Source: Candidatus Parcubacteria bacterium
Lineage (GTDB): Bacteria > Patescibacteriota > Patescibacteriia > Patescibacteriales > UBA12075
DNA length: 32,602 nucleotides
Assembly (NCBI GenBank): GCA_023142215.1
Contig: JAGLJW010000016.1
Span: forward strand, 1-32,602
Direction: 5' to 3'
Shown piece by piece: positions 1 through 32,602 of this stretch. Position numbers and translations under genes: made by a program. Each line of letters opens with the position of its first letter. The first letter of the stretch is position 1. The notes under the pieces are model-generated. The model ran no database searches. It saw nothing but the letters and a program-made list of their open reading frames with translations, and was not told where the DNA came from.

Positions 1-92
1 TTTTAGTGATTGGCGACAGTCCCTTTATATATTCTATTTTTCATGATATACTAAAAATAAGACTATTATTAATTAAATAAAAATTATTTATT

Positions 93-524
93 ATGCGTAC
101 ATATATTAAGTCTGGTTTAAAATCACTAATATTAATAATTCCTTTTATACTATATCTACTAGTGAGGTTTTTATTCCCACTTTGTCCTGATAATGATTAT
201 ATTAATATTTTAAAAGCTACTGTCCTGTTTTCATGTGTATCTATTGCGTTAACTTTTATAACATCTTTTATTACGCATTCAATAATTAAAAAACGTATTA
301 ATTTAAAAAAATGGCATGAATCTGGAATTAAAAGTTTTAATATCATAGTCCCTATATCGTCTTTACTGGCTCTTTTTGGAGTATTAGTCTTTTTACCGGG
401 AATACTAAACACGCTGTTGCTCATTATATTCTTCTTTTGTATGACGCTATTATTAACTATAATACTTGGCATACCTATTAGTATAATAGTAACCCGAATA
501 TCTTATTTTATAAACCAAAAATAG
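93..524 (+). CDS. Hypothetical 4-TM membrane protein, tandem paralog 1
   Basis: 143 aa with four hydrophobic segments; N- and C-termini nearly identical to 583..1032. Confidence 0.75.
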   Translation: MRTYIKSGLKSLILIIPFILYLLVRFLFPLCPDNDYINILKATVLFSCVSIALTFITSFITHSIIKKRINLKKWHESGIKSFNIIVPISSLLALFGVLVFLPGILNTLLLIIFFFCMTLLLTIILGIPISIIVTRISYFINQK

Positions 525-582
525 TTTATCTATTATCACCGCTTCCTAAAATTTATCATTAATTAAATAAAAATTATTTACT

Positions 583-1032
583 ATGCGTACATATATTAAG
601 TCTGGTTTAAAATCACTAATATTTATAATTCCTTTTATACTATTAATAAGTTTTAATACACTTCATCATGCTGGCTATACTGATATTTTAAAGATTGCCA
701 CCATATTTATGTCCATATCCATTGCATCAGCTTTTATAACATCTTTCATTACACACTCAATGATTAAAAAACGCGTTGAATTAAAAAAGTGGTATAAATC
801 TGGAATTAAAAGTTTTAATGTCATAGTCCCTATATCATCTCTAATATCTATTAGCGCATTCTCAACTACTTACAGAACATTCGGAGCACCTGACTTCTTT
901 GCATCAGTACCTTTAAATATACTAGTTGTTGTTATTCTGTTTTTTTTCTATACACTTTGCTTCACTATAATACTTGGCATACCTATTAGTATAATAGTAA
1001 TCTCAATATCTTATTTTATAAACCGAGAATAA
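583..1032 (+). CDS. Hypothetical 4-TM membrane protein, tandem paralog 2
   Basis: 149 aa; shares MRTYIKSGLKSLI and TIILGIPISIIV..ISYFIN with paralog 1. Confidence 0.75.
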   Translation: MRTYIKSGLKSLIFIIPFILLISFNTLHHAGYTDILKIATIFMSISIASAFITSFITHSMIKKRVELKKWYKSGIKSFNVIVPISSLISISAFSTTYRTFGAPDFFASVPLNILVVVILFFFYTLCFTIILGIPISIIVISISYFINRE

Positions 1033-1033
1033 T

Positions 1034-1363
1034 TTATCTATTATCACCACTTCCTTGAATTGTTCCTCTTTCTAATCGTGAAAATAATTTTTCTAAGTTA
1101 TTGTTTGCAACTTCATCTAAGGAAACATCTAATTCTCTTGCAATTTGAGCAACATACCACAATACATCTCCAAGTTCTTTTCCAATTTCTTTTTTCTTTT
1201 CATCTGTCATTATGCCATTGTCATCACGCATAATTTTTTTTACTTTATTTGCAATTTCACCAGCCTCACCAGTTAAACCAAGAGTGGGGTAGATGATATT
1301 TTTTCCAACATTTGGATACAAAGCTGTTTTTTTAGCTTGTTCTTGATACTCATTTAAAGTCAT
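1034..1363 (-). CDS. MazG-like nucleoside triphosphate pyrophosphohydrolase
   Basis: LGLTGEAGE...KELGDVLWY motifs and C-terminal GSGDNR. Confidence 0.9.
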   Translation of the reverse strand: MTLNEYQEQAKKTALYPNVGKNIIYPTLGLTGEAGEIANKVKKIMRDDNGIMTDEKKKEIGKELGDVLWYVAQIARELDVSLDEVANNNLEKLFSRLERGTIQGSGDNR

Positions 1364-1367
1364 AAGT

Positions 1368-2474
1368 TTATTCTTTATTTTTAATTATCCAATAGACTGC
1401 AATTAGAGTACTAATTGGTACTGTTAAAATTAATCCAATACTACCTGTTAAAGTTCTAACTATTTCTGTTGCAATTACTTCATTGTTGATTATTTGCCCC
1501 CATGTGCCAAAAATGCTTCCACCACTTACAAACAATATCAACAAGGGGAGTGAGACACCGACGTAAGCCAGGAATAAGGTGTTCGTCATTGAGCTAATGT
1601 GTGACACGCCAACTTTATAAGCTTTATGAAAAACTTCTTTTTTAGATTGATCAGAATTAGCTTTAATTATTTGTTCTACTGCAACAACTTGTGAAATTAC
1701 TACATCGTCTAAAATACCCAAAGTACCAATTATCATACCTGCCAATAATAAACCTTTGAAATTAATTACTGTTTCACCAAAACTAACCAAATAAAACATT
1801 TCATCGGAAGCAAGTCCTGATAAACAAACAAGCTCTATAAAAAACCAAGATAAAATAATAGAAATAAATAATCCAATTGATATACTGACAATGGCAATAT
1901 GCGACTTGGTTTTAAATCCTTCTGTAATATAGATTATTGAAAATAAAATTATTATAGATCCAATTAAGGTTGTTAATAATGGACTATGTCCTGATATTAT
2001 TTGTGGGATTAAATATTTTACAATTACTAAAAATGATATAGCCAATGAAAACAAAGAACGTACTCCTTTTAATTTTCCAACTGCTATTACTACTAAAATA
2101 AACAGGATAAACAATAAAGCTAAAAAATCAGAACGTTCGTAATCTGTTATGTAATAATTAGCTTTTCCTAATTCATCAAAACTAGCAACGACGATAACTT
2201 TGTCATTTTCTTTGTAAATATTATTTTTTATTACATCAAAATCTTTAATATTATTAATAACAATTTCTTTTCCAGCTTCATCACCATCAAGAAGTTTTAT
2301 TTTGATTCTTTGCTGTTCAACTTTTTCTTCATCTGGCAATTCTTTCTCAACTTGTTCTAAAATTTCAAGAACTCTGGCAGAAAAAACTTTATCTGCAATA
2401 GCTTCTTTGTCTTGGGCTAAAACCAAAAATGGAATAAATAATAATATTAAGATGAATAATAATATTTTTTTCAT
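1368..2474 (-). CDS. YibE/F family membrane protein
   Basis: LLLAGMIIGTLGILDDVVISQ, HISSMTNTLFLAYVG and EIVRTLTGSIGL motifs. Confidence 0.9.
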   Translation of the reverse strand: MKKILLFILILLFIPFLVLAQDKEAIADKVFSARVLEILEQVEKELPDEEKVEQQRIKIKLLDGDEAGKEIVINNIKDFDVIKNNIYKENDKVIVVASFDELGKANYYITDYERSDFLALLFILFILVVIAVGKLKGVRSLFSLAISFLVIVKYLIPQIISGHSPLLTTLIGSIIILFSIIYITEGFKTKSHIAIVSISIGLFISIILSWFFIELVCLSGLASDEMFYLVSFGETVINFKGLLLAGMIIGTLGILDDVVISQVVAVEQIIKANSDQSKKEVFHKAYKVGVSHISSMTNTLFLAYVGVSLPLLILFVSGGSIFGTWGQIINNEVIATEIVRTLTGSIGLILTVPISTLIAVYWIIKNKE

Positions 2475-2475
2475 A

Positions 2476-3969
2476 CTAATGAATATTTGTTACATATAAA
2501 TCAACAGGTGCATAATCATCTGTTAATATAGGCAAATCATTATCAACTTTTTTAGTCCATAAATGACTTAAGTGCTTATCAAACTCTAAATTTTCACTTT
2601 TAAATTCAGGTTTATTCTCACTCTTTAAAAAAACAACTAGAGAATTTTGTCTTTTAAAACCATCCTCAGGATATTGAACAGGGAAGATATAGGCTTGAGG
2701 AAATTTTGTTTTATAGGTAGCAATTTCAGCACGCATAAATTTTCCTTTATCGCCGTCAATGGCAGAAATAATATTAACAAGCACAACTCCGTCATCACTT
2801 AAATTATTATACAACTTGCTTACCACTTCTTTTGTTGTTAAATGAAATGGCGCAGATAGATTAGAATTAAATGCATCCATAATTATTACATCATAAACTT
2901 CTTTCATTTCATTAATAAAAGTTCTTCCATCTTCGTGATAAATATTTATTCTATCATTTTCTTTGAAATCAAAATATTTTTTTGCAACATTGATTAATTC
3001 TGGATCAATTTCAACCACATCCATTGTTCCTGTTTCACTTCTTCGTAAAAAATCTTGCGGATAGGTATAAGTACCACCACCAATCATTAAAGTTTTTCGA
3101 TAGTTAGGTTTAAAATGTTCTGCTAGTCTGTAAAATCTATAGATATCAAAAACCAAATCATTATTATCATCTGTAAAAATTGCACTTTGTACTCCAAAGG
3201 GATCGGTAATATAGCCACGAATTGGTCTTTTTGTTTCTTTGTCTTTGGTTTCAATAATTCTAATATCATTATAGCTTGTACTAATTTCAATAAAATCTTT
3301 ATTTGTGGTTTTCGCATTAACAAAACTTATGGCTGTTATTAATATTAAAAACGAAACAATTGTAACATGCTTTTTTTCTATTTTTTTATTATTTTGTGTA
3401 TATGCTAATGCTGACGAAACCAAAAGAGAAAGCACAATAAATAATAAAATATTAGAAGAACCAATCATTGGAATTAAAACAAAACCTGCTAAAAATGTTC
3501 CAAATATACTTCCAACAGTTGAAATAGCATACATAGAGCCAATTGTTTCACCTGAGTGTTCAATTTCTTTTAATTTCAATCTAACGGCATAAGGTGAAAC
3601 CATTCCAAATAAAACACTAGCCGGAGCAAATAAGAATATTGTAGCAACAACACCTGCGATACGAATATCTTTAACAAAAAAACTTAAATACTCTAAAAAT
3701 GGATTTTTTATAAGTGCTGTAATGGTAATAAATAGAGCAGCTACAAAAATCATACTAGACAAAGTTAAATAATTTGGTTTTCTGTCAGATAATTTTCCTC
3801 CAATATAATAACCTAAACTTAAGCTACCAAGTATTATTCCAATTAGACTGGTCCAGATAACTAAGGATGTTCCCATGTATGGTGCTAATATTCGTGAACC
3901 AACCAGTTCAAAAATCATAACAACAGCTCCGCTAATAAAAACAATAATTTCCAATAAATATTTTTTCAT
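2476..3969 (-). CDS. Fused membrane domain / spermidine synthase-like SAM-dependent protein
   Basis: N-terminal TM domain (SGAVVMIFELVGSRILAPYMG); C-terminal LMIGGG, VVEIDP, DGR, DVIIMDAF, LTDDYAPV. Confidence 0.85.
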   Translation of the reverse strand: MKKYLLEIIVFISGAVVMIFELVGSRILAPYMGTSLVIWTSLIGIILGSLSLGYYIGGKLSDRKPNYLTLSSMIFVAALFITITALIKNPFLEYLSFFVKDIRIAGVVATIFLFAPASVLFGMVSPYAVRLKLKEIEHSGETIGSMYAISTVGSIFGTFLAGFVLIPMIGSSNILLFIVLSLLVSSALAYTQNNKKIEKKHVTIVSFLILITAISFVNAKTTNKDFIEISTSYNDIRIIETKDKETKRPIRGYITDPFGVQSAIFTDDNNDLVFDIYRFYRLAEHFKPNYRKTLMIGGGTYTYPQDFLRRSETGTMDVVEIDPELINVAKKYFDFKENDRINIYHEDGRTFINEMKEVYDVIIMDAFNSNLSAPFHLTTKEVVSKLYNNLSDDGVVLVNIISAIDGDKGKFMRAEIATYKTKFPQAYIFPVQYPEDGFKRQNSLVVFLKSENKPEFKSENLEFDKHLSHLWTKKVDNDLPILTDDYAPVDLYVTNIH

Positions 3970-3986
3970 AATAACATTTTTTTAAT

Positions 3987-4059
3987 GGGTCTGTCGCCAA
4001 ACTACAGTTTTGGCATAAATTTTCAGATTTCGGTCATACTGTAGTTTGGTGACAAACCC
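3987..4059. mobile_element. MITE-like inverted-repeat element, short form
   Basis: 22-bp terminal IRs gggtctgtcgccaaactacagt / actgtagtttggtgacaaaccc (2 mismatches); internal cataaattttcagattt shared with 11506..11607. Confidence 0.6.
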
Positions 4060-4068
4060 TAAATAAAT

Positions 4069-5205
4069 TTAAAACATAATCCACTCTGGTTTAAATATTA
4101 AAAGTATTCCTAGAATGAATATAATAATTCCTCCAATTAAGTTTGCATATTTAGTGTATTTTGTATTAATTCCTTTCAATTCTAAGGTTTTCATAGCAAT
4201 AACAAAAATTAACATGTCATCAAGCATGAAAATCAAAATATAAAAAACTAAATAAATATAATATTGCCAGACTGGCAAATTACTAACTGTAAGTATTTGA
4301 GCAAAAACAGCCGGTAATCCTGCAGAACAAACCAATTCAACTAAATTTACGGCAACAGCTAAAATAATAATACCTAATAGTGCCAACCAAAGTTTTTGTT
4401 CTGTAATAATTTTTTGAATTTTACAAAAAATCTTTTTTCTTTTTTCATTACCAGTTACCCTGCAAGATCCGTTTTTGTTATTTAAATAATCATACACATG
4501 ATAAGAACCGCTTGCAACAGCAACAAAACCAATTAGAATACGTACCCAAAAAACGAAACCGATAAATAAAAACAAATTCAACCAAGCAGATAAAAATAAA
4601 AAATACACTGTTCCTGATGAAAAAATAAAAGTCATACCAAGAATCCACATTCGTTTTTTATCTTGCATGCCTAAAAGAAGACTAATTAAAAAAATTAAAA
4701 CCCACATAGCACAAGGATTAAAGCCATCAGTTGCTGCTATTATAAACGTTAAAAAGGGTAAAGAAAAATTTCTAGCATTAATTTCACCAATGAAAGGAAT
4801 ACTAATAAGCACAGGGGAATTATTTTCTTCATTTGATGTATCAAGATATCTTTTAATAATTTCTTCTATTTTTTTTCCTGTTATTTCATCGGATCCATAT
4901 CCAATTACATATTCATCTTCAATAATTAATAAAGGAACTCCAGTTCTTGAAACATTTAATTTTTTGACAAATTGTTTATAAAATTCTTGATTTTCAGAAT
5001 TATGATAAGTTTCAAATTTATTGATAATTATATTAGGATATTTATCTTTTAACTTTAATAAAAAAATTTCCTCTTTAGCACAATGCGGACAACTATCACC
5101 ATAAAAAAAATATAAATTAATTTCAGGTTGATTTGCCTTTACCGGACTAATAAAAATGTATGAAAATAAAAAAATGAAAATAATTAATAAAAATATTTTT
5201 TTCAT
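4069..5205 (-). CDS. Thioredoxin/glutaredoxin domain fused to CcdA/DsbD-like membrane domain
   Basis: Signal/TM, CPHC redox motif, then DGFNPCAMWV and ELVCSAG membrane cysteines. Confidence 0.8.
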   Translation of the reverse strand: MKKIFLLIIFIFLFSYIFISPVKANQPEINLYFFYGDSCPHCAKEEIFLLKLKDKYPNIIINKFETYHNSENQEFYKQFVKKLNVSRTGVPLLIIEDEYVIGYGSDEITGKKIEEIIKRYLDTSNEENNSPVLISIPFIGEINARNFSLPFLTFIIAATDGFNPCAMWVLIFLISLLLGMQDKKRMWILGMTFIFSSGTVYFLFLSAWLNLFLFIGFVFWVRILIGFVAVASGSYHVYDYLNNKNGSCRVTGNEKRKKIFCKIQKIITEQKLWLALLGIIILAVAVNLVELVCSAGLPAVFAQILTVSNLPVWQYYIYLVFYILIFMLDDMLIFVIAMKTLELKGINTKYTKYANLIGGIIIFILGILLIFKPEWIMF

Positions 5206-5283
5206 AAACTAACTTGTTATTCTTGTAAAAACAAGAATGTATTTTATTTGTAATAATTAATATTATACACTACCAAACAGAAC

Positions 5284-5311
5284 TTGACAAAGATTAGAAA
5301 AAGTATATAAT
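5284..5311 (+). promoter_or_regulatory. Sigma70-type promoter
   Basis: TTGACA-N16-TATAAT. Confidence 0.6.
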
Positions 5312-5354
5312 GTATTGCAAGGTCTTTCAAGTCAAAACAAACAAGGAGAAAAAA

Positions 5355-5513
5355 ATGGAAAATCTTTTTTTGGAAATAATAGGTTTTTGTGGCGTATGCA
5401 TATATTTAGTTTCTAATCTAATAGATACTGGAAAAACAGAAGATTTTAGAAAAACTCTTTTGGAAAAGTCAGACAAACAAAATAAATTGCTTAAAAAAAT
5501 TCTTGAAAAATAA
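5355..5513 (+). CDS. Small hypothetical single-TM protein (52 aa)
   Basis: AAGGAG RBS before ATG 5355, preferred over 5310; consensus promoter upstream and terminator downstream. Confidence 0.55.
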   Translation: MENLFLEIIGFCGVCIYLVSNLIDTGKTEDFRKTLLEKSDKQNKLLKKILEK

Positions 5514-5526
5514 CATTAATCTTTAC

Positions 5527-5558
5527 ACAAGTCAAAATTATTGGCTTGTCTTTTTTTT
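5527..5558 (+). terminator. Intrinsic terminator
   Basis: acaagtcaa-aatta-ttggcttgt followed by a T run; second hairpin aaattcctcc..ggaggaattt at 5563..5593. Confidence 0.55.
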
Positions 5559-5712
5559 ACAAAAATTCCTCCCCGAAAAATGAGGAGGAATTTAAGTAAA
5601 AAAGGGGCACGCCTGAGTCTGTTTTAATTTTTAATATTTGTTTTAATTAATAATAATTTACATTATTATTGTTGTTTTATATTATTGATTTCGATGATAC
5701 GTCCCAATGAAT

Positions 5713-5738
5713 GATACGCCCCAGCGGGGCGCATCTAC
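5713..5738 (-). repeat. GTAG-type REP-like palindrome
   Basis: Minus strand GTAGATGCGCCCCGCTGGGGCGTATC; partial copy atgatacgtccca at 5694..5706. Confidence 0.55.
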
Positions 5739-5743
5739 GGGGT

Positions 5744-7201
5744 TTATTTTTTGTTTTCATTGTCTTCTTTTTCATTTTCACTCTCTTTTTCTTTAATCAA
5801 TTCGCGATTCACCCACAATATCCAAGCAATTACTGCTATTAAAAATACTGTGAATATTAGAACGCTCCATGATTTTCCTTGTCCTTGATTGTCTTCTGTC
5901 ACAGCACCTGTTTTTTCAGCTGATGTTGTTGATATTTCTTTGCTTAATATTTCTTCAACATCTTTGTCTTGAATATTATCATTTTCTTTTATTTCTTTGT
6001 CATCAACCTTGTCTGTAATATTGTTTTTAATTTCTTCATCTCGTTCTGAATCATCTTTAATTCTTACCTGTGGAACAATTTCTTTTTTAATTTCTTGCTT
6101 TGGTTCTTCTTTAATTTTGTCCTCTGTTATATCAACATTTTTTTCTTTTTCAACTATTTCAATTTCCTTATCCTCTTTTATATCATAAATATATTCAGCT
6201 ATTTCAGTGTCCTCAATTTTATCACTAACAGCTACTTCGCTAATCATAGGACTTAAGTCACTAGTAACTACAATCTTTGCAAAATTTGACCAAACACTCT
6301 CTTTTCCTCTATCGTCAATAGTTACAACATATACGAAATGATTTCCTGCACTTAAATCAGATTTAATCATATAAACAAAATCAATTGTACCAGATTCATG
6401 ATTTCCTACTTTTATCATTCCATCCATTTTTTGATCTACAAACACTTTAACAAATAATCCATTCTTAACTAATCCTGTTACAAAAGGTCTGGTTTTGTCG
6501 GCTGTATTTGAAACAATGCTTACATTTGAAGCAACAGGAAGATGATGTTCAATATTAAATTTTAAAATATTAGAAATTTTACTTTTTCTGCCATTTTCAT
6601 CTTCGGCTACAACCCAAACCGTATGATTTCCAACTGATAAATTTAAAAATGGTTTATAGGCAAAATTAGCTGTTCCTGAATCATGAGATAAAATTGATGT
6701 TTTTCCATTATACACTCCGTCAACATAAACATGTACTAACGAATTAGTTCTGGTTAAACCTTTAATATATGGTTTTACTTTAGCTATTATAATTTGTTCA
6801 TTAGGAAAAATTAAAGTTGGGGCAGACAGCTCTGGAACAATAATTTCAAAACTTTCACTAAATTCTGACATCAATTCTGTATTAACTTTTTTAGCAATTA
6901 CTTTAATGCTATGACTTCCAACTTCTAAAATTTTATTTAATTTAAAATAATAATTATTAGTTTCAGTACCTTTTGATTGAATTATTGCATTACCTAAAAA
7001 TTTATCATTCTCATAAACTAAAACATCAGAATCTTTTTCCACTAAACCAATTATTAACGGTTGAGTTAAATTTGCTTTTTCAGTATTTACTTCAATAATC
7101 ATCGGAGTTTTCACTGAAGCAGCTTGAGCTAATTTATTTGGTAGAAAAAATAACACTGTTAATACACCCAGAATAAATAAGCTTTTATAAAATCGTTTCA
7201 T
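5744..7201 (-). CDS. Secreted/surface protein with ~3 bacterial Ig-like repeats, charged linker and C-terminal TM anchor
   Basis: Signal peptide ending AQA; repeats of P.I.G......V.VYVD...G...L..G.H.V.V.A.D; E/K/D-rich linker; C-terminal hydrophobic helix. Confidence 0.75.
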   Translation of the reverse strand: MKRFYKSLFILGVLTVLFFLPNKLAQAASVKTPMIIEVNTEKANLTQPLIIGLVEKDSDVLVYENDKFLGNAIIQSKGTETNNYYFKLNKILEVGSHSIKVIAKKVNTELMSEFSESFEIIVPELSAPTLIFPNEQIIIAKVKPYIKGLTRTNSLVHVYVDGVYNGKTSILSHDSGTANFAYKPFLNLSVGNHTVWVVAEDENGRKSKISNILKFNIEHHLPVASNVSIVSNTADKTRPFVTGLVKNGLFVKVFVDQKMDGMIKVGNHESGTIDFVYMIKSDLSAGNHFVYVVTIDDRGKESVWSNFAKIVVTSDLSPMISEVAVSDKIEDTEIAEYIYDIKEDKEIEIVEKEKNVDITEDKIKEEPKQEIKKEIVPQVRIKDDSERDEEIKNNITDKVDDKEIKENDNIQDKDVEEILSKEISTTSAEKTGAVTEDNQGQGKSWSVLIFTVFLIAVIAWILWVNRELIKEKESENEKEDNENKK

Positions 7202-7497
7202 AAAAATTTCTTTCCCTCACTTAATTAGTAATTTATTATTATTTATAATTTTATTTTTTTTAAGAACAGTTTATTTTAGTATTTTTTGTTTATATTTGTA
7301 TTTATATTTGTATTTGTATTTCATAAAAGAACAAACAGATAAAGAAAGATCGATTTATTGTTTTTATACATTAACTTAATAATATATTTTTGACAAGAGC
7401 AAAAAAACAACTATAGAAAAATAACCACTCATAACCTTAAACTGTATCATTTTGTAAGCAATAGCCAGAGAGAGTTCTGAAATTACATAAAAACTAA

Positions 7498-7537
7498 TTC
7501 ATAGCATTAGTGTACGATCGTATCTTAATGCTATGAA
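7498..7537. terminator. Stem-loop downstream of yraN, probable terminator
   Basis: ttcatagcatta / taatgctatgaa perfect 12-bp IR with inner palindrome tacgatcgta. Confidence 0.45.
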
Positions 7538-7575
7538 AAATAATTTTTATATTAACAAGTTTTTATTAAAATAAC

Positions 7576-7971
7576 TTAAAAAATTTCTTTAAAATGTTTA
7601 ATATTGGCTGTTTTATTTATTTTGTTTAAATCAATAGCAATTAAATCTAGTCTTGTTTTTTCTGGATTAATTTTATTCTTGGCAACATACATTGAAATAG
7701 CTCGAATTAAATGTTTCAATTTATTTCCAGTCATTGCATCCTCAGCTTTACTAAAACTATTTTTTAAACGAGTTTTAACTTCTACAAAAACTATTTCATC
7801 TTTATACTGACAAATTAAATCAATTTCTTTGTAACTAACTTTTACATTTTTTTTGAGCAATTTATAACCCTTCTTCCTTAAATAATCTATGGCTAATCTT
7901 TCACCAAAAACACCAACTTTTTGTTTGTAATTTAAATTATCATAATTAATTTCATTTTTCTTAAAAAACAT
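7576..7971 (-). CDS. yraN: YraN (UPF0102) family endonuclease-like protein
   Basis: G..GE.LA..YL...GY, EIDLI, IVFVEVKTR. Confidence 0.9.
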   Translation of the reverse strand: MFFKKNEINYDNLNYKQKVGVFGERLAIDYLRKKGYKLLKKNVKVSYKEIDLICQYKDEIVFVEVKTRLKNSFSKAEDAMTGNKLKHLIRAISMYVAKNKINPEKTRLDLIAIDLNKINKTANIKHFKEIF

Positions 7972-7972
7972 T

Positions 7973-8362
7973 TTAAGGTAAATATTTTTTAAATTCTTCG
8001 TCCTTTTTTCTTTTTTCTCTAAGTTTTGGTATTTGTTTTGATTGTTTATAAATTAAAATTAACCAAAAAATCATACCTATCACCCATAATACAAACCAAA
8101 ATCTAGCTGAAAAAAATCTAATATTTTCATAAGTAAAAAACAACAACAGAAGTGAAATAACAAAATTTGTTACTGTGAAAAAATGCAATCTTCGCCAAAT
8201 TTTAGAATAAGATCCTTTTTTTATTTGACTTAAATAAATCGATAAAATAACAAAAATAGCTAAGATTAAAATGAAAAGAATAAAATATAATTGCATTCTT
8301 GGTTCTAGGCTACCTGGACGAAAATTTGTCCAATAATCTAATTTGAAAATATTTTTATACAT
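7973..8362 (-). CDS. Hypothetical 3-TM membrane protein
   Basis: 129 aa with three hydrophobic segments; 1-bp gap to yraN. Confidence 0.7.
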   Translation of the reverse strand: MYKNIFKLDYWTNFRPGSLEPRMQLYFILFILILAIFVILSIYLSQIKKGSYSKIWRRLHFFTVTNFVISLLLLFFTYENIRFFSARFWFVLWVIGMIFWLILIYKQSKQIPKLREKRKKDEEFKKYLP

Positions 8363-8466
8363 ACTGTTTAGTTAAATTTTATTTATTATTCTTTTAATAT
8401 CATAATAAATATTAAAAGTCAAAAAAAATAAGCTCTTCATGAATATAGCCCAAACATTTTTGTTTT

Positions 8467-9021
8467 TTATATTTTTATAAATACCAAACCATAGTGATAT
8501 TTACCAGCAAAAAATTCTTCTTCAAATTTTAAACCTAATTTTTTTGAACCTTTTATTAAATTATCTTTTTTTACTCGGAATTCTGAAGGCGGACCAAGAG
8601 GAGAAGCAATATTTTTCCACTCAACTATAATAATTTTACCTTGATTTTTAATCATTCTAGTTGATTCTCTGATAATTTCAGGTCTTTTGTGCGATTGATA
8701 AAGTGTATTTATTAAAAAAACTATATCCAAACTGCAAGTTTCAATTTTAGTAGCTCCAAAAATTTCAATATCACTCCAAATTGTTCTAACATTTCTAGTA
8801 TTCTCCACTCTAGCTCTTCGAGACACTGTTTCTAGGGCTGTTTTTAGAATGTCAACAGCATAAACCCTTCCTTTTGAACCAACTATCTCAGCAGCTGGAA
8901 AAACATATCTTCCTAAAGATCCACAACCTAGATCAGCCACCTTCATATTGGTTTCAATTTGAGCTTTATCTAAAATTAAATCAACATCCAATAAAGCTCT
9001 ACCTCCTGTTATATGATTCAT
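8467..9021 (-). CDS. Class I SAM-dependent methyltransferase
   Basis: VADLGCGS.G motif I, VYAVD, IIIVEW, FFAGKYHYGL. Confidence 0.85.
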   Translation of the reverse strand: MNHITGGRALLDVDLILDKAQIETNMKVADLGCGSLGRYVFPAAEIVGSKGRVYAVDILKTALETVSRRARVENTRNVRTIWSDIEIFGATKIETCSLDIVFLINTLYQSHKRPEIIRESTRMIKNQGKIIIVEWKNIASPLGPPSEFRVKKDNLIKGSKKLGLKFEEEFFAGKYHYGLVFIKI

Positions 9022-9134
9022 AATATAAATATTATTAAGTAATTTTATATTTATATTATAGCCTATTTCATATCTTTTAACAATATTTTTATCAAATCAG
9101 TGTAGTTCTTAAAAAATATAATACAAATACAGGT

Positions 9135-9755
9135 TTATTGCAACATGCTTTTTACTGGTGAGAAACTTTTTCTATGTATAGGACATGGACCATATTCTTT
9201 TAGTGCAGCCATATGAATCTTAGTGCCATAACCCTTATGTTTATTAAATCCATATTTTGGATATTTATTATGATATTTAATTATTATTCTGTCACGTGTT
9301 ACTTTGGCAATTATTGAAGCAGCAGCTATTCCAAAAACCAAACTGTCACCACCAGGAATAATTCCTTGTTTTATTTTAATATTAGGAATTGCTATGTTGC
9401 CATCCACTAAAATAAAATCTGGTTTTTGTTTTAAATTATTAATCGCTAACTTCATAGCTAAAAGTGAAGCTTGTAAGATATTTATTTTATCAATTGTCCC
9501 ATGATCACAAATTCCAATTCCAATATCCATAGAACTTTCATGAATGAAATTAAATATTTTTTCACGTTTCTTTTCTGAAAGTTTTTTTGAGTCTTTAACT
9601 TCTTTTAAATCATCGCCTATTTTAAAATTATCATCAATTAAAACACAAGCAGCTACAACTGGGCCAGCCAATGGTCCTCTTCCTGCCTCATCTGTTGCAC
9701 CAACAAATTTATAACCTAAATTAAATATTTGTTTTTCTATTTTTAAATCATACAT
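9135..9755 (-). CDS. rnhB: Ribonuclease HII
   Basis: DEAGRGPLAGPVV, DSKKL, AASIIAKVTRD, HKGYGT, HRKSF. Confidence 0.97.
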   Translation of the reverse strand: MYDLKIEKQIFNLGYKFVGATDEAGRGPLAGPVVAACVLIDDNFKIGDDLKEVKDSKKLSEKKREKIFNFIHESSMDIGIGICDHGTIDKINILQASLLAMKLAINNLKQKPDFILVDGNIAIPNIKIKQGIIPGGDSLVFGIAAASIIAKVTRDRIIIKYHNKYPKYGFNKHKGYGTKIHMAALKEYGPCPIHRKSFSPVKSMLQ

Positions 9756-9889
9756 AATATAAATTTTAATAACTTTAGTATATCATAAACTATCCACAAT
9801 TGCTTATTTTACGTTTTTGCTAATATTTAACAAAATGAACAATTTAAGTCTCTAATTTTACACTTGTTAATAGTTTATTCACATTTTTC

Positions 9890-10143
9890 ATACTTATGTC
9901 CACGCTAACGTGGACATAAGTATATTATTAAAAAAGATAAGTCCACGCTAACGTGGACTTATCTCTAATATTGTTAAAAATAAACGCGACTTATTAACAA
10001 TATAAATAATTAATATTTAGCTAATATTTAATAAATTAAAACTTTAAATATTCTTATCACCAACTTATCAACTTTTATACACCTGTTCACGCAATAATGT
10101 GCTCATAATAAGATAAGTCCACGCTAACGTGGACTTATCTTAT
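9890..10143. repeat. Palindrome family GTCCACG-NTAR-CGTGGAC: copies 9890..9923, 9935..9964, degenerate ~10084..10108, and 10108..10143
   Basis: Directly visible, e.g. atacttatgtccacgctaacgtggacataagtat and agataagtccacgctaacgtggacttatct. Confidence 0.9.
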
Positions 10144-10231
10144 AAATATTAAAATAATTTGGCCATATAACATTTAGTGTGCTATTTTTTTTATATCTAT
10201 TTATCTATAATAATCACAAAGTTTTTTTTCT

Positions 10232-10421
10232 TGCCATTCTCGTACCCGTCTACACGAATATAAACTCCAGCGGGAATCCATACCTGAACTGAATAGATAG
10301 GCGGGTTGGCAATACTGTCTTTTGTTATTATTAGATAAATTAATAGCAATTAAAAAAGGTTTTACTAAATTGAATTATCTCCTCTTTGTGGAAATGGATT
10401 CCCGCTTACGCGAGAATGACA
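10232..10421. repeat. dRS3/RPE-like inverted pair of the GTCATTCCCGC..GCGGGAATCCA type
   Basis: Left tgccattctcg...agcgggaatccat (10232..10281); right atggattcccgcttacgcgagaatgaca (10394..10421). Confidence 0.7.
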
Positions 10422-10481
10422 GGGAAAAAATAATGTTTAGTTGTAAAATCAATATTAATTTTTATCATTAAGTTATACACA

Positions 10482-10565
10482 GTAGCATACTTATGTCCAC
10501 GCTAACGTGGACATAAGTATGCTACAAAAAAAGATAAGTCCACGTTAACGTGGACTTATCTTTTT
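10482..10565. repeat. Palindrome doublet, same family as 9890..10143
   Basis: gtagcatacttatgtccacgctaacgtggacataagtatgctac (10482..10525) and perfect aaaaagataagtccacgttaacgtggacttatcttttt (10528..10565). Confidence 0.9.
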
Positions 10566-10579
10566 ATTTTTATATTTTT

Positions 10580-11497
10580 TTATTCTTTATCTTTTAATTG
10601 TATATATTGATATGCTGCCAATGCTGCAATTGTAGCTTGACCAACTGCTGTTGTAATTTGCTTAAAAGGAACGTTGGTAACATCACCACATGCAAACATA
10701 CCTTTGGTTTTAGTTCTACATTTTTCATCCACTTTGATTTGCATTCTATTGTCTCTTTCTACAAAATTTTCAATTAAATCCGTATGAGCTATTCTGCCAA
10801 TTTCAACAAATACACCATCAACATCTAAAAACTTTTCTTTATGCTTTTCATTATTTATAATTTGAACTTTTTTAACATTTTTACTACCTATTATTTCTTT
10901 TATCTCAGTATTTAATAAAATATCAATATTTTCTCTGCTTTTTACTTCATCCACCAATACGTTAAACGCGGTAAGTTTTTCACTCCTATGTATCAAATAT
11001 ACCTTCTGACCGATTTTAGATAACAATTCTGCTGCATCAACCGCTGCATTACCTCCACCAACAACTGCAATTATTTTATTTTTATAAAATGGACCATCAC
11101 AATTAGCACAATATGAAACACCCTTTCCTGCAAACTCTTGTTCCCCCTTAATTGCCAATCTTCTTGGAGATAGTCCTATTGCTATTATAACAGTTTTTGT
11201 TTTAAAAACTTCTAATCCAGTTTTAATCTCAAAAGAATCATTTTCTAATTTTACTATTTCTTTTACTTCGCTATTTTTAATTTCTACACCAAGTGCTTTT
11301 ACTTGTTCTTGAAATTTCAAAACTAATTCATAACTATTGATAGACTTAAATCCTGGATAATTTTCTATTTCCGAAGCCATGGCTACTTGCCCTCCTGGTT
11401 CCTTTCCAATAATTAAGGCTTTCATTTCTCTTCTTGCTGCATAAATCCCCGCTGTATAGCCTGCAGGACCTGCACCAATGATAATTGTATCGTACAT
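10580..11497 (-). CDS. trxB: Thioredoxin-disulfide reductase
   Basis: IIGAGPAG, GVSYCANCDG, VVGGGNAA, FACGDV. Confidence 0.93.
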   Translation of the reverse strand: MYDTIIIGAGPAGYTAGIYAARREMKALIIGKEPGGQVAMASEIENYPGFKSINSYELVLKFQEQVKALGVEIKNSEVKEIVKLENDSFEIKTGLEVFKTKTVIIAIGLSPRRLAIKGEQEFAGKGVSYCANCDGPFYKNKIIAVVGGGNAAVDAAELLSKIGQKVYLIHRSEKLTAFNVLVDEVKSRENIDILLNTEIKEIIGSKNVKKVQIINNEKHKEKFLDVDGVFVEIGRIAHTDLIENFVERDNRMQIKVDEKCRTKTKGMFACGDVTNVPFKQITTAVGQATIAALAAYQYIQLKDKE

Positions 11498-11505
11498 AAT
11501 TTTAT

Positions 11506-11607
11506 GAAACTGTCATTAAATATCAGTTTAGACATAAATTTTCAGATTTTGAAGAAATTTACCAAAATATGAAAATTTAGAGCAAATTGGTATTTAGCGA
11601 TAGTCTC
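11506..11607. mobile_element. MITE-like ~102-bp hairpin element, long form
   Basis: Degenerate terminal IR gaaactgtcattaaatatcagttt / aaattggtatttagcgatagtctc plus inner IR taaattttcagattttg / caaaatatgaaaattta. Confidence 0.55.
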
Positions 11608-11669
11608 TTATATCAATTAATTTTAATAATCTTAAATATATAAAAACTATATAATATGCTTAAAATCAA

Positions 11670-11685
11670 TGTTCTTTATGGAACG
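11670..11685. promoter_or_regulatory. Degenerate parS-like site
   Basis: TGTTCTTTATGGAACG, an inverted near-copy (2 mismatches) of 11774..11789. Confidence 0.35.
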
Positions 11686-11762
11686 TGGTGGACTATAAGG
11701 GATTTGAACCCTTGACCTCTTGCATGCCATGCAAGCACTCTAACCAGCTGAGCTAATAGCCC
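11686..11762 (-). tRNA. tRNA-Ala (GGC)
   Basis: GGGCTATTAGCTCAGCTGGTTAGAGTG-CTTGC-ATGGCAT-GCAAG...GGTTCAAATCC...TAGTCCACCA; CCA encoded. Confidence 0.97.
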
Positions 11763-11773
11763 TTATGTATAAC

Positions 11774-11789
11774 CGTTCCATATGGAACA
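11774..11789. promoter_or_regulatory. parS-like palindrome
   Basis: CGTTCCATATGGAACA versus the parS type TGTTCCACGTGGAACA; about 3.7 kb from dnaA. Confidence 0.5.
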
Positions 11790-11840
11790 CAGAAATAAAA
11801 AAATAGTTTGCATTTCAAAAACTTGCCAAATTTCAATATT

Positions 11841-11932
11841 TAAGTCCACGTTAGCGTGGACATAAGTTACCACTTTTGCTAATATTAAGCTTTTTGAGAT
11901 AAGTCCACGCTAGCGTGGACTTATCTCAAAAA
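11841..11932. repeat. Palindrome doublet, same family as 9890..10143
   Basis: taagtccacgttagcgtggacataag (11841..11866) and perfect 42-bp tttttgagataagtccacgctagcgtggacttatctcaaaaa (11891..11932). Confidence 0.9.
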
Positions 11933-11984
11933 ACACAATTAATTTTCATTTTTAAAATACAATTTTGGCAACAATTTTTTTATG

Positions 11985-12056
11985 TGTTCCTGGGTGGAAT
12001 TGAACCACCATCTAAAACTTAGGAGGTTTTTGTTTTATCCATTAAACTACAGGAAC
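11985..12056 (-). tRNA. tRNA-Arg (CCT)
   Basis: GTTCCTGTAGTTTAATGGATAAAACA-AAAAC-CTCCTAA-GTTTT...GGTTCAATTCC..CAGGAACA; CCA not encoded. Confidence 0.93.
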
Positions 12057-12195
12057 CTTAATTCTTATAATATATTACTTTTGTTTTTCTGACAAGAAAA
12101 ATATAAAGTATAAAATATTTAAAAACTTGAATAAATTAAGTATATATACTATTCTTAAGTTACTATATATAAATTATTATAAATAAAAAAACAAT

Positions 12196-12573
12196 ATGTT
12201 TAATAAAAATGTAAAAGAGGTTACACAAAATGAAGCAGAAACAATTATTGGGCCATCAATCAAGGTTAAAGGAAATTTTCATGGTGAGGGAAGTATGATT
12301 ATTGAAGGTCAAGTTGAAGGAAGTATAAAAACAAAAAATTATCTTTTGGCTGGATCTAGATCGCAAATTACCGCAAACATCTCTGCAAAAAATGCAAAAA
12401 TTAGTGGGAAAATCAAAGGAAATATTACTATAAATGACTATCTTGAAATTTCTTCTTCTGCTGTTATTAATGGTGATATTAGTACAACTCAAATTTCAAT
12501 AGAAAAAGGAGCACAAATTAATGGAAATATTAATACAACAAAAAATGAAATTGTTGACTCTAAAATAAAATAA
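12196..12573 (+). CDS. Bactofilin (polymer-forming cytoskeletal protein, CcmA-like)
   Basis: ETIIGPSIKVKGNF...IEGQVEGSI...INGDI....SIEKGAQING beta-helix pattern. Confidence 0.9.
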   Translation: MFNKNVKEVTQNEAETIIGPSIKVKGNFHGEGSMIIEGQVEGSIKTKNYLLAGSRSQITANISAKNAKISGKIKGNITINDYLEISSSAVINGDISTTQISIEKGAQINGNINTTKNEIVDSKIK

Positions 12574-13343
12574 TGCATATTTATTTATATGATTCATTTT
12601 TGAATCAAAAAAAATATAATAAAGTAATCTCCAAAATAGAAACAAGAATCACCGATTTAGATCTTAATGGAAAAATCGTTCGAATGAACACAACAAATTC
12701 CATTTATAATATTGTTAATACTGAAATAAACAATGGCTCTAAAACTATTGTTTGTGTTGGGAATAACTATACCTTAAACCAAACCATAAATTCCATTGCT
12801 AAGCTCTCAATTAAAAATCCTTTACTAAATATAGCAATTGGCTTTATCCCCGTTGGAAAAACTGATAATTCCATTGCTAATTATCTAGGAATCAAATATA
12901 ACGAAAATGCCTGTAACGCTATTTCAGCCCGTAGAATAAAACGAATTTGTCTTGGAATAATTAACGATAAAGAATACTTCTTTAACGAAGCTACAATAAA
13001 ATCGCAAGACACAATTGTTGAAATAAATGAAAACTACACATTAGAAACAATAAATAATAGTGTTTTTAGAATTATTAATTTACCCATCAAGAATATATCA
13101 AACAAGACTAAACTGAAAAATAATAAATTAAAATTATTTATTGAACAGAAAAATTCAACTTTGGGTTTTAATAAACCAACACATAAGAACTTATTTTATT
13201 GTGATAAAATAAGAATTATTAATAAGAATCAACCTATATTTGTTGATGATTGTGTAGAAACTAAAACACCAGCTGATATAAAAATATCAAAAGAAATAAT
13301 TAAATTAATTATTGGAAAAAATTTAAATTGGGATTATCACTAA
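12573..13343 (+). CDS. Diacylglycerol-kinase-like fold protein, degenerate
   Basis: TIVCVGN..T, IGFIPVG..NSIA..LGI; start overlaps the bactofilin stop (TAATG). Confidence 0.65.
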   Translation: MHIYLYDSFLNQKKYNKVISKIETRITDLDLNGKIVRMNTTNSIYNIVNTEINNGSKTIVCVGNNYTLNQTINSIAKLSIKNPLLNIAIGFIPVGKTDNSIANYLGIKYNENACNAISARRIKRICLGIINDKEYFFNEATIKSQDTIVEINENYTLETINNSVFRIINLPIKNISNKTKLKNNKLKLFIEQKNSTLGFNKPTHKNLFYCDKIRIINKNQPIFVDDCVETKTPADIKISKEIIKLIIGKNLNWDYH

Positions 13344-13351
13344 ATAGTAAT

Positions 13352-14092
13352 TTATTTAATTACTTCCCCTTCAATAATTTCGTCTTTTTTCTTGTCTTTA
13401 TTAAAAATTAAGATTTGTTGAAGAATGGTTAATAGTGTTGTTACTAACCAATATAATGCCAGACCACCAGAGAACATTAAACTAAACCAAACAGTCATTA
13501 TTGGCATAAAGTATTGCATTTGTTTATTCATAATAGCTGTCATATCTTCATCCTTGGAGCCTGGAGTTTTAATTTCAGGTTTTTTTGTCGACATCATTCT
13601 AACTTGATAAAATTGAGCAAGTCCTGCCGCTAAAGCTAAAACCCATACTCTTGTTTGAGATAAATCCAAAAGTCCTAAAAAAGTATGATTAATTACTTCG
13701 GGTTTATCAACAAAGGAATAAAGTAAAGTTAATGTTTGATCTGTTAGTCCATCTCTAAAAACTCTAAAAACTGCAAACAAGAATGGCAGTTGAATTAAGA
13801 GTGGCATACAAGAAGATAGGGGGTTAACTTTATTGTCTTTATAAAGTTTCATCATTGCGATACCCATTTGCTCTTTTTTGTCTTTATATTCTTTTTTTAT
13901 TTTTTCAATTTTTGGTTGTAGCTCTTGTAATGCTTTTTGTGATTCAATAGCTTTTCTGGAAATAGGAAATAATATTATTTTTATTATTATTGTTAAAACA
14001 ATAATCGTAATACCCATGTCTTGACCTGGGATAATATTATAAATAAAAACTAGTAAATTTAAAATTGGTTGGTAAAATAATGTTTCAAACAT
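13352..14092 (-). CDS. yidC: Membrane protein insertase YidC, short form
   Basis: LQPKI, M.LYK...VNPLSSCMPLLIQLP, GLALYW; position in the rnpA-yidD-yidC cluster. Confidence 0.95.
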   Translation of the reverse strand: MFETLFYQPILNLLVFIYNIIPGQDMGITIIVLTIIIKIILFPISRKAIESQKALQELQPKIEKIKKEYKDKKEQMGIAMMKLYKDNKVNPLSSCMPLLIQLPFLFAVFRVFRDGLTDQTLTLLYSFVDKPEVINHTFLGLLDLSQTRVWVLALAAGLAQFYQVRMMSTKKPEIKTPGSKDEDMTAIMNKQMQYFMPIMTVWFSLMFSGGLALYWLVTTLLTILQQILIFNKDKKKDEIIEGEVIK

Positions 14093-14102
14093 AGAATAAA
14101 TA

Positions 14103-14143
14103 AATTTAGAATTTAGAATTATGATTCGCTCCGCCAGCTGGCG
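14103..14143. repeat. Heptamer repeats plus GC-rich palindrome CGCCAGCTGGCG (REP-like)
   Basis: aatttag aatttag aattatg, then a perfect 12-bp palindrome at 14132..14143. Confidence 0.45.
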
Positions 14144-14174
14144 AATGGCGAAATGAATTTTTGATTAGTTTTAT

Positions 14175-14429
14175 TTAATCAACAGGATCATATCCGCCCT
14201 TACTCCAAGGATTGCATCGTAGCACTCTCCATATACTTTTTAATCCACCTTTGACAAATCCATATTTTTCAATTGCACTAATTGCATAATTTGAACAAGT
14301 TGGATAATATTTACAATATCCATTTGGATATAAAAATTTAAAAAATCCATGATCAAAGGATATGGTTTTTTGGTAAAACTTTAAAATTCTTATTAAAATA
14401 TATTTTGGTAAAAATTTTAAATAAAACAT
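14175..14429 (-). CDS. yidD: Membrane protein insertion efficiency factor YidD
   Basis: [11 protein letters not shown]...[16 protein letters not shown]. Confidence 0.95.
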
Positions 14430-14491
14430 TATTTTTATTATACAATAAAATTTATTTTAATGGTAGTAATTATTAAAAAAATAATATTTTT

Positions 14492-14830
14492 TTAATACAT
14501 TTTTAATATTTTTAATATTTTAACGATTGTTTGTTTGATAAATTTATAATCTTTATCAGCTATCATTGGTGATGGAATAACAATTATATCAAATCCTGAT
14601 TTTAATATTTGTTCTTCATTAAATAATATTGCTTTAATTCGTCTTTTAATCTTATTTCTTTCAGTGGCTAATTTATTAACTTTTTTGCCTAAAATTACAC
14701 CAAAACGATTATAATTAAGATTATTTTTAATAATTTTAATTCCTAAAATTTTATCATAATTTGATTTTCCTTTTTTAAAAACAAAATCAAATTCTTTTTT
14801 GTTTTTTAAAATATTCTTTTTTTTTAACAT
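14492..14830 (-). CDS. rnpA: Ribonuclease P protein component
   Basis: F..VFKKGK, RFGV..GKKV.K.ATERNKIKRR (RNR-motif variant). Confidence 0.92.
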   Translation of the reverse strand: MLKKKNILKNKKEFDFVFKKGKSNYDKILGIKIIKNNLNYNRFGVILGKKVNKLATERNKIKRRIKAILFNEEQILKSGFDIIVIPSPMIADKDYKFIKQTIVKILKILKMY

Positions 14831-14899
14831 AAAAAGCTATTATTTAAAATGTAAAAAGCCTACTTTTTCTAAAATAAAAAATAGGCCTTTTTAAAAAAA

Positions 14900-15037
14900 C
14901 TATTTTGATAATCTTTTTCTTCCCTTTAATCTTCGTCTTTTTAAAACATTTCTTCCGTTTTTTGTTAACATTCTATGTCTAAACCCATGTTTTTTCTTTG
15001 CTTTTCTAACATTAGGCTGAAAGGTTCTTTTTGGCAT
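14900..15037 (-). CDS. rpmH: 50S ribosomal protein L34 (absent from the ORF track because <60 aa)
   Basis: Manual translation [45 protein letters not shown]. Confidence 0.97.
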
Positions 15038-15548
15038 ATTTTTTTTAAATTATTACTACAATACCTATTCTACCACAAATCAATAATTAATCAAGTTTAA
15101 ATTTTAAAAATTAATTATATAAAAAAATATTAATTTCCTGTTAATTTCTATGTTTAAAAGCTGGACTTTTTTTGTTGATTATTTTTAATATTTTGTTAAT
15201 AATAATTAAGTAAAGACACTTTTTAACAAACTATTCAGGGTAATATACATGTAATTTACAAGACTAATAACACTTTGTTAATGATTTATTTATGCTAATC
15301 ATAAATAAAAAATAGCTTTTTACACAGAATTTCATTTCCTTATTATTACTACTATTATTTTTTATAAATATATAATATATAATATAATAAATAATATAGA
15401 TTTTATGAACAAATTAACAATTTAAAATATCCACTAAGTATTAACAATTTATAAACATATTTAACTCTTTGTAAAATTTAAAATACTTGTTATACTTGTC
15501 ATATAATTTAAGTTGATATAAATAATAAAGCATTAATTTTTTATTTTT
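15038..15548. other. Probable oriC in the rpmH-dnaA intergenic region
   Basis: TTTTACACA box (15318..15326) followed by trio-like TTATTATTACTACTATTATT (15340..15359) and an almost pure AT tract; several TTAACA-type degenerate boxes; the dnaA-dnaN gap is only 25 bp. Confidence 0.7.
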
Positions 15549-16934
15549 ATGAATAATGATCAAATTTGGCAAGCAGTTCTTGGTGAAATCGAACTAAATC
15601 TTTCAAAGGCTAATTTCACGACCTGGTTTAAGAATACTTTTATTTCATCCCTAGATAACGGAAGAGTTATAATCAGTGTCCCTAACATGTTTACCGAAAC
15701 ATGGTTAAAGAAAAAATATCATGATAAAATTAAAGATGGTATCGAAAGTATCACAAGTGAAAAAATAAAAGATATTGCATATAAAATTGAACAAAGGAAA
15801 AATAACCCAGTAAATGAATTATTTAAAAAACAAAACATTGCAACTGATAATATCACAGAACAATGTAATAGTAATTTAAATAATATACCACAAGTAAACC
15901 ATGGAATGACAAATAAATTTGGATTAAATAAGAAATATGTTTTTGATAATTATATCGTTGGAAAGGGAAATGAGTTAGCACACGCTGCTTGTAAGGCTGT
16001 AGCTGCTAATCCAGGAACAGCTTATAATCCTTTGTTCATTTATGGCGGAGTTGGTTTAGGAAAAACACATTTAATGCAAGCTATTGGTAACGAAACAGTT
16101 AAAAATAATTTAAGAGTTTTGTATGTTACTTGTGAAAAATTTACCAATGATTATGTTAATGCAGTAAAAACAGGTAAAGCAAAAAGTTTTAAAGATTTAT
16201 ATAGAAATGTTGATGTTTTATTAATTGATGATGTTCAATTTATAGCAGGAAAAGAAAGAACACAGGAAGAATTTTTTCATACATTCAACGAATTACATCA
16301 AAGTAATAAACAAATAGTATTAACATCTGATCGTCCTCCGAAATCAATTTTATCCCTTGAAAAAAGATTATTATCAAGATTTGAGTGGGGAATGATTGCA
16401 GATGTTTCAAAACCTGACATAGAAACAATGGTAGCAATTTTAGAAACTAAATGTAAAGAAAAAAATTATACATTAGATAATAAAATTTTATATTACATAG
16501 CTAATAATGTGCAAAACAATATCAGAGAATTAGAAGGTGCTTTAAATAGATTAATTGTTTTTCATGAATTTAATAACACAAAACCAACAATAGATTCCAC
16601 AAAAAATGTTTTAAACACATTACTTTCAGCACTTCAATCAAAATCAATAACAGGTAAAAATATTATTGAAGCAACAGCAGCTTTTTTTGATGTTAAAATC
16701 CCAGATATTATTGGAAAATCAAGAAAAAAGGAATTAGTATATCCACGTCAAATTACTATGTATTTAATGCGAAAAGAGTTAGGAACTTCGTTTCCAACAA
16801 TCGGACAAGATTTAGGAGGAAGAGATCACACAACAGCAATGCATGCTTGTAATAAAATCAAAAAAGAAATTAAAGAAAACGAAAAAGTGAAACAAGATAT
16901 AGAATCAGTTAAGCAACAAATTTATACATTTTAA
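15549..16934 (+). CDS. dnaA: Chromosomal replication initiator DnaA
   Basis: YNPLFIYGGVGLGKTHL, LLIDDVQF, QEEFFHTFN, GGRDHTT. Confidence 0.99.
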   Translation: MNNDQIWQAVLGEIELNLSKANFTTWFKNTFISSLDNGRVIISVPNMFTETWLKKKYHDKIKDGIESITSEKIKDIAYKIEQRKNNPVNELFKKQNIATDNITEQCNSNLNNIPQVNHGMTNKFGLNKKYVFDNYIVGKGNELAHAACKAVAANPGTAYNPLFIYGGVGLGKTHLMQAIGNETVKNNLRVLYVTCEKFTNDYVNAVKTGKAKSFKDLYRNVDVLLIDDVQFIAGKERTQEEFFHTFNELHQSNKQIVLTSDRPPKSILSLEKRLLSRFEWGMIADVSKPDIETMVAILETKCKEKNYTLDNKILYYIANNVQNNIRELEGALNRLIVFHEFNNTKPTIDSTKNVLNTLLSALQSKSITGKNIIEATAAFFDVKIPDIIGKSRKKELVYPRQITMYLMRKELGTSFPTIGQDLGGRDHTTAMHACNKIKKEIKENEKVKQDIESVKQQIYTF

Positions 16935-16959
16935 AAGTTTAAAAAAACTATTTAGAACT

Positions 16960-18093
16960 ATGAAAATTTCTACTTTACAAGAAAATTTAAAAACAGGTGT
17001 TTATATTGTTAGTCATATAGCTGGCAAAAATGTTAATTTACCAATATTGAGCAATGTTTTAATTAAGGCAAGTAAAGATGGAATTAATTTAATTACAACT
17101 GATTTAGAAATGGGCATAATAAGCAAAATCAGAGGTAAAGTTGAAACAGAAGGTAAGTACACAGTTAATGCAAAAGTTTTATCTGATTATGTTTCACTTC
17201 TTCCAAATCAAAAAATTAATTTAGAAAAAAAAGATAATATTTTAACAGTTTGTAGTGAAAATTATAAAACTTCTATTAAAGGACAAGAAGCAGAAGATTA
17301 TCCATTGATACCAAAAATTGATAAAAATATTTATTTTAAATTAAATATTGAAGAATTTAAAAAAGCATTATCCCAAGTTATTTTTTCAGTTTCTATTTCA
17401 GATACAAGAATTGAGTTAACAGGTGTGTTGTTTTCTTTTAGTAAAAATGGATTAACATTGGCTTCAACAGATAGTTTCAGATTATCAGAAAAAAAAGTAA
17501 AAGTTACAACAAATATTGAAACTGAAGATGAGATAAAAGTAGTTATTCCATCTAAAACACTTCAAGAAGTGATTAGAATTTTATCTACAATTAGAGAAGG
17601 GGAGATAAATAGAGATGAAAACGAAATAGTTTTTTATATTTCCGAAAATCAAGTTTTATTTACAGTTAAAGATACTGAATTAATTTCTAAATTAATTGAC
17701 GGACAATATCCTGATTATACGCAAATAATACCGCTAGAAAATAAAACAGTAGCTATAATAAACAAAAAAGAATTTGTTAGAGCAATAAAAGCATCTTCAA
17801 TTTTTTCCAAGTCAGGAGTAAATGATGTAAATTTAGATTTTCCTTTAGGAAAAAATAAAATAATAATTTCTTCAACCTCGTCATTGACAGGTGAAAATAT
17901 TACCGAGTTAGACGCAAAGGTTGATGGTGATGATAACGGAGTAGTTGTAAATTACAAATATTTGCTTGATGGTTTGAATAATATTGAAGGAGATAGTGTT
18001 CGTATGGAAATAGTTAATAACAACACTCCATGTATCTTAAAATCAGAAAAAGATGATAATTATTTGTATTTAATAATGCCGATAAAACAGTAA
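16960..18093 (+). CDS. dnaN: DNA polymerase III beta clamp
   Basis: LPILSNVL, TTDLE, STDSFRLS, LIDGQYPDY, YLIMPI. Confidence 0.98.
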   Translation: MKISTLQENLKTGVYIVSHIAGKNVNLPILSNVLIKASKDGINLITTDLEMGIISKIRGKVETEGKYTVNAKVLSDYVSLLPNQKINLEKKDNILTVCSENYKTSIKGQEAEDYPLIPKIDKNIYFKLNIEEFKKALSQVIFSVSISDTRIELTGVLFSFSKNGLTLASTDSFRLSEKKVKVTTNIETEDEIKVVIPSKTLQEVIRILSTIREGEINRDENEIVFYISENQVLFTVKDTELISKLIDGQYPDYTQIIPLENKTVAIINKKEFVRAIKASSIFSKSGVNDVNLDFPLGKNKIIISSTSSLTGENITELDAKVDGDDNGVVVNYKYLLDGLNNIEGDSVRMEIVNNNTPCILKSEKDDNYLYLIMPIKQ

Positions 18094-18100
18094 AATATAG

Positions 18101-18141
18101 AAAAACAAAAAAATACTTAATTAAAGTATTTTTTTGTTTTT
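18101..18141. terminator. Bidirectional terminator between convergent dnaN and PBP
   Basis: aaaaacaaaaaaatactt / aagtatttttttgttttt perfect IR. Confidence 0.7.
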
Positions 18142-18143
18142 AT

Positions 18144-21077
18144 TTATTCTATATTTTCTATCGTTGAAGAACTTGTTGTATTAATATTTGAAATTATGAT
18201 TAAACCTTCGTTGCTTTTTATTGTATTATTATTCCATGTTTTTATTTCCGAATAAATTTTATATGTTCCTGACTCTGGAATATTGTCCCATTGTGTGTTA
18301 AACAACATTCCTTCAACTGGTTCAACTTTTGCTATTATTGTTGGCGTATTATTTTCATCAATTATATAAGTATTAATTTGAGCGATTAATTTTGAAGAGG
18401 AAACACTATTTTGTACTTTAAATGGAAAATCAATATTTGATAATAAAGCACCATTGTTTGGGTTTATTAATGTTATTAATGGTGTTTTTATTTGTGTGTC
18501 TTGCTTTGGTAAAGCTATTTTCAATTCAACTTTTTTGGAAATACAATTTAAGGCATCGTCACATGATTCTATAGTAAGCGTATAAAAACCGTTTTTAAGA
18601 AAACTGATTTCTTTTTTTAGGTTGTATGGATAATCTTGATTTATTGATAAAAGATTATCGTTGATGTAATATTTAACATTCTTAATTCCTCTTCGTGATT
18701 CGGTTTTAATTTTTGTTGTTAAATAAGGAACATTAATAATTTGATTTTGTTTTGGTGAAGTGATAATTAAACCAGGTTTATTTTCAATTGTATGAATAGT
18801 ATCATATTCCGTTGGTGCTAAAGTTAATTCCGTTGTAGATGAAATTTTTTGTTTTGATAGCCATAATTGAATAGCATCTTCCCAGAGTTTGTATTGAAAA
18901 TCGTTTTCCATGCCTTCAGGTTTTTTGTTCAAAGGTTTTTCTTTGTTTATGTAATATAAAATAGAATGTGGTGATAAAAAAGTTTTTTCTTCAATTAATT
19001 CGGGTGGTGTATTTTCTGTGGCAAGCAAACCAGAAAGTTTATCTATTTTTACTATTTTTTCAACACCACTCCTACCATCTAAAACATTAATTCCTGTTTC
19101 AATATTTTCTGGCTTTTTAAATTCTTCATAGGGTGTATCGCCTAGAACTTTTTTCATATATTTATTCCAGATAGGGGCAGCAACCACACCTCCAGCTGCT
19201 CCTCTTTTCATTTCATCATTATTGTTATTTCCAACCCAAACCCCAGTTACTATTGATGGTGTGTAACCAATAGTCCAAGCGTCGTGATAATCGTTTGTAG
19301 TGCCTGTTTTTGCCGCTACCTGACGATTACCTAGTGTGAGCCAGTTATTAGTACCAAATGCAAAAGCACGAGCGTTATTGTCTGATAGAATGTCATTTAT
19401 TTGTCTAGCCACTAGTGGATCTAAGACTTTTCTTTCTTTTGGTTCTGTATATTCTTCTAAAATATTTCCATCTTTGTCTTCAATTTTTAAAATAGGAGTT
19501 AAATCACGAATATAGCCCTCTCTAGCAAATATACTAAAAGCATTTACATGTTCAATCATTTTAACTTCTCCACCACCAAGAACCAAAGATAATCCTAATC
19601 TATTCCTATCTTTAAATGTTGTATAGCCAAAGTCTTCAGCTAAATCTAATACATTATTTTTTCCAGCCAAATATATTGTTTTAACAGCTGGAATATTTAA
19701 AGAACCAGCCAAGGCTTTTTTGATAGAAACAGGACCTAATTCATCTAAATTATAATTATGCGGTTCGTAAGGCTCTTCTTTGTCAAGTGAAAAATTTGTT
19801 ACAACATCATATAGAATAGTGTTTGGAGTATAACCTTTTATAAAACCAGCTGCATAAATTAAAGGCTTGATTGATGAGCCTGGTTGTCTAATACTGGTTG
19901 TGATATTTACTTGTCCATCAATTTCATCATCAAAGTAATCACGAGAGCCAACCATTGCTAAAATTTGTCCTGTTTTTGGGTCAAGAGAGAGAAGTGCAGC
20001 ATTGGTTGCTTTATATTCTTTGAGGTTTTTTTCACCTTGCTCTTTTATAACTTCTTCGGCAATATCTTGTTTAAATAAATCTAGCGAAGTGATAATTTTT
20101 AGACCAGCCTGTTCAACTGTTTTCTGGCCATATTTTTCACTTAGAATTTCTTTAACGTACATGACAAAATGAGGTGCTTTAATGTTTGTTCCTGGTTTTA
20201 TAAATTCAAGCTCAAACTTTTTAGCATCTTCTGCTTCTTCTTTGGAAATATAATTTTCTTCAACCATTAAATCTAAAATATATTGTTGACGAATAATTAA
20301 TTTATTTTTATGAGATCCATAAGGGGAATAATAAGAAGGTCCTTTTGGTAGTGATGCAAGAATAGCCGCTTCGGCCAAATTAACATCTTGAATATTTTTA
20401 CCAAAATATCTTTGACTTGCAGCTTGAACGCCATAAGAAGTTGAACCATAAGGAATTTCATTAAAATACATTTTTAATATTTCATCTTTTGAAAATTTTT
20501 TTTCAAGTCTGTAAGCAATTAAAAGTTCTTTAATTTTTCGTTTATAGGAATGTTCATTGGTAAGAATGGCATTTTTTACAAATTGTTGAGTTAGTGTTGA
20601 TCCTCCAGCACGTCTATTAAATAAAATATTAGTTACAGCTGTTCTAAATATTGCCCACAAACTAAAACCTTTATGATAATAAAAATCTTGATCTTCAATT
20701 GAAATTGTAGCTTGTTGAACATATTTAGGAATATTATCAAGACTTACTAAGGTTCGTTTTTCTTCTCCATGTATTTCATATAAAACAGTTTCTCCAGTTC
20801 TGTCGTAAATTTTTGTGCTTTGAGCAATTTCACGTTCAGTTAATTTATTTGGATCGGGAAGTTGTCCAGAAATCCAAAAAAATAAGGAAAGAATAGTAAT
20901 TATTCCAACTAAAAATAAAACAACAAAAAGGTATAAAATGTTTTTTTTCAATTTTTTAGAAAAAAAAGATTTATTACTTGCTTTCTTTTTATTGTTCTTA
21001 TTTGGATTTTTATTTGACTGAAGTTTTGTGTGTGTATGTTTCCATCCCTGATTGTTTCGTAATTGTGGAATTGGCAT
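18144..21077 (-). CDS. Class A penicillin-binding protein (PBP1A family) with C-terminal extension
   Basis: Transglycosylase EDQDFYYH and GGSTLTQQFVKN; transpeptidase SSIK, SLN and KTGT motifs. Confidence 0.95.
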   Translation of the reverse strand: MPIPQLRNNQGWKHTHTKLQSNKNPNKNNKKKASNKSFFSKKLKKNILYLFVVLFLVGIITILSLFFWISGQLPDPNKLTEREIAQSTKIYDRTGETVLYEIHGEEKRTLVSLDNIPKYVQQATISIEDQDFYYHKGFSLWAIFRTAVTNILFNRRAGGSTLTQQFVKNAILTNEHSYKRKIKELLIAYRLEKKFSKDEILKMYFNEIPYGSTSYGVQAASQRYFGKNIQDVNLAEAAILASLPKGPSYYSPYGSHKNKLIIRQQYILDLMVEENYISKEEAEDAKKFELEFIKPGTNIKAPHFVMYVKEILSEKYGQKTVEQAGLKIITSLDLFKQDIAEEVIKEQGEKNLKEYKATNAALLSLDPKTGQILAMVGSRDYFDDEIDGQVNITTSIRQPGSSIKPLIYAAGFIKGYTPNTILYDVVTNFSLDKEEPYEPHNYNLDELGPVSIKKALAGSLNIPAVKTIYLAGKNNVLDLAEDFGYTTFKDRNRLGLSLVLGGGEVKMIEHVNAFSIFAREGYIRDLTPILKIEDKDGNILEEYTEPKERKVLDPLVARQINDILSDNNARAFAFGTNNWLTLGNRQVAAKTGTTNDYHDAWTIGYTPSIVTGVWVGNNNNDEMKRGAAGGVVAAPIWNKYMKKVLGDTPYEEFKKPENIETGINVLDGRSGVEKIVKIDKLSGLLATENTPPELIEEKTFLSPHSILYYINKEKPLNKKPEGMENDFQYKLWEDAIQLWLSKQKISSTTELTLAPTEYDTIHTIENKPGLIITSPKQNQIINVPYLTTKIKTESRRGIKNVKYYINDNLLSINQDYPYNLKKEISFLKNGFYTLTIESCDDALNCISKKVELKIALPKQDTQIKTPLITLINPNNGALLSNIDFPFKVQNSVSSSKLIAQINTYIIDENNTPTIIAKVEPVEGMLFNTQWDNIPESGTYKIYSEIKTWNNNTIKSNEGLIIISNINTTSSSTIENIE

Positions 21078-21195
21078 AAATTATTGTATTTTATTATGTT
21101 TTATTATATATATCTATATTTTATAGTAGTTTTTTGTATGTGTAAATAGTTGTTTAAAGCTTGTTGATAATGTATTAAAAATTAGAATAAAAAAT

Positions 21196-21237
21196 TTGAC
21201 ATTTAAAATATTATTATGCTAAAGTAAGGAAGTAAGA
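21196..21237 (+). promoter_or_regulatory. TA operon promoter with direct-repeat operator
   Basis: TTGACA-N18-TAAAGT with extended TG; overlapping AAGTAAGG-AAGTAAGA. Confidence 0.5.
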
Positions 21238-21254
21238 AATTATTACATAAAATT

Positions 21255-21491
21255 ATGACTACAATATTAAAAACTACTTCAAAAGGACAAATAACTATTC
21301 CTGTAGAATGGAGAAGATTATTTGATACAAATCAGTTTATTGCTACAACAAAAGGCGATAAATTAGAAATAAAACCTTTAATATTAGATGAAAAAAAGCC
21401 AGAAAAAGAGCTGACTGTTTTTGATGCTATTCGTGATAATAAAGGCCTTGGGATTAAAGCAAAAGACTTAGTTAAGTTGCTTAAAAAATAG
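21255..21491 (+). CDS. AbrB/MazE/SpoVT-family antitoxin
   Basis: TTSKGQITIPVEWRR swapped-hairpin motif. Confidence 0.85.
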   Translation: MTTILKTTSKGQITIPVEWRRLFDTNQFIATTKGDKLEIKPLILDEKKPEKELTVFDAIRDNKGLGIKAKDLVKLLKK

Positions 21492-21501
21492 TCTAAAGTG
21501 T

Positions 21502-21738
21502 ATGAACAAAATAGAAAAGTTATTGCGTAAAATTTCTAAAAAAGAAAGAAATAATCTTTTGATTTGTGTGAATATAATTATTAGTGGAGATTCAAAATTA
21601 AAAACAGTAAAAATTAAAAACACAGATTTTTACAGAACTAAATATAAGCAGTTTAGAATTATTTTTCATAAAGAAAAAAACGAAATAATTATTGACAATA
21701 TCAGAATGAGGAATGAAAGCACTTATAAAAATTTATAG
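21502..21738 (+). CDS. RelE/ParE-superfamily toxin
   Basis: Basic 78 aa, FYRTKYKQFRIIF...IRMRNESTY, directly after the antitoxin. Confidence 0.75.
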   Translation: MNKIEKLLRKISKKERNNLLICVNIIISGDSKLKTVKIKNTDFYRTKYKQFRIIFHKEKNEIIIDNIRMRNESTYKNL

Positions 21739-21754
21739 CTTTATATTTTTTTTG

Positions 21755-22693
21755 TTATTCTCTAAAATATTCTGCAGCAACTTCAGGTGAAATAGAATTT
21801 ATTACTAAGCCACTTCCAAGTTCAACTCCTGCCCAAATGCTGTCACGGGGTTGAACTTTTATATAAAAATGTTGATTCTTGTCTGAGATAACTTGATGCA
21901 TAAAATAATTATATGACAAATCTATTTTTTTAAGTTTCGTGAGGATTTTTTTTAGTATTGAGGCGAATGATTTAAATTCATCTTGATTCAAGGTGGTAAT
22001 ATTATCCGTGTGTCGTTTTGGAAAAATCCATGCTTCATAATGATATTCACTTGCGAAAGGGGTGAAAGCAATAACTTGCTTGTCTTCAAAAATTAATCTT
22101 TTACTTTTTGACTCTTTTTTAATAATGTCACAGTATGGACAAGTTTTATTTTTTTCTTTGTAGTTTTGTATTAAATTTGATTCTTCTTGAAGATCTGGTG
22201 GAATAATTTCTGTAGCAAATATTTGTGAATGAGAATGTATTAATGAAGCACCAGCTTTTGATCCTTGATTTTTAAAACAAAGAATATAATTAATTTTTTT
22301 GTCTTTTGATAATTCAAGGGTTCTTTTCTTGTACATTTCTAAAACATATCCAATTTCTTCTTCTGATAAATCAGCTAACTCTTTATGATGATGGGGTGTA
22401 TCAATAACAACTTCTTGATAACCATAAGCCTTGTCGTTCTCGGGTGTCATTGTCGGAAAAATATTTTTCACGCTAGTTACTTGACGAACATTATTAATTT
22501 TTAATTCATCAATAATATAATTGCCCTGTTCTTTTTGTTGTTTATCAATGCTTTCTGTGCAGAAATAACAGTCTTTAGCGCGTTTAATAATTGTTTCTTC
22601 CTTAACATCACGTGGCCTTTTAATTCGACCAGGAGTAATGACTACATATTTATTAAGTAAATATGATTTTCTAATTTCAGATTTTAAGTTCAT
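21755..22693 (-). CDS. galT: Galactose-1-phosphate uridylyltransferase (GalT family)
   Basis: R.KRP, CYFC, GYQEV, FKNQG..AGASLIHSHSQI, CPYC. Confidence 0.85.
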   Translation of the reverse strand: MNLKSEIRKSYLLNKYVVITPGRIKRPRDVKEETIIKRAKDCYFCTESIDKQQKEQGNYIIDELKINNVRQVTSVKNIFPTMTPENDKAYGYQEVVIDTPHHHKELADLSEEEIGYVLEMYKKRTLELSKDKKINYILCFKNQGSKAGASLIHSHSQIFATEIIPPDLQEESNLIQNYKEKNKTCPYCDIIKKESKSKRLIFEDKQVIAFTPFASEYHYEAWIFPKRHTDNITTLNQDEFKSFASILKKILTKLKKIDLSYNYFMHQVISDKNQHFYIKVQPRDSIWAGVELGSGLVINSISPEVAAEYFRE

Positions 22694-22863
22694 ATAAAAA
22701 AATTATTGTTATTAATTAATTATAACAAAAAATTTTAATTATAACGAATTTTTTAAAAATAGAAGCTACAATTCATTTTTATGAAAGTAGCTTTTTAATT
22801 TGAATATGTGTATGACAAAAATTCAATTATTGATTTTATGTAGCTCTCCTTGTTTAGTCTAGG

Positions 22864-23181
22864 CTAGTTGTTTCCTGTGCGAATGTTGTGCCAATTTAGA
22901 AATTGATCAAATAGGATTACTTGAGTGTCATCAAAAGAAGCTATAAGGTTTTTTGCACTTTTTTTACTATTCTCACTAATACAATTCTGACAGAATTTAT
23001 CTTTATCTTTTTTTGAGCCAGGTGTTTTCTTTCCGCATTGTAAACAAATAATTTCCCACGATGCCAAGTTTAGCATTAACCTCAAACACTTTAAACAATA
23101 TTCATGATTTTTTGGAACAAGTTTAATTTTTTTACATTTTGAGCATGTTTTTTTGTAAGGTGCTAATATTTCTTCTTTCAT
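22864..23181 (-). CDS. Hypothetical Cys-rich protein with four CxxC (double zinc ribbon)
   Basis: CSKC, CLKC, CLQC, CQNC; GGAGG RBS; TTGACT-N17-TACTAT promoter at 23247..23275 on the minus strand. Confidence 0.65.
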   Translation of the reverse strand: MKEEILAPYKKTCSKCKKIKLVPKNHEYCLKCLRLMLNLASWEIICLQCGKKTPGSKKDKDKFCQNCISENSKKSAKNLIASFDDTQVILFDQFLNWHNIRTGNN

Positions 23182-23299
23182 TTTTATACCTCCAGGTAAT
23201 TATGATTTGAAAAAATAATAAAAGAAATAACTTATTTAATATGCTAATAGTATAAAAAATTATCAATAAAGTCAATAGGGGTTTAACAAAAAATACAAA

Positions 23300-23326
23300 A
23301 AAGGTTTTACGTTATGTAAAACCTTT
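23300..23326 (-). terminator. Terminator downstream of hairpin copy 1
   Basis: aaaggttttac-gttat-gtaaaaccttt preceded by an A run on plus (U tail on minus). Confidence 0.6.
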
Positions 23327-23348
23327 CTGTTATTATAAAACTTTTTGG

Positions 23349-23626
23349 AAAAGAAAAAAGGATTGAGTGTTTGTGTTGGTTGAAGTTTTGTTTGGGTTTG
23401 TGTATAGAGTTTTTTGTTGGTGAGTATGGTTTTAATTCTTTATTAAGAAGCAAAACTATACTCATCAGCTCTAAACTCTATTCCCGTAAAACTTTAATCA
23501 ACTCTCAATCCTTATTAATATAATAGCATATAGAAATAATATGTCAAATGACTAATGTTAGTTTAAACTCTATTAAATAGTTGAAAAATATTATAAAATA
23601 AAAAAGTTATCCACAGATAGAATTAA
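23349..23626. repeat. ~278-bp direct repeat, copy 1
   Basis: Matches 24584..24862; includes a perfect TTATCCACA at 23607..23615. Confidence 0.95.
23358..23513 (-). ncRNA. Candidate ~156-nt rod-like ncRNA, copy 1 (family unknown)
   Basis: End-to-end imperfect hairpin; minus-strand promoter TTGACA(23542..23547)-N16-TATTAT(23520..23525) with extended TG placed at its 5' end; U tract at its 3' end. Confidence 0.55.
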
Positions 23627-23805
23627 TATAAAACATAAAAAACTATTAAAAAATAGTTCTTTTTGTTAAAGTAATTCTACTTACACTCAATATTTCAGTG
23701 GACTGTGCTTGTTTGAAGCTGAGCTTCAACGAGGTGGAGATGAAAACTGATAGTTGTCATTCTAGCTTTTTTAAGAAGAACAGGGGATACTATTTTGTTC
23801 CAAGA

Positions 23806-24441
23806 TTATAAAATATCTTTATAGTTATTAAGCATATCAATATAAGTATGCTCAATTTTTTTAACCAGTACTTCATCTTTTAATAATTCTTCTGTTTTAG
23901 TTTTGATCTTAATACCAAGTTTTTCGTTTATACCAAGAGCAAGCCACATATTAAAATTATCCTCAACTGTTATTTTCTTTTTATCTTTGTATAAATCAAC
24001 CATTATTTGGTTGTATTTTTTTATTTCATTAATATTTTCTCCATTTGGGTTGTACGAAAAAGCGAGATATTTTAAATATTTTTGAATTGGAAATTGTTGC
24101 ATATCATTCATGTCTTGGATTATTTTCATTGAAGTTGATATTATCCATCTTTGTTCATCATATCCGTTATGCTTTTTAGAAAAGAACTTTGGTAATACTC
24201 TTTTTTTCATTCGGTTTTGCATTATATCGCAAATTTGATGAACTTGCCAACCTTTCTTAAAATCATCTTTAGCGAATGCTGGATTTAAAATATCATCGTT
24301 GTGAGTCAATTCCCTGTCTATTTTTGTAACATAATGACTATCAGGGTAAATTGTTCCTGATATATATTTTTCTATATCTTGCACTTGATACTTGTTTTTT
24401 AAATCAAGAGCAAAGCGAATATGTGTTGCTTCTAATGACAT
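23806..24441 (-). CDS. Hypothetical protein, Zn-dependent phospholipase C/S1-P1-like metal motifs
   Basis: N-terminal ATH, GTIYPD, LTH and GWQVHQICD pattern. Confidence 0.55.
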   Translation of the reverse strand: MSLEATHIRFALDLKNKYQVQDIEKYISGTIYPDSHYVTKIDRELTHNDDILNPAFAKDDFKKGWQVHQICDIMQNRMKKRVLPKFFSKKHNGYDEQRWIISTSMKIIQDMNDMQQFPIQKYLKYLAFSYNPNGENINEIKKYNQIMVDLYKDKKKITVEDNFNMWLALGINEKLGIKIKTKTEELLKDEVLVKKIEHTYIDMLNNYKDIL

Positions 24442-24539
24442 ATTATAATTTTATCATAAAAGTTAGAATTAGTCCCGTTATTATAAAAAAAATACGTCAA
24501 ATGTAATTTTTTGTAATTTTGTGGGACAATAGTATACAA

Positions 24540-24563
24540 AAAAAGGCTTATATAAGCCTTTTT
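24540..24563. terminator. Terminator downstream of hairpin copy 2
   Basis: aaaaaggctta-ta-taagccttttt. Confidence 0.6.
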
Positions 24564-24583
24564 ATTAAAATAAAATTTTTTAA

Positions 24584-24862
24584 AAAAGAAAAAAGGATTG
24601 AGTGTTTGTGTTGGTTGAAGTTTTGTTTGGGTTTGTGTATAGAGTTTTTTGTTGGTGAGTATGGTTTTAATTCTTTAAGCAAGAAGCAAAACTATACTCA
24701 TCAGCTCTAAACTCTATTCCCGTAAAACTTTAATCAACTCTCAATCCTTATTAATATAATAGCATATAGAAATAATATGTCAAATGACCAATGTTAGTTA
24801 AAATTCTATTGAATAATTGAATAATATTATAAAATAAAAAAGTTATCAACAAATAGAATTAA
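24584..24862. repeat. ~279-bp direct repeat, copy 2
   Basis: Matches 23349..23626; the box is TTATCAACA at 24843..24851. Confidence 0.95.
24593..24749 (-). ncRNA. Candidate ~157-nt rod-like ncRNA, copy 2
   Basis: Identical to copy 1 except the apical loop; same promoter at 24756..24783. Confidence 0.55.
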
Positions 24863-24975
24863 GATGAAAGACAAAACAGGAAGAAGTATTAATTAATTTT
24901 CTTTCTGAATTACGATAAGGATGATATGTTTTGTATTATTTTTCGTGTATTTTATTATACTAATTTCAGCAGGTA

Positions 24976-25010
24976 TTGACTTATCCCCCATAATCCCCTA
25001 TAATACCTTA
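24976..25010 (+). promoter_or_regulatory. fic promoter with three 10-bp tandem repeats
   Basis: TTGACT-N17-TATAAT overlapped by ttatccccca/taatccccta/taatacctta. Confidence 0.65.
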
Positions 25011-25073
25011 TATAACTAATAAGAGTTATTCGTTTGAATCCATTGCTACGAATGCGGAATATGCGAATAAATA

Positions 25074-26153
25074 ATGAATATGATTAAAGAAAATAAATTA
25101 ATAGCGAGATTAAATTGGAAAAAATTTGAAGATACACAAAAAATACAGCGATTGCTTACAGAGATTGATGAGCTTAAAGGCAGATGGATTGCGGGGGTGA
25201 AATTATCACCGCAGATTTTAAATAAATTAAAAAAATCTGTAGTTATCACTTCCGCTGGAGCTAGTACTCGTATTGAGGGTGCTGAATTATCTGATGAGGA
25301 GATAGAAAAATTGTTTAAAGGTTTGAAAATTAAAAAATTTACCACCAGAGACGAACAGGAGGTTGCTGGTTATAAAGAATTGTTGGAAAATATTTTTAAT
25401 TCTTGGGAGAAAATAAAATTTAACGAAAATTCTATTAAACATTTTCATCAAGAATTATTAAAGTATTCCGAAAAAGATAAAAAACATTTGGGTAATTATA
25501 AATTTGGGAGCAATAGAGTTGAGGCGATTGATGCTAGTGGTAAAGTAATTGGTATTGTTTTTGAACCAACTCCTCCGCATCTAACTCCTAAAGAAATGTC
25601 TGAATTAATTGAATGGACTCAAAATGCCTTTAAAGAGAATTTAATTCATCCATTGCTTATCATTGGAAATTTTGTGTTAGAGTTTTTGGCAATTCATCCT
25701 TTTCAAGATGGTAATGGTCGATCTTCACGTGTGTTAACAAATTTCTTAATGCTTCAGTCGGGATATGAATATATGCCGTATGTTTCGCATGAGAAATTTA
25801 TAGAAGACAATAAAGTAGATTATTATTTAGCACTTAAAAAAAGTCAGGGAGATTGGAAAAAACGTAAGAGCGATATTGTACATTGGATGATTTTCTTTTT
25901 AACAATTTTACTTGAACAGGCAAAGATGGCGATTAAAATTAATGAGAGTGAAAGAATAGAACCTTTCCTGTCAGAAAAGCAATTAAAAGTATGGCAGTAT
26001 TTTGGGGAGCATGAATATGTTACTTCAAAAGATATTCGGGAGAACTTAGGAATCAAAGAAGCTACAGCGTTGCAGATTTTGAATAAGCTTTTGGAAATGA
26101 AAAAGATTGAGAGGCTTGGAATGGGAAGAGGTGTTCGTTATAGGAAAATATAA
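25074..26153 (+). CDS. Fic family protein, class II, with C-terminal winged HTH
   Basis: Canonical HPFQDGNGRSSR; N-terminal inhibitory STRIEG; C-terminal LNKLLEMKKIERLGMGRGVRY. Confidence 0.93.
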   Translation: MNMIKENKLIARLNWKKFEDTQKIQRLLTEIDELKGRWIAGVKLSPQILNKLKKSVVITSAGASTRIEGAELSDEEIEKLFKGLKIKKFTTRDEQEVAGYKELLENIFNSWEKIKFNENSIKHFHQELLKYSEKDKKHLGNYKFGSNRVEAIDASGKVIGIVFEPTPPHLTPKEMSELIEWTQNAFKENLIHPLLIIGNFVLEFLAIHPFQDGNGRSSRVLTNFLMLQSGYEYMPYVSHEKFIEDNKVDYYLALKKSQGDWKKRKSDIVHWMIFFLTILLEQAKMAIKINESERIEPFLSEKQLKVWQYFGEHEYVTSKDIRENLGIKEATALQILNKLLEMKKIERLGMGRGVRYRKI

Positions 26154-26175
26154 AAAATGTATAAATTATAAATAA

Positions 26176-29100
26176 ATGTCTATTAGAAAGAAACAAGTTA
26201 ATTTAACTACAAAATTAAAAGTTTACATTAACTGTGGTGGTAAGTGTGGTTTTCCAAACTGCAAAGAACATTTGGTTGAGGAAGATAGCATAGTAGGAGA
26301 TATAGCTCATATAAAAGCAAGAAGTGATGGAGGCCCAAGAGGTAATATTGATTTATCGGAAGAAAAAAGAAATTCACCAGATAATTTGATAGCCTTGTGC
26401 AAGAAGCATCACAAGATAATAGATGACCATCCAGATAAATATAGTGTCGAAGATATGGAAAAATGGAAGAATGATATAGAGGAATGGGCCATAAAATCAC
26501 CTGAAAAAACTGAGTTTGGTAAAAAACTAATATTAATAATGTTGTCTGAGTTGGAAAAAGAATTAGATAGAGGTAATGGAAAGTATGTACTTAAAACCAT
26601 TCAATCAATTAAGATTATCTCAGAAACTCTGGAGGATGATAGCGTTAATAGTGAGCTTGAAATATTAAAGGCAAGAGTCAAACAAAGTTTAGAAGACGTG
26701 AGTGAGGCCAAGAAACTATTAAAAAGCATTTCCAAACTTTATCCCAAAAATATTAAATCTATTCTTTATTTAGCTGAAATTTTTTTAAATGAGGGCGACT
26801 ACGATAAAAATGAAGAGTTATTAAAACAAGCTAAGAAGATAGATAAAAATCATTGGCTTTTTGTTATTGAACAATTGATTAGGAAGCTTCGTTTAAACCA
26901 AAGTATTGATACAACAAAAATTTATGAAAATGATTTTCCCAAAAATGAAAAACAAAAATCTATCTACTATCGTATTTATTCTCATTTTTATCAAAAAGAT
27001 AAAAATTATACAAAAGCTGATGAGTTTATAGAAAAATCAATTAAACTATATCCATGCTCATTTTCTAGCTTTAATACTAAGTTAGCTTTCAGTTTAGAGA
27101 GATTAGTTGAAAAAGGTTTTCCTCTTAAACATATAGAAAAGGCGGAGGAGATATTAAATCAAATTAATGAAATAGAAATAGAAAATAGTAATTGGGATGA
27201 TTTATATATTAGCAGTAAAACTATTTTAGAGTTTAGAAAGTTTTATATTTATGTAGTTCAGCAAAACTATAAAAAGATTATTTATGCTGGCAAAAAACTT
27301 GTTGACCTAATAATGCAATGCTCATTTGATTTAGATGTAGATAATTTTTTAAATTTACTTTTAACGCATTATCGTCCAGAAAAAGAAGATTTTGAGAAAA
27401 TTATTAAATACTTATCAGATAAAAACATCACTTATGATCTTGCAAAATCTTTGGCTTTTCAATTTTGTGAAAGGGGTAAATTATTTGCTGATGGCAAAAA
27501 GTTTTTATCTGCAAAGAATGAAAAAATTAAAGATTTAATTTTACACATAGAAGCAGGGAAGAAAAATGAAGTAATTGATTTTTTGAAAAAAGATTTACAG
27601 TTAATGTTAACGTTTGCAAATTGTTTAAAAGATAATCCTAGTTTGAGGAAAGATATAATTGACAATATACCAGACGATGACAACATCCAAAAAGAAAAAA
27701 TTTATCTATTATATTACTCTGATATAGAAGAATATAATAACGCCTTTAAAATCGTGCAAAACATAGAGTTTGAAAATGCAAATTATCTTGATTGCGAAAT
27801 ATCTTTAAAAGTGGTTCGAGAAAAACAAGCTTGGGAAATGGAGGTAAAAATTTTAGATAGATTATTCAAGTTAGAAAAAAATGAAAGAAAACAATTGACA
27901 TATAAGTTAGACCAATTTACTGCTTGTATGAAGATGGAAGATTATTTAGAGGTAATAAACATAGGCAAATATTTGTTAAGCAATCCCCAAACTTTTGAGT
28001 TAATAGATGAAAAGAATCAAGAACTATTGTTAGGACAAACAATAACCGCTTATTTACAAAGAAGCGAAGAAAAAGATGCCCTGAGGTTGTTTCAGAAATA
28101 TCCTAACATCATTAAAAGTTTTGAATTTGTTATTTCTGTAGAAGCTGAAGTTTATTTAAAAAATGAAGATTATAAAAAAGCATTATTGTCATTGTGTAAT
28201 GGAATTAAAAAAATCAGGAAGCCTACTAAAGAACAATACGGATATTTATTTTTTCAATTCGTCCAATTAAGCAATTCTGGTGTTGCTAAAATTGAAACAC
28301 TTGAAAAAATTACAAACAATTTTTTTGTAAAATTTAAAAACCAAGAGCAGTGGTATTATGTTGGTGATGAAGATGAGTTGGATGCTACTAAAATTAACTC
28401 CGCAAATAATAAATATAATTTGCTTATTGGTAAAAAGGTAAATGATAAAATAGAGTTTCCGGAGGATAAATATCAAACCAATAAAGAAGAAAGAAAGATT
28501 GAAAATATTTTAAATTTAGAGGCTTATATAAACTGGAAAGCTCACGATAGTTTTTTTAGTTTGTCAAAGCAAGGTAGGTGGGATATGGGAGTAGCAATTG
28601 AAGTGCCAAATGATGAAAATGGTGGTATAGATGTTAATAATGTAATAAATTTTATTAAAGACCAGCAAGAAAGAGGTAAAGAATTTTTTGGAGGCTATTG
28701 TTCGAATAATTACCCTTTTGCATTCTTGGCTTTAAGTGAGGGAGGGGTGACTAATGCAATTGGTAAAATCACAAAAGAAAATAAAGGGTTTATACGATTT
28801 TCTGATGGTTCAGTTCAGGATATAAATAAACAAGGGCAAGTAGCTGAAAAAATAATAGAGAATTCGGAAGTGTTTTTAGACGGCACAACAGCTCTCTTTT
28901 TAGCTGAAACAGGTTTATTGAAAAAAATAAAACCCTTCATTCCAAATTTAAAAGTGCCTCAATCGGTTATCACCTTTTTATTTAAAACTTTGGAGAAATT
29001 TAATATTACACCTGGACAGATTGGTCATATGGGATGTGTTGATGACAAATTAGTATCTGATAAGATTGATAAAGCAAAAAACGAAAGGATAAAAAACAAC

Positions 29101-29820
29101 TTTAAACAAAGTATAGAGATTTTAGAAAAAGACAAAAACAATATTTTCTCCATTTCTCAAGCAAATAAATCTGAACATTTTTCAGAAAGCAATATTGCTC
29201 CTGAATTAACAGACGCTTGTATTTTAGCACAAAAAAATAATGCCATTATAATAACCGAAGATTTCTTATATTTGCAAGCCAATAATTTGCAAACTAAAAA
29301 GGGCATACCAGAATATTGCTCACTATTTTCTATAGCCAAAAAGTTGCTTGAGAAGAATAAAATATCTTTTGATGACTACTTAAATATTTATTCCTATCTA
29401 TCTTCTTATAGATGCAGATTTTTAGATTTAAACGCAGACCTAATGATTAAATCTGTTTTTAGAGAAGTTGATAATATCAAATTTGAACCTCAAAAACTAC
29501 ACTATTTAAATCTTAATTTAACATTAACGGAAGAGTATGGGGTTAAACCAGAAAATGCCATAACTGTATTGAGTGAATTTATTTCAAGAATTATAGTGGC
29601 AAATATTGTCACCTTAGAAAATGTAAAAGAAATTTATGAGATTGTTTTGATTTCATCTTTATTTAAAGGGGAAAAGGATAATTGTTCAGCTTTATTAGAA
29701 AAATGTGAGAAGACGATAGTTGGATATTTTGAAAAGTATCATCTTTATTCTATTCCTGATTATACAAAAGAAAAAATTGCAGAATTGGAAAAACAACTAA
29801 ACGTACACACTATTTCGTAA
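26176..29820 (+). CDS. Large putative defence protein: HNH nuclease + TPR-like repeats + GreA/B-C-like + PIN-like domain
   Basis: CGGKCGFPNC...IAHI...GGPRG...NLIALCKKHHKIID; helical repeats; LLIGKKVNDKIEF; VFLDGTTAL...D..ILA....IITED. Confidence 0.7.
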   Translation: MSIRKKQVNLTTKLKVYINCGGKCGFPNCKEHLVEEDSIVGDIAHIKARSDGGPRGNIDLSEEKRNSPDNLIALCKKHHKIIDDHPDKYSVEDMEKWKNDIEEWAIKSPEKTEFGKKLILIMLSELEKELDRGNGKYVLKTIQSIKIISETLEDDSVNSELEILKARVKQSLEDVSEAKKLLKSISKLYPKNIKSILYLAEIFLNEGDYDKNEELLKQAKKIDKNHWLFVIEQLIRKLRLNQSIDTTKIYENDFPKNEKQKSIYYRIYSHFYQKDKNYTKADEFIEKSIKLYPCSFSSFNTKLAFSLERLVEKGFPLKHIEKAEEILNQINEIEIENSNWDDLYISSKTILEFRKFYIYVVQQNYKKIIYAGKKLVDLIMQCSFDLDVDNFLNLLLTHYRPEKEDFEKIIKYLSDKNITYDLAKSLAFQFCERGKLFADGKKFLSAKNEKIKDLILHIEAGKKNEVIDFLKKDLQLMLTFANCLKDNPSLRKDIIDNIPDDDNIQKEKIYLLYYSDIEEYNNAFKIVQNIEFENANYLDCEISLKVVREKQAWEMEVKILDRLFKLEKNERKQLTYKLDQFTACMKMEDYLEVINIGKYLLSNPQTFELIDEKNQELLLGQTITAYLQRSEEKDALRLFQKYPNIIKSFEFVISVEAEVYLKNEDYKKALLSLCNGIKKIRKPTKEQYGYLFFQFVQLSNSGVAKIETLEKITNNFFVKFKNQEQWYYVGDEDELDATKINSANNKYNLLIGKKVNDKIEFPEDKYQTNKEERKIENILNLEAYINWKAHDSFFSLSKQGRWDMGVAIEVPNDENGGIDVNNVINFIKDQQERGKEFFGGYCSNNYPFAFLALSEGGVTNAIGKITKENKGFIRFSDGSVQDINKQGQVAEKIIENSEVFLDGTTALFLAETGLLKKIKPFIPNLKVPQSVITFLFKTLEKFNITPGQIGHMGCVDDKLVSDKIDKAKNERIKNNFKQSIEILEKDKNNIFSISQANKSEHFSESNIAPELTDACILAQKNNAIIITEDFLYLQANNLQTKKGIPEYCSLFSIAKKLLEKNKISFDDYLNIYSYLSSYRCRFLDLNADLMIKSVFREVDNIKFEPQKLHYLNLNLTLTEEYGVKPENAITVLSEFISRIIVANIVTLENVKEIYEIVLISSLFKGEKDNCSALLEKCEKTIVGYFEKYHLYSIPDYTKEKIAELEKQLNVHTIS

Positions 29821-29875
29821 AATAAAAAAGAAATTATTTTTTAGTAAATACGATATGTCCCGTTACAAAATTAAG

Positions 29876-30115
29876 CTATTTCTGCTTTAATGAAAAATAA
29901 AAGAATTTTTCATCTTTTAACTCCATAGCTAATACATCTTCATAATCCGTATCTAGTAAATATTCATTCTCTTCTATAAAATTATCAAAAGCCTTTTTTT
30001 CATCTTCTCCGCTAGCAGTTCCAAGCACCTGTAAATTTTCAATATCAGGCATATTTGATTCGGTATTTGGTTGAAAAGTATAACCCTCTTGGGTTAAAAA
30101 AATAAAATGTCTCAT
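29876..30115 (-). CDS. Hypothetical acidic protein
   Basis: 79 aa (FIFLTQEGYTFQP...IENLQVLG); last gene of a tightly packed minus-strand operon. Confidence 0.7.
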   Translation of the reverse strand: MRHFIFLTQEGYTFQPNTESNMPDIENLQVLGTASGEDEKKAFDNFIEENEYLLDTDYEDVLAMELKDEKFFYFSLKQK

Positions 30116-30119
30116 AAAT

Positions 30120-30317
30120 TTAGTTTAGTTTATATCTTCCTCGAGAAACGAAACTTAAATAGCCTTTATCTTGAAGTAATTGTAATTGTTGTCTAATTTT
30201 ATCTTTAACGTGATTATTGTCAGGATGTTTTTTAACCCAATCTTCAGTTAAAACATGAATCTTTTGGGAGTTGCTTTTGTATTTATCTGCTATTTGGTTA
30301 TTTAAGTTTGTTTGCAT
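30120..30317 (-). pseudogene. Internally deleted DpnI / Dam-replacing family endonuclease
   Basis: N-terminal YKSNSQKI.VLTEDWV fused in frame to C-terminal HPDNNHVKDKIRQQLQ.L.DKG...F..RGRY. Confidence 0.8.
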
Positions 30318-30326
30318 AACTTGTTT

Positions 30327-30857
30327 TTATTTACCTTCCATTATCTGAAGAATATCATCTAATATTTTAATCGTTTTTCTTTTTTCTTCAAGCAACTCTT
30401 TCTTAAAAAGATTATTATATTCATAAGCTTCTTTTCTTTGCCTTTTATTTATATATTCAGACTCAAACATTTTTTTACATTCTGGAGAATCGTTGCTTAT
30501 TTTACTTGAGCCTAGAATAGATAAAAGTAAATGTTCAAGACAGGGAGTGTTTTCTATCAGCTCAATTTTCTTACTTCCAGCGATTTTTCTTGCTTCTTCA
30601 ATTTCGCCTTTTGGTTTGTCATTATCCAAAACAACAACTCTTCTATCAAATTCTCCTAACACTCTACTGGCATCAATTACAATATTAGCTGAATTTCCAC
30701 CCCTGCCTTTTCTAACAGTAATAGCTACGTTAGTATCACAACAGTATAACTTTTTTAAATGCTTTAAAAACATTTGCTCATTCATACCTTCGCCAAAAAT
30801 CAACAAAGTTTTATTTGCTTGGCGTCTTTTTCTTTTATATGGATTTGTTCTCGACAT
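30327..30857 (-). CDS. RloB-like (AbiLii-like) TOPRIM-related protein
   Basis: LIFGEG.NE..F, VVLDND, ENTPCLEHLLL. Confidence 0.8.
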   Translation of the reverse strand: MSRTNPYKRKRRQANKTLLIFGEGMNEQMFLKHLKKLYCCDTNVAITVRKGRGGNSANIVIDASRVLGEFDRRVVVLDNDKPKGEIEEARKIAGSKKIELIENTPCLEHLLLSILGSSKISNDSPECKKMFESEYINKRQRKEAYEYNNLFKKELLEEKRKTIKILDDILQIMEGK

Positions 30858-30860
30858 GTA

Positions 30861-32075
30861 TTATAGTTTAGGGACAGCACCGTAGGCACCAGCAATATAT
30901 TTTGAATAATAATTATCATCAGCGCGAACACCAGTAACATCATCAAGTCGCCAAGCTTCACTTTCACCTTTTTCATTTTTTTCAGTCAAAACAATTTGAT
31001 ATTTATCTAGCTTACTTAATATTTGATGACTATGACTACTAAAAAGCAATTGAGCATTTTTAGGATTAGTTTCTGGTTGCATAAATAAATCAAACAAAGC
31101 TAAAACTATTTCTGGATGCAAATTAACATCAAATTCATCTAATATTGCTGCTCCTCCGTTAGCCAAAACCAGCAAAATTGTTTTTAAGAGCACAAAAAGT
31201 TGTTTTGTTCCAGATGACTCATACTTTATTGGTATATATTTTTTTTCACCACCAAAAGTGTGTGCCACTCTAACATTGATACTTAGTCCGTTATCTTTTT
31301 TTTCTTTTTTTATTTCAAAAGAATCTAAACCAAGATCAAACTGTGATAAAAGCTTTTCGGCTTCAGCTTTAATGTGAGCATTCTTTTTCTCGCTAAAAAA
31401 ATCAAATGCTTCAATAAGTTGCTGATTAGCATTTGGAAGTAAATGGTTGCCAACCCAACCAGCTTCAATTACATTAGTTTCTATATTTTGCCAAAAATTA
31501 AATATTTCCAGACTTTTCTTGTGGTTAAATCGTGAAGCAACACTGATTATACTAGCATTAGAACGAAGAAGTTCTTCATATCCTTTTGGCAAATTAAACT
31601 TCTTGTCATCTAATTCGTACTTATTTTTTTCTTCATTCCATTTGCGAGAAAAAACTTTTTTAGTAGTTACTTTTTTAGTAGTTTTATTTTTTACTTTTAT
31701 TTCTTCTGCAATTATTTTCTTTTCATTTAAGATAAAAGTATAAACATAAATATTACCATTAATCTCAAAATCAACAGACAGTTCAGTGGATTTATTTTTA
31801 TTATTGCCAAATAAAAAAGGTTTTATTGGTAAAGGGGCATTAGGAGAGGCATTAAAAGAAGTAACTATTAACCATTTTAAAAATGGTAATATTTTTAATA
31901 GATTTGTTTTTCCAGATGCATTTGGTCCTATTACAGTTTCAATCTTTGAAAGATGAGCATCCGAGGTAGCCTGAAAATATCCATCGTTACTTGGCGCTTT
32001 ATCGTTTACTGTAAAATCTATTATAGTTAAATCTTTAAATGAATAAAAATTTTTACATGAAAATGAATGTATCAT
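30861..32075 (-). CDS. RloA-like (AbiLi-like) AAA_21 ABC-type ATPase
   Basis: KNFYSF, GPNASGKTN, ESSGTKQL, ILDEFDVNLHP, QLLFSSH, YIAGAYGAVP. Confidence 0.88.
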   Translation of the reverse strand: MIHSFSCKNFYSFKDLTIIDFTVNDKAPSNDGYFQATSDAHLSKIETVIGPNASGKTNLLKILPFLKWLIVTSFNASPNAPLPIKPFLFGNNKNKSTELSVDFEINGNIYVYTFILNEKKIIAEEIKVKNKTTKKVTTKKVFSRKWNEEKNKYELDDKKFNLPKGYEELLRSNASIISVASRFNHKKSLEIFNFWQNIETNVIEAGWVGNHLLPNANQQLIEAFDFFSEKKNAHIKAEAEKLLSQFDLGLDSFEIKKEKKDNGLSINVRVAHTFGGEKKYIPIKYESSGTKQLFVLLKTILLVLANGGAAILDEFDVNLHPEIVLALFDLFMQPETNPKNAQLLFSSHSHQILSKLDKYQIVLTEKNEKGESEAWRLDDVTGVRADDNYYSKYIAGAYGAVPKL

Positions 32076-32294
32076 ATGTTTAATAAATTAAGAAAATTTA
32101 TTATATATTTTGGTTATTAGGATTTTTGCAGTTAAATGCTTCATATTAGTTGAAATATTAATAGCAAGATTTATTATAAGTGTAACTTCTATGTTTAATG
32201 TTAGTGTAAAAATCCATAAAATATATCTTTGGATACCCAATAACCCAAATAGCCAAAATACACAATTATTATTTTTAAAATTAATTCTAGTTAT

Positions 32295-32323
32295 ATGGTA
32301 GCAAAAGTATATGTATATGTCAA
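32295..32323 (-). promoter_or_regulatory. Promoter ~220 bp upstream of the rloA-like gene
   Basis: TTGACA-N17-TACCAT with extended TG; perfect DnaA box at 32389..32397. Confidence 0.5.
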
Positions 32324-32459
32324 TAACCTACAAATATTTGTATGTTATTTGATTATAGGTACTATTTTTAATGTTTTATTGGTTGGTTTGTGGATAATTT
32401 ATATTAATGATAATTTGTTTGTTGTAATTACGAACAACACTATAATAGATTTATATAAA

Positions 32460-32491
32460 ATAAAAACAAAGACATAGGCCTTTGTTTTTAT
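32460..32491 (-). terminator. Terminator after tRNA-Asp
   Basis: ataaaaacaaag-acataggc-ctttgtttttat. Confidence 0.6.
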
Positions 32492-32500
32492 TAGTGTATG

Positions 32501-32574
32501 CGGAACGGACGGGACTCGAACCCGCGACCTCCTGCGTGACAGGCAGGCATTCTAACCAGCTGAACTACCGCTCC
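32501..32574 (-). tRNA. tRNA-Asp (GTC)
   Basis: GGAGCGGTAGTTCAGCTGGTTAGAATG-CCTGC-CTGTCAC-GCAGG...GGTTCGAGTCCCGTCCGTTCCG; CCA not encoded. Confidence 0.97.
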
Positions 32575-32602
32575 ATATTGTTTTTTTATTGTTAATAAAA
32601 AA

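Follow-up and report, generated by a model that had tools for sequence, protein, structure and literature searches.

The described RNAs closest to the one reported here include 6S RNA (SsrS) and Ms1 of actinobacteria, stand-alone rods of 150–300 nt that, like it, look abundant, pair their 5′ end with their 3′ end, are driven by a strong promoter, and tend to be single-copy. Unlike in 6S and Ms1, the 5′ strand of the present RNA is almost fully paired, its apex and loops are variable, and it is patchily distributed. Y RNAs (Ro60-associated; YrlA in bacteria) resemble it in their end-to-end closing stem, internal single-stranded loops, oligo-U tail, and patchy spread. In addition, vertebrate Y RNAs have a link to replication initiation, a parallel to the DnaA box of the present RNA. 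However, this RNA has no tRNA-like module, and its loops are A/C-rich rather than pyrimidine-rich; a Y RNA is rejected, with Ro60/TROVE (PF05731) in 0/5 genomes and none among the neighbours. The multicopy sRNAs Qrr1-5, LhrC1-5, and csRNA1-5, of about 50–110 nt, carry conserved single-stranded seeds. Like them, this RNA can be encoded by several near-identical stand-alone genes within a single genome, every one of them equipped with a promoter and a terminator, but its conserved parts are double-stranded and most genomes hold one copy.

Retron msr-msd RNA is also closed into a long hairpin by terminal inverted repeats (a1/a2) and often lies in defence islands; it is rejected, as no reverse transcriptase is found among the neighbours in the window, the 49 neighbour proteins of 14 loci, or the 12 of the other copies in the source genome. 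SRP RNA (4.5S/scRNA) is likewise a hairpin with paired ends. The Rfam SRP models RF00169 and RF01854 have no match in the RNA-carrying genomes tested and none at the element, and a helix-8 motif pattern, which carries little weight, has 0 matches in the genome. SRP RNA is rejected because no conserved GNRA tetraloop caps the rod, the apex varies in sequence and size, and the RNA occurs in only 20/151 genomes, with five copies here. CcnA of Caulobacter is reported to be a cell-cycle non-coding RNA that depends on CtrA and base-pairs with the ctrA and gcrA mRNAs (PMC8959179). CcnA is similar in that its expression is tied to a replication and cell-cycle circuit, but there is no likeness in sequence or structure, and the tie here is a DnaA box.

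We analysed a 32,602-nt stretch of DNA, the window, from a Candidatus Parcubacteria bacterium (contig JAGLJW010000016.1; the source genome is G000). A preliminary description reported two direct copies of a hairpin transcription unit, and we find them at 23298–23615 and 24534–24851. A repeat search of the window returns the families D1 (23430–23667 versus 24666–24903, 87%) and D2 (23319–23442 versus 24554–24677, 94%). On the minus strand, each copy carries a TTGACA-16-TGnTATTAT promoter, a 156-nt end-to-end hairpin, a U tract, and a second terminator. The features are as follows.

23607..23615, minus strand: DnaA box of copy 1, TGTGGATAA on minus and TTATCCACA on plus, a perfect match 102 nt upstream of the predicted start.
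23552..23561, no strand assigned: near-palindrome CTAACATTAG, a candidate second protein site just upstream of the −35 element; CTAATATTAG in three other copies.
23520..23547, minus strand: predicted promoter of copy 1, TTGACA, 16 nt, TGcTATTAT; 11/12 with TG extension.
23358..23513, minus strand: RNA core of copy 1, a 156-nt rod with stems P1–P5, AAGGAUUGAG...CUCAAUCCUU; 124.7 bits with R1 and 148.6 bits with R3.
23345..23357, minus strand: U tract after P1, putative first termination point of copy 1, read from the sequence and kept in all listed homologues.
23298..23328, minus strand: second, copy-specific intrinsic terminator of copy 1, a scan prediction.
24843..24851, minus strand: DnaA box of copy 2, TGTTGATAA, degenerate with a single mismatch.
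24756..24783, minus strand: promoter of copy 2, TTGACA, 16 nt, TGcTATTAT, from the promoter scan.
24593..24749, minus strand: RNA core of copy 2, 157 nt with one extra base in the apical loop; 122.1 bits with R1 and 147.7 bits with R3.
24580..24592, minus strand: U tract of copy 2, read from the sequence and the alignment.
24534..24561, minus strand: second terminator of copy 2, with a T run after GGCTTATATAAGCC; the copy on contig C29 has it as well.

The layout given by the preliminary description holds. The promoter scan recovers the extended sigma70 promoter (TTGACA-16-TATTAT with a TG extension, 11/12) on the minus strand at 23547 to 23520 and 24783 to 24756, and the same scan predicts the minus-strand terminator at 23328 to 23298. 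The predicted start, 7 nt past the −10 element, coincides with the first base of AAGGAUUGAG (23513 and 24749); UUUUUUCUUUU comes after the hairpin partner CUCAAUCCUU, whose last base is at 23358 and 24593. In pairwise alignment, the copies are identical from the −35 hexamer to the U tract, the sole difference being the apical loop (A-AT versus GCTT on the minus strand), and they carry eight substitutions in the ~75 nt upstream of the −35 element. The sequences diverge 3′ of the U tract, with a terminator hairpin in both copies. At this position the other copies and the relatives also carry a hairpin, of differing sequence. The view that conservation is focused on the hairpin needs amending: the hairpin is conserved, but the promoter and the upstream DnaA box are also kept across genera. 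The −35 element lies at position −34 in 21/26 homologous loci, and a motif related to the near-palindrome, GCTAATATTA, recurs upstream of it in many homologues at variable distance. The CTAATATTAG palindrome itself is rejected as a regulon mark, as only three of its seven occurrences in the genome lie in the elements and the other four lack that promoter setting.

The two copies are not the full complement. The genome holds five, at 94–96% identity, all in intergenic gaps. For the copies on C15 and C58 the next gene is convergent and the unit ends against it; therefore, the RNA is not a 5′ leader. A type III toxin-antitoxin or cis-acting leader is rejected on the same arrangement and because the downstream genes differ. 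Of 151 genomes sampled from the order, 20 carry the RNA according to two different covariance models, with one copy each, rarely two. With the second model, sense-strand matches outside the G000 paralogues all have E ≤ 6e-13 except the second tandem unit of G043 (5.5e-8), and all weaker matches lie on the opposite strand of the same loci. One of 150 further genomes of the class carries the RNA. A pattern search of 185,579 species genomes gives 103 loci, 16 of which are true members, and metagenome contigs supply nine members among the first 80 of at least 117 pattern loci; matching loci include Candidatus Falkowbacteria and Buchananbacteria. None of ten pattern matches in viral contigs is confirmed by model R2. 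The distribution is patchy even within a genus, and presence in just 13% of the genomes sampled speaks against a core housekeeping role. Among metagenome contigs, near-identical RNAs occur in different flanks. Five sequencing runs are listed for the element, all of them DNA. In two DNA runs, the core unitig shows a repeat-like excess of depth, 3.5–4.5 times that of its flanking contigs, and a low-depth variant joins 22745 to 25080, so that the 2.3-kb segment with both window copies appears to be missing from it.

The hairpin had been taken as a structured non-coding RNA of the minus strand, and its fold exceeds chance by a wide margin: −44.8 kcal/mol on the minus strand (z −8.2; 0/200 shuffles as good). 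All members share one rod fold with stems P1–P5. Compensatory changes occur in 9/17 apical pairs, and both sides change in 34/50 paired columns of the 5′ arm. In a model-based full-length alignment, which kept 20 of 35 rows, 94.1% of cells are canonical and 30/42 pairs change on both sides, values that 0/500 shuffles reach; these covariation counts rest on structure-fitted alignments of related sequences. Per-sequence folds and the model-based alignment were used because MAFFT full-length alignments misplaced the 3′ strands. P1 in particular covaries (AAGATTGAGAGT/ACTCTCAATCTT, AAGATTGGTAGC/GCTACCAATCTT, AAGATAGAGTGT/ACACTCTATCTT, and others), and the U tract after it is conserved in all homologues listed. 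Conserved sequence is located in the stems, not in single strands, with two AGAUUGA/UCAAUCU duplex motifs in the sequence-conserved P1/P2; the apex varies most. A stop interrupts the 52-codon minus-strand frame in G012, 1-nt indels separate close relatives, and loop repeats have an 8-nt period, consistent with the proposed absence of coding function. The self-contained unit is backed by covariation and by conservation of promoter and terminators in more than 20 other genomes; it appears as a putative stand-alone sRNA gene with its own promoter, predicted start, intrinsic terminator, conserved structure, and no coding frame.

The two sides of the rod differ in composition. The 5′ arm has 4.3% C and 29% G, and the 3′ loops (1692 nt) have 46% A, 38% C, 2.1% G, and 13% U. 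The loops on the 3′ side are A/C-rich, nearly G-free, and 0 to about 230 nt long, without conserved sequence or length, and some are simple repeats. At the P2/P3 junction, the 5′ side measures 2–5 nt and the 3′ side 0–230 nt, and the G000 RNA has small internal loops only. With G and almost no C on the 5′ arm, and C and almost no G on the 3′ side, neither half would fold on itself, so that only the long-range rod would form. Such an arrangement, together with A/C loops of free length, would force a single long-range fold and is an instructive design for a long-range hairpin without kinetic traps.

As the preliminary description supposed, the family is not a recognised one. No match is found in Rfam 15; the matches at E ≤ 1 within 22000–26000 of the window amount to microRNA-precursor noise, the best scoring 29.7 bits where the cut-off is 56, and the loci of six relatives give nothing at the element. 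It is very probably a real RNA gene family and, judged by sequence comparison, is previously undescribed, with members in one order of CPR/Patescibacteria and rare occurrences elsewhere in the class. These bacteria make up a large share of bacterial diversity, and regulatory RNAs in them are almost uncharted. The family combines a promoter, a predicted start, and two terminators with five stems that covary and a defined taxonomic range, and is fit for Rfam-type curation and genome annotation.

A DnaA box (TGTGNAYAA), counted at −140..−70 from the predicted start, lies about 92–116 nt upstream of the start in 23/26 loci and 19/21 genomes, always in the same orientation; the other three loci have none in that range. 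The distances fall into classes of −92/−93, −100..−105, and −112..−116, in helical phasing. Seven metagenome loci include one without the box, one with TGGGGATAA, and one with an inverted TTATCCCCA. G062 has two tandem perfect boxes, and a box-like CGGATAAC lies inside the RNA gene in three genomes. The whole genome has 28 perfect boxes, four of them contributed by the five copies, so that one box on its own is no rarity. Boxes are not enriched in the whole window (14 matches with up to one mismatch versus 11.65 expected), and no cluster of them is found ahead of dnaA. The consensus TTATNCACA, at a conserved place beside the promoter, marks the RNA as a candidate member of a DnaA regulon. Binding of DnaA is predicted from the universal box consensus alone, and DnaA probably controls the RNA. 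A conserved, phased DnaA box ahead of an RNA gene is unusual and suggests coupling of replication initiation to other processes at the level of RNA.

We propose the following model. Each copy would be an independent small non-coding RNA gene with a predicted minus-strand transcript of about 156–165 nt. Transcription would start from the sigma70-type promoter at the first base of P1, as predicted, and P1 with the U tract would close the molecule in the form of an intrinsic terminator, with a second hairpin terminator just behind. If DnaA gates this transcription, the RNA level would follow the state of replication initiation. The RNA may then act in trans as a stable protein-binding RNA whose recognition site would be the double-stranded P1/P2 with the two duplex motifs. 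The A/C-only loops would serve as structure-free, dispensable spacers or as a platform, and are lost in the version of the source genome. On balance, we favour the whole combination of a stand-alone, DnaA-box-linked, trans-acting structured RNA; that it binds protein rather than base-pairs is a tentative suggestion. More speculative, and unlikely as it stands, is that the DnaA-gated RNA reads out the state of replication initiation and holds back RNA polymerase, for a missing 6S, or a replication or RNA-processing protein. If a DnaA-gated RNA does hold back a central machine, it would be an RNA link from replication to gene expression in minimal cells without detected Hfq or Rho. In this respect, candidate roles of the loops are rejected: a Hfq platform, with Hfq in 0/5 genomes tested, and loading or sponging of Rho by C-rich, G-poor loops, with Rho_RNA_bind in 0/5 genomes. 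Mimicry of a 16S rRNA leader or processing stem is also rejected, as the leaders of four relatives are unlike P1/P2. G000 itself has no assembled 16S.

Two other functions at the RNA level deserve to be weighed against protein binding by the P1/P2 duplex. In the first, also raised in the preliminary description, the rod would be a 6S/Ms1-like decoy that mimics promoter DNA, binds RNA polymerase, damps transcription, and replaces an undetected 6S. The shape is suggestive, with a closing stem P1+P2 of about 24 bp, an interruption, and a terminal stem P3–P5, in RNAs of 157–450 nt with a strong promoter and usually a single copy. The Rfam 6S models (RF00013 or related) are matched genome-wide at E ≤ 1 in 0/5 RNA-carrying genomes versus 4/5 for RNase P RNA, which would leave the role vacant; however, since a control search for 6S is positive in only 5/14 well-known genomes, the miss means little. 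The element itself has no Rfam 6S match at E ≤ 1 and no two-sided central bubble: the bubble is one-sided, with 2–5 nt on the 5′ (template-like) strand versus 0–230 nt on the 3′ strand, and is absent in the source genome. Together with the restriction to 20/151 genomes of the order, this makes a 6S-like decoy doubtful. A literature search found no paper naming both candidate phyla radiation and 6S RNA.

The second possibility, equally doubtful, is a base-pairing regulator whose C-rich 3′ loops (CCUCC, CCCC) pair with Shine-Dalgarno or other G-rich mRNA sites. C-rich motifs of Gram-positive sRNAs pair with such sites, and some sRNA families have several paralogous copies per genome, as does this RNA in the source genome. 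The loops are single-stranded, C-rich, and G-free, and CCUCC, CUCCC, and ACCUC occur in several relatives. However, the conserved sequence lies in the stems rather than in single strands, the loops are conserved in neither sequence nor length and some are simple repeats, the window version is almost loopless with its CCC paired, and Hfq is found in 0/5 genomes tested.

Greater distance separates the data from a function of the DNA itself, in which the DnaA box, the AT-rich stretch, and the inverted repeat would form a DnaA-titrating or replication-control site, or a cruciform, and the transcript would be secondary. We regard this as very unlikely. The box is conserved and helically phased, two tandem perfect boxes occur in G062, box-like sequences lie within the gene in three genomes, and the five copies add four perfect boxes. 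Nevertheless, there is one box per locus and no cluster, and no dnaA is found near the other loci. Furthermore, RNA pairing is maintained on one strand through G.U pairs and compensatory changes, and conservation extends to the promoter, the start site, and two terminators. A cruciform would also be broken by long A/C insertions that are confined to one arm.

A mobile or selfish repeat (MITE-like or satellite), spread by transposition or recombination without cellular function, is highly improbable. It would account for five copies at 94–96% identity, the patchy spread even within a genus, the varying flanking genes, the near-identical RNAs in different metagenome flanks, the 2.3-kb two-copy segment apparently missing, at low depth, in two DNA runs, and the transposase next door to the copy in one relative. 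Against it, most genomes hold exactly one copy, the stems covary under selection for pairing, and 0/10 viral-contig pattern matches are true. The MITE alternative named in the preliminary description also fails on the structure of the unit, which spans the DnaA box to the second terminator including the promoter and does not end in inverted repeats; no target-site duplication or duplicated flank is seen among the five copies. In addition, the accessory-hairpin motif, considered as a dispersed repeat, is present nowhere outside this RNA gene.

That the plus strand is the functional one, giving either a G/U-rich RNA or the mRNA of a type I toxin, a small hydrophobic peptide, to which the minus-strand RNA would be the antisense antidote, is scarcely credible. 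In the source genome alone, the plus strand folds better, at −69.8 (z −11.2) versus −44.8 kcal/mol, a difference of 25 kcal/mol, and the minus-strand rod there has five A.C mismatches versus one G.U pair. A 50-codon TTG frame (23371–23523) begins hydrophobic, ends in a basic tail, and has AAGGA upstream. In relatives, however, G.U pairs outnumber A.C mismatches on the minus (sense) strand in 13/16, with two ties and one reversal, and promoter and terminators are conserved on the minus strand only. The plus-strand frame is shifted between the copies by the 1-nt loop indel and disturbed in relatives by 1-nt indels and 8-nt repeats, it has no conserved promoter or ribosome site (relatives have AAGATTG, not AAGGA), and G/T-rich DNA yields hydrophobic frames by composition alone. 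A type I toxin-antitoxin is accordingly rejected, its frames being broken by indels and repeats without a conserved ribosome site.

No better supported is a role as guard, antitoxin, or ligand of the adjoining defence genes SoFic, HNH-TPR-PIN, and AbiL, which has next to no chance of being right: the two window copies are found at a defence island's left edge, within a segment apparently variable between strains, but 0/15 homologous loci and 0/3 other genome copies adjoin Fic, HNH-TPR-PIN, or AbiL, and the RNA, with a promoter and terminators of its own, is directed away from the island. The functional tie to the divergent Fic/HNH-TPR-PIN genes and the antitoxin idea, both put forward in the preliminary description, are thus not borne out: the 15 homologous loci and the three other genome copies lie among unrelated, mostly housekeeping genes, and no gene is conserved beside the RNA. 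Since the neighbours are not conserved, the link to the defence genes is incidental, and in practice the 'defence island' context can be set aside. Searches of Pfam, PADLOC, NCBIfam, and PHROGs return nothing for two orphan open reading frames (105 and 211 aa), which also lack a paralogue in the genome. An RNase_T/DnaQ-like exonuclease lies beside the RNA in 3/15 loci only, and alaS lies beside it in G062 and apparently also in two metagenome contigs.

In the window, two copies of a predicted RNA gene lie in direct repeat, with the following features.

23358-23513, minus strand: core of copy 1
24593-24749, minus strand: core of copy 2
23430-23667 and 24666-24903: direct repeat, longer pair, 87% identity
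23319-23442 and 24554-24677: direct repeat, second pair, 94% identity
23547 to 23520, minus strand: promoter of copy 1, TTGACA-16-TATTAT with TG extension, 11/12 in the promoter scan
24783 to 24756, minus strand: promoter of copy 2, TTGACA-16-TATTAT with TG extension, 11/12 in the promoter scan
23328 to 23298, minus strand: second terminator of copy 1, from the same scan

In pairwise alignment of the minus strands, the apical loop is the only difference between the copies from the -35 hexamer to the U tract. Further upstream, the ~75 nt preceding the -35 carry 8 substitutions, and past the U tract the copies diverge into two unlike terminator hairpins. The first base of AAGGAUUGAG is positioned 7 bases past the -10 (23513 in copy 1; 24749 in copy 2); its partner CUCAAUCCUU ends at 23358 and 24593, respectively, followed by UUUUUUCUUUU. 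For a 172-nt stretch, the folding energy is -44.8 kcal/mol (z -8.2) for the minus strand and -69.8 kcal/mol (z -11.2) for the plus strand; on either strand, 0/200 shuffles are as good. The preliminary description of a duplicated rod-hairpin unit, which called for folding both strands, is therefore correct.

The better plus-strand fold is confined to this genome (G000), where the minus-strand rod has five A.C mismatches, which are G.U on the other strand, versus one G.U pair. In 13/16 relatives, G.U pairs are more numerous than A.C mismatches on the sense strand (two ties, one reversed), and one apical pair is G.U in 8/11 sequences. In addition, only the minus strand has a conserved promoter, start position, and pair of terminators. 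Therefore, we take the minus strand as the predicted RNA strand.

When every sequence is folded separately, all members form the same rod, with five stems.

P1: 12 bp; the very first bases pair with the bases preceding the U tract
P2: about 12 bp; AGAUUGAAGUUU / AAACUUCAAUC
P3 and P4: stems between P2 and P5
P5: long apical stem

Covariation of the predicted stems is strong. P1 occurs in at least 8 compensated versions, and both sides change in 9/17 apical pairs. With the individual folds projected on the aligned 5' arm, both sides change in 34/50 consistently paired columns. The alignment of a full-length covariance model (R3) retains 20/35 rows, leaving out 8 antisense rows, 3 near-identical G000 paralogues, and 4 partial or tandem rows. 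In this alignment, which is fitted to the structure and holds related sequences, 94.1% of cells are canonical pairs and both sides change in 30/42 pairs; shuffling the 3' letters gives 81.6% (sd 0.7) and 13.0 (sd 2.2) pairs, and 0/500 shuffles reach the observed values. Columns 146/180 of alignment A8 (P5) hold an A.C mismatch in 10/20 rows, A-U in 7, and G-C in 3, which looks like a tolerated or selected wobble.

The two arms differ in composition. The 5' arm has 29% G and 4.3% C; the 3'-side regions between stems (1692 nt) have 46% A, 38% C, 13% U, and 2.1% G; and the P2-P1 junction has 58% A, 29% C, and 5% G. With G on one arm and C on the other, neither half would fold on itself, and RNA of A and C only would be incapable of self-pairing. 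We infer that the long-range rod would be the sole stable fold, because G and C are segregated by arm and the A/C-only stretches cannot pair. The last helix, P1, together with the U tract would double as the terminator, and the second hairpin would catch read-through. Loop lengths run from near zero (G000, whole RNA 157 nt) through 70-150 nt up to about 230 nt, and in two genomes the loops are built of simple repeats with 8- or 4-nt units. At one locus (L046, genome G130) the A/C loop is expanded to ~230 nt of CAAACAAC-like units, and at another (L047, G051) to (CAACA)n and (CCAA)n runs. Three genomes have an extra hairpin with the loop CGGAUAACU, which is absent from the rest of those genomes.

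Of the 26 loci with 130 nt or more of sequence upstream, 21 have the -35 hexamer at -34, and 23 (19/21 genomes) carry a sense-oriented TGTGNA[TC]AA at -140 to -70. Read on the other strand, this motif corresponds to the established DnaA-box consensus TTATNCACA, with a single TGTGGACAA variant. The box often takes the extended form cTGTGGATAACt, one genome has two tandem boxes, and the box of copy 2 has one mismatch (TGTTGATAA). Seven further metagenome loci have TGTGGATAA (4), TGGGGATAA (1), inverted TGGGGATAA (1), and no box (1). The boxes fall at -92/-93, -100 to -105, -112 to -116, and, in one case, -131, classes separated by roughly a helical turn, as a protein acting on the promoter from one helix face would require. 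DnaA would modulate transcription of the rod RNA. Many members also have a near-palindrome, (G)CTAATATTAG(C), at variable distance between the box and the -35. The box does not belong to an origin, as no dnaA lies near the other loci and no cluster of DnaA boxes directly precedes dnaA (15549) in the window. Elsewhere in the window, the ~800-bp intergenic region 9756-10579 holds three one-mismatch DnaA-box-like 9-mers (9790, 9875, and 10473) and may be the origin region.

By BLAST within the taxonomic family, three genomes of a single genus have clear homologues (76-80% identity), and a further three genomes have weaker ones that cover mostly the upstream region. With a covariance model of the RNA 5' half (R1), the RNA is found in 20/151 sampled genomes of the order, G000 among them: 6/18 in family f1, 2/19 in f3, 2/3 in f4, 2/9 in f8, 1/1 in f15, 1/2 in f18, 1/4 in f19, and 4/5 in f20, with none in f5 (0/11), f10 (0/18), f12 (0/18), or f16 (0/11). 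A second model from 25 diverse members (R2) recovers exactly the same 20 genomes. Its sense-strand matches outside G000 have E <= 6e-13, except the second tandem unit of G043 (5.5e-8), and all weaker matches are the opposite strand of the same loci. The patchy distribution therefore looks real rather than a limit of sensitivity. In one genus, three genomes have the RNA and a fourth (98% complete) does not. Nearly all carriers have a single copy; in G043 two stand in tandem.

Outside the order, the RNA is found in 1/150 genomes of the same class. For wider searches we use a 24-nt degenerate pattern of the RNA 5' end with R2 as confirmation. Across 185,579 species genomes, 103 pattern matches yield 16 confirmed loci; metagenome contigs yield at least 9 (9 of the first 80 pattern loci), and viral contigs 0/10. 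The organism labels of 11 confirmed loci among the matches listed are Candidatus Falkowbacteria (4), Patescibacteria group (1), Candidatus Buchananbacteria (1), 'bacterium' only (1), and an automatic 'uncultured Gammaproteobacteria' (4). In the tandem units of L040 (G043) and L256, the first lacks its own terminator, so each pair is probably one transcript with two rods. Four metagenome contigs (L228, L257, L281, and L298) have near-identical RNA genes in unlike flanks, which suggests that the unit recombines or moves; in two of them the next gene is presumably alanyl-tRNA synthetase, recognised by eye from its N-terminus.

The G000 genome (1.19 Mb, 92 contigs, 29% G+C, 87% complete) has five copies, which are 94-96% identical: two lie in the window, and contigs C29, C15, and C58 have one each. 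The depth of the hairpin-core unitig is 3.5-4.5x that of flanking contigs in two DNA runs, consistent with several copies but not a count. Placed in register, the five copies share a unit that starts just before TGTGGATAAC and extends past the second terminator. The ends of this unit do not form inverted repeats and no duplicated flank is seen, so it is not a MITE. On C15 and C58 the unit end abuts a convergent gene; therefore, the RNA is not the 5' leader of a downstream gene. The other copies adjoin ordinary genes: a ComF-like phosphoribosyltransferase with uracil-DNA glycosylase, a surface protein with nusB and rnc, and thioredoxin with a DksA-like protein. DNA contigs from runs X1 and X4 (depth 3 and 4.7) join 22745 to 25080 with 12 other letters between, so the 2.3-kb segment with both RNA copies and two orphan ORFs seems absent in some population variants.

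The neighbours of the window copies are as follows.

22864-23181, minus strand: orphan ORF, 105 aa, CxxC pairs, downstream of an RNA copy
23806-24441, minus strand: orphan ORF, 211 aa, downstream of an RNA copy
25074-26153: SoFic, a SoFic-like Fic protein, winged-helix part at the C-terminus, right of the RNA copies
26176-29820: HNH-TPR-PIN protein, 1214 aa, PIN-TPR-GreABC family
within 25074-32075: DpnI fragment, 65 aa
within 25074-32075: AbiLii/AbiLi pair (RloB / AAA_21)

By its predicted genes, the island to the right is a real defence island, and the copies lie at its edge, as first described. The proposed tie to the Fic and HNH-TPR-PIN genes is not supported: none of the other loci has this context, and the neighbours change from genus to genus, so the link is judged incidental. 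Within genera neighbours are kept: G022 and G023 have the same flanking-ORF pattern (domains scanned in G022 ORFs only), and an RNase_T-family gene adjoins the RNA in both G012 and G013. Both orphan ORFs have no match in Pfam, PADLOC, NCBIfam, or PHROGs and no paralogue in G000. Left of the copies, 21255-21738 holds a possible small toxin-antitoxin pair: a gene for a MazE/AbrB-type antitoxin (78 aa) and, after it, an ORF of 78 aa that belongs to no family.

Comparison of members shows a predicted gene that is self-contained: it has a strong promoter, a rod whose pairs covary, two terminators, and, upstream, a conserved DnaA box. Its RNA would act in trans. A protein-binding RNA fits better than a seed-pairing sRNA, a preference we hold tentatively, because sequence is conserved in double-stranded parts (P1 and P2, with two AGAUUGA/UCAAUCU duplexes, and lower P5), whereas the single strands vary freely or vanish. 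The same freedom makes a function through pairing by the C-rich loops improbable. Rho and Hfq, a possible explanation of C-rich or A-rich platforms, are found in 0/5 genomes tested. The 6S-like role raised in the preliminary description is unlikely: the P2/P3 interruption of the rod is open on the 3' strand only, which sets its anatomy apart from that of 6S RNA. Each of the DNA-level, mobile-element, plus-strand, and defence readings is less probable still.

Coding readings fail, as the minus frame (52 codons) meets a stop in one relative, a 1-nt loop indel between the window copies shifts the plus frame, and close relatives differ by 1-nt indels. The RNA is not SRP RNA, because its apex is variable; not a Y RNA, because Ro60 is found in 0/5 genomes; and not a retron, because no RT gene lies near the loci examined. 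Positions 22000-26000 of the window and six relatives' loci match no Rfam 15 families, in line with the earlier failure to recognise the family. The Rfam 6S, small SRP, and large SRP models have no match in five RNA carriers (G000, G022, G024, G086, and G054), 4/5 of which have RNase P RNA; the SRP RNA of the lineage may be too divergent for current models.

In open-access literature, we find no description of this RNA, no paper mentioning 'candidate phyla radiation' and '6S RNA' together, and, among the matches listed, nothing relevant on Patescibacteria noncoding RNA with covariation. The nearest idea among those listed for a DnaA box with a small RNA is CcnA, a cell-cycle non-coding RNA of Caulobacter (PMC8959179). 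By class, the rod RNA is of a kind already known, a stand-alone structured sRNA; unusual are its DnaA box, its segregation of G and C, and its A/C-only loops of free length.

The 16S leaders of G024, G022, G062, and G054 (L084, L085, L086, and L087) have a common hairpin, TTTTGGCGCTAACAGGCGCCAATT, some 100-170 nt ahead of the 16S start, with small sequence differences in G062 and a CTCTTGACA promoter further upstream in all four.
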